A DNA stretch of 64,000 nt from Mobula hypostoma (taxonomy: Eukaryota), in the NCBI RefSeq assembly GCF_963921235.1, contig NC_086108.1, positions 44,826,001 through 44,890,000 of the forward strand. Direction: 5' to 3'. Made by a program: the position numbers and the translations under genes. Under the pieces are notes generated by a model that searched no databases, was not told where the DNA came from, and worked only from the letters and a program-made list of their open reading frames with translations. Positions within the stretch are counted from its first letter, which is position 1; the number at the start of each line of letters is the position of its first letter. Shown one piece after another: positions 1 through 64,000 of this stretch.

Positions 1-257
1 TTCACTTTAATGTCTTAGACAAAATTATGTACAACTTATGTCCTCTGAATCTGCGTCTATGCTGCTGCAAGCTTTTCACTGTTCTTGTACCTCACCATAC
101 CTGACAACAAACTTGACTTGACCACCACCTTCCCAAGGGTAATTGGCGAGCATGGATGATGAGCAGCTTTGTGCATACCGAAGATACAGCTTTAAAATCG
201 TATGTAAGAGCAGCAAATCACAGAAAAGGATTTCTTTCTCTGGGAATCTATTCATAC

Positions 258-401
258 CTGTAGCATGCGCTTCTTCAATGTAGACAATAAGAAAATCAGC
301 CACAGATTTGAAGTCTTTGACAAGATTTTTGAACTCATCAAAGCGAAAAAGAAACGGAGGTCAGGTGCAACTTCCAAAATTCAACACCAGTAGTCGATTA
401 T
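258..401 (-). CDS. DIO1: Type I iodothyronine deiodinase, coding exon 2 (contains Sec codon TGA at 361-363)
   Basis: Pyrimidine tract plus AG at 403-402; translates (D)[47 protein letters not shown]; donor G|GTATGA at 257; 144 nt. Remaining exons and SECIS lie outside the window. Confidence 0.96.
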
Positions 402-784
402 CTGGGGGGAGGGTGGGAAAGTAAATCTATTTAAAAGAAAGCTCTGGACATACAATTTACAGTATAAATATTACCTGTCAAAGAAGATCACATTGGATGG
501 ATAATATGAAAATAGTGCATGATGAGACTGTAACCAAAGAATTCAGAAACTTTTTTTCATTTTTCAGAGATTTAGAACAATTGGGAAATACAACTGGAAA
601 AGAAAAAAAATATTCATCTTATACACAATGAATTACTTTGCTCTTTCACAGGTGGCACCAAAGTTATGAAAGAACACGACATAGAGAAAACAATCAAGGT
701 TGTGGAGAATGCAGCTGAAAGTGGGATTAATTGGGACAGTTTTTAAATTGATACATTTTAAAGCATCAGTTTAGAGACAAGAAG

Positions 785-1600
785 AAGTCTGCAGATGCTG
801 AAAATCCGAGCAACACACAAAATGCTGGAGGAACTCAGCAGGCCAGGCAGCAACCACAGGGGAAAAAAAGCACAGTCGACAGGACTGGGGGGAAAACGTT
901 GAGTAGATTTGAAAGATGGGGGAAGGGAGAGAGAAGTGCCAGGCGATAGGTGAAACCTGGAGGGGGAGGGATGAAGCACAGAGCTAGGAAGTTGATTGGT
1001 GAAAGAGACAGAAGACCCTGGAAGAGAAAGGGGGGAGGGGGGAGCACCAAAGTGAGGATATGGGTGAGCATGGAGATAACATGAGGGGGCAAAAAAGGCG
1101 ATGGCAAATTCTGGAGGGGGCAGGGAAGAAGTGGCATTACTGGAAGTTTAAGAAATCGATAGTCATGCCATCAGGTTGGAGGCTATTCTAATGGAATTCA
1201 AGGTTTTGTTCCTCCAACCCAAGGAAAGAAAGAGGGAGAAGGCAGTAGTTTTGGAGAATTATGCAACACTCACAACACGCTGGAGAAACTCAGCAGGTCA
1301 GGCAGCATCCGTGGAAATGATCAGTCAACGTTTCGGGCCGGTCCTGACAAAGGGTTCTGGCCCAAAATGTTGACGGATCGTTTCCACGGATGCTGCCCGA
1401 CCTGCTGAGTTCCTCCAGCGTGTTATGAGTGTTGCTTTGACCCCAGCATCTGCAGAGTATTTTGTGTTTTGGAGAGTTATGTGCTGGACACGAAGGCTGG
1501 TGGGGTAGTAGGTGAGGAAAAGAGGAGCCCCATCTCTGGTAGTGTGGCAGGAGGATGAGGAAAGAGTAGATGTGCGCGAAATGGAAGAGACAGGGTCAAT
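785..1600 (-). mobile_element. Penelope-like element fragment (pLTR, GIY-YIG C-terminus, RT remnant) interrupted by a fold-back insertion
   Basis: Reverse complement encodes SLQPDGMTIDF (PLE endonuclease end); terminal repeat ...GCTGAGTTCCTCCAGCATTTTGTGTGTTGC. Confidence 0.7.
1264..1465. mobile_element. Fold-back Penelope pLTR insertion
   Basis: Inverted arms of about 75 bp; TSD GTTTTGGAGA(A/G)TTATG at 1248-1263 and 1466-1481. Confidence 0.8.
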
Positions 1601-2563
1601 TTTAGTTTACGATTCCATAAGTACAAAGTCAGGCATGAGGAAAATTGCTAAAATAGTAATTCCTCTAAAGCAAGTCACTAAGAAATTTAAGTTATTCTGA
1701 CAACCATATGCAATTACCTTAGACATGGTTAACACACAAAAATGGAGATGTGTGCCCATAGAATATCTACTGGAGATTGTTGCTACACATTCCATGGGCC
1801 AATTCAACCTCCATGTAAAAAAAAACACGATTGGTCGAAGGAGGAATCTTAAGTACAACGTTCATCTTATTTAAACTTAAAGCCATTTTATATAACCTTA
1901 CACGACAAAGTAACAGAACATGTTCCATTTTTAAGTGAAGATACTACCCATTTTTTGTTCTCCTTCGACCCTGTAATTGTCCAAAATATACAATGTTTCC
2001 AATCCCTAATTCAATTGCTCAAACATTGATGGATCTATGTTCAGCTGCCAAAACTCTGGAACTACCACTTTGAAATTCTCCCTCACTTTCCTGCTCCAAG
2101 ACATTCTCTACAACTAAATGCTAATGTGGCTGCCCCAGATTTTGTTTGATCTTGCTCATTTTTAGCGCCTGAAAGGCACTCGAAATACAAGTTTTTGTTT
2201 TTTTTAATGTATAGCATGCTCCATTGCTCAAAGGTAGCGAAATGTAGCTTGGTTATATCTATTCTATCGTTATGGGAGGAATTGCTCAAATTACTTAAGG
2301 CAGCGGTTATGGACGTGATGAACATGACTTTTGTTGCATAAAAATACGCTGAATAAATACGGCGTTTATTTTGGTAAATCTCACACAAGACCAAACACGA
2401 ACATGGAATGCTGCGCCCTTTGGTAGAGCTATGTAGGACCATAAAAGCCTTAAAGTAATTTAACCTTCTTAAAACCAATGCCCCAAATTACGTTGTTTTT
2501 TGTTTGTCCCATTGATACGCTTTTGAACGTTTGTCTACATGTAAACGAGCTGTTATCAGAAAG

Positions 2564-2768
2564 CAACACACATCAAAGTTGCTGGTGAACGCAGCAGGCC
2601 AGGCAGCATCTATAGGAAGAGGCGCAGTCGACGTTTCAGGCCGAGACGAAGGGTCTCGGCCTGAAACGTCGACTGCGCCTCTATAGATGCTGCCTGGCCT
2701 GCTGCGTTCACCAGCAACTTTGATGTGTGTTGCTTGAATTTCCAGCATCTGCAGAATTCCTGTTTTTG
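2564..2768. mobile_element. Fold-back Penelope pLTR insertion (young)
   Basis: Near-perfect inverted arms of about 80 bp; exact 13-bp TSD TGTTATCAGAAAG at 2551-2563 and 2769-2781. Confidence 0.85.
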
Positions 2769-2992
2769 TGTTATCAGAAAGTTCAGCTTCATATATTTGA
2801 CATTTGGCCACCAACAAGATGCAGTTTAGTTTGCGCTTAGGTGTTTCGAATCTAAGCCTGCCTTCATGAAAGAATTATGTTACATTTAAAATATATATTA
2901 CAGAGATCAAATGCACTTATTGAACTAAAAATACGCGAACACATTACTGTTTTCACAAGCCCCGAACGTTATTACGTGTAACTCATACAGAC

Positions 2993-3323
2993 CCCTCGAG
3001 AAATCAAGCACTCGATGTTCTTTGTTGTCGAAGTCAATAACTCGTGTATTGGGCGCAAAGGCGCCCTCGAAAGCTTCATCTCCAATATTTGTCAATAGAA
3101 TTTTGGCTACTGCTTTCACGGTGCTGAAAGTGAAAAATGTTGGTCCCCAGTCTTCGTATTTGAATTTTGGATTTTGAGTCATGAATGTTTTCAATCCAGA
3201 TTTCAGCATGACTTTCTTCACAGTTTCAGGAAAGAGAAGCAGCATAAATTTACCAACTAATGCTTGCAAGCAAAAAAATATTAGCAAGCTCAAACTCTTT
3301 ACGTACACCACTAATTTCCCCAT
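2993..3323 (-). CDS. DIO1: Type I iodothyronine deiodinase, coding exon 1
   Basis: ATG at 3323; MGKLVVYVKSLSLLIFFCLQALVGK...MTQNPKFKYEDWGPTFF...DEAFEGAFAPN...HRVLDFSR matches the D1 N-terminus. 331 nt, phase-1 donor G|GTCTGT at 2992 (weak +3 position), in phase with exon 2. Confidence 0.93.
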
Positions 3324-3373
3324 CTCTGCAAAAAGCTAGCTGCTCCAATGGACACAAAAGCTAGCAGCGCCAG

Positions 3374-3408
3374 TATTTATACTTATGTAAAATATGACCC
3401 TTTGACCC
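3374..3408 (-). promoter_or_regulatory. DIO1 core promoter: TATA box plus nuclear-receptor direct repeat
   Basis: Minus strand TATAAATA at 3381-3374, about 50 nt upstream of the ATG; GGGTCA-AA-GGGTCA at 3408-3395. Confidence 0.6.
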
Positions 3409-3659
3409 TGGCAGGGCGTAAGCATTTAGAGATCTAAAACAATTTATTGAAGATCAACGAAAAAAAATAGTAGAATATAGGATAAAACGACTTCATTATA
3501 AGTAAGTTTTAAAAAGTAGAGCCTAAACAAAGCCAGCTATTTTGTCTTTTGCACTTTGCCGCGGTGCAGGAGCATTGTTCAGGTGTATAAGTGGGGAATT
3601 ATCTGTCGGCATATTAAAGTCTGTGGTGAGTGAGTTGAGTGACAATGCCTTTAAGAAGG

Positions 3660-3814
3660 AGTTGACGCTGACGCGTCACTGCGGCCTAAGCTCAGCTCAG
3701 ATTCGACCAGTACTGCGTGGTGGCCGGACCTACTCCGGCTCGGCCCCTGGATTCAGACAGTGAATACAAATACGGTCGCTGTCAGGAGGGGATTGTCTGT
3801 GAACTTCTGCCGCG
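3660..3814 (+). promoter_or_regulatory. YIPF1: YIPF1 promoter and probable non-coding exon 1
   Basis: Locally CpG-rich patch, palindrome TGACGCGTCA at 3669-3678, donor CG|GTGAGG at 3815. TSS not determinable. Confidence 0.5.
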
Positions 3815-4664
3815 GTGAGGGAGGCCCGCGCCCTGTCTCCATGGCAAAGGAAAGGGTGGGGGTTGTTAGGGTCTCCATCATAGTTCCCTTCCTTTGGAAC
3901 CAAATACTTTTACGTAAATGTTGGGAATCGGTGGGAACCTCTATTTTTCCTCATCCATCGGTCATTCAGCCCCACACCTGTTTTACTAGTGCTACTGACG
4001 TACTACTTTATCTGAATGGCCGCTCTTCATGCCTGATCTTGGACGATCAGGTTGACAGACTGTCTGTTCGTAAACTAGCCTGTCACAACAGTAGAGGCAT
4101 CACAGTCGAACTGGAACTTACCATCATAAAACGCCCCCCTCAATTGCCAACAAGGATTATGGATCGACGGATGCAGGCAACAAGCCTTTTACCTTCCTCA
4201 TAATTAAAGGTGCCATTTTAATGAGGGCCCCTTTTCTGTCCAGCGCCTGCAACCTTTTTTGATCTATTTGTCATATTCTTGATCATCATTACTGATACCG
4301 AAAATTGTCTGCTTTAAGTGGTGTGGATAACTCTGGGACGTTTAATTAATTTGCTTTGTTATCCATTGTTGCAGTAATGCAATGAATTCTTTATCGAGTA
4401 AAAAATGTTAGCTCATGTGCTATACAAGCACAGAATCTCAACATTTAATCATACGTGCCTCTTATTATCAATTTATGCTACGGCTAATTTTAATATTAAC
4501 TTTTGTGATATTTAATATCCCAAGTACTGTAAGTAACTACATTGTGTTAAGGTGAAGCTTTATCTGAGTAAGGCCTCATCTCTCACAAAGCTGAATATGT
4601 CATTTGTTAATGTTACAGAAACTAAAGGTCTGTTCATAAGTTGATAGTTCTGACAATCACGTAA

Positions 4665-16947
<12,283 letters not shown>

Positions 16948-17403
16948 CTTGTCAGGTGAGCATTTCCATGAGCTGGGTATGAAGGGCAAATAGGAGAAAC
17001 AAAGTTCTTAATCCCAGTTTAGACTTTGATTGTCTTAGTTTTAACTTAATGGGTTTTACATTAGATTCGAAAAACTAGTTAGCGTATTGTCATAAATGAG
17101 AGATTCGACAGATGCTGGAAATCCAAAGCAACACATACAGATTGCCATAGGAGCTCAGCAGATCAGGTAGCAGTATTGTCAGTTAATCATATGAAACAGC
17201 CTCTGACTCATGCAGAATAGGAAGTCTCAGGATTAGGTCCAATCTGTGAAAATTTATCTGAATCTCATGGTTACATTTCAAATGGTCTTGAATGAATACA
17301 ATCGTCTAATAGTTAAATTACTTGATTAGCACTCAGGGCTCTGAGCCATTGATCCAGAGACTGAATCCTCTCCACCATAGCAGATGGGGAACTTAAACTC
17401 AAA

Positions 17404-18093
17404 CGCAAGCACGAGGAAATCAGCAGATGCTGGAATTTCAAGCAACAAACATCAAAGTTGCTGGTGAACGCAGCAGGCCAGGCAGCATCTCTAGGAAGAG
17501 GTACAGACGACGTTTCGGGCCGAGACCCTTCGTCAGACTAACTGAAGGAAGAGCTAGTAAGAGATATGAAAGTGGAAGGGGGAGGGGGAGATCCAAAATG
17601 ATAGGAGAAGACAGGATGGGGAGGGATGGAGCCAAGAGCTGGACAGGTGATTGGCGAAAGGGATATGAGAGGATCATGGGACAGGAGGCCTAGGGAGAAA
17701 GAAAGGGGGAGCGGGGAAGCCCAGAGGATGGGCAAGGGGTATAGTGAGAGGGACAGAGGGAGAAAAAGGAGAGAGAGAAAAAGAATGTGTGTGTGTATAT
17801 AAATAAATAAGTAATGGATGGGGTGCGAGGGGGAGGTGGGGATTAGCAGAAGTTTGAGAAGTCAATGTTCATGCCATCAGGTTGGAGGCTACCCAGACGG
17901 AATATAAGGTGTTGTTCCTGCAACCTGAGTGTGGCTTCATCTTTACAGTAGAGGAGGCCATGGATTGACTTATTTCTTACTAGCTCTTCTTTCAGTTAGT
18001 CCTGACAAAGGGTCTCGGCCTGAAACGTCAACTGTACCTCTTCCTAGAGATGCTGCCTGGCCTGCTGCGTTCACCAGCAACTTTGATGTGTGT
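17404..18093 (-). mobile_element. Penelope-like element with inverted terminal pLTR
   Basis: pLTR plus GIY-YIG tail (QHLIFRLGSLQPDGMNIDFSNF) on minus, inverted pLTR 17970-18093; exact 14-bp TSD AACTTAAACTCAAA at 17390-17403 and 18094-18107. Confidence 0.88.
17503..17544 (-). ncRNA. Minimal type I hammerhead ribozyme motif in the PLE pLTR
   Basis: Minus strand CUGACGA-AGGGUCUCGGCCC-GAAA-C-GUC; core intact, stem I imperfect. Confidence 0.55.
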
Positions 18094-18981
18094 AACTTAA
18101 ACTCAAATACAGCTTCTGAGGCATTGGTGCCAAGGTGTGTGAATTCAAATCAACTTCTCTAAACATGGCCCTGAGCCATGCATTCACTTTTCAGATCTTG
18201 TTGATCCAATGCCATTTGCACATTGTGCAGGTAGTACTCCAGGGATTGTTATCCTCTGTGATTCTGTTTCTTGAACCTAGAACCTGGCTGTTCATGCTCC
18301 CTCAGTAGAACCTCCTTCCTAGTTCTACTTAAGATCTGCTAAGGCTATTGGGAAGAGTTTAAACTAGAATTGCTGGGGGGTGGGAACCGAACTGAAGAGA
18401 TGGAGAAAGGGGCAGCTGGCTCACAAATAGAGAAAGCTTGTAGGGACTGTGAGAAGGAGGATAGGCAGATGATAGAGAAGGGATGCGCTCAGACTGATGG
18501 TTTGAGATGTGTCTATTTTAATGCAAGTATCATGAACAAAGCTGATGAGCTCAGAGCGTGGATCAGTACGCGAAGCTATGATGTTGTGGCCATTACAGAG
18601 ACTTGGATGGCTCAGGGGTAGGAATGGCTACTTAGAGTGCCAGACTTTCGATGTTTCAGGAAGGACAGGGAGGGAGGCAAAAGAGGTGGGGCGTAGCACT
18701 GTTGATCAGAGATAGTGTCACAGCTGTAGAAAAGGAGGAAGTCATGGAGGGAATTGTCTACTGAGTCTCTGTGGGTGGAAATTAGAAACAGGAAGGGGTC
18801 AGTAACTCTACTGGGTGTTTTTTATAGACCACCCAATAGTAACAGGGACATCGAGGAGCAGATAGGGAGACAGATTCTGGAACGGTGTCGTAACAACAGG
18901 GTTGTCGTGATGGGAGATCTTAATTTCCTCAATATTGATTGGCATGTCTCTAGAACAAAGGGCTTTGATGGGGTGGAGTTT

Positions 18982-19643
18982 ATTGTTATTGTTATCATCA
19001 ATGAAGACCTCGACACTCAACCCGGCACGGACGGAAAGTGTGCCCGGGAGCGGCCTGACTGGATTCGAACTCAGGAACCTTCGCTCCGGAGTCTGGCGCT
19101 GATGTCACTGTGTCACCAGCTGAGATACGATGGTGCCGAGACTAGCGCTTGATTTGGATTTAAGTGAGGGAGAGTTGCGCAGCGTCAGCCTCACTCTCTC
19201 TTCCCAGTTCCCATCTGGATCCAGTGGCAAGACAAGAGTCGAGATGGCTGGAGATGGGATTAGGCGCAGTGGATGACCAGGACGTCTTCTGTGTCTTGTG
19301 CTCCACGCGTTCCACGACACTTGCAGAGACAGCTTTCTTGACCATTGGACCTTCCATTGGTCTCGTCCGCTCAGTCCGCCAGAGTCTGTCTTCACATGCT
19401 GGGATAGACAACTCCCTATCTCACCGAGGGTTTGAGACCCATTGGCTACCCCCACCTGGTTTAGCCGGCTTGTCGAAGCCATTGCCCAGGGTGTGGCCAC
19501 TGTCACATGCAAACAGCTTCGGGGAGCCACAGGTGAGAGCTGAGTTCCAGGTGGGGACCAAAGGTGGACAAACTGCCCTGAAAAGGATGTGGCATGATCA
19601 CCCACCAGAGGTGCTACCCCTCCCTGACACCCCATACACTCTT
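18982..19643 (-). mobile_element. ~660-bp non-autonomous retroelement with an internal tRNA-derived segment
   Basis: AGTTT TSD at 18977-18981 and 19644-19648; GC-rich non-coding body; Pol III A/B boxes (GAGTTCGAATCC) at ~19120-19060; (GAT/AAC)n tail. Confidence 0.65.
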
Positions 19644-21545
19644 AGTTTGTTAGGTGTGTTCAGGAAGGTCTCCTGACACAGTATGTAGATAAGCCTACAA
19701 GAGGAGAGGCTGTACTTGATCTGGTATTGGGAAATGAACCTGGTCAGGTGTCAGATCTCTCAGTGGGAGAGCATTTTGGAGCTAGTGATCACAATTCTAT
19801 CTCCTTTACCATAGCGTTGGAGAGGGATAGGAACAGATAAGTTAGGAAAGCGTTTAATTGGAGTAAGGGGAGATATAAAGCTATCAGGCAGGAACTTCGA
19901 AGCATAAATTGGGAACAGATGTACTCAGGGAAATGTACGGCAGAAATGTGGCAAATGTTGTTATTTGCATGGCGTTCTGTGCGGGTACGATCCAATGAGA
20001 CAGGGATGACAGGGTTCAGAAACTGTAGTGTACAAAGGCAGTTGAAAATCTAGTTAAGAAGAAAAGTTTACAAAAGATTCAAAAAAGTAGGTAATGATAG
20101 AGATCTAGAAAATTATAAGGCTAGCAGGAAGGTGTTTAAGAATGAAATTAGGAGAGCCAGAAGGGGCCATGAGAAGTCCTTGGTGAGCAGGGTGAAGGAA
20201 TACCCCAAGACATTCTATAAGTATGTGAAGAGCAAGAGGATAAGACATGAGAGAATAGGACCAATCAGTGTGACAGTGGAAAAGGAAGGAGGAGGTAGTG
20301 GAGGTACTTAATGAATACCTTGCTTCAGTATTCACTATGGAAAAGGACGTTGGCGATTGTAGGGATGACTTACAGCAGACTGAAAAGCTTGAGCATATAG
20401 ACATTAAGAAAGATGATGTGCTGGTGCTTTTGGAAAGCATCAAGTTAGATAAGTCACTGGGACCGGACGAAGTATACCCCAGGCTACTGTGGCAAGCGAA
20501 GGAGGAGATTGCTGAGTCTCTGGCAATGATCTTTGCATCATCAATAGGGATGGGAGAGGTTTTGGAGGATTGGAGGGTTGCAGATGTTTTTCCCTTATTC
20601 AAGAAAGGGAATAGAGATAGCTCAGGAAATTATAGACCAGTGAGTCTTCAGTGGTTGGTAAGTTGATGGAGAAGATCCTGACAGACAGGATTTATGAACA
20701 TTTGGAGAGGCATAATATGATTAGGAATAGTCAGCAGGGCTTTGTCAAAGGCAGGTCGTGCCTTACTAGCCTGATTGAATTTTTTGAGGATGTGACTATA
20801 AACACATAGATGAAGGTAGAGCAGTAGATGTAGTGTATATGGATTTCAGCAAGGCATTTGATAAAGAACCCCATGCAAGGCTTATTGAGAAAGTAAGGAT
20901 GCATGAGATGCTTTGTGGATCCAGAACTGGCTTGCCCATAGAAGGCAAAGAGTGGTCATATTCTGCATGGAAGTCAGTGACCAGTGGTGTGCCACAGGGA
21001 TCTGTTCCGAGACCCTTTTCTTTGTGATTTTTATAAATGACCTGGATGAGGAAGTGGAGGGATGGGTTAGTAAATTTGCTGATGACACAAAGGTTGGGGG
21101 TGTTGTGGATGGTATGGAGGGATGTCAGAGGTTACAATGGGACATTGATAGGATGCAAAGCAGGACTGAGAAGTGGCAGATGGAGTTCAAACCAGATAAG
21201 TGTGAGGTGGTTCATTTTGGTAGGTCAAATATGATGGCAGAATATGGTACTAATGGTAAGACTCTTGGCAGTGTGGAGGATCAGAGGGATCTTGGGGTCC
21301 TAGTCCGTAGGACACTCAAAGCTGCTGCGCAGGTTGACTGTGTGGTTAAGGAGTCATACGGTGTATCGAGTTCAAAAACTGAGAGGTAATGTTGCAGCTG
21401 TATAGGACCCTGGTCAGACCCCACTTGGAATACCGTGCTCAGTTCTAGTCACCTCACCATAAGAAAACGTGGAACCTATAGAAAGGGTGCAGAGGAGATT
21501 TACAAGGATGTTGCCTGGATTGGGGAGCATGCCTTATGAGAATAA

Positions 21546-24500
21546 GACCATAGACCATAAGACAAAGGAGCAGAAGTCGGCCATTCGGCCCATCGAGTCT
21601 GTTCCACCGTTTTATCATGAGCTGATCCATTCTCCCATTTAGTCCCACTCCCCCGCCTTCTCACCATAACCTTTAATGCCCTGGCTACTCAGATACCTAT
21701 CAATCTCTGCCTTGAATACACCCAATGATTTGGCCTCCACTGCTCCCCGTGGCAACAAATTCCATAGATTCACCACCCTCTGACTAAAAAAATTTCTTTG
21801 CATTTCTGTTCTGAATGGGCGCCCTTCAATCCTTAAGTTATGTCCTCTCGTACTAGACTCCCCCCATCATGGGAAACAACTTTGCCACATCCACTCTGTC
21901 CATGCCTTTCAACATTCGAAATGTTTCTATGAGGTCTCCTCTCATTCTTCTAAACTCCAAGGAATACAGTCCAAGAGCGGACAAGTGTTCCTCATATGTT
22001 AACCCTCTCATTCCCGGAATCATTCTAGTGAATCTTCTCTGTACCCTCTCCAACGTCAGCACATCCTTTCTTAAATAAGGAGACCAAAACTGCCCACAGT
22101 ACTCCAAGTGAGGTCTCACCAGCACCTTATAGAGCCTTAACATCACATCCCTGCTCCTATACTCTATTCCTCTAGAAATGAATGCCAACATTGCATTCGC
22201 CTTCTTCACTACCAACTCAACCTGGAGGTTAACCTTAAGGGTATCCTGTACGAGGACTCCCAAGTCCGGTTGCATCTCAGAACTTTGAATTCTTTCCCCA
22301 TTGAACTAATAGTCTGCCCATTTATTTCTTCTGCCAAAGTGCATAACCATACACTTTCCAACATTGTACTTCATTTGCCACTTCTTTGCCCATTCTTCCA
22401 ATCTATCCAAGTCTCTCTGCAGACTCTCCATTTCCTCAGCATTACTGGTCTCTCCACCTATCTTTGTATCGTCAGCAAACTTAGCCACAAAGCCATCTAT
22501 TCCATAATCCAAATCGTTGATGTACAATGTAAAAAGAAGCGGCCCCAACATGGACCCCTGTGGAACACCACTGGTAACCGGCAGTCAACCAGAATAGGAT
22601 CCCTTTATTCCCACTCTCTGTTTCCTGCCAATCAGCCAACGCTCTATCCACGTATGTAACTTTCCCGTAATTCCATGGGCTCTTATCTTGTTAATGTTAC
22701 GTACCCCGTAACTGGGTTGCCAAACCAGCAGAAATGGACCACGTAGTTGGAGTCTGGACTACTGGAACTAAGTAAGTTTTATTAAAGAAATAAGTAACAC
22801 AGTACTCTAATAGTAAGGATATAAATGCAACAGGTTAGCAATGATAACACACACACGTACACAGAACTAGGATAATAGGATCAATCAAGCTCTATCGCAG
22901 TCTGCGGGTAAAATGATCAGTCTCAAGTGACGCAGAGTTCAGTTCAGTTTAGTTCAGTTCGCAGTAATCGCTGTTATGCTGTTGGGGAGTGAGAGAGAGC
23001 GAATGATGATATTCAAATCGGATTCAAAGAGACCTTTGATATTCCTCGCAGTTAGCTTTCAGGCGAGCCCTTTGTAATGTCTTCTGAGGTCACCGACTGT
23101 GACCCCTCTGTTCCTGATACGATCGTTCTTCTGCGGTGAACCCAGCACCCAGGCAAGGGCGGACACAGACTCCAGGTTCCCGCCGATCGTACCTTTTCAC
23201 CCTGTGCGTCCATGGTCGGTCCCGCGACCAGACCTCCAAAACTCCCACCAACTTGTGGGGGGGGGGGCACCGCACTTCCAGGGTCTCGTTATCTCGTGGT
23301 GTCATGGTGTGTCGCTTGCCTTAGCGAACCTGTTCCTTTTATCCCCCTGCTGGGGTATCACCGTCCATCAAACTTCCAACAATTCAGGTTCAAAGCAACC
23401 GGTCTGACAATACTCGGAACTGTCTCTTTTCGTTAAACTCTCTCGTCTCTCATATTAGCATTTTGAAGGTTTCTCTCTTTGTCTCTCTCTTATCAGCATC
23501 AATCTTCTGATAACTTGGTCTTTTGTCACATTAAGTAGCCTCATGTGTGGCACCTTGTCAAAAGCCTTCTGAAAATCCAAATATACAACATCCACTGCAT
23601 CTCCCTTGTCTAGCCTACTGGTAATTTCCTCAAAAAATTGTAATAGGTTTGTCAGGCAGGATTTTCCTTTAAGGAATCCATGCTGAGTTCTACCTATCTT
23701 GTCATATACCTCCAGGTACTCTGTAACCTCATCCTTGGCAATCGACTTCAACAACTTCCCAACCACCGATGTCAAGCTAACAGGTCTATAATTTCCTTTT
23801 TGCTTCCTTGCCCGCTTCTTAAATAGCGGAGTGACATTTGCAATCTTCCAGTCCTCCGGAACCATGCCAGAATCTATCGACTTTTGAAGATCATCACTAA
23901 TGCCTCCTCAATCTCCACAGCTACTTCCTTCAGAACACGGGGGTACATTCCATCTGGTCCGGGAGATTTATCTATCTTTAGGCTATTCAGCTTCCTGAGT
24001 GCTTTCTCTGTCGTAATTGCGACTGCGCACAATTCTCTTCCCTGCCACCCTTGAGTGTCCGGTATACTGCTGATGTCTTCCTCAGTGAAGACTGATGCAA
24101 AATACTCGTTCAATTCCTTCGTCATCTCCTTATCTCCCATTACAATTTCTCCAGCGTCATTCTCTATCAGTCCTATATCTACTCTCACCTGTCTTTTACT
24201 CTTTATATACTTGAAAAAGCTTTTAGTATCCTCTTTGATATTATTTGCTAGCTTCCTTTCATAGTTAATCTTTCCTAATGACCTTCTTAGTTTCCTCTTG
24301 TAAGGTTTTAAAAACTTCCCAATCCTCTGTCTTCCCACTAATTTTTGCTTCCTTGTATGCCCTCTCCTTTGCTTTAACTTTGGCTTTGACTTCTCTTGTC
24401 AACCACGGTTGCATCCTGTTTCCATTCAAAAATTTCTTCTTTTTTGGAATATACCTGTCTCGCACCTTCCTCACTTCTCGCATAAACTCCAGCCACTGCT

Positions 24501-25855
24501 GCTCTGCCGTCTTTCTCGCCAGTGTCCCTTTCTAGTCAACTTTGGCCAGTTCCTCTCTCATGCCACTGTAATTTCCTTTACTCCACTGAAATACCGACAC
24601 ATCAGCTTTCTGCTTCTCTTTTTCAAATTTCACAGTGCATTCAATCATGTTATTATCACTGCCTCCTAAGGATTCCTTCACCTCAATCTCTCTAATCACC
24701 TCCGGTTCATTACACAATACCTAATCCAGTACAACCGACCCCCTAGTGGGCTCAACAACAAGCTGTTCTAAAAGGCCATCTCGCAGACATTCTACAGATT
24801 CTCTCTCTGGAGATCCAGTGCTGACCTGATTTTCCCAATCCACTCGCGTGTTAAAATTCCCCACAATTATCATAACACTGCCCTTCCGACAAGCCTTTTC
24901 TATTTCCAGTTGTAATTTGTAGTCCACATCACTGCAGCTGTTTGGAGGCCTATAAATAACTGCCATCAGGGACCTTTTACCCCTGCGATTTCTTAGCTCA
25001 ACCCATAAAGATTCTACACCTTCCGATCCTATATCACCTCTTTCTAATGATTTAATATCATTTCTTAACAATAAAGCCACGCCTTCCCCTCTGCCTACCT
25101 TCCTATCCTTCCGATACACCGTGTATCCTTGGACGTTCAGCTCCCAGAGACATGCATCCTTTAGCCATGTGTCATTGATGGCCACAATATCATACCTGCC
25201 AATCTGTAGCTGTACGACAAGATCATCCACCTTATTCCTTATGCTGTGTGCATTTAAGTATAACACCTTAAAACCAGTATTTGGTACTTTTGGCTTTGAT
25301 TTCACTGCAACTTTATTGCACTGCAACTCATCCCAATGGCTACAAATTTGCCCCAACACCTGCCTGTCTTTCCTGACATCTTTACTGCTCACTATCTTAG
25401 ATTTATTTCTGTTTTCCCCTTCCTCCGCTCTGTCATTCCGGTTCCCATCCCCCTGCCAGATTAGTTTAAACCCTCCCTAACAGCTCTCTTAAACTGTCCC
25501 GCCAGGATATTGGTCCCCTTTGGGTTCAGGTGTAACCTGTCCTTTTTGAACAGGTCATACTTCCCCCAGAAGAGATCCCAATTATCCAAGAATCTGAAGC
25601 CCTGCCCCCTGCACCAGTCTCTCAGCCATGCATTCATCTGCCTGATCCTACTATTCTTGCCCTCGCTAGCACGTGGCACAGGTAGAAATCCCAAGATTAC
25701 TACCCTGGAGGTCCTGCTTCTCAGCTTCCTTGCTAACTCCCAGAAATCTCCCTTCAGGACCTCCTTCCTTGTCCTATCTATGTCGTTGGTACCAACATGT
25801 ACCAAGACAACTAGCTGCTCACCCTCCCTCTTCAGAATATTCTGGACCCAATCCG
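21546..25855 (-). mobile_element. CR1 LINE (ORF1 3' part plus ORF2), split by a solo LTR
   Basis: ORF1 esterase (VHVGTND...DRLHLN), APE and RT motifs, TTATGGTC-type tail. Confidence 0.93.
22695..23530 (-). mobile_element. Solo LTR (836 bp), Gypsy/ERV type
   Basis: TGT...ACA termini, TTAA TSD at 22691-22694 and 23531-23534, AATAAA on minus near 22780; removing it restores the CR1 ORF2. Confidence 0.88.
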
Positions 25856-26198
25856 AGGTTGAGTGAGCTTGGCTTTTTCTCCTTGGAGTGATGGAGGATG
25901 AGAGATGACCTGATAGAGGTGTATAAGATGATGAGAGGCTTTAATCATGTTGATAGTCAGAGGCTTTTTCCCGTGGCTGCAATACCTAACACGAGAGTGC
26001 ACAGTTTTAAGGTGCTTGGAAGTAGGTACAGAGGAGATGTCAGGGGTAGGTTTTTTTTTACACAGAGTAGTGAGTGTGTGGAATGGGCTGTCGGCGACTG
26101 GTGGAGGCGGATACAGTGGGGTCTTTAAAGAGACTGCTGGATAGGTATGGAGCTTAGAAAATTAGAGGGCTATGGGTAACCCAAGGTAATTTCTAAAT

Positions 26199-26735
26199 CA
26201 GGAGTCCCCAACCTTTTTTGCACCGCAGACCGGTTTATCATTGACAATATTCTTGCGGACCGGCTGACCCCGGGGGAGGTGGGGGGTGGTAGGGCTGCCA
26301 ACAGACAAGAGTAGCAGTCAAATACGTTGTGTTTACCCCGAGGAAAAACTACAATGACCATGAAGCCTTACGCGGGCACCTGTGTGCGCATGCGTGTACG
26401 TGCCGATTTTTTTCTACAAATGGTTTTTGGCGATTCTGTTCAGTGAAACTACACTGTACATACATTATTTCTACTTTATATAGGCTGTGTATTTATCATA
26501 TCATTCATGCTTTTACTATACGTTAGTGTTATTTTAGGTTTTGTGTTATTTGGTATGATTTGGTAGGTTTTTTTTGGGTCTGGAAACGCTCAAAAATTTT
26601 TCTCATAAAAATTAATGATAGTTGCTTCTTCGCTTTACACCATTTCGGCACGAAAAGTGTCATAGGAAAGCTCTACCTTAGCGGGGGAACTACGGGACAA
26701 GGGCGGTCCTGTATGAGACTGACCAATTTAGCCCA
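26199..26735. mobile_element. hAT-Charlie-type non-autonomous element, one end only
   Basis: CAGGAGTCCCCAACC terminus preceded by TTCTAAAT target-like 8-mer; no matching right TIR seen. Confidence 0.55.
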
Positions 26736-26799
26736 ATAGGGTTCTGAGTTGGATGATCAACCATGATCATACTGAATGGCGGTGAAGGCTCGAAGGGCC

Positions 26800-29700
26800 A
26801 AACGGTTTAGCAGGTAGACGATGGCATCCTCAACTCCTAGTCGGAGCTGGTAGGCGAACTGGAGGGGATCTAAGTGTGGCCTGACCGTAGGCCGGAGCAG
26901 CTCCAGAACAAGTCTCTCCAAGGTCTTCAAGATGTGGGAGGTCAATGCCACCGGTCTGTAGTCATTGAGGCCGCTGGGGCGCGGCGTCTTTGGCACAGGG
27001 ACGAGGCAGGACATCTTCCACAGTACAGGAATCTTCTGGAGCCTCAGGCTCAGGTTGAATACATGGCGAAGTACTCCACATAGCTGAGGGGCACAGGCTT
27101 TGAGCACCCTGGTACTGACACCATTCGGTCCTGCAGCCTTGCTTGGGTTGAGACGTTTCAGCTGTCTTCTCACCTGTTCAGCTGTGAAGCCCACCATGGT
27201 GGTTTCGTTTGGGGAAGGGGTATAGTCATGAGAGCAGGGTGGGGGACTGTGAGGAGAGGTAGGAGGGGAGAGTGGAATATGTGTTGGTTGGGGGCCGACA
27301 ACAGATGACTCATAGAACCATACTCCAAGTGGGGTCTGACCAGGGTCCTATATAGGCTGCAACATTACCATAGAAACCATAACCATAGAAACTACAGCAC
27401 AGAAACAGGCCTTTTGGCCTTTCTTGGCTGTGCCAAACCATTTTCTGCCTAGTCCCACTGACCTGCACACGGACCATATCCCTCCATACACCTCCCATCC
27501 ATGTATCTGTCCAATTTATTCTTAAATGTTAAAAAAGAATCCACCTCGTCTGGCAGCTCATTCCATACTCCCACCACTCTCTGTGTGAAGAAGCCCCCCC
27601 TAATGTTCCCTTTAAACTTTTCCCCCCTCACCCTTAACCCATTTCCTCTGGTTTTTTTCTCCCCTTGCCTCAGTGGAAAAAGCCTGCTTGCATTCACTCT
27701 ATCAATACCCATCATAATTTTATATACCTCTATCAAATCTCCCCTCATTCTTCTACGCTCCAGGGAATAAAGTCCTAACCTATTCAACCTTTCTCTGTAA
27801 CTGAGTTTCTCAAGTCCCGGCAACATCCTTGTAAACCTTCTCTGCACTCTTTCAACCTTATTTGTATCCTTCCTGTAATTTGGTGACCAAAACTGAATAC
27901 AATACTCCAGATTCGGCCTCACCAATGCCTTATACAACCTCATCATAACATTCCAGCTCTTATACTCAATACTTTGATTAATAAAGGCCAATGTACCAAA
28001 AGCTCTCTTTACGACCCTATCTACCTGTGACGCCACTTTTAAGGAATTTTGTATCTGTATTCCCAGATCCCTCTGTTCCACTGCACTCCTCAGTGCCTTA
28101 CCATTAACCCTGTATGTTCTACCTTGGTTTGTCCTTCCAATGTGCAATACCTCACACTTGTCTGTATTAAACTCCATCTGCCATTTTTCAGCCCATTTTT
28201 CCAGCTGGTCCAAGTCCCTCTGCAGGCTCTGAAAACCTTCCTCACTGTGTACTACACCTCCAATCCTTGTATCATCAGCAAACTTGCTGATCCAATTTAC
28301 CACATTATCATCCAGATCATTGATATAGATGACAGATGACAATGGACCCAGCACTGATCCCTGTGGCACACCATTAGTCACAGGCCTCCACTCAGAGAAA
28401 CAATTCTCTACCACCACTCTCTGGCTTCTTCCATCGAGCCAATGTCTAATCCAATTTACCACCTCTCCATGTATACCTAGCCACTGAATTTTCCTAACTA
28501 ACCTCCCATGCGGGACCTTGTCAAAGGCCTTACTGAAGTCCATGTAGACAATATCCACTGCCTTCCCTTCACCCACTTTCCTGGTAACCTCCTCGAAAAA
28601 CTCCAGTAGATTGGTCAACATGACCTACCACGCACAAAGCCATGTTGACTCTCCCTAATAAGTCCCAGTCTATCCAAATGCTTGTAGATTCTGTCTCTTA
28701 GTACTCCCTCCAATAACTTACCTACTACCGATGTTAAACTTACTGGCCTATAATTTCCCAGATTACTTTTCGATCCTTTTTTAAACAACGGAACAACATG
28801 AGCCACTCTCCAATCCTCCAGCACCTCACCTGTAGACAGCGACATTTTAAATATTTCTGCCAGGGCCCCTGCAATTTCAACACTAGTCTCCCTCAAGGTC
28901 CGAGGGAACACCCTGTCAGGTCCCGGGGATTTATCCACTTTAATTTTCCTCAAGACAGCATGGACCTCCTCCTTTTCGATCTGTACAGTTTCCATGATCT
29001 CACTACTTGTTTCCCTTAATTCCATAGACTTCATGCCAGTTTCCTTAGTAAATACAGACGCAAAAAACCTATTTAAGATCTCCCCCATTTCCTTTGGTTC
29101 CACACATAGCTGACCACTCTGATCTTCAAGAGGACCAATTTTATCCCTTGCAATCCTTTTGCTCTTAATATACCTGTCAAAGCTCTTTGGATTATCCTTC
29201 ACTTTGACTGCCAAGGCAACCTCATGTCTTCTTTTAGCCCTCCTGATTTCTTTCTTAAGTATTTTCTTGCACTTCTTATACTCCTCAAGCACCTTATTTA
29301 CTCCCTGCTTCCTATATATGTCATACAACTCCCTCTTCTTCTTTATCAGAGTTGCAATATCCCTTGAGAACCAAGGTTCCTTATTCCTATTCACTTTGCC
29401 TTTAATCCTGACAGGAACATACAAATTCTGCACTCTCAAAATTTCTCCTTTGAAGGCTTCCCACCTACCGATCACATCCTTGCCAGAGAACAACCTGTCC
29501 CAATCCACGCTTTTTAGATCCTTTCTCATTTCTTCCAATTTGGCCCTCCAGTTAAGAACCTCAACCCTAGGACCAGATCTATCCTTGTCCATGATCAAGT
29601 TGAAACTAATGGTGTTATGATCACTGGAACCAAAGTGCTCCCCTACACAGACTTCTGTCACTTGTCCTAACTCGTTTCCTAACAGGAGATCCAATATGGC

Positions 29701-31362
29701 ATCCCCTCTAGTTGGTCCCTCTATATATTGATTTAGAAAACTTTCCTGAACACATTTTACAAACTCTAAACCATCTGGACCCCTAACAGTATGGGAGACC
29801 CAATCAATATATGGAAAATTAAAATCCCCTACCACCACAACTTTATGTTTCCTGCAGTTGCCTGCTATCTCTCTGCAGATTTGCTCTTCCAATTCTTGTT
29901 GACTATTGGGTGGTCTGTAATACAATCCCACTAATGTGGCCATACCTTTCCTGTTTCTCAGCTCCACCCATAAGGACTCAGTAGACAAGCCCTCTAATCT
30001 GTCCAGCCTGAGCACTGCTGTAATATTTTCCCTAACAAGCAATGCTACACCCCCACCCACCTTTCATTCCTCTGCCTCGATCACATCTGAAACATCGGAA
30101 CCCTGGAATATTAAGCTGCCAGTCCTGCCCCCCCCCCCCAGCCCCGTAGCCAAGTTTCACTATTGCTATAATGTCATAATTCCACGTGTCAATCCACGCC
30201 CTCAACTCATCCGCCTTCCCCGCAATACTCCTAGCATTGAAATATATACACCTCAGAAGATTTTTTACCACCACTCACAACCTTTCTGTTAGCGGATTTG
30301 ATTGAACTTTCAACATCATTTATTTTCACCTCAGCCACACTGTCAGCTCTGGCACTCCAGTTCCCATCCCCCTGCAAATCTAGTTTAAAGCCTCCCCAAT
30401 AGCACTAACAAACCTCCCTGAAAGGATATTGGTCCCCCTGTAGTTCAAGTGTAACCCGTCTCTCTTGTACAGGTCCCACCTGCCCCAGAAGAGGTCCCAA
30501 TTATCCTGAAATCTGAAACCCTGCCCCCTATACCAGTTCCTCAACCACTTGTTCATCCTCCAGAGCATCCTATTCCTACCCTCACTGGCATGTAGCACAG
30601 GTAGCAATCCTGAGATTACCACCCTTGAGGTCCTGCTTTTCAACTTCCTACCAAGCTCTCTATACTCACTCTCCAGGACCTCCTCACTCTTCCTTGCTAT
30701 GTCATTGGTACCGATGTGCACCACGACATCTGGCTGATCACCCTCCCACTTCAGAATGTCATGCAAGCGATCAGAGACATCCTTCACCCTGGCACCCGGG
30801 AGGCAACAAACCATCCTGGATTCTCTGTCACGCCCACAGAACCTCCTATATGCACCTCTAACTATCGAGTCCCCTATCACTACCGCTCTCCTCTTTTCCC
30901 CCCTCCCTTCTGCACTGCAGAGCCAGCCTCAGTGCCAGAGATCCGGCTACTGCAGCTTGTCCCAGGTAAGTCATCCCCCTCAACAGTATCCAATGCGGTA
31001 TACTTGTTGTTGAGGGGAATGGCCATAGGGGAACCCTGCTCAGCCTGCCCTTTCCTCTTCCCTCGCCTGACAGTGACCCAATTTCCTGTCCTCTGCTCCT
31101 TTGGCGTAACTACCTCCCTGTAGCTACTATCTATAATCTCCTCATTCTCCCGAATGATCATGTGGGGGATGGGCAGGGGCCACAATGTCAAATCTGTTAA
31201 GGAACAGGTTAAGTTCATTGGCCCTGTCCACACTGCCTTCAGCTCCTCTGTTGCTAGTTTGCCGGAACCCAGTAATGGTCCTCATCCCCCTCCAGACTTC
31301 TCTCATGTTGTTCTGCTGGAGTTTCCACTCAAGCTTCCTCCTGTACCTGTCTTTACCTCTGG
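26800..31362 (-). mobile_element. Rex1/Babar LINE fragment (pieces 26800-27313 and 31158-31362) split by a CR1
   Basis: KAAGPNGVSTRVLKACAPQL...NDYRPVALTS...LDPLQFAY; pieces rejoin at TCAT. Confidence 0.88.
27314..31157 (-). mobile_element. Young, near-intact CR1 LINE (partial ORF1 SGNH esterase plus ORF2 APE-RT)
   Basis: ORF1 IGDSIVRG/VHIGTND/DGLHLN (30380-30880); ORF2 in long open frames of 481 and 390 aa; TTTCTATGG tail. Confidence 0.95.
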
Positions 31363-31415
31363 TAAACAATAACCAATTAACTTATTTTTTCTCTGAAATG
31401 TCGGAAACTTTAGCT

Positions 31416-32030
31416 CAGTGTTTCCCAACCTTTTTTTTTTATCCCACCACCCCCAAAGCACTTTCATACTTGCCAATGCTCCCCCAATGATTATGCTTTA
31501 AATTTTTATTTGTCTTTAAACCCAGATTGCATAGTACCTTTGTACTCTATAGCAGCTTCAATATTAATGTGATCCTTGAGCTTGATGGTTTTTAGCAAGA
31601 GTTGAATTATCTTATTCAAGTTGTGACTACCAATAAAAGCTGACATTTTTGAAAAGTATTTTTGCATCTTCATCATTCTGAATATTGATAATTACTTCTT
31701 GCAATCTCTCTTCCTGTTCTTCCACTTTGCAAAGAAATGGGCTGATTACCCAGTCCAAAATTTCCAGATCATTCAAATCCTTGGCTCGATTCTGAAAGTC
31801 CTTCAGGGACTGCAAGTGTAAGCAGTACTCTTGCAAATCACTGTCTGTGAAACAAAGTGTCATACTTCTCCTGCAGGGAAACAGGACATTCTTCTTCTAG
31901 TGTTTTGCTTATATATTTCCAATTTTCCGATAAGAGTGGACACTGCACTTTTTGCCTGGATTAAATTGAAATTCTCACCCTGCAGTTTCATATTTAGAAT
32001 GTTAATTTACCATGATAATCTAAACACCCA
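31416..32030 (-). mobile_element. hAT-Charlie/Buster transposon 3' fragment
   Basis: CAGTGTTTCCCAACC terminus; YCLHLQSL..DFQNR..DL...ILDWVISPF transposase remnant. Confidence 0.7.
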
Positions 32031-32098
32031 GAGAAAGTATTTTAAAGTCAGGATTGTAGTGCTTGGTACAACACAGAAAGAACCCGAAAGACCCTTAC

Positions 32099-32199
32099 CT
32101 CCTGGAGAGAGAGCATGGAAGACAGAATAGACGACAGCATTGTTTGCACTACACCATATCTGTCCTCTGCAAATGAGGCCGTTACAAGATGAGAAAGGG
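32099..32199 (-). CDS. NDC1: Isolated exon of nucleoporin NDC1 (TMEM48), C-terminal region; possibly a pseudo-exon
   Basis: T tract plus AG at 32201-32200; [34 protein letters not shown] matches the vertebrate NDC1 motif [21 protein letters not shown]...LQE; donor GAG|GTAAGG at 32098; 101 nt. No other NDC1 exon was recognised in the window. Confidence 0.85.
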
Positions 32200-33159
32200 C
32201 TGATTTAAAAAAAAGGACAAGTGAAATTAAATTGAAAAACATTAGATCGAACTTGATCAATCCTTATGGAATGACCTAGCAGAAAAAGTGTTCTATCTAG
32301 AATGTTGCAGGTCAATTAACATTGAAAGTTTGTCAAACTACAGAAATTCCTTGCAAGGATTGATGAATGAGGAAAATATTCTTGGTTTATTCTGGAACCT
32401 GGAGATTCACATTTATTAAACACTATTTAAATTACATCAGTAACATTTTGATCCCCAGAAATTTAGTCCTATTCATAGCTCCAGCATACTTTGCAGAATT
32501 GATGGTAAAGGCCAGTAGGGTAGCCCCTTGTTTATTTGAGATTTTAATCATCCAGTATGCCACTGATTGATTATAACAGTTGGGTGTAATCAATACAAGC
32601 AGATCAGCACAATATAAACACTCAGTGGCAAGCAATGGGGTATATTTAAACAGAAAATCTTGACTCTGTAGACACTTGTAAACTGAAGGGTGGTCAGGAA
32701 AAACAGCAAGTTTAAAATAAAACCAGTGTAATTTGGCTTCTTTTGATCTAATTGAACATATATAAAATAGTTAATGATTTTGATGAATTAGTGAGTAGAT
32801 ACCAAGCAGAATAGTTAGCTAGTAGTATAATTGCTTTATTTGCAAAGGATAATTGGGCCCAAACATGCCAAGAATATCATGTCAAATTGATAACAGATAT
32901 ACCCTTAAATTTTAGGCAGTTCAAGACTCCTGTGCAAATGAAGAACATCTTTGCTGGGGTTTTCTGAACTGCTCTTTAACACTGGGATGGGAATTTCCTT
33001 CAAAATTTTCCAACATTTACAATGGGGAATCTGCTGACTGAGATCTGGAATAGGCACAAATCATTTAATTTCAATAAAGAAGAGTTGCCAAGAAGGGCAA
33101 GGATAAGCTAAATTATATTTAATTTTTAATTGAGTTTGCTTAAAGTTTTTTCTTGTTTA

Positions 33160-33360
33160 GAGATACAGCACAGAACAGGCCTTTCCCGCCCAACAAGCTG
33201 CACCACCCTTCAACCAACCCATTTAACCCGAGCCAATTCACAGGACTATTTACAATGACCAACTAACCTATTAACTGGTACATCTTTGGAATGTGGGAAG
33301 AAACCAGAGCAACCATGTTCACAGAAAGGATATACAACGTCTCACAAAGGACGCCAAAAT
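33160..33360 (-). mobile_element. HE1-like SINE fragment
   Basis: AGATACAGCACAGAACAGGCCTT tail and TCTTTGGAATGTGGGAAGAAACCAGAGCA V-domain on the reverse strand. Confidence 0.6.
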
Positions 33361-34444
33361 GTTTCTTTAAAAAGATTTTAAAAATTAGACTTCAAATCAT
33401 AAATGATTCATTTATTTTTAAAAGTTGGGATATTTCTATACGTTAGGGACATTCAGCAATATATATTTCTAAACATTTAAAGTTACAACAGCTGTCAAAT
33501 CTTCAGGTTATGAATCAACCGGCTTTATATTTTCCCCATTTGTTGATGGAGCATGATATGACCTGACCAACACATGACAGCATGAAGTTGTACAATGCTC
33601 TGCCACACACAGGGTCCGGTCGTTTAGTTGCCTTGATGGACTTAGAAAATACACAGTTGTTGGAAGTAAACTATGGGTCATTGTTCAAGATCAAGATGAG
33701 AAACTGGTTATTTAGATTGAAAATATATGAAAGCCAAAGCATTCTTTGCCGGCTAAGGCATTAATTATAGTTCCCGAAGCTTCTTATCATCAAGTTTTAA
33801 TCCCCTTTCACTAAATTCCACATGCAACCTTATATAATTAATGCTCAAGAGATTGTACAGATTTTTAACATGAAAATATATACATGTTCTTTTGTTTCCT
33901 GTGGCAGTATTTATGCAGATTCAATGAGTGTGTTATTGCCCCTTTACCAGCACAATGACTTCAATATTTAACCAGCTACTTAGTCCACTTCTATGGGAGG
34001 GGATGAATAATAAATAATTGAATGGCAAGGCAGGAAATCAAATTCAAAAAGGGTTGTTTGGAGGCAGTATTTTAGTGGAGTTAAAACAGCTGATAGCCCA
34101 ATTCAGATGCAAGGTACAAAGGTTAAGAATTCAATGACATCAACAACAGACGTAGGCTCTGCAATCTCTTGAAGCTGGTCATGTTCCACAAATTCCTGGC
34201 TAATTTACCTCCAGTCAACCTCTCAACCTTTACCCACATCCTTTGATTTATGTCATCTCCACAAATCTATTGTTCTCATTTTGAATAGGTGTAACAGGGC
34301 ATCCAGCTGAGAATTGCAAGTGTCTGGGGGAAAAATTCTTGTCCACTATTCTAAATAGTTCTTATCCTTTCAGTTAAACTTTCCAGCCTGAGGGAACAAT
34401 TGTTTAGCATATCAAAATTGTGTGCAGTGATCCCTTAATTTTCA

Positions 34445-34525
34445 GCTGCCTGATTTGCTGAGAAGCTCCAGCATTTTGAGTGTGCTGCTTAAGATTTCTA
34501 GCGTCTGCAGAATCTCTTGTGTTCT
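34445..34525 (+). mobile_element. Short Penelope pLTR insertion
   Basis: pLTR end flanked by TTAATTTTCA repeats at 34435-34444 and 34526-34535. Confidence 0.6.
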
Positions 34526-34792
34526 TTAATTTTCATAATTTTGTGGTCGAAATCCACCGATGCATTAGTCTGTGACATTGTTGTAGAATCAGCATGTGGA
34601 GCGTCTAATATCACTTGATGTCCTGCATAGCCACCAACTTTATACCAAGGGTTCTCCTCAATCGCTTAAGAAGGACAGACCAGACAAAATCCACACTGCT
34701 TCACCTGAGCTATATATATAACAATTTACTGGGATAAAACTCAGTGATGAAACATCTTTAAAGTGCTAAATATTCATTACATCACAGCCCCC

Positions 34793-35260
34793 CTCATGTG
34801 CTGGGGCAGCAGGCTGAGGGTAGCAGACACCAACAGAATCAACAAACTCATTTGTAAGGCCAGTGATGTTGTGGGGATGGAACTGGACTCTCTCATGGTG
34901 GTATCTGAAAAGAGGATGCTGTCTAAGTTGCATGTCATCTTTGTCAATGTCTCCCATCCACTACATAATGTACTGGGTGGGCACAGGAGTACATTCAGCC
35001 AGAGACTCATTCCACCGAGATGCAACGCAGAGCGTCATAGGAAGTCATTCCTGTCTGTGGCCATCAAACTTTACAACTCCTCCCTTGGAGGGTCAGACAC
35101 CCTGAGCCAATAGGCTGGTCCTGGACTTATTTCATAATTTACTGGCATAATTTACATATTACTATTTAACTATTTATGGTTCTATTACTATTTATTATTT
35201 ATGGTGCAACTGTAACGAAAACCAATTTCCCCCGGGATTAATAAAGTATGACTATGACTA
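34793..35260 (+). mobile_element. Rex1/Babar LINE 3' end
   Basis: CWGSRLRVADTNRINKLI...SHPLH...RHRKSF..AIKLYN; AATAAAG(TATGAC)n tail. Confidence 0.85.
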
Positions 35261-35781
35261 ACTGCCCCCACTGGGAATCACTGCCGTAGCTCATCAGCTT
35301 TGTAGTAAATCCAAGCTTGCTGCCATGGATCAGTAATGTTTCCTAATTCCAATGTGATACTTTGGTAACATGCTACTTGCCCAGCAATGACTTTCATAAT
35401 TTATTTTTATTAATAATTGCCTTTTATGACTTGTTATGATTTAGTTAATAATCTATAATTTCGTGTTCCCATTTAAAATGGGGGGGGGGAAGATAAAGTA
35501 TACCAATAAATCAATTACTTTTCTACCTTCCTGTGCAGTCATACTCAGTTATTTCACCTTTTTTAAAAACAAATTCTTGTTTGTGTTCTGGTGCTGGTGA
35601 TTTTTACTGACTCAATACATTTTTTCTGTCTAAAATACAAACACAGTATCCAATTCCCTCGCTCACCATAATCCCAAGAATTTGTGGAATTCTCCAATCT
35701 TTGAGGGTTTTCATTGAGTAATTGTGGAACCACTTTTCCTTTTGTTCCATTGGCCTGGTTTAAAATTAGTGAGAAAGAGTA

Positions 35782-35917
35782 ACACACATAAAATGCTGGG
35801 AGAACTCAGCAAGTCAGGCAGCATCTATGGTTGGGAATAATGAGACCCTTCATCAGTATGCTCCAGCATTTTGTGTGTATTGCTCAAGATTTTCAACATC
35901 TGCAGAATCTCTTGTGT
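35782..35917. mobile_element. Fold-back Penelope pLTR insertion (older)
   Basis: Inverted pLTR pieces; degenerate 15-bp TSD TAGTGAGAAAGAGTA / TAATGAAAAAGAGTA. Confidence 0.65.
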
Positions 35918-36351
35918 TAATGAAAAAGAGTAGGTGTTTTCTATAATTTGCAAAATATGATGCAAAATTTAGGAGCTTTAAATGATACCTTTTTAAATAA
36001 ACCCATTTTACTTTGGTTTATCATGTTCACCCTCCCTATCATAGGTGCGCTTTACATACCTAGATTACATTTCTCTCTGCCAGTATCCCAACCTGATCTT
36101 GTTATTCAGTCAGTTTCAGTACCGTTTCTGAGTTCACCTTTGTCTGCTATATTTTCAGTTTGAAAAAGCAGTGTCTTTTGGATGTATTTTCAAAGTATTT
36201 ATTGAACCTAAGTTTGAAATAATTAACTCATCCTTAAATTATAAAGACACTATGCATTTGTGAACTTGTCAATTCATTTTTATTTTATAAATTTCAATTA
36301 CATCATGTCTCTGCATCCTAAACAAAAAGTTTCTTTTTAATTTTTTTTTAG

Positions 36352-36900
36352 ATTTGTTCTCTGATATCTTGGTGTGCAGAAAGACTCTTCAAACTAAACA
36401 GTCGGTGTAACACGGATTATTTAATTAGTCTACAAAGATATATGCTGATTTATTTGACTATGGTAGACATCTAAACCAATTAAATCAGGTTTTGGGATTT
36501 TTTTTCTTTGTGGCTAATGTTTTTCCTGTTCTATTTTTCCACTGTCTAATGAAAGGTACACATTACAAATTGTAAATACTGTTTCTCATAGGTTGCTAAT
36601 TGAGCTTGGGGAAAGATATTGTTTGTAATCTTTAATGTATAGATAATTAAATTACAATTTTTTGAACAGCTATACTTTATTTAAAATATGCCAATTGTAA
36701 AATGTACATAAGTTAGTTTTATTTCATAGTTTTATGTAGAACTTGACAAAAAGGTGAAATCCATTGAATGTATAAACACATGTCATATGGAATTGTTACA
36801 GCCATTATAATGAGAATCACTGTATGCAAATGAAGAATTGCCAATTTTTGGGTGAAAGATTTGCTGTGTCTTTAGTGTATCTTTCTTACTTCCAGGAATG
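36352..36900 (+). other. Candidate YIPF1 terminal 3'UTR exon
   Basis: Long T tract plus AG ending 36351, followed by non-repetitive AT-rich UTR-like sequence with TGTA motifs and ATTAAA near 36646. End coordinate approximate; needs transcript support. Confidence 0.3.
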
Positions 36901-36916
36901 GAAACAAAAAGTAGTC

Positions 36917-38490
36917 ATCGAACCATGAAATATAGGAACAAAGCCTTTTGACCCATCAAGTTTGCTCTGATTGTGGCTGATTTATTATCTTTCTCAACCA
37001 CATTCTCCTGCCTTCTCCCAGTAATCTCTGATGCTCTTACAAATCTTATCAATCTCTGCTTTAAATATACCAATGACTTGACCCCCTCTACATCTGTTTG
37101 CGACAATAAATTCCACAAATGGCTAAAGAAATTCCTCCTCATCTCTGTTCTAAATGGATGTCCTTGTATTTGGAGGCTCCCTAACATCTTGCTTTTATAT
37201 TCTAGTCCTCTTGAATTAATGCTAATATTGCATTTGCTTAACTTACTACTAAATCTACTTGCAAAGTTTACCTTTAGGGAATATTGCATAAAGGCCCCCC
37301 AAGTATCTTTGCACTTCTGATTTCTGAATTTACCCTCCATTTAGAAAACAATTCTATGCCTTTATTCCTCTACCAACGTGCATAGCCATATACTTTCCTA
37401 CACTGTATTTCATCTGCCACTTCTTTGCTCATTTTCCTAATTTGTCTTAGGTCCTCCTACAGACTCCCTGCTTCCTCAACATTACCTGTCCCTTCACTTA
37501 TCCTTAGATCATCCACAAACATGTCCATAAAGCCATTAATTTGGTCATCCAAATCACTGACATTGACATGAAAGTAAATGGCCCCAACATCAACCCCTGC
37601 AGAACATCACTAGTCATGGGCAATCAACCAGAAAGGGCCTTCCTTTATTCTCAATCTTTGCTTCCTGCCAGTCAGCCAGTCTCTTATCTATGCTAATATC
37701 TTTCATGTAATATCATGGGCTCTTGTTTAACAGCCTCATGAGTGGCACCTTGTCAAAGGCCTTGTGAAAATCCAAGTAAACAACATCCACTGACTCTCCT
37801 CCGCTTATCCTCCCTGTTATTTCCTCAAAGGGTTCCAACAGATTTTTCAGGCAACATTTCCTCTTAAGGAAACCATGCTTGCTTCAGCCTATTTTATCAT
37901 GTCCCTCCAAGTACCCTGGAAGCTCATCCTTAATCACGTACTCTAGCATCTTACCATCCACTGAAGTCAGAATATAATTTTCTTTTTTCTGCCCCCTTCT
38001 TAAAGAGTGAGCAACATTTCCAATTTTCTAGTCCTCTGGAACAATTGCAGATTTAGTTATTCTTGAAGGATCATTACTAATGCCTCCAGCTACCTGTTTC
38101 AGAACCCTGAGGTGTAGTCCATCTAGTCCACGTGACTTATCTACCTTCATACCATTCAGATCCTAAACACCTTCTCCTTAATAATGGCAGCTGCACTCAC
38201 TTCTCCCCCCCCCCCCACCATATACATATACATATCTTTTAATGCTGTTTTTGACCTCATGCTCCCTTCAGAATATTTCTTTGGGATTAATCTTATCATG
38301 CACCTTTCGAATTGCTCCCAGAAACTCCAGCATTGCTATTCTGCTGTCGTCCTGGTAGTGACCCTTCCAATCAACCATGGCCAGTTCCTCCTCTCGTATG
38401 CCGCTGGAGTTCGTGTACTCCACTATAATACTGATACATCTGATTTGAGTTTCTCTCTCTCAAACTGCTAGGTGAATTGTCACTGCCTCC
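36917..38490 (-). mobile_element. Degenerate CR1 LINE
   Basis: Similar to the CR1 at 21546-25855 with many deletions. Confidence 0.85.
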
Positions 38491-38527
38491 CTCCTAACAT
38501 GCAAGGTAGGAGAAGTCATCTACAAAA

Positions 38528-38786
38528 TACACTCAGTGGCCACTTTATTAGGTGCATCTATACACCTGCTGATTAATGCAAATTATCTAATCAGTCAATC
38601 ACTTGGCAGCAATTTAATGCAGAAAAGCATGCAGACATGATCAAGAAGTTCAGTTGTTAAGACCAAACTTCAGAACGGTGAAGAAGCGTGACTTAAGTAA
38701 CTGACCGTAGAATAATTGTTGGTGTCATGCAGGGTGGTTTGAATATCTCAAAAACTGCTTATCTCCTAGGATTTTCACATACAAGG
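38528..38786 (+). mobile_element. Tc1-like non-autonomous element fragment
   Basis: TACACTCAGTGGCCACTTTATTAGG terminus; same family as 7279-9730. Confidence 0.7.
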
Positions 38787-38794
38787 CTCTAGAG

Positions 38795-40970
38795 CAGTGG
38801 TTTCCATCTCAATTTTTTTTTTGGGGGGTCCTGGCCCCTTGGCTCCCAGACCACATCCCCAGCAAACCCTCTCCCTTTCAGGCCATTACATAATAAGTAT
38901 AAAGAATTTTGATTCCTGATGCACAATGAAAGAAAAAGAATTGCAAATTCAAAGCAGTGACAAATAATTGCAAATATGGTACAAATAAAATTAACAGAAT
39001 AAAATAAAATTACAGTCAAAAATTTCATCAATAATTTTAGATCATACATTGGTAGTCCAAATATTCACTACTAAATTGCTTTTTCATCTTTCTATGAGAT
39101 GGATGTGTTTGGTGCAGTGATGTGAGCTTCTCAATATCGATCTGACTGTCACTCAGGAGTTTCACATCCTGAAGTTCAGTAATTTGCAGTCTGTTTCATT
39201 CCTTTGAAAGAAGTTGGGCAACTGTTGGAAAGGCAATTAAAAACATCTTGACCTTTTTCCATAGTGCTAAGATAATGTTCAGAGATTTCTTTCTGCAACC
39301 AAAAGTCTTGATATGAGTTTCTGAACTGTGGCTTCAGTTTAAAATCATTTTGTGGCGAAATCAGTTTTTTCTCCATCCTTTCTGTTAATTCCTCATTCAA
39401 AGTGTTGAGGAATGGATTTATTACCCAATCTGGAATTTAGAGCGAGAGAAGATCCTGAAATCTCTCTTATATTTCTCTATGCAGCTCATCAATTTGACGC
39501 AGTATACTTGAAGATCATCATAGGAGTGGAAATTGGAAAAGTCATGACAGCCGATGTTGCACTTAAATAGGGTTAACTTGGACAGAAATGTGGAAACAAC
39601 TGATTTGACTTTGATAAGATTCACACAATTTCCTTGCAATTGAAGTATTACTACATTAAATTTTGCAAATAATTCTGACAAATAAGCAAAGTCATGCCTA
39701 ATATTCTAGAGTTGATTACTGAATGAAGAGTTCAAGTCTTCAAAGAATTTAGTCACTGTTTCAAACATCTCAGGCAGTTTCCTTTACAGAGCCACCTCAC
39801 TTTTGTTGTGCAACAGCAAGCATTCAAACTGTCCATCGTTCTCAATGCAAAGCTCTTGAGATAGTTGAGAGCATAGGACTTGATTTTATTTACTGATGTG
39901 ATAACAGTATTTAATGATTTGTGCAGCCAATCACTTGGGTTTTTTTTGTCAAGTTGTTGTCTGTGAATTACACAGTGAATGGTAAATATATTAGCTACAG
40001 CTTTTTTCAAGAAAGTGATAACTCCACAGTGGCATCCTATCGTTGGTGGTGCCCCACCTGTTGGACAAGCAAGAATGTTGGTGAGCAGAATGTCCTCTTT
40101 GAAAAATTACCCATCAACCTGAAATATTGACTCCCTTTTTGTACCTATTACTAGTCCCCTTGTAAATAACTTCTCCTGAACTATGCGTTCATCTTTTATG
40201 AAGTAAACATAAAAAAGAAGCAAAGTTATTTTGCTTGGTGAAGTTGACACATCTAACTGTAGAGCAAGTTCTGTTGTCCACAAGTATGTTGCACAATGGG
40301 TCTTCCACATGCTCAGACATCACATTTATTCATCTTCCAACAGAGTTGTCGCTGAGTAGAATTACTTTAGTTATTTGGTTTGATGACCTATGCAAAACTG
40401 TACTCAGAGGCTTCCATACTGCTGGCAGAAGCAGTTCTACAATTGTATAAGGCTTTTCAGATTTAGCAACGAGCAATGAAATGCATAAAGCACACAAACC
40501 ATCAGTTTTGTTGTGAGGTGCTGACAATCATTTTACAGTGTTTTCCATTTTTAAAAGTTTTCACAAAGTGACTGAACATCAGCCAAGCATAAACAAAAGA
40601 AAATCCACAGATGCTGCATTGTGTGTGTTGAACATAATCTGAGTTCCTGTTCACTTTATCAGATTGTATTCTCTTCAAATGTTCATGGAGCCTGGACGGT
40701 TTCATTGCCTCATTTGGAAAAAAAATACACAACAGACACCTTGACTGCTTTTGGTTACTTGGTGTTGGTATAAATCCATCTTTCAGCCCATATTGTCTAC
40801 ACTTTTTTGTTTGGTCTGCTTCTGCCATTTTTGTTATGGATCAACAACCACAGATCAATTGCCTATTATTTGTCCAACCTCAAGTGCTGTGATCAATAAA
40901 AAGGAAAGTTACCATGTCATCATTGCTCAGGCAAAATGCAGGATAAAATCCATAATCATTTGTCTTGCTC
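38795..40970 (-). mobile_element. hAT-Charlie/Buster transposon with pseudogenised transposase
   Basis: BED-finger N-terminus (KKCRQY..GF...CLLC...NEAMKPSRL.EHL), ALQLD.ST, IHCVIHRQ.L, VRWL.KGNCLR in broken frames; CAGTGGTTTCC terminus after CTCTAGAG target. Confidence 0.85.
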
Positions 40971-41814
40971 TAGACTGATCTATCATTTTTCCAAATCCCT
41001 TCTATAGACTGTAACCTACAGTTTAATCACTTGGATTAAAATTCTGCAAAGGATTAGGAAGATCCAGAAAAGCAATCAAAGCTGTCAGAATATTCATCTT
41101 CACATCTTCAGAATTATCTCTGACCTCCAGACATAACTCTCTGCTTCCCCAAATCAGCTCATTCCTGACCCCAGTTGCAGATGACCAATTATGTTCCTGG
41201 TGGTTTGAGGGACCTTTTTGTGAATACAAAACTAGATACTGAAAATCTGAAGTCAAGATCTTAATTGCTGGAAATACTCATAATGTTTCAGGTCTAAAGC
41301 TCTTATCAGAACTGTAAAAAAGGAAAAAAAGAAGTTGTATTAACTTGCAGAAGGTGGTTGGGGGATGGACCGGAAAAAGGGAATATATCGTGTAAGGTAA
41401 AGCCAGGATAATCATGGGGATATGTTGTAATGTGGTCATCCAATTACAGTTAATGGAATACCTTCATCAGAAAGATTCATTTTTTTTAATCTATCCATAC
41501 CCTCTCCACAATTTAAAAAAAACTTGTTTTCTCTTTCTTCCCAGTTCTGATGAAGAAACTTCCATCGTAAATATTAATATTTCCAATGGAAGTCTCTTCA
41601 ACAGGACTGAAAAAAATTAACAGCTTTTTGTGCAACTGCTGTTCGCAGTATTTTCTGGTCTTATTACTGTAAGTACCTATATGTATGCCAGCATACAGCA
41701 AATATGGTCATCAGCAACCACTATTGAAGGAAAGATTTAAAATTGTTTTGTTGGCAAGCCAGTAAACAGAAGCATATGGATAGTTTAAAAATGCTTTCTC
41801 TCAACCTATTTTCT

Positions 41815-42720
41815 TTACCTTTTCAGGATCTGGGCATGCAAAGTCAACAGTTATATCCTATCTTCAAATGCCTAGGTAGTAGTGAGCTTCCTTGGGAGCC
41901 TCTACACTCCTGCCTTGTTCTTTCTTGGTAATAGGGGTGGGCAGGTTTTCTGAAGTTCTCAGCATAGCCAGAGCAAGTAACTGTAGTGCATTTTGAAGTT
42001 GGTAGTCAAAGCAGCCACCATTGAGTAGCAGTGGAAGGAAGGAATATTTAGAACGATTAATAAGGTACCAGTTAAATGGGCTACTTTCATCTTGTATGGC
42101 GTTGAGATTCCTAAGATACACTGGTGTTGCATTCATCCAGACAGGCAGAGTGGCTGACCTCAACATCAGGGCAATATCTGACAGGTGCAGCATCAAGGCA
42201 TCTTGGTAAAAATGGACACAGTGAAGGAGTGGTATCTGCTGGAGGCACTGGACCTAAACTCAAAACTAGCTGCATCTCTGTGGAGTCAGTGAACAAAGAG
42301 TAAACTTTCCAGTGGTTATAGTCATACTTACTCAAAGGAAGAAGGCTGTGGTTAGTAGAAGTCATACATCTTGGCTCCAGATATCAAGTGCCCGTGGAAG
42401 TATCCTAGGCAAAGCCACTTTCAAGTAAAAGGTATTCCATCACACTCTGACTTGTTCCTTGTATGTGACTGGAAAAGCCTTAGGTTATCAGGAACAGAGT
42501 CACTCACTTCAGGATACCCACACTCTTGACTCTTGTGAACAACAGTATATATGAGGCTGGTCCAGCGGAGTTTCCAGTCAATAATGATCCCCAGGTAATA
42601 AATGGGATATGGCAGTGACAATTTCTTTGATTGTCAAGGATAGGTAGTTAGACTATTGGAAATGGTTATTGCCTGGCATTTTTCTGGGACAAATGTTATT
42701 TGCGACTCATCAACATGTAT
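41815..42720 (-). mobile_element. Old CR1/L2-type LINE remnant
   Basis: YLGIIIDWKLRWTSLI and WMNATPVYLRNLNAIQ RT C-terminal remnants. Confidence 0.6.
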
Positions 42721-42723
42721 CTG

Positions 42724-43647
42724 CACTGGACAACAATCTTTTTCAATAGTGTTGCTTCCCCGGGATTTTTTGTTTGTTTATGATAAACCACTTGAAGGTG
42801 AACACATGTTCAGACTACTTGTATCACATAGGAATTTGGAGAAACAAGAATTTTTTTTATTGAATATAATGTTTTCAATTGCACAATGGTGCTGACACTT
42901 TGCAATAGTTCAACCAAACTAGAAATGTTTTATTGATGATTTTCATTTGTGCTCAGTGCCTAAGGCTTCTCACTTAAGTGTCCAACAATAATCAGCCAGC
43001 ATTGATGGATTCTAGTTGCCCTGATACCATTTCTCCATGACCACAATGTCCTGACGAAACCTTTCATCATGCTCGTCACTGACAGCACTAAGATTTGCGA
43101 AGAAGTCTTCGAAATGGGAATTCAGAAAATGAATCTTTAGTGACATGTAGCACTTCATGGTTTTGTAAGCTTGAAGTAGGTTGTCAACCAGCTGCATGTA
43201 GTTTGATGCTCTGTACTTGCCAACAAAATTTTCAACATCTTTGAATGCTTTCCATGTGATTTTTCTGGTCCCACTAGAAGCTCTTTGAATTACCTGTCAT
43301 TGATAACCTGTTTGATTTGCAGACCAACACAAATGTCTTCATTAATCTTGGCATCAGTTATTCTGGGAAATATCTGCGTCAAATATCAAAATCCTTCAAG
43401 GAAATTCATAACCTTTCTAAAACCTACCCTGTCTAAGCATGCCTGGACAAGATAGAAAACATTTCAGCTTACATTGTGGGGAACATTTTAATTGACTTGA
43501 ATTATGAATTGGAATAACAAAAATAGGCTATTTTAAAAATATTGTGCATGATAGGGAAATTTCATGGTGATTTTCATGAGCAGCAGCCCCAAATCCATAA
43601 GATACCACCCAAAAGTATTTAGGAAGCAAAAGTGTTGTTATCCAGTG
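42724..43647 (-). mobile_element. Chapaev3-type (CMC) DNA transposon, internally deleted
   Basis: TIRs CACTGGACAACAA / TTGTTATCCAGTG; MKCYMSLKIHFLNSHFEDF..NLSAVSDEHDERFRQDI..MEKWYQG transposase motif. Confidence 0.78.
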
Positions 43648-44689
43648 TATTCTGGTGTATCGATGAAATGAAGATAATTGATGAAGTTATGGTAAATGTA
43701 TTTGTGAAGGACATTTGGGACAATTTTCCATATAATCAGGTGGACACCAATGTTGTAAATGTACTGGAGATGTAGCTTGTTCTGAAATACAGGACCAGTG
43801 CTACAACCACGATATTACCAGATCCAACCCCTTCACTGTACACAGCCACTTCTTGATATCACATGGAATGCATCAAAGAAAAGAGATTTTAAACCACTTT
43901 GCGAGTAAACTCATAAAAGTGACTGGATCAGCTGGCAGTTTGTTAAAAATAGCTTGAACTGAAGTGGTTACTTAACCCAATAATTGTTAATTGCCATGCA
44001 AATAAGCTATAGAGAAAATGAGAAAGAGTGGTGAATGGAAATGTGCCAGGAAGTGGTATAGACTTGAGGGGTTGAATAGCCTCCAGTGGTACTAAGATAG
44101 TCACCAGATATTTAAGTACTCCTGAAGTTCCAGTTTTTAAAGTAGGAAACATACCAACTCATTTGCAAACTGCAAGGTTCTACTACTATGAAAGCTATTA
44201 CTTATTTTAATGTTATTACCTTATGTCTTAAAGTATTTGAAGACTGCTTGTCTTTTTGAATAAAACTGTTAGACATTTTATACATATACACCTGAGAAGT
44301 GTGATAGGATGCCAGAAAGGCAGCTTGTTAATATATAAACTAATTTTCTGTAATTGAGTTGCAGTTGGCTTTTGTTTCCAATTTGGCTCGGATCAAGTCT
44401 TGTATCTCTACTCTCCTTGAAAATGGAACCTAATCCAAGTTTCTGTTGAATGTTTCAGTAGATTTCAGACTCATTGCCTTTGGTGAGCAATTCTGGGGGA
44501 AAAAAAACTCTGCTCTTTAGCAACAAACGTCAGTGGTAGTATATAGTGCAGGTGGGTCTACATAAACTCATATATACATACAGTATATATATTCCATTTT
44601 AAGTCTTTCCTATGTGTCATAAAGTAATTAAAGAAGAACTTGGCCTCAAACTAAGTAAGCAATTTTAGTAATGTCTTTGTGGTGTTAAT

Positions 44690-44930
44690 CCCACCAGAGT
44701 CAAAAGGTTAAGTATTCAACTCCGAGCTCCAGAAAACAACTTTTAAATTGGCACCGCAATGCAGTCCTTAATAGTTCAGCACCGTCAGGGGTACTCTTTG
44801 CAAATGAGAAATTGAACCATTTGCTATGTCAACTAGAAGCAGGATCCCATAGCATGTCTTTAAAGAGTAGGGGATTTTTCTTTGCCTTGGTTAATATCAC
44901 CATAAAATAATGATCTGATAATTATCAACT
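44690..44930 (+). mobile_element. Ancient Deu-domain SINE (SacSINE1/AmnSINE-like) remnant
   Basis: GAGTCAAAAGGTT..TTCAA head, GCAGTCCT...GCACCGTCAGGGG..CTTT...ATGAGA..TTGAAC, GATCCCATAGCA...AAGAGTAGGGGA resemble the Deu domain as recalled. Confidence 0.55.
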
Positions 44931-46396
44931 TTATTATCAACTAAGCAACTTGAAGCACATTTGCCTTTGCAGCTATCCAGTCATGATAAAGGGACCTTGA
45001 TCTGAAAGATTGACATTTACTTGACCTGCCGAGTAGCTTCAACATTTCCTGTTTCTGATTCTGGATTCCAGCATCTGCAGTTTTTTGCTCCAACTGCTAG
45101 TTACCATCAGGCTACTTGTAGTATGTAAGTCACTGTCTATAACCTGGTTCTAGTCATACAACAGTTACCCAACATTTGACCAATATCCAGTCAGCACTGT
45201 TGGAACATGATGCATGTTCACAATTGTTCAGGACAGTCTGGAAATATCAATAAGCCCCACACCCCTCCCCCTTCTGTATACTAACTAGCTTCACAACTTG
45301 AGAGATTACTCATTATTCAAACAAGGCTATATTGATTATTCATCCAGGATGCCTTACTCAGAGGCTTTTGAGTTTGGGTTTGGAATCACATTAAAGCAGA
45401 CTGCTGGATGGGGATTAAAGTTCTCCATGCCAAGTGATGAAAACGTTATTGAATTTTACAGTTTCCCACAGAAGAATGTAAGCAAGTGATTAGTATCACT
45501 CAACCCGACTCAGTAGTTTATGGTTATGAAATAAAGACTGCACTGAATGACACATCTTAGAAAAATTGAGCTGGAAATGAGAAATTCAGCTGTTATTGAT
45601 TTGCAGTTCCACGGAACACTGATTATGGTGTCACTATAACCTACTTTTACACTTGAGTATTCTATGTGTTGTAACTAATGCATCTTGATTAATGGCTGTA
45701 ATTTGAGCTGGGCATGTTAATGGCAAAGGAAAAGATGAGCTTAGTGTTATCTCAGTTGCAACTAAACAGGCTTCAGTACCTTTACTGCTCGATCTTCCAT
45801 GGACATCAACTGAACTCCAATCAATCAGGAGAAAAACAGGACAGATTCTGTCCACACAAACAAAGTGACTCACTCTACAGATTTTTTTTTAACGTCCTGG
45901 ACCAAACACGAACGGGAATAAGGTATGAAAATACTTAAAACTTTTTCACTTTTTTATACAATGATCATATTGCATGCAGAGCAGCAAGTTGCAAAACAGG
46001 ATTCTAGAAAATCAATTTGTCAAAATGTTACAGGTAAATAAAACATGAATGTAGATTTAAGAAGCATTTTACATATTTACCAATATCTGAATATTTTAAA
46101 ATCAGGAAATAATATGAATTTTGTAATTAGTAATTAACTATAGAACATGCCTTTGTATACTAGGACAGGGAAAAAGCATCCTTAATTTTAGTTGAGCATC
46201 TCCTGTTACAGTTAGGAAGTGCAGTTTTATGGATGGTGGGTACAAAGTGGATTTGTTTTGTTGACCTTGTAAAGATAGAACTAAAACGCAGAAAAGCTGG
46301 CAAGCCTGCATCCAACCTCCATCGAACCATAAACAAAGGAAAATATGCAGGTTCTGGAAATCCAAGAAATACACATTTAACACTCGCTTTGCCTAG

Positions 46397-47020
46397 TGAC
46401 ATGATTGCGGGGTGATAACCCCCTGCCTGGCCAAACCCTAGAACTCTCGTTTGGGTGGATGCTGTGCGATGTGTCCCCTGTTTCAAATCAGTACCCCGAA
46501 ATGACAAGCAGTACACAATATGCGATTAAACAATTAAGATTCTATAACTCTTATTTGGACTATGGGATTAATAGAGAACAAAATATAAAACAAAAGACGC
46601 CAAGAATTTATTTAATCAGTTTGTGCACAATTCGGCAATTCGTTGGAGCTCACGGTTTTCCTTTGCTGATCCTCCTTCGACCCCCGCAGGGTCCCGAGCC
46701 CTACCCACTAGGAGTCCGCTCTGTCAGCCAGCCTACAGCATCTCTTCATGCGCGTCTCCTCTCTTCATCTCCATCGCATCTTCTCCCCAAAGCCCGCGAA
46801 AACCAACAGCTTTCACACAAACAAGAAAGAATAACATTTCGCCCATTGGTTAGCAACTGAATTCCATAATCCCGTCATCTCTACCTATAACCCAAACATG
46901 CTGCTACAGAGAACCCATTACCTCAGCAGTTAACATTACAGAGAAGCCATTTTATTATAACACTACAGAGAAGTCATTTTATTAGCCTTAGCAGTTAACA
47001 TGAAAAGAGGAACCCTCACA
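46397..47020 (-). mobile_element. Probable solo LTR
   Basis: Minus strand starts TGTGAGGGTTCC, carries 3x TACAGAGAA(G/C)(C/T)CATT repeats, CpG-retaining body; TSD not confirmed. Confidence 0.5.
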
Positions 47021-47220
47021 CACACAAAATGCTGGAGTAACTCAGCAGGCCAAGCAGCATCTACAAAAAAAAGTACAGCCGACATTTCGGGCTGGGACCC
47101 TTTCTTTTTTCCTCCAGTCCAGCTGAAGGGTCTCAGCCTGAAATGTTGACTGTACTCTTTTCCATAGATGCTGCCTGGTCTGCTGAGTTCCTCCAGCATT
47201 TTGAGGGTGTTGTGTGTGTC
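47021..47220. mobile_element. Fold-back Penelope pLTR
   Basis: Inverted arms CAAAATGCTGGAG..ACTCAGCAG / CTGCTGAGTTCCTCCAGCATTTTG. Confidence 0.75.
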
Positions 47221-49471
47221 CATCAAGCCATGCCAGAATGTTGTATTTTTGGGCTGCAGAACAATGCTGAAGGTGCACAAAAGAGACAAATTGAGACCAG
47301 ATCAGATGGGATAAGGCAATCAGCGGGCGTTGAACATGCCTTTGCAGACGGGCTAATCTAGGCAAGTGCTTATGATAATAAAGATGTCAGATAGGATTTA
47401 GCTAGAAAGAATGTGGTTGATTCCTGAAATTAGCTATCACACATCTAGTGTTATTATCAATAACCCAATAGGGAACTCAGAGAAACATTTTTACCCAAAG
47501 GATTGTGATGTGGTGACTGCAAGTACAAGAAATAGAATCAAATAACAAATGCATTTTTGGGAAACTGAATGAAAGAGAAAGAACTAGAAGGAAATCCTGA
47601 TTATAGTTTTTAAGAAGTGGGGTGAGAGGCAGCTGATAAGCATCATAACGGATGGCAAAGACCAGTCGAGCAAATGGTGTACTCAACTTGACTCAATAAA
47701 TGCCTTTGAAAAATGATCACTTCATGGACCCAAAGCAATCTACATACGGTTGTGGGAGGGATATTTAAACATTAGAAGTAAAAACCTAAAATGTTCAATT
47801 AGGTACTTTAAGTAAAAGTTAACACTACCAATATAACCATAGGTGAGATAATTCCGATAAGAGGAAAGCTGTTTCTTTTTTATCTACACTGCAGATAATT
47901 GGGTCTCAGAAAGAAACCCTCAATATCAGAACTCTGGAACTAAGCATGTCACAGTTCTGGTTTATATCCATTACCAACTGACTAGAGAATAGGATCATAC
48001 AGCAAGCAATCTGCCCCCTTGGCCCAACTGGTCGTGCCACTGAATCAGAAAAACTTATTTTAATCGTAGTTTCACTGTAACAATGAGCAATTGCCTATTT
48101 TCTTGTGTTCAATACGAGGATCTAGAGTAGTTCTCTGCTGTCTTTAATAATAGTATAAATACAATACAGTACGAATAAGGAGGCTTGATTAATGCTATTG
48201 TATATGCACAAGCTCCATTATACTGTTGCAGTATACGGTAGATCCTCAGTGGAAAAACATTCACCTGAACCCAGATATCAACTGTAGCCTCTAAGCAACT
48301 AGTAGGAAATGAGTGGGAAGTTAAGAACTTCCTTCACCTACGCAGAACTGATTTTACACGATTTGAACTGAATAATTTAAAAGATGCTTATGGTACATCA
48401 GCTGATATACATTTCAAATAGGCTAAATAAAGAACGGTGAAATCGGAAGCAATACCAGCTGGAATGCTGCTACCATCAATTAGAATTCTATTATTTTTTA
48501 AAGCTGTGCCCAAGGTACACTTTTGAAGTCTCTTAAAAAATATTGGAAATATGACGTATCTCTCCCTGAAATTGTTACCACGTTAGACAAATCTCATTTC
48601 CATCAAAAAAGCCAGCTTTTCAATAAAGGCACAAAGCCTTTCTGAATAGAAAAAAAATGAAGGCTGCGATTTTTGGTTAACATGCAGATATAAGACTGGC
48701 CACTGGGCTTGGGAAACTACAGTACATGAGGAAGATTTGGCAGTTTTTTAATTCATAAAACTGTAGAAAGGCTAAGCAGAGGGAGAGACAAGCAATCCCG
48801 TAGTTTTAAAGTGATGGAAAAGGAATAATGTTCCCAGGAAGAAACACTTTAGAAAGTGTTGACATGAACACCATAGTTAGAACAAGATATGCCAAAGAGT
48901 GAAACAAATTGCTAGGTTATCAGTGATGTGTCGTTGATTGCAGGGGTGGGGGGTGGGGGGGAGGTGAAGAGAAATGGCCTCTTTCCATTTGTGTTATTTT
49001 AGGTTCAGCTATGATTGAAGGAATTATTTCAATGTATTAAAGCTATCATAATTTTCTATAAGTCGTTTGGTTAGTAACCAGATAGCATAAATTTTAGTCA
49101 CTTGAGAAGATGGAAGTCTTGTTTTCAACTATAGGGATGTTCTTGGGAAATGGATTCTGAATCAGAAGTCATGTTTGAAAGAAAAAACAATGTTTTGCAG
49201 TTTTTTAAAAAAAAAGTAGCTGTTTGCTAAAACAGGAGCAGAATGGGGAAAGGACACAGAACACATTCAAAAGCCAGGGTAGAGAAATAGATGAATCACT
49301 GAAAACTTATTTCTGATGAACAAGTGCTAGTTTTTAAAGAATAAATGCCTACAGAACAAGCTTGGCTCTGGTTAACTCACTGGAATAAAACTCACCACGA
49401 ATATATAATTATTCTGCAGAGAAGCATCTTTACCAAGCAACTACCAGAATAGAGCTGCAGAAACTAACAGG

Positions 49472-49528
49472 ATTGCCATAGTAACTGTTAAAAAAACTCA
49501 CGCTAGTTTGAAACGTCACTTATATATT
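49472..49528 (+). promoter_or_regulatory. Candidate RFX X-box / half-CRE / TATA-like promoter of the coiled-coil gene
   Basis: ATTGCCATAGTAAC (49472-49485), ACGTCA (49513-49518), TATATATT (49521-49528). Confidence 0.4.
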
Positions 49529-49905
49529 GTGGAGCCATTTGCCCCTTAGTTCTCATGTTAGAACTTTGATCCAACTTCCCTGCTTTCTACCAGCACCTTA
49601 CAAAGACTTTTTAAAAAGTCTTTACCCAATTCCTTGAAAGATTCCACACACTTTTAGAACAATGTAACAACAAAATAAAAATCTTCATCTCCCAGTTTAA
49701 GTCTCTCTAGCTATCACCCCTCCTGATATTGAAGACAATAACCAATCACTTATTAAAGGGCAGATATGTAGTATTGTGTAACAGCCATTGCACGTTTCAC
49801 TTCAAGTGCCACCAGGATTGCTTAAACTAGTAACACCATTAGGAAGGGTTGATGTGTAAAATGTGTGAAACCTGTTTGTGTGTTTGTCCCAGCCTCAGAT
49901 TAAAT

Positions 49906-50721
49906 ATGTCCAACCCAAAGGGGAAGATCTGGGACTCACCTGCACAGAGAAACACATTGACCAAGTATGAGACCAAGAAACTCTTACTGAAATACAGAAA
50001 AGAGCGAGATGAAGCATCAAAAAAAGGGGAAGTGAACCGAGATAAATTGCATGTGATTCAGACATCAATGGGAATGCAGATCCGAGAATTGAAGGAGAAG
50101 GTAAAGGTGCTGAACTCAGAGAACAAAGATTTACACAAAACCATTAAGAAACTGCAGCCAGAGTTACAACTGGATACCAACGCTAAACTGAGGAGCAAGC
50201 TGACCAAAGAGGTGCTAAAAGAACTGAAGGAGAGGGCTGAACGATGCAAGGACCTGCAGCAAGAAAACGCCAGGTTAAATCAGGAAATTGATCATCTGAC
50301 TTTGAAGTTGGCACAGACAGAGAATGTCAGGAAGGTTTTCGAAGACCAGCTCGTGGCTGCACAGAGTCAGGTGAGAAGTCTGAGCAACGAACATGACCGC
50401 ATGGTAAAACTATGGGAAGAAGCCAAAATACAGAGAGAAAAAATCCTGCAAATTAACCACCTCTTCAGACAGTCTCTCTTTAGTAAACAGCATTGTCGTC
50501 AGACAGTGGATAAATGCATTCAGACCATCGTCTCCATCCCCGTCTACAGGCGCTTTCACATGAGAAAACCCGAGGGGACGGTCAAGCAGCAGGTGGTTTA
50601 TCAGGAAAAGGAGAAGGTGAAGCAAAGGTTTATAAATGAGGCACCGGTGACCCCCAAAGAGAGAAGAGGCAACACTTCAAACAATGCATTGACTAAAATC
50701 TACAGAACTTCCCCAAACTGA
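49906..50721 (+). CDS. Uncharacterised intronless coiled-coil protein, 271 aa
   Basis: 816-nt open frame in non-repeat DNA, K/E/L/Q-rich heptad pattern, Kozak -3 A, acceptor-like TTTGTCCCAG ending 49890, TGTA-tg-AATAAA at 50757-50768. Confidence 0.75.
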   Translation: MSNPKGKIWDSPAQRNTLTKYETKKLLLKYRKERDEASKKGEVNRDKLHVIQTSMGMQIRELKEKVKVLNSENKDLHKTIKKLQPELQLDTNAKLRSKLTKEVLKELKERAERCKDLQQENARLNQEIDHLTLKLAQTENVRKVFEDQLVAAQSQVRSLSNEHDRMVKLWEEAKIQREKILQINHLFRQSLFSKQHCRQTVDKCIQTIVSIPVYRRFHMRKPEGTVKQQVVYQEKEKVKQRFINEAPVTPKERRGNTSNNALTKIYRTSPN

Positions 50722-52099
50722 GACCTATTCCATGTAATGCAAAGGGGAAAAAAATCTGTATGAATAAAGGCAGAGGAATTCCTCAAATCATCAGTACTCT
50801 TCATGGTTATGAGATGTATTTACATTTTCTGTGTGTGCAGCATTAAAAATTCACCATATCTCAGAAAAGCAACCAAGCTTTGTCTTGCAATAGGTAACAC
50901 CAAGGCTATGGGAAAATCACTTTGTTATCTCTTGTCTGTATATTTCAGTCTTTAACAAGAAAATAAATATCCTTTAAGTCAAGGCCAATTAAAATGTTTT
51001 ATTATTAAACTGATTAATGTTTTGTCTCCTCACCACTAAAGTGATGGTGTATATTTGTTAATGGTCTAATTAGAGTCCATGGGATGGTACAGGCAAGGCC
51101 TACCACCTTTCTACTGTCTCCAGGTGAACATGTGGTGCAATTCTTTATCTTGGGACCTCTTCATTAGCTGATGGGCAACAGGTGCCACATTCTAATAACG
51201 GCCTGATGATGAGCCACTTGCATAAATCTGCCCAATGCCCCACTTCGTAACTAAATAGAAAATATTCAGCAGATCTATGAACATAATACAATAGAGCAGG
51301 TTGCTTGGCACTCATTGCCAGGCCGAACAGATACCAGTGCAAGGCCGATCTTTCACCTTAGTGGCACTTTCCTATTCTTGAATGCGCATGGCAGCTGGCC
51401 TAACACAGGTTTTGTGGTAGAGAATTTTAAAGATTTACTACCCTATGGGTGAAGAACTTCTTTCTCATCTTTGTTATGAATAACCAATTACTTATTTTGA
51501 GATAATTTCCCCCTCTCTAGACACTTCCAGCCACCAGAAACAAACTCAAGAGAATTTTATTCAGTTCAGTGAGAATAGCTTTCCTTCCAAGATCAAGAGT
51601 GGACAGGCCAAATCTGATTAATTTCTCCCCATTCCCTCTTCATTGCTAGTATGTCCTTCCTTAGCTAGGGAGGCTAGACGAGAATGGTTCTAAAAAAATA
51701 CTGAAGTAAGTTATGCCCACTCATATATTTATACCTTTTGTGGCGACCTTTTGACTTCCCTCTCACATTGCCCTCCATTTCCCTTTCATCCATGTGTCTA
51801 AGAGTCTCTTAAATGTCCCTAATCATGTATTTGCCTCGACCATCACTCCTGGCAATGCATTCCACGCACTTATCACTGAGTAAGAATCATACCCCTGACA
51901 TCCACCGCCCCCCCCCCAATATTTTCCTCCAGTCACCTTAAAGTTATACCCTCTCATATTAATTATTGCTGCACTGGGAAAAAGGGTGTTGGCTGTCCAC
52001 TCTATCTATGCCTCATCATCTTAAACACTCAATCAAATCACCTCTCCTCCTCCCACACTCCAAAGAGAAAAGAGCTAGCTTGCTCAAGTTATCAAGTTA

Positions 52100-54835
52100 T
52101 GAAGATCAGGATGGCAGTGCGAACAGATGCAGTGGCTACTCCGGCTCCAACTAATGATGCAGTTGTTTATCCTTTATGTCATTCTTATGATCGCAAGGCA
52201 ATTCTGGATATTAAGAACACCAGTTACTGTGCCTACCTCAATGGCAAGTTGTTGAATAGTAGACGAGCTCTATAGCATGGGCTTGTCGCGCGTTGTGTGG
52301 TGACCCAGGGGAGACACAATCAGAAGCAGTGTGCAACCAAGCAAAAGAGAGGAAAGCACACTGGTATTCAAGTGAGACTAAAGGCAACACCCTTCAGGCC
52401 ATCTGTCCCGTCAACTCTGCCTTCGAACGTTCGATCACTGGAAAATAAATTAGATTACTTGTGTCTGAGACTAAATCAGTGTGAGATGAAGAATAGCTGC
52501 GTGCTCCTTCTGATGGATATGTGGTTCCACAATACCATCCTTGAAACAGTCATCCAGCCAGACTCTGCTGGGGTCATCTATTGTGTCTGGCGCTCCCGGT
52601 ATGACCTCCTCTACATTGGTGAGACCCGTTGTAAATTGAGGGACCGCTTCGGTGAGCACCTCTGCTCCATCTGCCAAAAGTGGAACTTCCCGGTAGCCAA
52701 ACTTCTTAATTCTGATTCCCATTCCCATTCTGACATGTCAGTCCATGGCCTCCTCTTGTGCCAAGTCAAGGCTGCCCTCAGGGAGGAGAAGCAACACTAT
52801 ATTATATCTGGGTAGCCTCCAACCTGATGGCATGAATACACACTGTGTGTGTGTGTAGCTGTTAGAGGGTTTCACCTCTTTTCAAGCCAACAAAATTCCC
52901 ATGATCTCTGGCAAAACCTGCAATAGAGGTATATACATCTACGTTAACAAGAACTGAAACGTGAATGCTTCAGTAGTGATGACCCACTGTTCGCCTATGG
53001 TAGAGTTCTTAATTGTGAAGTGCAGGCCCTTCTGTTTACTGAGGGAGTTCACTGCGATTGTGACTGTGGCTGTAAACATCCCAGCATCTGCTAACGTGGA
53101 GGAAGCTTTTCATGAGCTCTACAGTGCCATCATTGACTTGCAAATTGCACACCCTGAAGGTTTTATTGTTGGCGACTTTAACCGTGCCTGTCTAAATTCC
53201 ACCAGCATGTTGACTTTGCTACTAGAGGTGAAAGCACATTGGACCTGGTTTATACCAACATCCCTGGTGCTTCCAAAGCTGCTGCCTCTCCCCACTTGGA
53301 TTCTCTGACCACTTACCTGGTATGCTGACTCCTGCATTCTGCCCACTGATTAAACGGTTCAAACCAGTTCAAAGGGAGATGAGGACTTGGCCAGAAGCAG
53401 CAGCCTCGGTGTTGCAGGACTGTTTTGAAAACATGGAATGGGATACGTTCAGGGAGTCAGTTACTGATGACCATCACATTAACATTGAAGAACATGTGTG
53501 ATTTGTGACTGACAACATAGAAATACATTGAGGATGTCACCATTATTAAACACGTCAATGTGCGGGCAAATCAGAAGCCATGGTTGTCGGCAGAGGACTG
53601 AGTACTGCGGAGAGATTGGGATGCTGCCTTCCGATCAGGGGATAAGACAACTCTCAGGTTATCAAGAGCTACACGTTCCCATGCCAAGGCAAAGACAGGA
53701 TTATTCGCAGAGAATATACAGCCATTTCTGTGACACCAGAGACCGGAGGTGTATGTGGCAGGGCATTCAGAGCGTAACGGACTGCAAGTCCACCCTACGT
53801 GTCACAACAGCGTCTCCTCCTGTTAGGCTGAGTTCCTTTAATGCTCAGTTTGATGCACGTAACGGCGTGCTGCCAAGGAAGGCCCCCCTCCCCCCGAGTT
53901 GCAGGTACTGTGTCTGGCTGCACTGATGTGAGGAAGACCCTAGCCAGGATCAACCCATGCAAAGCTGAAACTGCAGGACCTGATAACATACCTGGCCGGG
54001 TGCTGAGGGATCGTGCGGCCCAGTTAACTGAGGCTCTAACAGACATCTTCAAAATCTCTCTGGAACAGTCCACTGTCCCCTCAGGCTACAGGCAGCCACC
54101 ATCATCCCGGTTCCCAAGAGTGCAACAGTAACCTGCTGCAACAACCGCCATCACCATCCAGCGGCCCTGACCTCAACAATAATTTAGTGCTTTGAATGGC
54201 TGGTTATTGATCAAATTAATCCCATCTTCCTGCTGCCTTGGACCCTTTTCAGTGTGCTTATTGCTCAAATCAGTCCACTAATGATGCCTTATTCTCTGCA
54301 CTCCACTCTGTCCCTGGAAAGTGATGCCTCATATGCCAGGATGCTGCCTATTGACCTCAGATCGGCATTCAGTATGACATACCTCTGAGCTGATGGGTAA
54401 ACTGTCCTCGCTGAGTTTTAATACCTCACTAAGTGGAGCCTGAACTTCTTAATAGAAGTGGCACCGTCAGTTTGTGTTGGCAGAAACAGCTCTAGCTTCA
54501 TCAACTGACTCCAATCTTTTTGCCCCCTACCATCAGGCAGGAGGTAGTGTAGCATTAGAAGAACTGTTAAGATGGGAAACAGCTTCTTCCCTTAGGTCGT
54601 AAGACTATTGAGCTCCCTGCCACCACTCAGGCCTCTTCATAGGTGAAGGGCCAGTAGCATTATACTGTTTGCTTTTTAAACTTGTTTCATATATGCACCT
54701 TATTATGTGGTAATATTGCTTTATGCATTATGTATGTGAGTTATATGTACAGTGTTGTGCACCTTGGTCTGGGTGAATGTCATTTTGCTTGGTGGTATAC
54801 ATGCGTACAGTTGAACGATGACGAACTTGAACTTA
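52100..54835 (+). mobile_element. Degenerate near-full-length Rex1/Babar LINE containing a Penelope GIY-YIG fragment (52560-52840)
   Basis: KRGKHTGIQVRLK..PFRPSVPS...NVRSLENKLD, IVGDFN, KA..GPDNIPGRVLR; insert GVIYCV...LYIGET.CKL.DRFGEHL. Confidence 0.82.
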
Positions 54836-55959
54836 TTCTCATAACATATGCTCTCTATTACAGGTAGTATTCTGGTACATCTCCCCTGCAACCTCTTTAA
54901 ATCTTCCACATCTTTCCTATAAGGTGACTAGAGATAACAATACAACAATTATGGTCTAACCAATGTTTTATCGAGCTAAAACATCTTCTCATGGCTCTTG
55001 AACTCACTCTATCAACTTGTGCAGCAACTTTGAGGGATCCATGGACATAAACCCCAAGATCCTTCTGTTCCTCCACACACTAAGAACCCTGCCTTAACTT
55101 TGTACTCTCCCTGTAAATTTAACCTTCCAGAATAGATCTTTGTGGAACACTACCTCCTGTTCCTGTTCAAGGCTATGCTAAAAGGTCAGGGAGTTGTAGT
55201 CACCGTCTCTGAAATGCTCACCCACTGAAAGATTTGACACATGATGATGTTCAATGTGTTGTCTAAATTGGGAATGGCCTCTCCTCTAGCCGGCCTGTGT
55301 ACATAGTGTCATGAATCCTTCCTGGACATACCTATCAAATTCTGCCCAAATCAATCAAGGAAGTTGAAATCATCCATGACAACAACCCAGTTATTTTTGT
55401 AACTTTTCAAAATCTGCCTCCTGATGTGCTCCTCAGTGTTGGGCCGGAGGTGTTTGGAAATAGGCCTACAGAATACTTTCAATAGAGCGATTTCTCCCTT
55501 CTTTTTTCTGACTTCCATTCACACTGATTCAGTAGACGATGACTCCATGATATCCTCCCTTTCTGCAGCTGAGAAACTATCCCCAATTAGCATTGTCACT
55601 CCACCCCCACCAACCTCTTTTACCCCCCTCTTTTTCCCTTTTGGAACATCCAGCAGCTATTCCTGCCCTTGTGACAGCTAAGACTCTGTAATGGCTTGAC
55701 CACAACACTTCCATGCTCTAAGTGCATCACCCTTGTTCCTGATATTTCTTGCATTGAAATAGGCTCATTTCAGCCTATTAAGACATTGAAGCAGAATTAG
55801 GTCATTCAGTTCATCAGACTTTCTCCAGCATTCAATCAAAGCTAATGCATTCTATCCTCTCACTCCCATTCTCCTGTCTTCTCCCTGTAACCTTTGACAC
55901 CCTTACTAACCAAGAACCTAACAACTTCTGCTTTAAATATAACCGATGACTTGGCTCCC

Positions 55960-57185
55960 TTCAACCCTCGGTTATGGACTAAACCTTTTTGATATGGAAA
56001 ACGAAAGGTATAACATGTTTTCGTGACTTATTTCTGGATAACTGTTTCATATCTTTTGAACAGTTATCTAAGAAATTTGATCTGCTCTAGATCCCATTTT
56101 TTTTAGATATCTACAAATAAGAAATTTTAAAAATACTATGTTGCCTACCTTTCTGACCTCATACCCTACTGATATTATCAATAAAATTTTAGGTTTAAAT
56201 CCTCTTCAGAAGGGATTAATAGCATCTACCTATGATATAATTATGAAATTACAGCCGGGTATATCTGATAAAATTAAAAATGAATGGGAAAGGGAACTTC
56301 AACTTGGCCTACCTATAGAGAAATGGGATAACATTTTTCAATTAGTCAGTACTTCCTCTATATGTGCTAAACATACATTAATACAATTTAAAGTAGTGCA
56401 TAGAGCCCATATGTCTAAAGATAAATTAGCCCATTTTTATTCCCATATAAACCCTATTTGTGACAGAAGTCACTCTGAGGTGGCTTCTTTAACTCATATG
56501 TTTTGGTCCTGTCCTCTTTTGGAAAAATACTGGAAAGACATTTTTGATATTATCTCAACAGTTCTGTGTTTTAATTTACAACCCCATCCTATTACGGCAA
56601 TTTTTGGATTGCCAATGGTAGAACATAGATCTTTGTCTTCTTCAGCCTGTCGGATGATAGCATTTGTTACTTTAATGGCCAGATCATTTATTTTATTGAA
56701 CTGAAAGGAGACCAATCCTCCTACTACATACCAGTGGTTTCCCCAAACTATATTATGTTTAAATTTAGAAAAATTAGAAGTGATATTTTTGATCCATTGG
56801 TTAAATTTGAAGAAACTTGGAAACCATTTATTCAACATTTTCATATGATGTAATTTGACCTTTCTGAATCCTTCTTATTAACTTAAAATATATGAATAGA
56901 GGAGAGGAGTTGATGACATTATTGAATGTGTTTGATTTAAGATATTGGTCTAGCCTTGTTTTGTTCCATTTGCTTTTTTGGGTTTAGTATTTTGGGGGGG
57001 GGTTTCTTTGTGTTTTTCTTCTTTATGATTAGTTACATCGTGAGTTTGGAAGTCTATTATACCTGTGTTATCTGAAATCTTTTCTGTATATGTTTAACAA
57101 TAAGATAATTCCAATCTCTTTGTATCAACATTGCTATTTTGTTTACAATTTTGGAAAAATTAATAAAAAGATTTAAAAAGAAAGG
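55960..57185 (+). mobile_element. L1/Tx1-clade LINE 3' portion inserted in a CR1 3' end
   Basis: IQFKVVHR...CDR......LTHMFWSCP zinc-knuckle region, AATAAA plus A-rich tail, TSD-like GACTT(G/T)GCTCCC at 55948-55959 and 57188-57199. Confidence 0.85.
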
Positions 57186-57589
57186 AAGACTTTGCTCCCA
57201 CCAAGGCCATCCATCAAAATGAATTCCACAGATTCACTACCTTCTAGCTGAAGAAATTCCTCCACATCTCTCTCCTAAAAGTTTTCTGAGGCTATACCCC
57301 TGGGTCGGAGACAATCCCACTATAGGAAACATTCTCTCCACGTCCACTCTATCTAAGCCTTCAATAGGTTTCAATGAGATCTTCTAAATCCGATCAAGTA
57401 GAGTCATCAAACACTCCTCATATGTTAACCCTTTCATTCCCAGGAACCTCCTCTAGACTCTCTCCAATGCCAGGGCCTCAAAATGCCAAATGCAGTCTAA
57501 CCAATGCCTTATAAAGTCTCAGCATCCATCGGACTGTGTTATGCCTAATCCCCTGCCTATCCCTCCTCACAGCCTCTCTATACATTGCA

Positions 57590-58295
57590 TCCATCCTGAC
57601 GTATAATTTTGGTTCCCAACTCCCTGCCAACCTAGCTTAACCCTTCCCAACAGCTCTAGCAAACCTGCGTGCCAAGATATTGCTCCCTCTTGAGTTCAGG
57701 TGTAACCCATCTTTTTGTATAGGTCATACCTTCCCCAGAAGAGATCCCAATGAACCACAAATATATGTCAAACCTTATCCCTGCACCAATTCTTCAGCCA
57801 AACATTCATCCTCCTTATTATCCTCCATTTACCTTCATGACCATGTGGTAAGGGTAGCAATCCAGAGATTACTACCCTTGAGGTTCAGCTCTTTTAGCTT
57901 TTTACTTAGATCCCTATATTCCCTCTTCAGGACCTCATCCTTTTTCTTATCTATATCATTGGTATCAATCCGTACAACAAATTCTGACAGTTCATCCTCC
58001 CCCTTTAGAATGATGTGGAATGGATCTAAAACGCTCCTAACCCTGGTACATGGGAGGCAACATACCAAAGGGGAGTCTCTTTCATGCCTACAGAATCTCC
58101 CGAATGTTCTCCTAACCACTACTCTCCTCTTCTCACCCCTTTCCACCCGCGCTACAGAGCCAGAGATCTGGTTTCTGTGACTTACCCCTAGGTTCCACAC
58201 CCCTAACAGTATCCAATGTTGTATTCTTGTTATTGAGGGGCATGGCCACGGGGTGGGGGGGGTACTTTGCACTGTCTGCCTATTCCCTTTCTCTC
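57590..58295 (-). mobile_element. CR1 ORF1 fragment
   Basis: RRFC-like...VCCLP..RV...ILKGE....VV.IDTND, similar to 30380-30880. Confidence 0.8.
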
Positions 58296-59106
58296 TACAT
58301 CAATACTACTGATCCGTGTGCAGGTCAGTGGGACTAGGCAGAAAATGGTTCGGCACAGCCAAGAAGGGCCAAAGGGCCTGTTTCTGTGCTGTAGTTTCTA
58401 TGGTTCTATGTCAAGAGGACTGATAGCTTTAATTTTCTAGGAGAGAACATCACTTGTCCTAGTCCAACCATGAACATAGAAGCTCACCAACATATCTAGT
58501 TCCTCAGGAGGCAGAAGAAATCTGGCACGTCCCCTGTTAACCCCCAATTTTATCCTATCTGGATGCATCACAGCTTGGTATGGCAACTGTTCTGCCCATG
58601 ACTGCAAGAAACTGCAGAGGTGGACACAGCTCAGTATATCACAGAGACTAGCCTTCCCAGCACTGACTGTCTCTACCTTTGGCTGTCCTGTACTCCACAA
58701 TACCAAAAGCAGCAGCCTGTGACCTGAACATCAGAAACAGCTGGTCTAAAATCCAAAGGCTTCATGGGCATTGTGAAATTGTCAGATTTCATAGGAGTAC
58801 AAGAAGCACAAACTACCTTAAATTTTACTCACTGTCTGCTTTTTGGTATTTGAAGGGATTATTTCTAGGAACCCAACCACACATCACACTTATCTGCCAA
58901 GCAGCAATCCATAAAGTCAGCTCAGTGTTATTGAGTCCAAGTACAATATCCTGGACAATTGAATAAAGAACATTTAATAATCATTTGCTTTCCTATTACT
59001 GGCCCTTTTGAGGCTTCAACTTATGTTGAGAATTATCTGGGGAGAAGACAAGGAAGTTTCCATTGCAGATGGTGATGATGGTGAATTTATGGTTTGCATA
59101 GTCTGA

Positions 59107-59300
59107 GCTGGCTGGTGGTGTAGTGGCATCAGCACTGGACGTCCAGACAGATGTTCCTGAGTTCAAACCCAGCCAGGTCCCAACCTGGGCAGCAGCAGTA
59201 TCTGTGCGGAAGAAAGACCTGGCAATCTACTTCCACATCTTACCATGAAAACCTCATGAGGTCACCAAGAGTCAGACTCGACTAAATGACTGAACAATAA
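59107..59300 (+). mobile_element. tRNA-derived SINE with RTE/BovB-like 3' tail
   Basis: A box TGGTGTAGTGG, B box GAGTTCAAACC, tail GGTCACCAAGAGTCAGACTCGACTAAATGACTGAACAA. Confidence 0.7.
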
Positions 59301-59570
59301 CCTGCTTGCTCCCAATGGCTCAGTCACCATGCCAACCAAGTCACTTCTCAGTGCTCCAGCGCTTGTCACAGCCTGTCGAGTCCCAGCTCCTACAGGCAGC
59401 CACTCCATACACAGCAATGGGACAATTCAGTATTGCAGGACTACATGGAGGGGAGGATCATGGCTAGGCTCCCATCACAGCAGAGCAGTCAGAGAGGATC
59501 ATGTGAAGATGGCACCTGTGTACTACGCTCCCTTGGTTGACATCTTCTGAATAAGACCATAAGAGACCAT

Positions 59571-60245
59571 GGGAGGAGGAGAAGATGGTGGCGCGACCGC
59601 AGCGTGCGCGGCCTCTCCGGTGAATGATATCTGTAATCTGTCAAGTAGGGGACTGTGCACAATTCTGATTTGATGGAGACGGATGTGAGAGTACGGAGGA
59701 ACATCTGGAAAACTTCTGAAATGCCCGTTTCGCTGCCGCTGTGTGGTAACTGGAATCTCCGGAGCAGAAGGCCCCGAATCCTCAGCTTTGCTTGATTTAG
59801 CGGCCGGGGCTAGGTCAAAGGTGCTTGGCAGAGGATGGCGCTCAGGAGGCTGTATTGGAGGGGCTGGTCTGCGGCTCGAGGTTTTTGGACGGACGTACTC
59901 AGTGTCAGCTGCTTCCAAGGCATCGGCAAGTTGACGGTGCCTGGAGGTTTATGGCAGGGAGTTTCTCCCTTTTGCCGCCGCTATCGGGGACTCGGAAGTT
60001 GATCGACTTGGGGACTTTGAGACTATTTTTACCATGCCCATCATTTGCTCTTCATCAAATTATGGTATTGCTTTCCCCTGCTGTAACTATATGTTATAAT
60101 TACTTGGTTCTGTCAGTTCTAGTCTTTGGTTTGTCCTGTTTTCTGTGATATCACTCTGGAGAAACATTGTATCATTTCTTAATGCATGTATGCATTTCTA
60201 AATGACAACAAAAGAGGACTGAGTGTTCTCATAATCTAAAAAAAA
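59571..60245 (+). mobile_element. CpG-rich ~670-bp non-autonomous retroelement inserted in a CR1 tail
   Basis: Starts GGGAGGAGGAGAAGATGGTGGCGCG, ends ...CATAATCTAAAAAAA; splits ATAAGACCATAAGA / CATAGAAGTAGGCC. Confidence 0.55.
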
Positions 60246-61358
60246 CATAGAAGTAGGCCATTCGGCCCATCGAGTCTGCTCCACCACTCAATCACAGCTG
60301 ATCCAATTCTTCCAGTCATCCCAACTCCCCTGCCTTCTCCCCATACCCTTTGATGCCCTGGCTACTCAAGAACCTATCTATCTCTGCCTTAAATGCACCC
60401 ACTGACTTTGCCTCCACAGCTGCTCATGGCAATGAATTCCACAGATATACCACCCTCTGACTAAAGTAATTTCTCCGCACCTCTGTTCTAAATGGATGTC
60501 CTTCAATCCTTAAGTTGTGGCCTCTTGTCCTAGACTCCCCTACCATGGGAAATAACTTTGCTATATCTAATCTGTTCAGGCCTTTTAACATTTGGAATGT
60601 TTCTATGAAATCCCCCCCATTCTCCTGAACTCCAGGGAATACAGCCCAAGAGCTACCAGACGTTCCACATATGGTAACCCTTTCATTCCTGGAATCATTC
60701 TTGTGAATCTTCTCTGAACCCTCTCCAATCTCAGTATATCCTTTCTAAAATAAGGAACCGAAAACTGCACACAATGCTCCAAATGTGGTCTCACGAGTGC
60801 CTTACAGAGCCTCAACATCACATCCTTGCTCTTAAATTCTATACCTCTAGAAATGAATGCCAACATTTCATTAGCCTTCTTCACCATTGACTCAATCTGG
60901 AGGTTAACTTTTAGGGTATCCCACATAAGGACTCCAAGTCCTTTTGCATCTCTGCATTTTGAATTCTCTCCCCATCTAAATAATAGTCTGCCCGTTTATT
61001 TCTTCCACCAAAGTGCATGACCATACACTTTCCAACATTGTATTTCATTTGCCACTTCTTTGCCCATTCCCCTAAACTCTCCAAGTCTCTGTTTCCTCAA
61101 CACTACCTGCTCCTCCACCTATCTCTGTATCATCAGCAAATTTAGCCACAAATCCACTAATCCCAGTCCAAATCATTGATGTATCATAAAAAGCAGCGTT
61201 CCCAACACCGACCCCTGTGGAACTCCACTGGTAACCGGCAGCCTGCCAGAATAGGATCCCTTTATTCCCACTCTCTGTTTTCTGCCGAGCAACCAATGCT
61301 CCACTTGTGCGGCACCTTGTCAAAGGCCTTCTGAAAATCCAAGTACACCACATCCACA
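60246..61358 (-). mobile_element. CR1 LINE 3' part
   Basis: KFADDT, LVRPHLEHCVQF, LERVQRRFTRMIPG. Confidence 0.9.
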
Positions 61359-62649
61359 AAACCATTCATTTCACTTCTTTTACACTTGTTGTTCATCTTG
61401 AATGTGCTTCTGGAACTGTTGGAGCCTGCGATTTGCATTTTGGATGATCCAGTGCTTTATGTCTCCGAGAGGATTCCGGGAGGCAGTAATCGCAAGCCTT
61501 AAGGGGAGGAGGCTGCGGAATGGGGCACGAGTCGATTAAAGCATCGATTCTTCACCGATTAAAGCAATGAGAGAAATTTAGACAGAGGTGAATGCAGAGG
61601 GTGAGCACTGACTGCCTGCCTTCTGATTGCTGGTGGGATCACTCTGCTGCTGGAGAGGGGCGCCTGTGTGGCCTGTTGCTGTGCTTGGAAGATGTAACCA
61701 AGGATACCTGTGTTTATCGATATGGATTTGGACTATGGACGTTTTTTTCCATTTTTTATATTCTGTGTTTTCACCCATTCTTTCTTGTTTTTTTTTGTGT
61801 GGGGGAGAGAGTGGGATTTGGGCTCAATGTTCCTGTGGCAATTTGTGCAGGGGGCAGGGGGGCCTGGGGGTCAATGTTCTTGTGTTTTATTAGCTTTTTG
61901 AGCAGGGAGAGGGATTTAGAGGTGATGATCATGTTGCAGTTCTTCTTTGTGCACGGGGTGGGGGTAGGGGTGGGGTTGCTGTTTCTCTCTGAACTGACCG
62001 ACATGGTTTTCCTTGGTTTCCTGCCTGTCTGGAGAAGAAGAATTTCAGAGTTGTACACTGCATACACACGTTGATAATACACGAACTTTTGAAATACAAG
62101 GGATGCATATGGCAGTGTTGGGACTACAGACCAATATTCAGCTTCTGGATTTTAATCCTGCTAAGATCGTTGGGTTTGAAGTTTTCTTTCTCTCGTACTT
62201 GTAAGATACATCTGTGAAATTTATTTAAGGCATTGTTAATAAATTTCTAGTAATATTAGTGTATGCTTCAAAACTGTTCTGAACAAAGAACTAAGTTTAC
62301 AATTTCAGTTAATAAGACAGCTAGAAATTGGAAATGCTAGTCTTAAGGCTCTATACATCTTCAGATACAATGTAACCCAGAATAAATCAGCATACATAGT
62401 GGACTTCAGTAAACCAGAAAATGCCAATTCCCTGTTGGTTTAAAGCATCATAACGTTAAATCACTTCAACAAAACATACAGCAAAAGTTAATATCTATTA
62501 GCAATTGCACTGTTCCGAAGAAAACTGGGAGCCTAGCAGGAGCTTCAAGACAGGTACTGAGAAAACCGGGGGAAAAGTCTGACCATTTTATTCTGGATAG
62601 ACTTAATTTTTACATGCATTTACTTTTCAATGTAGAAATTGATAACCAG

Positions 62650-63276
62650 GCCACATTCCATGTGAATTGGAGCATATTGAGACCAGTGCATCTTGGCCCA
62701 ATTAAGCAGCTGCCCCAAAAACCCAAAGTTTCATAGAAATATCTTAAAAAAGACAAACTACTGTTTAATAGAGTAACAAATTATGTATATAAATGAAATA
62801 CAGAATTAATACACTACCAATACTACTACAGTACAAAAAACTGTATTAGTTCTTAATAGCTGTCGATGGAAGAATTCATACGGTGTACGTTGCCCTGTTC
62901 TTTTGATTGAGTGTAAATGAACAAAATCTGCAGACACCCAATACAGGTAATGGACTGTCTTCTTTGCCGGTGTCAAAAATCACTGCTTTTTACTTTGGTA
63001 GTGGTCGGCCCAAATTAATAACATAACACAAGCATACACAACTGAGGCTATATAAAAACTGTTTGCTTCAAGCATGGTGTAGTGCTTAATGGCCACCCAA
63101 GTGTGCGTGATTGAAGCTAGTTAGAAATTGTTTGGCAACAGTGTCCCTATTAAGCAGCAGTGTCCCAAATAAATGAAGGAAATTCTGGCTATTTTCTTGA
63201 TTAGTTTTTGTTCAAGAGTTGTCCCAGATAAGCAGCTGCCCTAATTAATTGATAGCCAATCAACCTGAATCCACTG
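62650..63276 (-). mobile_element. Tigger/pogo-like non-autonomous element
   Basis: Reverse-complement similarity to 10679-11726; ends GAATCCACTG followed by TA. Confidence 0.65.
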
Positions 63277-64000
63277 TATTTGCCAACTAGATTTGTATCC
63301 AAAAATTGATAAAAGCCATTGTTTACTGGGATCATGTTACGTAATCTAGTTTAGAATACAGATTCGCATACAACAAAATCTCCAAATAAAAAAAAATCAA
63401 AATTATTGCAAGCAGTAGATTAGTTTTAAGCAATTAATGTTTTAAGTTGTTATCTTTTCATAGATACTAGAAATCAAACACATTTTAAGTTGCAGAAAAG
63501 GGGATGTTTACAAAGAAGTGTATTAGGGCAAGGACCAAGAGAAACAAGAGAAGGGATACAGATGGTGGTACCAGTTGAGAAGAGGAAACTGGAGTCTGGT
63601 TAATCAGTGCTGATCTGTCTGAAGGAGGTGCATCGAGCTAAAGCACTGAAAAATATTTAGCTGATCAGGCAGCATCCATGGAGAGAGAAAACATTTAACT
63701 AACCAGTAAGCTTAATGTTATTGGCCAGTTCTAATACAAATATGGTAATCGGGTCATCTTAAATTTCTATATTCACCTTCACCTCCAACTGTTTACATCT
63801 CCTCCAGACAGAAAAGACAGCATTCACCTCAGCCATTCCAATAAATCTCACTTGGTCTCCATTCAAACCCTTCTCTATAACACAAAACACTCCAAAGATG
63901 CTAAACATTTCTTGTATTTTATGGTGTACTTCCAGATTTGCAATGTCAACAGTTGTGTTTGCTTTTCTCCCCTCAACATTTATCTTGTAAATATGGTCTA

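What the first reader, a model, noticed from the sequence alone, without database searches (positions are those of the whole stretch)
31370..32300. Orphan, inverted NDC1 exon with intact splice sites
Seen: one 101-nt NDC1 exon on the minus strand with an open frame, a strong acceptor and a GTAAGG donor. It lies ~70 bp from a hAT-Charlie remnant, and I recognised neither flanking NDC1 exon in 32 kb on either side. Known: in human, NDC1 lies downstream of YIPF1 in the same orientation. Inference: a local inverted duplication or transposition of an NDC1 segment, possibly into the last YIPF1 intron, or a misassembled/inverted contig piece. If it is the only copy, the assembly or gene structure is unusual.
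Basis: partly seen in the sequence, partly recalled or inferred. Interest (0 to 1): 0.7.

Follow-up and report, generated by a model that had tools for sequence, protein, structure and literature searches.

The report
Out-of-place copy of NDC1 exon 16
One intact exon of the nuclear-pore gene NDC1 lies about 32 kb from where the rest of that gene begins in this ray genome, most likely as a very young stray duplicate or an assembly slip, so it matters to genome curators more than to biology.

Summary
The exon is real. Bases 32099-32199 (minus strand) encode 33 residues matching human NDC1 568-600, with the same splice boundaries as exon 16 in three other rays. It is the only NDC1 coding exon in the window.

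It is not inverted relative to its own gene. In rays NDC1 runs opposite to YIPF1. The window's right end (62.1-64.0 kb) is collinear with the stretch just before the ray NDC1 stop codon, so the gene body should start about 0.4 kb beyond the window, on the minus strand.

The exon belongs to a block of at least 2.7 kb (32004 to at least 34742: 95 nt of intron 16, exon 16, intron 15). Here the block sits inside YIPF1's last intron (15614-36351) and ends sharply against a truncated hAT.

Public contigs show that its sequence is the expressed one (one base differs). They show no diverged second copy, no extra depth, and no listed contig bridging the left edge.

My reading is a displaced, redundant, near-identical copy:
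- a very young, perhaps heterozygous, insertional duplication (about 0.4)
- an assembly false duplication or misplacement (about 0.3)
- an interleaved gene arrangement (a long shot)

It is ordinary either way. The scan holds no note of this on other DNA.

The parts
32099..32199 (-). NDC1 exon 16 (101 nt, 2 nt + 33 codons), intact acceptor and donor
   Evidence: Same boundaries as exon 16 of Pristis and Amblyraja; 88/101 and 83/101 nt identical.
32004..32098 (-). First 95 nt of NDC1 intron 16. Homology to other rays stops exactly at 32004.
   Evidence: 72/95 identical to Pristis
32200..34742 (-). 3' part of NDC1 intron 15, interrupted by small repeats at about 33155-33314 and 34465-34529
   Evidence: Collinear blastn matches to L001 18506-20816, L002 23379-25434 and L003 16434-18509
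31630..32003 (-). hAT-like transposase remnant, cut off inside its ORF at 32003. It forms the left edge of the block.
   Evidence: ORF pieces; 47% protein identity to the hAT copy at 39.3-39.7 kb; roughly 1000-fold contig depth
34797..35262 (+). 5'-truncated LINE 3' fragment inside or at the right edge of the block; possible GCCCCC target-site duplication
   Evidence: (very high depth; other copies start at 34797)
26760..31300 (-). Near full-length LINE (esterase-type ORF1, endonuclease/RT ORF2), next to the hAT remnant
   Evidence: ORFs; repeats
15431..15613 (+). YIPF1 penultimate coding exon, ending ...GCK|gt
36352..36900 (+). YIPF1 last exon (runs on beyond 36900); sets the last intron at 15614-36351
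   Evidence: RNA contigs X10 and X11 at depth about 95 begin at 36350, with 471-1131 spliced letters upstream; acceptor
49906..50718 (+). zgc:113691 ortholog (coiled-coil gene). In other rays it is the left neighbour of the NDC1 3' end.
62133..64000 (-). Stretch collinear with the 3' flank or UTR of ray NDC1. Exon 18 is expected about 350-470 nt beyond the window end.
   Evidence: 64000 matches L001 15551; the stop codon there is at 15896

Best explanation
The exon is a displaced, redundant copy of exon 16 of the neighbouring NDC1 gene, carried in a block of at least 2.7 kb with its own intron flanks.

Shown:
- In rays NDC1 lies on the minus strand to the right of zgc:113691.
- The window ends in sequence collinear with the NDC1 3' flank.
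- The block is orthologous to exon 16 plus proximal intron 15.
- The block sits inside YIPF1's last intron, on the same strand as NDC1 and about 30 kb past its 3' end.
- Its left junction is a sharp, non-homologous break against an internally truncated hAT.
- Its right edge lies at or just beyond a LINE fragment.

Inferred:
- The working exon 16 sits in its normal place a few kb beyond the window. The copy here arose very recently: it is at least 99.8% like the expressed version.
- The likely mechanism is one replication or repair event with two template switches. One switch was a blunt or microhomology jump from the hAT into intron 16. The other returned at or through the LINE fragment. The result is an insertional duplication that may still be heterozygous or polymorphic.
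- From this position the exon cannot be spliced into NDC1, because it lies beyond exons 17-18 and the gene's end, and it is antisense to YIPF1. It therefore has no function of its own.
- The one base in which it differs from the RNA (32170, Thr to Ala at a conserved position) would be the first sign of drift.
For: Identity and orthology.

Ray gene order, with NDC1 exons 18, 17 and 16 lying 4-9 kb right of zgc:113691 on the opposite strand.

Collinearity:
- Window 35511-64000 matches Pristis L001 110-15551.
- Window 32004-34418 matches L001 18506-20816.
- The match reaches 34742 in Amblyraja.

No exon 17, exon 18 or intron 16 sequence anywhere in the window.

The copy is young and matches the working exon:
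- RNA-like contigs of the same organism cover about 104 nt (the exon plus 3) at depth about 50, with a single difference at 32170.
- An intronic RNA contig matches 32200-32512 and 32522-32764 without mismatch.
- RNA-like runs of five organisms share exact 31-mers of the exon.

The sister-species contig behaves the same way.

The window is one gapless stretch. A non-homologous junction such as 32003|32004 is hard for a long-read assembler to invent (own knowledge).
Against: - Contig depth over the block (8.3-12.2) equals that of the neighbouring unique sequence (7.9-9.7). Twofold depth is about 2 SD off and 1.5-fold is only mildly off, and the tool itself warns that depth is not copy number.
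- No listed contig bridges 32003|32004 or 34796|34797 with 31 or more letters on both sides.
- The same-sample DNA contig shows only C at 32170, with no second path. Contigs pop such bubbles, so this is weak.
- The second copy beyond the window end was not seen directly, because no tool reached outside the window.
- If the possible target-site duplication of the LINE fragment is real and the right junction is therefore old, the sister species should carry the block here too. That fits a very young event poorly.
Confidence: 0.4

Rival explanations
1. Assembly artefact. The animal has only one exon 16 block, in its normal place in NDC1. The assembly has either placed it here or written it twice (false duplication or misplacement).
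For: - The block has the same contig depth as its neighbours.
- Same-organism contigs show 0 differences over about 2.3 kb of the block.
- The contig carrying the exon runs on to the left into letters unlike the window's hAT, and a contig at the right end runs on past 34801.
- No contig is shown bridging either edge.
- The block's sequence is the expressed one.
- Even VGP-grade assemblies keep 0.3-2.3% false duplication, mostly on the same scaffold (PMC9516828).
Against: - There is no gap in the window, whereas false duplicates typically flank gaps and show half depth (PMC9516828).
- The left junction joins the middle of a hAT to unique intron DNA with no shared repeat. Assemblers do not normally create such a junction without reads that carry it.
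- The assembly has C at 32170 while RNA contigs of the same organism have only T. That fits a silent extra copy better than the single working copy, unless the animals differ or the site is heterozygous.
Confidence: 0.3
2. The block is the only copy, in a truly interleaved arrangement. In this lineage NDC1 exons 16-18 lie inside YIPF1's last intron, and YIPF1's last exon plus zgc:113691 lie inside NDC1 intron 15. Exons 17-18 should then sit directly left of 32004 and have been lost from this haplotype or assembly.
For: - Single-copy depth, and the exon sequence is the expressed one.
- The block-LINE-YIPF1 intron continuity is compatible with contigs of both species: X5 reaches 26 nt into the LINE, and X1 and X5 contigs run 35236/35274-35810.
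- A possible target-site duplication around the LINE.
- The exon-bearing contigs of both species continue left into unique, non-window letters.
Against: - It needs two rare things at one place: a fixed rearrangement and a deletion or assembly loss of exons 17-18.
- The window's right end stays collinear with the ray NDC1 3' flank to within about 350 nt of the stop codon.
- The Mobula birostris annotation lists no NDC1 gene range over zgc:113691 +/-10 kb.
Confidence: 0.1
3. An old, decaying orphan exon: a duplicate fixed long ago, before the two sampled species split, and drifting since.
For: The sister species has the same block sequence, 1.4% diverged, adjacent to the LINE fragment. The assembly's Ala at a conserved Thr position could be decay.
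Against: - An old copy should differ from the working exon and intron by several percent. Instead RNA contigs differ at 1 of 101 exon bases and 0 of 556 intron bases.
- No second set of contigs at 85-99% likeness appears over the exon in either species.
- The exon (87% identical to Pristis) is better conserved than its flanks (67-76%).
Confidence: 0.05
4. Transposon-mediated capture: hAT transduplication, or 5' or 3' transduction by the adjacent LINE, carried the exon here.
For: The exon lies 95 nt from a hAT remnant and about 0.8 kb from the 5' end of a near full-length LINE, all on the same strand.
Against: - The hAT is cut inside its transposase ORF at the junction, so the block is not between element ends.
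- Other copies of the hAT run on past 32003 with their own sequence, and the block is at single-copy depth while the hAT has about 1000 copies.
- For LINE 5' transduction, the source locus would need the same hAT after the 95 nt. The three other rays lack it there, and the exon-bearing contigs continue differently.
- The LINE fragment at the right edge points away from the block.
Confidence: 0.03

Closest known systems
Exon 16 (third from last) of batoid NDC1, as in Pristis pectinata, Amblyraja radiata and Rhinoraja longicauda
   Same: Same splice boundaries and phase. 28/33 residues and 88/101 nt identical to Pristis. Flanking intron sequence is collinear for at least 2.7 kb. Same strand relative to zgc:113691.
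   Different: In those rays it lies 2.2-2.6 kb beyond exon 17, to the right of zgc:113691. Here it lies to the left, inside YIPF1's last intron, with no exon 17 or 18 after it.
Small insertional (dispersed) duplications made by replication template switching or unequal recombination (FoSTeS/MMBIR, NAHR; own knowledge)
   Same: A few kb copied to a site tens of kb away on the same strand. One junction has no homology and the other lies at a repeat. The copy is a non-functional gene fragment.
   Different: The parent copy and the junction reads were not seen directly, and depth does not show the extra copy.
False duplications in genome assemblies (Ko et al. 2022, PMC9516828)
   Same: A gene piece appears twice or out of place on one scaffold. 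The sequence is identical to the real one and there is no excess read depth.
   Different: No assembly gap beside it. The junction is not at a haplotig or contig end. The piece is only about 3 kb, inside a gapless stretch.
Exon shuffling by LINE transduction or transposon gene capture (own knowledge)
   Same: An exon with intron flanks lies next to a LINE and a DNA transposon.
   Different: The block is not bracketed by element ends, exists at single-copy depth, and its junction cuts the hAT internally.

Membership tests
NDC1 nucleoporin (Pfam PF09531 Ndc1_Nup) | Sequence match to the family model above the curated threshold | tested here: met
   35.4 bits against a cut-off of 29.8; PDB NDC1 chains at E 1.5e-8 and 3.2e-8; own NDC1 profile at E 3.5e-14
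NDC1 nucleoporin (Pfam PF09531 Ndc1_Nup) | Orthologous exon with conserved boundaries and flanking introns | tested here: met
   Alignment with Pristis and Amblyraja exon 16 and introns
NDC1 nucleoporin (Pfam PF09531 Ndc1_Nup) | Lies in order with the gene's other exons, so that it can be spliced into the mRNA | tested here: not met
   No other NDC1 coding exon in 64 kb. The block lies beyond the gene's 3' flank.
NDC1 nucleoporin (Pfam PF09531 Ndc1_Nup) | Transcribed and spliced from this locus | tested here: inconclusive
   An exon-sized RNA contig is present but carries T, not C, at 32170. Contigs cannot assign it to this copy or to a twin.
Processed pseudogene or retrocopy | No introns, neighbouring exons fused, poly(A) tail | tested here: not met
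   Intron 15 and the start of intron 16 are retained on both sides
Transposon-captured gene fragment | Fragment enclosed by the element's ends and multiplied along with it | tested here: not met
   hAT cut internally at the junction. Block at single-copy depth against about 1000-fold for the hAT.
Segmental or insertional duplication | A second copy at the parent site | tested here: inconclusive
   The parent site lies outside the window. A contig with the same block sequence but another left flank exists, yet depth shows no extra copy.
Assembly false duplication (PMC9516828) | Half or low read depth, an adjacent gap, and no reads spanning the junctions | tested here: inconclusive
   No N in the window. 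Depth equals the neighbours and no bridging contig is listed. Raw reads were not available.

The most novel reading that the evidence does not exclude
The block is the only exon 16 in the genome and the genes are truly interleaved. NDC1's last exons would lie antisense inside YIPF1's last intron. YIPF1's last exon and zgc:113691 would lie inside NDC1 intron 15. That state could be reached by tandem duplication followed by reciprocal loss, and the reference haplotype would then carry a loss of exons 17-18.
Probability: 0.08. Interest if true: 0.5.

Novelty: new member of a known kind. Interest (0 to 1): 0.18.

Why it matters
- For annotation: an intact exon with strong splice sites, antisense in a YIPF1 intron, can mislead gene predictors and synteny-based orthology calls.
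- For curation: it flags a place in this assembly that needs a read-level check. Either the reference carries a very young structural variant beside an essential gene, or about 3 kb is written in the wrong place.
- For comparative genomics: NDC1 is convergent with YIPF1 and zgc:113691 in batoids, unlike in human, so human gene order is not a safe yardstick here.
- No new mechanism or gene function is implied.

Tried and rejected
1. Normal minus-strand NDC1 gene with missed exons in the window: rejected. The profile search of all ORF pieces and tblastn/blastn with ray exons 17-18 and intron 16 find nothing. Three weak collinear plus-strand hits at 60-64 kb (E 14-33) were read and are noise.

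2. Inversion relative to the parent gene: rejected by the ray loci.

3. Retrocopy: rejected, because introns are retained.

4. hAT or LINE capture: rejected (see rival explanations). No bracketing direct or inverted repeats around the block.

5. Fetching this species' own NDC1 or the contigs that carry the exon led nowhere:
- The NDC1 search returned only teleosts in its top 120.
- A search with the exon ORF found no ray fragments.
- Exact look-ups of ten ORFs from the block, and of the window's own zgc:113691 protein, are not on record.
- Mobula birostris and Chiloscyllium loci come without DNA.

6. Earlier notes of the scan hold nothing on NDC1 elsewhere in this genome.

7. Using contig depth as copy number: kept only as weak evidence. 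The tool warns against it, and only two neighbouring contigs serve as the yardstick.

8. The single read-laying run lists 8 pieces per run, so the unaligned 511, 496 and 97 letters of the edge contigs could not be read.

Full report
**What is there.** On the minus strand, 32099-32199 is a 101-nt open exon. It follows a pyrimidine-rich acceptor (…ttttaaatcAG) and precedes a GTAAGG donor. In phase (2 nt + 33 codons) it reads [33 protein letters not shown].
- It matches solved NDC1 chains: Xenopus 554-586 of 660 (E 1.5e-8) and human 568-600 of 674 (E 3.2e-8).
- It passes Pfam's curated threshold for Ndc1_Nup: 35.4 bits against 29.8, profile positions 504-538 of 607.
- It scores 49.8 bits (E 3.5e-14) against a profile I built from 108 full-length NDC1 proteins.

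The hAT-like remnant starts 95 nt after the donor, at 32003.

**Is it alone?** Yes, as far as coding sequence goes.
- The same profile, with HMMER's filters off, was run against all 3281 six-frame ORF pieces of at least 12 aa. Apart from this exon it finds nothing better than E 0.87.
- tblastn with five NDC1 proteins finds only this exon.
- tblastn with ray exons 17 and 18 finds nothing. blastn with the ray DNA from the NDC1 3' end to exon 16 finds only LINE matches.
- Three weak plus-strand hits near the right end were inspected and are noise.

**Whose genome, and what is the right yardstick?** The coiled-coil ORF at 49906-50718 (+) is the ortholog of zebrafish zgc:113691. It is 98% identical to a Mobula birostris protein and 82% identical to that of Pristis pectinata, so the window comes from a Mobula-like ray.

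I fetched the loci around this gene in Pristis (L001), Amblyraja (L002) and Rhinoraja (L003). In all three, NDC1 (686-688 aa, PF09531) lies 4-5 kb to the right on the opposite strand, with the two 3' ends facing each other. My profile places exons 18, 17 and 16 there in order. Exon 16 lies 2.2-2.6 kb beyond exon 17.

**Collinearity.**
- Window 35511-64000 is collinear with Pristis L001 110-15551. This covers YIPF1's last exon, zgc:113691 and the stretch leading to the NDC1 stop codon (at L001 15896).
- The two skates agree. The NDC1 gene body should therefore begin about 350-470 nt beyond the window end, on the minus strand.
- Separately, window 32004-33150, 33357-34086 and 34256-34418 are collinear, in the same orientation, with L001 18506-20816, which is exon 16 and intron 15.
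- Amblyraja and Rhinoraja extend this match to 34742 and 34710.
- A three-way alignment shows identical exon boundaries. Homology runs 95 nt into intron 16 and then stops dead at 32004, where the window continues with the hAT ORF.
- The exon is 87% identical to Pristis, against 67-76% in the adjacent intron.

The object is therefore a block of at least 2.7 kb. It is in its native orientation but sits about 30 kb beyond the 3' end of its gene.

**Where it sits.** RNA-like contigs of the same organism (depth about 95) start at 36350 and carry 471-1131 further spliced letters. The sequence shows …TGTAAG|gt at 15613 and ag|ATTTGTTC at 36352. YIPF1's last intron is thus 15614-36351, and the block lies inside it, antisense.
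- Left of the block are the truncated hAT and a LINE cluster (17.4-31.3 kb).
- Right of it is a 466-nt LINE 3' fragment (34797-35262) with a possible GCCCCC target-site duplication.
- About 200 unassigned bases follow, and homology to the Pristis YIPF1 intron starts at about 35467.

**What public reads add (one call, contigs only).**
- DNA contigs of the best-holding sample match the block with 0 differences over 32004-33185, 33284-33513, 33567-33944 and 33997-34497. Their depth (8.3-12.2) is like that of the neighbouring unique sequence (7.9-9.7).
- A sister species, 1.4% diverged, has the same block.
- Two RNA-like runs of the same organism cover about 104 nt, the exon plus 3, at depth about 50. 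The bin means of 26.6 and 28.1 over 196 nt imply exactly that length.
- Those RNA contigs show one difference from the window: T instead of C at 32170. This turns the assembly's Ala back into Thr, the usual residue in vertebrates. The sister species' DNA also has T.
- One RNA run also has intronic contigs starting exactly at the acceptor base 32200 and matching 556 nt without mismatch.
- RNA-like runs of five organisms share exact 31-mers of the exon.

The block's sequence is therefore that of the working exon and intron, not of an old decaying copy. No second, diverged contig covers the exon in either DNA run.

**The edges.** The 1693-nt DNA contig that carries the exon is laid only from 32004 on, although it has 511 more letters to the left. 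The sister-species contig behaves the same way, with 496 letters. At the right end, one DNA contig and one RNA contig run on past 34801 for 97 and 85 letters. The sister-species contig stops 26 nt into the LINE, as a de Bruijn contig should.

If the table lists the eight longest pieces per run, which fits the listing, then the 511 letters are not the window's hAT. In that case a copy of the block with another left flank, presumably intron 16 at the parent site, exists in both species. Whether the junction written in the window also exists in the reads cannot be told. A short, low-coverage path leading into a 1000-copy repeat is exactly what contig builders prune, and the tool states that contigs show presence, not absence.

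**Weighing the readings.**
- An old orphan is excluded by the near-identity to the RNA and by the lack of a diverged twin.
- Transposon capture is excluded. The hAT is cut internally, the block is single-copy while the hAT has about 1000 copies, and the block is not bracketed by element ends.
- A retrocopy is excluded by the retained introns.
- That leaves a near-identical extra copy, or the single copy written in the wrong place.
- For a real, very young insertional duplication, perhaps heterozygous: the stretch is gapless. The left junction is non-homologous, which assemblers do not invent. The architecture, one blunt junction plus one at a repeat, is typical of template switching. The C/T pattern fits a silent copy carrying C and an expressed copy carrying T.
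- For an assembly artefact: no extra depth, no bridging contig seen, and zero differences between reads and block. Even good assemblies keep 0.3-2.3% false duplication (PMC9516828), although the usual hallmarks of adjacent gaps and half depth are not seen here.
- I put these at about 0.4 and 0.3.
- An interleaved arrangement with this as the only copy would reconcile single-copy depth with function. It needs exons 17-18 to have been lost from this haplotype, and it conflicts with the collinear right end and with the Mobula birostris annotation, which shows no NDC1 range over zgc:113691 +/-10 kb. I give it about 0.1.

**Verdict.** The exon is genuine NDC1 exon 16, correctly spotted and correctly called out of place. 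It is not inverted relative to its gene, and from this position it is very unlikely to do anything. Whether the stray copy is in the animal or only in the assembly needs raw long reads across 32003|32004 and the right edge, plus a look at the first few kb beyond the window. Interest is low. The scan holds no note of the same thing on other DNA.

Noticed in passing
window 49906-50718 (+): The 'unrecognised coiled-coil gene' of finding s1-142710 is the ortholog of zebrafish zgc:113691. It is 98% identical to a Mobula birostris protein, 82% to Pristis pectinata 'uncharacterized protein zgc:113691', and 52-71% to those of skates and sharks. It has no Pfam domain above threshold. A Bagarius yarrelli gene model fuses a homologous N-terminus to NDC1.
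   Followed up: partly
L001 15896-20816, L002 21350-27556, L003 15072-20807; window 62133-64000: In three batoids NDC1 is on the strand opposite to zgc:113691 and YIPF1, with the 3' ends 4-5 kb apart. This differs from the same-strand order in human. The window's last 1.9 kb is collinear with that NDC1 3' flank.
   Followed up: yes
window 32170: The assembly and the same-sample DNA contig have C (Ala on the minus strand). Two RNA-like runs of the same organism and the sister species' DNA have T (Thr, the usual residue in vertebrate NDC1). This is either a private or heterozygous allele, or the first substitution in a silent copy.
   Followed up: partly
window 32200-32764: One RNA-like run has intronic contigs (depth 11 then 5) that begin exactly at the last intron base before exon 16 and fade with distance. 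The pattern looks like the 3' part of an excised intron 15.
   Followed up: no
window 15614-36351: YIPF1's last intron is 20.7 kb and mostly LINE copies (17.4-31.3 kb), including a near full-length element at 26.7-31.3 kb with an esterase-type ORF1. The last exon, from 36352, is expressed at contig depth about 95.
   Followed up: partly
window 79-360 and 2928-3335 (-): These are iodothyronine deiodinase (DIO1-like) exons, head to head with YIPF1 as in human (Pfam T4_deiodinase, E 8e-12).
   Followed up: no
window 39179-40840 (-) and 43015-43296 (-): There are further hAT-like transposase remnants, and another transposase-like ORF without a Pfam hit. The hAT at 39.3-39.7 kb is 47% identical in protein to the remnant next to the NDC1 exon.
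   Followed up: no

What the first reader, a model, noticed from the sequence alone, without database searches (positions are those of the whole stretch)
49472..50790. Unrecognised compact coiled-coil gene with a candidate RFX (cilia/sperm) promoter, downstream of YIPF1
Seen: an uninterrupted 271-codon frame in unique DNA with no TE motifs, a central ~170-aa heptad coiled coil and a basic, low-complexity tail. It has a Kozak -3 A, an acceptor 15 nt before the ATG, AATAAA 41 nt after the stop, and an X-box-like ATTGCCATAGTAAC plus half-CRE and TATA-like motif ~400 bp upstream. Known: RFX X-boxes mark ciliary/flagellar genes, and I recall no protein-coding gene in the human YIPF1-NDC1 interval. 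Inference: a ciliary or spermatid structural gene lost in mammals or restricted to this lineage. I cannot assign a family; the RKERDEASKK resemblance to shootin-1 is too short to call.
Basis: partly seen in the sequence, partly recalled or inferred. Interest (0 to 1): 0.75.

Follow-up and report, generated by a model that had tools for sequence, protein, structure and literature searches.

The report
Known uncharacterised coiled-coil gene (zgc:113691)
The open reading frame is a real, selected gene, but it is the ray copy of an already annotated, functionally unstudied coiled-coil gene family found from sharks to frogs and not in amniotes, and the proposed cilia-type (RFX) promoter does not hold up.

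Summary
The 271-codon frame (ATG 49906, stop 50719-50721) is real, single-copy and under purifying selection (dN/dS 0.18-0.26 among five elasmobranchs). It is not unrecognised. The exact protein is already called on this assembly. It belongs to the family annotated as "uncharacterized protein zgc:113691", found in sharks, rays, chimaera, coelacanth, bichirs, sturgeon, more than 100 teleosts and all three amphibian orders. It always lies between YIPF1 and NDC1. No amniote, cyclostome or invertebrate protein matched, so loss in amniotes is plausible.

The protein has two long helices (residues 20-86 and 93-197), a canonical leucine zipper with an invariant Asn, and a disordered basic tail carrying an invariant Q-T-x-x-S motif. 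No Pfam, PDB or fold family fits beyond generic coiled-coil noise.

The acceptor just before the ATG is real, but it joins a conserved non-coding exon about 4 kb upstream (about 45540-45922). Such X-box-like matches occur at chance frequency and are not conserved.

Function remains unknown; a dimeric scaffold or adaptor is my inference. The case is ordinary and of low interest.

The parts
45540..45922 (+). Conserved block holding the putative promoter and non-coding exon 1. The TSS is not mapped. It includes a CCAAT box (about 45819-45825) and conserved stretches such as TTCTGTCCACACAAACAAAGTG.
   Evidence: Five-species alignment A4; blastn to the Amblyraja exon 1 of NCBI isoform X1. CpG-poor.
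45923..49892 (+). Intron 1, from GT donor 45923-45924 to AG acceptor 49891-49892.
   Evidence: The donor AAG|GTATGA is invariant in Mobula, Pristis, Amblyraja, Leucoraja and Stegostoma. The acceptor TTTGTCCCAG| is conserved in the same five. The junction is used by the Amblyraja model P0004. Coordinates.
49472..49485 (+). It lies inside intron 1 and is probably not functional.
   Evidence: One mismatch to the consensus, at chance frequency. Pristis has ATTGCTGTAGTAAC and has lost the half-CRE. The region is not alignable in skates or shark.
49893..50990 (+). Exon 2: 13 nt of 5'UTR, the whole CDS and the 3'UTR. The 3' end is not mapped and may lie further downstream.
   Evidence: The Leucoraja isoform model uses an exon about 310 nt past the stop.
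49906..50721 (+). CDS of 271 aa plus stop.
   Evidence: dN/dS 0.18-0.26.
50077..50169 (+). Leucine zipper, residues 58-88. Leu at 62, 69, 76 and 83; Asn73 is invariant among the elasmobranchs (A1) and near-invariant across the 32-member family alignment (A5).
   Evidence: Alignments A1, A2 and A5. Sub-threshold bZIP_1 zipper match.
49963..50496 (+). Two long helices, residues 20-86 and 93-197, with a conserved hinge P85-E-L-x-L-[DE].
   Evidence: AlphaFold2 model, helix pLDDT above 90.
50371..50372 (+). Internal GT (CAG|GTGAGA) after Gln155. The equivalent site is used as an alternative donor in the NCBI Leucoraja isoform X1.
   Evidence: P0012 diverges after ...AAQSQ; sequence.
50509..50541 (+). 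Conserved tail motif D-K-x-[IV]-Q-T-x-x-S-I-P, residues 202-212. Q206, T207 and S210 are invariant in 32 family members.
50763..50768 (+). Proximal AATAAA.
   Evidence: Conserved in Pristis only; skates have AATAAT.
50962..50967 (+). Distal AATAAA, conserved in all four batoids compared.

Best explanation
This is the ray orthologue of the jawed-vertebrate gene family that annotation pipelines call 'uncharacterized protein zgc:113691'.

Gene structure (inferred from conservation plus one NCBI gene model): two exons. A short non-coding first exon lies in a conserved, CpG-poor block at about 45.54-45.92 kb. A 3.97-kb intron follows. The second exon starts 13 nt before the ATG and holds the whole 271-aa CDS.

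Protein: a basic (pI about 10) alpha-helical coiled coil. Shown by prediction and conservation are two long helices, a four-heptad leucine zipper with a conserved Asn at an 'a' position, and a disordered basic tail with an invariant Q-T-x-x-S motif.

Mechanism (inference only): the zipper drives a parallel homodimer, and the rod plus tail act as a scaffold or adaptor that docks a partner through the tail motif.

The gene has kept its place between YIPF1 and NDC1 from sharks to frogs and has no detectable amniote counterpart.
For: - ORF and single copy.
- Orthologues: 52-98% identity across elasmobranchs. The profile search of 1.84 billion representatives finds only 12 clusters, and the 11 that could be named or aligned are jawed anamniotes. 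More than 100 teleosts and frogs, salamanders and caecilians are included.
- Synteny YIPF1-X-NDC1 in Pristis, Amblyraja, Heterodontus, Stegostoma, Callorhinchus, Leucoraja, Xenopus, Clupea and Ictalurus. YIPF1 exons are upstream in the window.
- Purifying selection: dN/dS 0.18-0.26, with 0.12-0.15 in the helical part and 0.37-0.50 in the tail.
- Exon 1, donor and acceptor conservation.
- Structure. Zipper and tail motifs.
Against: - No transcript evidence for this species or any elasmobranch could be obtained.
- The TSS is not mapped. Exon 1 rests on one NCBI model (Amblyraja isoform X1) plus conservation, while the Mobula birostris model instead reads through the acceptor.
- The dimeric-scaffold mechanism is inferred from sequence features only.
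- No partner, location or tissue is known.
- Absence from amniotes rests on protein databases, not on a search of amniote genomes.
Confidence: 0.8

Rival explanations
1. One reading: a ciliary or spermatid structural gene driven by an RFX X-box, half-CRE and TATA promoter about 400 bp upstream of the ATG.
For: The motif ATTGCCATAGTAAC is one mismatch from the X-box consensus, and a second one-mismatch match lies 43 bp upstream. The promoter region is CpG-poor, as in tissue-restricted genes. Loss in amniotes is compatible with many aquatic or external-fertilisation traits. Protein-language-model neighbours include SPATA24 and other cilium or centrosome coiled coils, but at noise level.
Against: The motifs lie in intron 1. 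Pristis has two mismatches and has lost the CRE half-site. The region cannot be aligned in skates or shark, while exon 1 can. Window-wide there are 19 such matches against 15.9 in shuffles. Upstream of nine orthologues there are 10 against about 11 expected, and none in either skate. No X-box is conserved in the exon 1 block.
Confidence: 0.06
2. A zipper-only bZIP-like protein that heterodimerises with bZIP transcription factors and modulates them, without binding DNA itself.
For: bZIP_1 is the commonest sub-threshold Pfam hit (8 of 32 members, best E 7e-5). It covers exactly the zipper half of the model. The L-x6-L-x3-N-x2-L-x6-L pattern with a conserved Asn is that of GCN4 and Jun zippers (comparison from general knowledge). 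PDB profile hits are GCN4 zippers. The protein is basic.
Against: Scores are below the Pfam gathering threshold (18.7 against 27.6). At the spacing where the bZIP basic region would lie, N-x2-A-A-x2-[CS]-R is absent (own reading). A second 105-residue helix and the tail motif have no bZIP counterpart. Coiled-coil similarity is notoriously non-specific.
Confidence: 0.05
3. A microtubule plus-end or dynein-adaptor type coiled coil, using an EB-binding SxIP-like tail motif or a Spindly/HAP1/RILP-like adaptor rod.
For: The tail motif reads T-S-I-P, which fits [ST]-x-[IL]-P, in a basic disordered context in coelacanth, sturgeon and all amphibians. Weak hits recur to dynein-adaptor families: HAP1_N in 6 of 32 members, RILP-like and CDR2 in the fold search, Spindly and CDR2L in the Atlas.
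Against: In this ray and all elasmobranchs the motif is [AV]-S-I-P, and in teleosts S-I-[SN], so the SxIP signature is not the conserved part; Q, T and S are. All family and fold hits are sub-threshold: E above 0.5, TM below 0.4, fewer than 170 shared features. No A-A-x-x-G CC1 box is present at the conserved ERDEA site.
Confidence: 0.05
4. A chance ORF, a pseudogene, or a retrocopy/TE-derived frame.
For: The CDS has no introns. The chimaera copy carries two in-frame stops and the Stegostoma copy a frameshift, so the gene can decay in some lineages.
Against: dN/dS is about 0.2. The frame is full-length and intact in at least ten elasmobranchs and in hundreds of bony fish and amphibians. It has a fixed syntenic position in every jawed-vertebrate lineage checked, from sharks to frogs. 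It has a conserved 5'UTR intron, a single copy and no TE domains.
Confidence: 0.02

Closest known systems
Vertebrate 'uncharacterized protein zgc:113691' family (e.g. Pristis pectinata P0002, Latimeria H3ANW0, Xenopus tropicalis XENTR_v10012066, Ictalurus XP_017346705)
   Same: Full-length similarity (82% to Pristis, about 30-37% to bony fish and amphibians). Same length class (230-290 aa), single coding exon, and position between YIPF1 and NDC1. Same invariant motifs: ERD[ED]A, the ENK-L zipper, KLWEE and QTxxS.
   Different: Nothing essential; this is a member. Elasmobranch copies have [AV]-S-I-P-[IV]-Y-R-R-F in the tail where tetrapods have T-S-I-P and teleosts S-I-S. In cartilaginous fish NDC1 is convergent, whereas it is tandem in herring, catfish and frog.
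bZIP leucine zippers (Pfam PF00170; GCN4, Jun, CREB)
   Same: Four Leu heptads with a buried Asn at an 'a' position. This points to a parallel dimer and gives weak HMM matches to the zipper half of the model.
   Different: No basic DNA-binding region, score below threshold, and a much longer second helix plus an unrelated tail. This is a resemblance in how it may dimerise, not membership.
Small vertebrate coiled-coil adaptors (Spindly, RILP-like, HAP1_N, SPATA24, CDR2)
   Same: All-helical rod proteins of similar size that appear as nearest neighbours by language-model features and Foldseek.
   Different: All matches are at noise level and the family-defining motifs are absent.

Membership tests
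zgc:113691 family | Significant full-length sequence similarity to annotated members | tested here: met
   E 3e-135 to Pristis 'zgc:113691' with 100% coverage. The profile recovers coelacanth, bichir, teleost and amphibian members at E 1e-25 to 1e-51.
zgc:113691 family | Conserved position between YIPF1 and NDC1 | tested here: met
   YIPF1 exons lie at 5872-6039 and 15428-15613 (+). The window end aligns to the Pristis sequence just 3' of NDC1. The neighbours are the same in nine other species.
zgc:113691 family | Single coding exon and the family's invariant motifs (E33 R34 A37; N73-K74-x-L76; Q206 T207 S210) | tested here: met
   CDS ranges in the loci equal protein length times 3.
RFX (X-box) regulated ciliary genes | X-box near the TSS, conserved in orthologues and more frequent than chance | tested here: not met
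   The motif is intronic, about 3.5 kb from conserved exon 1. It is not conserved and occurs at chance frequency.
RFX (X-box) regulated ciliary genes | Expression in ciliated cells or testis | not testable with these tools
No paper mentions the gene.
bZIP transcription factors (PF00170) | Pfam gathering score, and a basic region N-x2-A-A-x2-[CS]-R placed 18 residues before the first zipper Leu | tested here: not met
   18.7 bits against a cut-off of 27.6; the match covers model positions 27-57 only. At the expected position the sequence is N44-R-D-K-L-H-V-I-Q.
SxIP plus-end tracking proteins | [ST]-x-[IL]-P in a basic, Ser/Pro-rich disordered stretch | tested here: not met
   The window protein has V-S-I-P. 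The motif is met only in coelacanth, sturgeon and amphibian orthologues.
Processed retrogene | Intronless copy of a multi-exon parent, lineage-specific location, poly(A) remnant | tested here: not met
   A conserved 5'UTR intron, the same locus from sharks to frogs, and no parent family found among 1.84 billion representatives.

The most novel reading that the evidence does not exclude
The family is a jawed-vertebrate invention that was lost at the origin of amniotes. It would encode a leucine-zipper adaptor with a specific, still unknown cell-biological role, for example in sperm, cilia or microtubule-end biology tied to aquatic reproduction or larval life. The conserved homeodomain/CCAAT-type exon 1 block, rather than an X-box, would be its control region.
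Probability: 0.12. Interest if true: 0.5.

Novelty: already known. Interest (0 to 1): 0.22.

Why it matters
The value here is mostly in cleaning up the record. The finding is not a hidden gene: the same product is already called on this assembly and annotated in many genomes.

What remains of some interest is that a small, well-conserved coiled-coil gene has no Pfam family, no paper in the library searched and no amniote counterpart. It has nevertheless held one chromosomal position from sharks to frogs. It is one of many "dark" vertebrate genes that could be studied cheaply in zebrafish or Xenopus.

The corrected gene model, with its first exon about 4 kb upstream, also shows why promoter motifs read just upstream of an ATG can mislead.

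Tried and rejected
- Pfam on the protein and on 32 family members: only sub-threshold coiled-coil noise.
- PDB profile search: GCN4-type zippers only.
- AlphaFold2 model and Foldseek against Swiss-Prot models: no hit with E below 0.5 or TM above 0.4.
- ESM Atlas: its own cluster plus noise-level coiled coils.
- Rfam on 44.5-52 kb: nothing near the gathering score, so the exon 1 block is not a known RNA gene.
- Literature: four searches for the gene name in different spellings found nothing in main texts.
- Catfish Logan contigs, which I hoped were transcripts, are collinear with the genome and end in simple repeats, so they are genomic.
- The shootin-1 resemblance was not tested; no shootin sequence was available from a tool. 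The KERDEA stretch is simply the family's most conserved motif.
- The human YIPF1-NDC1 interval was not examined; no tool covers it, and I sent no human sequence.

Full report
**1. Observation**

The window holds an uninterrupted frame from ATG 49906 to the stop at 50719-50721, 271 codons.
- A at -3 of the start codon.
- A pyrimidine tract and AG at 49891-49892, 15 nt before the ATG.
- AATAAA at 50763.
- ATTGCCATAGTAAC at 49472-49485, followed by CGTCA and TATATAT.

The CDS occurs once in the window. An in-frame ATG at 49852 would add 18 residues and is used in the NCBI model of Mobula birostris (P0001, 289 aa). That extension is not conserved: in Pristis a stop codon (TAA) stands two codons after the corresponding ATG. 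The conserved start is therefore 49906.

**2. Identity**

The identical 271-aa product is already a called gene on assembly GCA_963921235.1. It is 98% identical to a Mobula birostris protein and 82% identical to Pristis pectinata 'uncharacterized protein zgc:113691'. Identity to skates and sharks is 52-71%.

A profile of these sequences, searched against 1.84 billion representative proteins, found only 12 clusters with E below 0.001. Ten were looked up by name or source: chimaera, coelacanth, axolotl, bichir/reedfish, sturgeon and teleosts, plus one unnamed Logan sequence that aligns with the teleost members. Of the other two, one is the Stegostoma protein and the other, another unnamed sequence, also aligns with the teleosts.

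Word-seeded searches added more than 100 teleost species and frogs, salamanders and caecilians. No amniote, cyclostome or invertebrate protein appeared. Automatic names in the lists, such as paramyosin, interaptin-like, CENP-E and ATG11-like, are generic coiled-coil labels.

**3. Genomic context**

In every locus whose gene calls listed a neighbour, that neighbour is YIPF1 and/or NDC1:
- Pristis, Amblyraja, Heterodontus, Leucoraja: NDC1 convergent, 4-6 kb downstream.
- Stegostoma: YIPF1 upstream.
- Callorhinchus: a 309-aa gene with no Pfam call, probably YIPF1, upstream and NDC1 downstream.
- Xenopus: NDC1 downstream, same strand.
- Herring and channel catfish: YIPF1-X-NDC1, all on one strand.

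Mis-fused annotations with NDC1 or YIPF1 in Polypterus, Xenoophorus and Leptodactylus tell the same story. In the window, YIPF1 exons lie at 5872-6039 and 15428-15613 on the + strand. The last 5 kb of the window aligns to the Pristis sequence just 3' of NDC1. The gene is therefore an old, positionally stable orthologue, not a retrocopy or a TE product.

**4. Selection**

Nei-Gojobori estimates on the codon alignment of Mobula, Pristis, Amblyraja, Leucoraja and Stegostoma give dN/dS of 0.18-0.26. dS ranges from 0.07 to 1.4. The helical part gives 0.12-0.15 and the tail 0.37-0.50.

Decay does occur in places. The Callorhinchus copy has two in-frame stops after residue 159. The Stegostoma assembly has a frameshift near the N-terminus.

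**5. Gene structure and promoter**

The NCBI Amblyraja isoform X1 (P0004) starts in an exon 6.3 kb upstream.

The sequence around that exon is the best-conserved non-coding block of the locus. It aligns between Mobula (45520-45960), Pristis, both skates and the shark Stegostoma. The donor AAG|GTATGA, a CCAAT box and several 10-20-nt stretches are invariant. In the window the last exon base is 45922 and exon 2 starts at 49893. The acceptor TTTGT[CT]CCAG is also shared by all five elasmobranchs.

The upstream ATG of this exon is kept in four of the five species. It forms a short uORF in Pristis and Stegostoma and an N-terminal extension in skates. In the window it is ACC. The block is CpG-poor and matches no Rfam family.

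The TSS itself is not mapped, and the Mobula birostris model does not use the intron. The two-exon model is therefore well supported but not proven.

**6. The RFX idea**

The X-box-like motif, half-CRE and TATA-like run lie about 3.5 kb inside intron 1.
- In Pristis the X-box has two mismatches and the CRE half-site is gone, although the surrounding intron is 83% identical.
- In skates only the last 340 bp of the intron can be aligned, and the motif region cannot. In the shark nothing aligns there.
- One-mismatch matches to GTNRCC(N0-3)RGYAAC number 19 in the window against 15.9 in shuffles.
- Upstream of nine orthologues I count 10 sites where about 11 are expected, with none in either skate.
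- No conserved X-box lies in the exon 1 block.

A ciliary or sperm role is simply untested.

**7. 3' end**

The AATAAA at 50763 is shared with Pristis, but skates read AATAAT. The AATAAA at 50962 is shared by all four batoids. A Leucoraja isoform model uses the internal CAG|GTGAGA donor (window 50371-50372) and an exon about 310 nt past the stop. Some transcripts therefore probably run further.

**8. Protein**

AlphaFold2 with a 32-sequence alignment gives helices 20-86 and 93-197 at pLDDT above 90. The helices are separated by a conserved hinge, and the tail is disordered. Mean pLDDT is 75.8 and pTM 0.34.

Residues 58-88 form a leucine zipper with Leu at 62, 69, 76 and 83. Asn73 sits between two of the Leu positions, as in GCN4 and Jun zippers (the comparison is from general knowledge). 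This explains the sub-threshold bZIP_1 and GCN4 hits. There is no bZIP basic region.

The tail (pI 10.4) carries the only invariant residues outside the rod: Q206, T207 and S210, within D-K-x-[IV]-Q-T-x-x-S-I-P. In coelacanth, sturgeon and amphibians this reads T-S-I-P, the form of an EB1-binding SxIP motif. Elasmobranchs have [AV]-S-I-P and teleosts S-I-S, so I do not rely on that reading.

Foldseek and the Atlas give no credible family.

**9. Mechanism**

Shown: a conserved, selected, helical protein with a zipper and a motif-bearing disordered tail.

Inferred: a parallel homodimeric rod that serves as a scaffold or adaptor, with the tail motif as a docking or phosphorylation site.

Unknown: partner, compartment and tissue.

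I put 0.8 on the identity and gene model taken together, and much less on any specific cellular role.

**10. Novelty and verdict**

The gene is already annotated, and the family already carries a placeholder name from a zebrafish cDNA clone. No paper in the library's main texts mentions it. It contradicts 'restricted to this lineage' and 'unrecognised'.

This is an ordinary, correctly spotted ORF with an over-read promoter.

**11. Limits**

- No amniote or human DNA was examined.

Noticed in passing
window 32004-34418, exon at 32099-32215 (-): An intact copy of the third-from-last NDC1 coding exon (82% aa identity to Pristis) with its flanking intron sequence. It lies between YIPF1 and this gene, although the true NDC1 3' end is expected just beyond 64000. 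It may be a segmental duplicate, a relic of the NDC1 inversion seen in cartilaginous fish, or a mis-join.
   Followed up: partly
L004 (Callorhinchus milii) 10001-10700: The chimaera orthologue has two in-frame stop codons after residue 159, followed by still-recognisable homologous sequence. It is either truncated or decaying.
   Followed up: partly
L003 (Stegostoma tigrinum) 13780-13880: A frameshift lies between the canonical start (MSSPRRETRGS…) and the rest of the ORF. The NCBI model patches it with an unrelated upstream exon. This is either an assembly error or a real lesion.
   Followed up: partly
window 45901-45922 and orthologous exon 1: An upstream ATG in exon 1 is conserved in Pristis, both skates and Stegostoma. 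It gives a uORF or, in skates, an in-frame 13-residue extension. It is replaced by ACC in this genome.
   Followed up: partly
window 45690-45710: A conserved TGATTAATGG element (homeodomain/PBX-HOX-like, judged from memory) and a CCAAT box at about 45819 lie within the exon 1 block. The forkhead/SOX-like ACAAACAAAG is invariant in five elasmobranchs.
   Followed up: no
window 27381-30060 (-): Two long ORFs (390 and 481 aa) have a homologous copy in the Pristis locus in the opposite orientation. This is probably a LINE or other retroelement.
   Followed up: no
window 46330-47216: A stretch absent from the Pristis alignment, richer in CpG. It contains a hairpin at 47050-47178 that gives sub-threshold miRNA-model hits and recurs elsewhere in the window. 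It is probably a short repeat insertion in intron 1.
   Followed up: no
L007, L009, L006 versus L001-L005: NDC1 is on the same strand as this gene in herring, catfish and Xenopus, but convergent in all cartilaginous fish examined. This implies an inversion of NDC1 in one of the two lineages.
   Followed up: no
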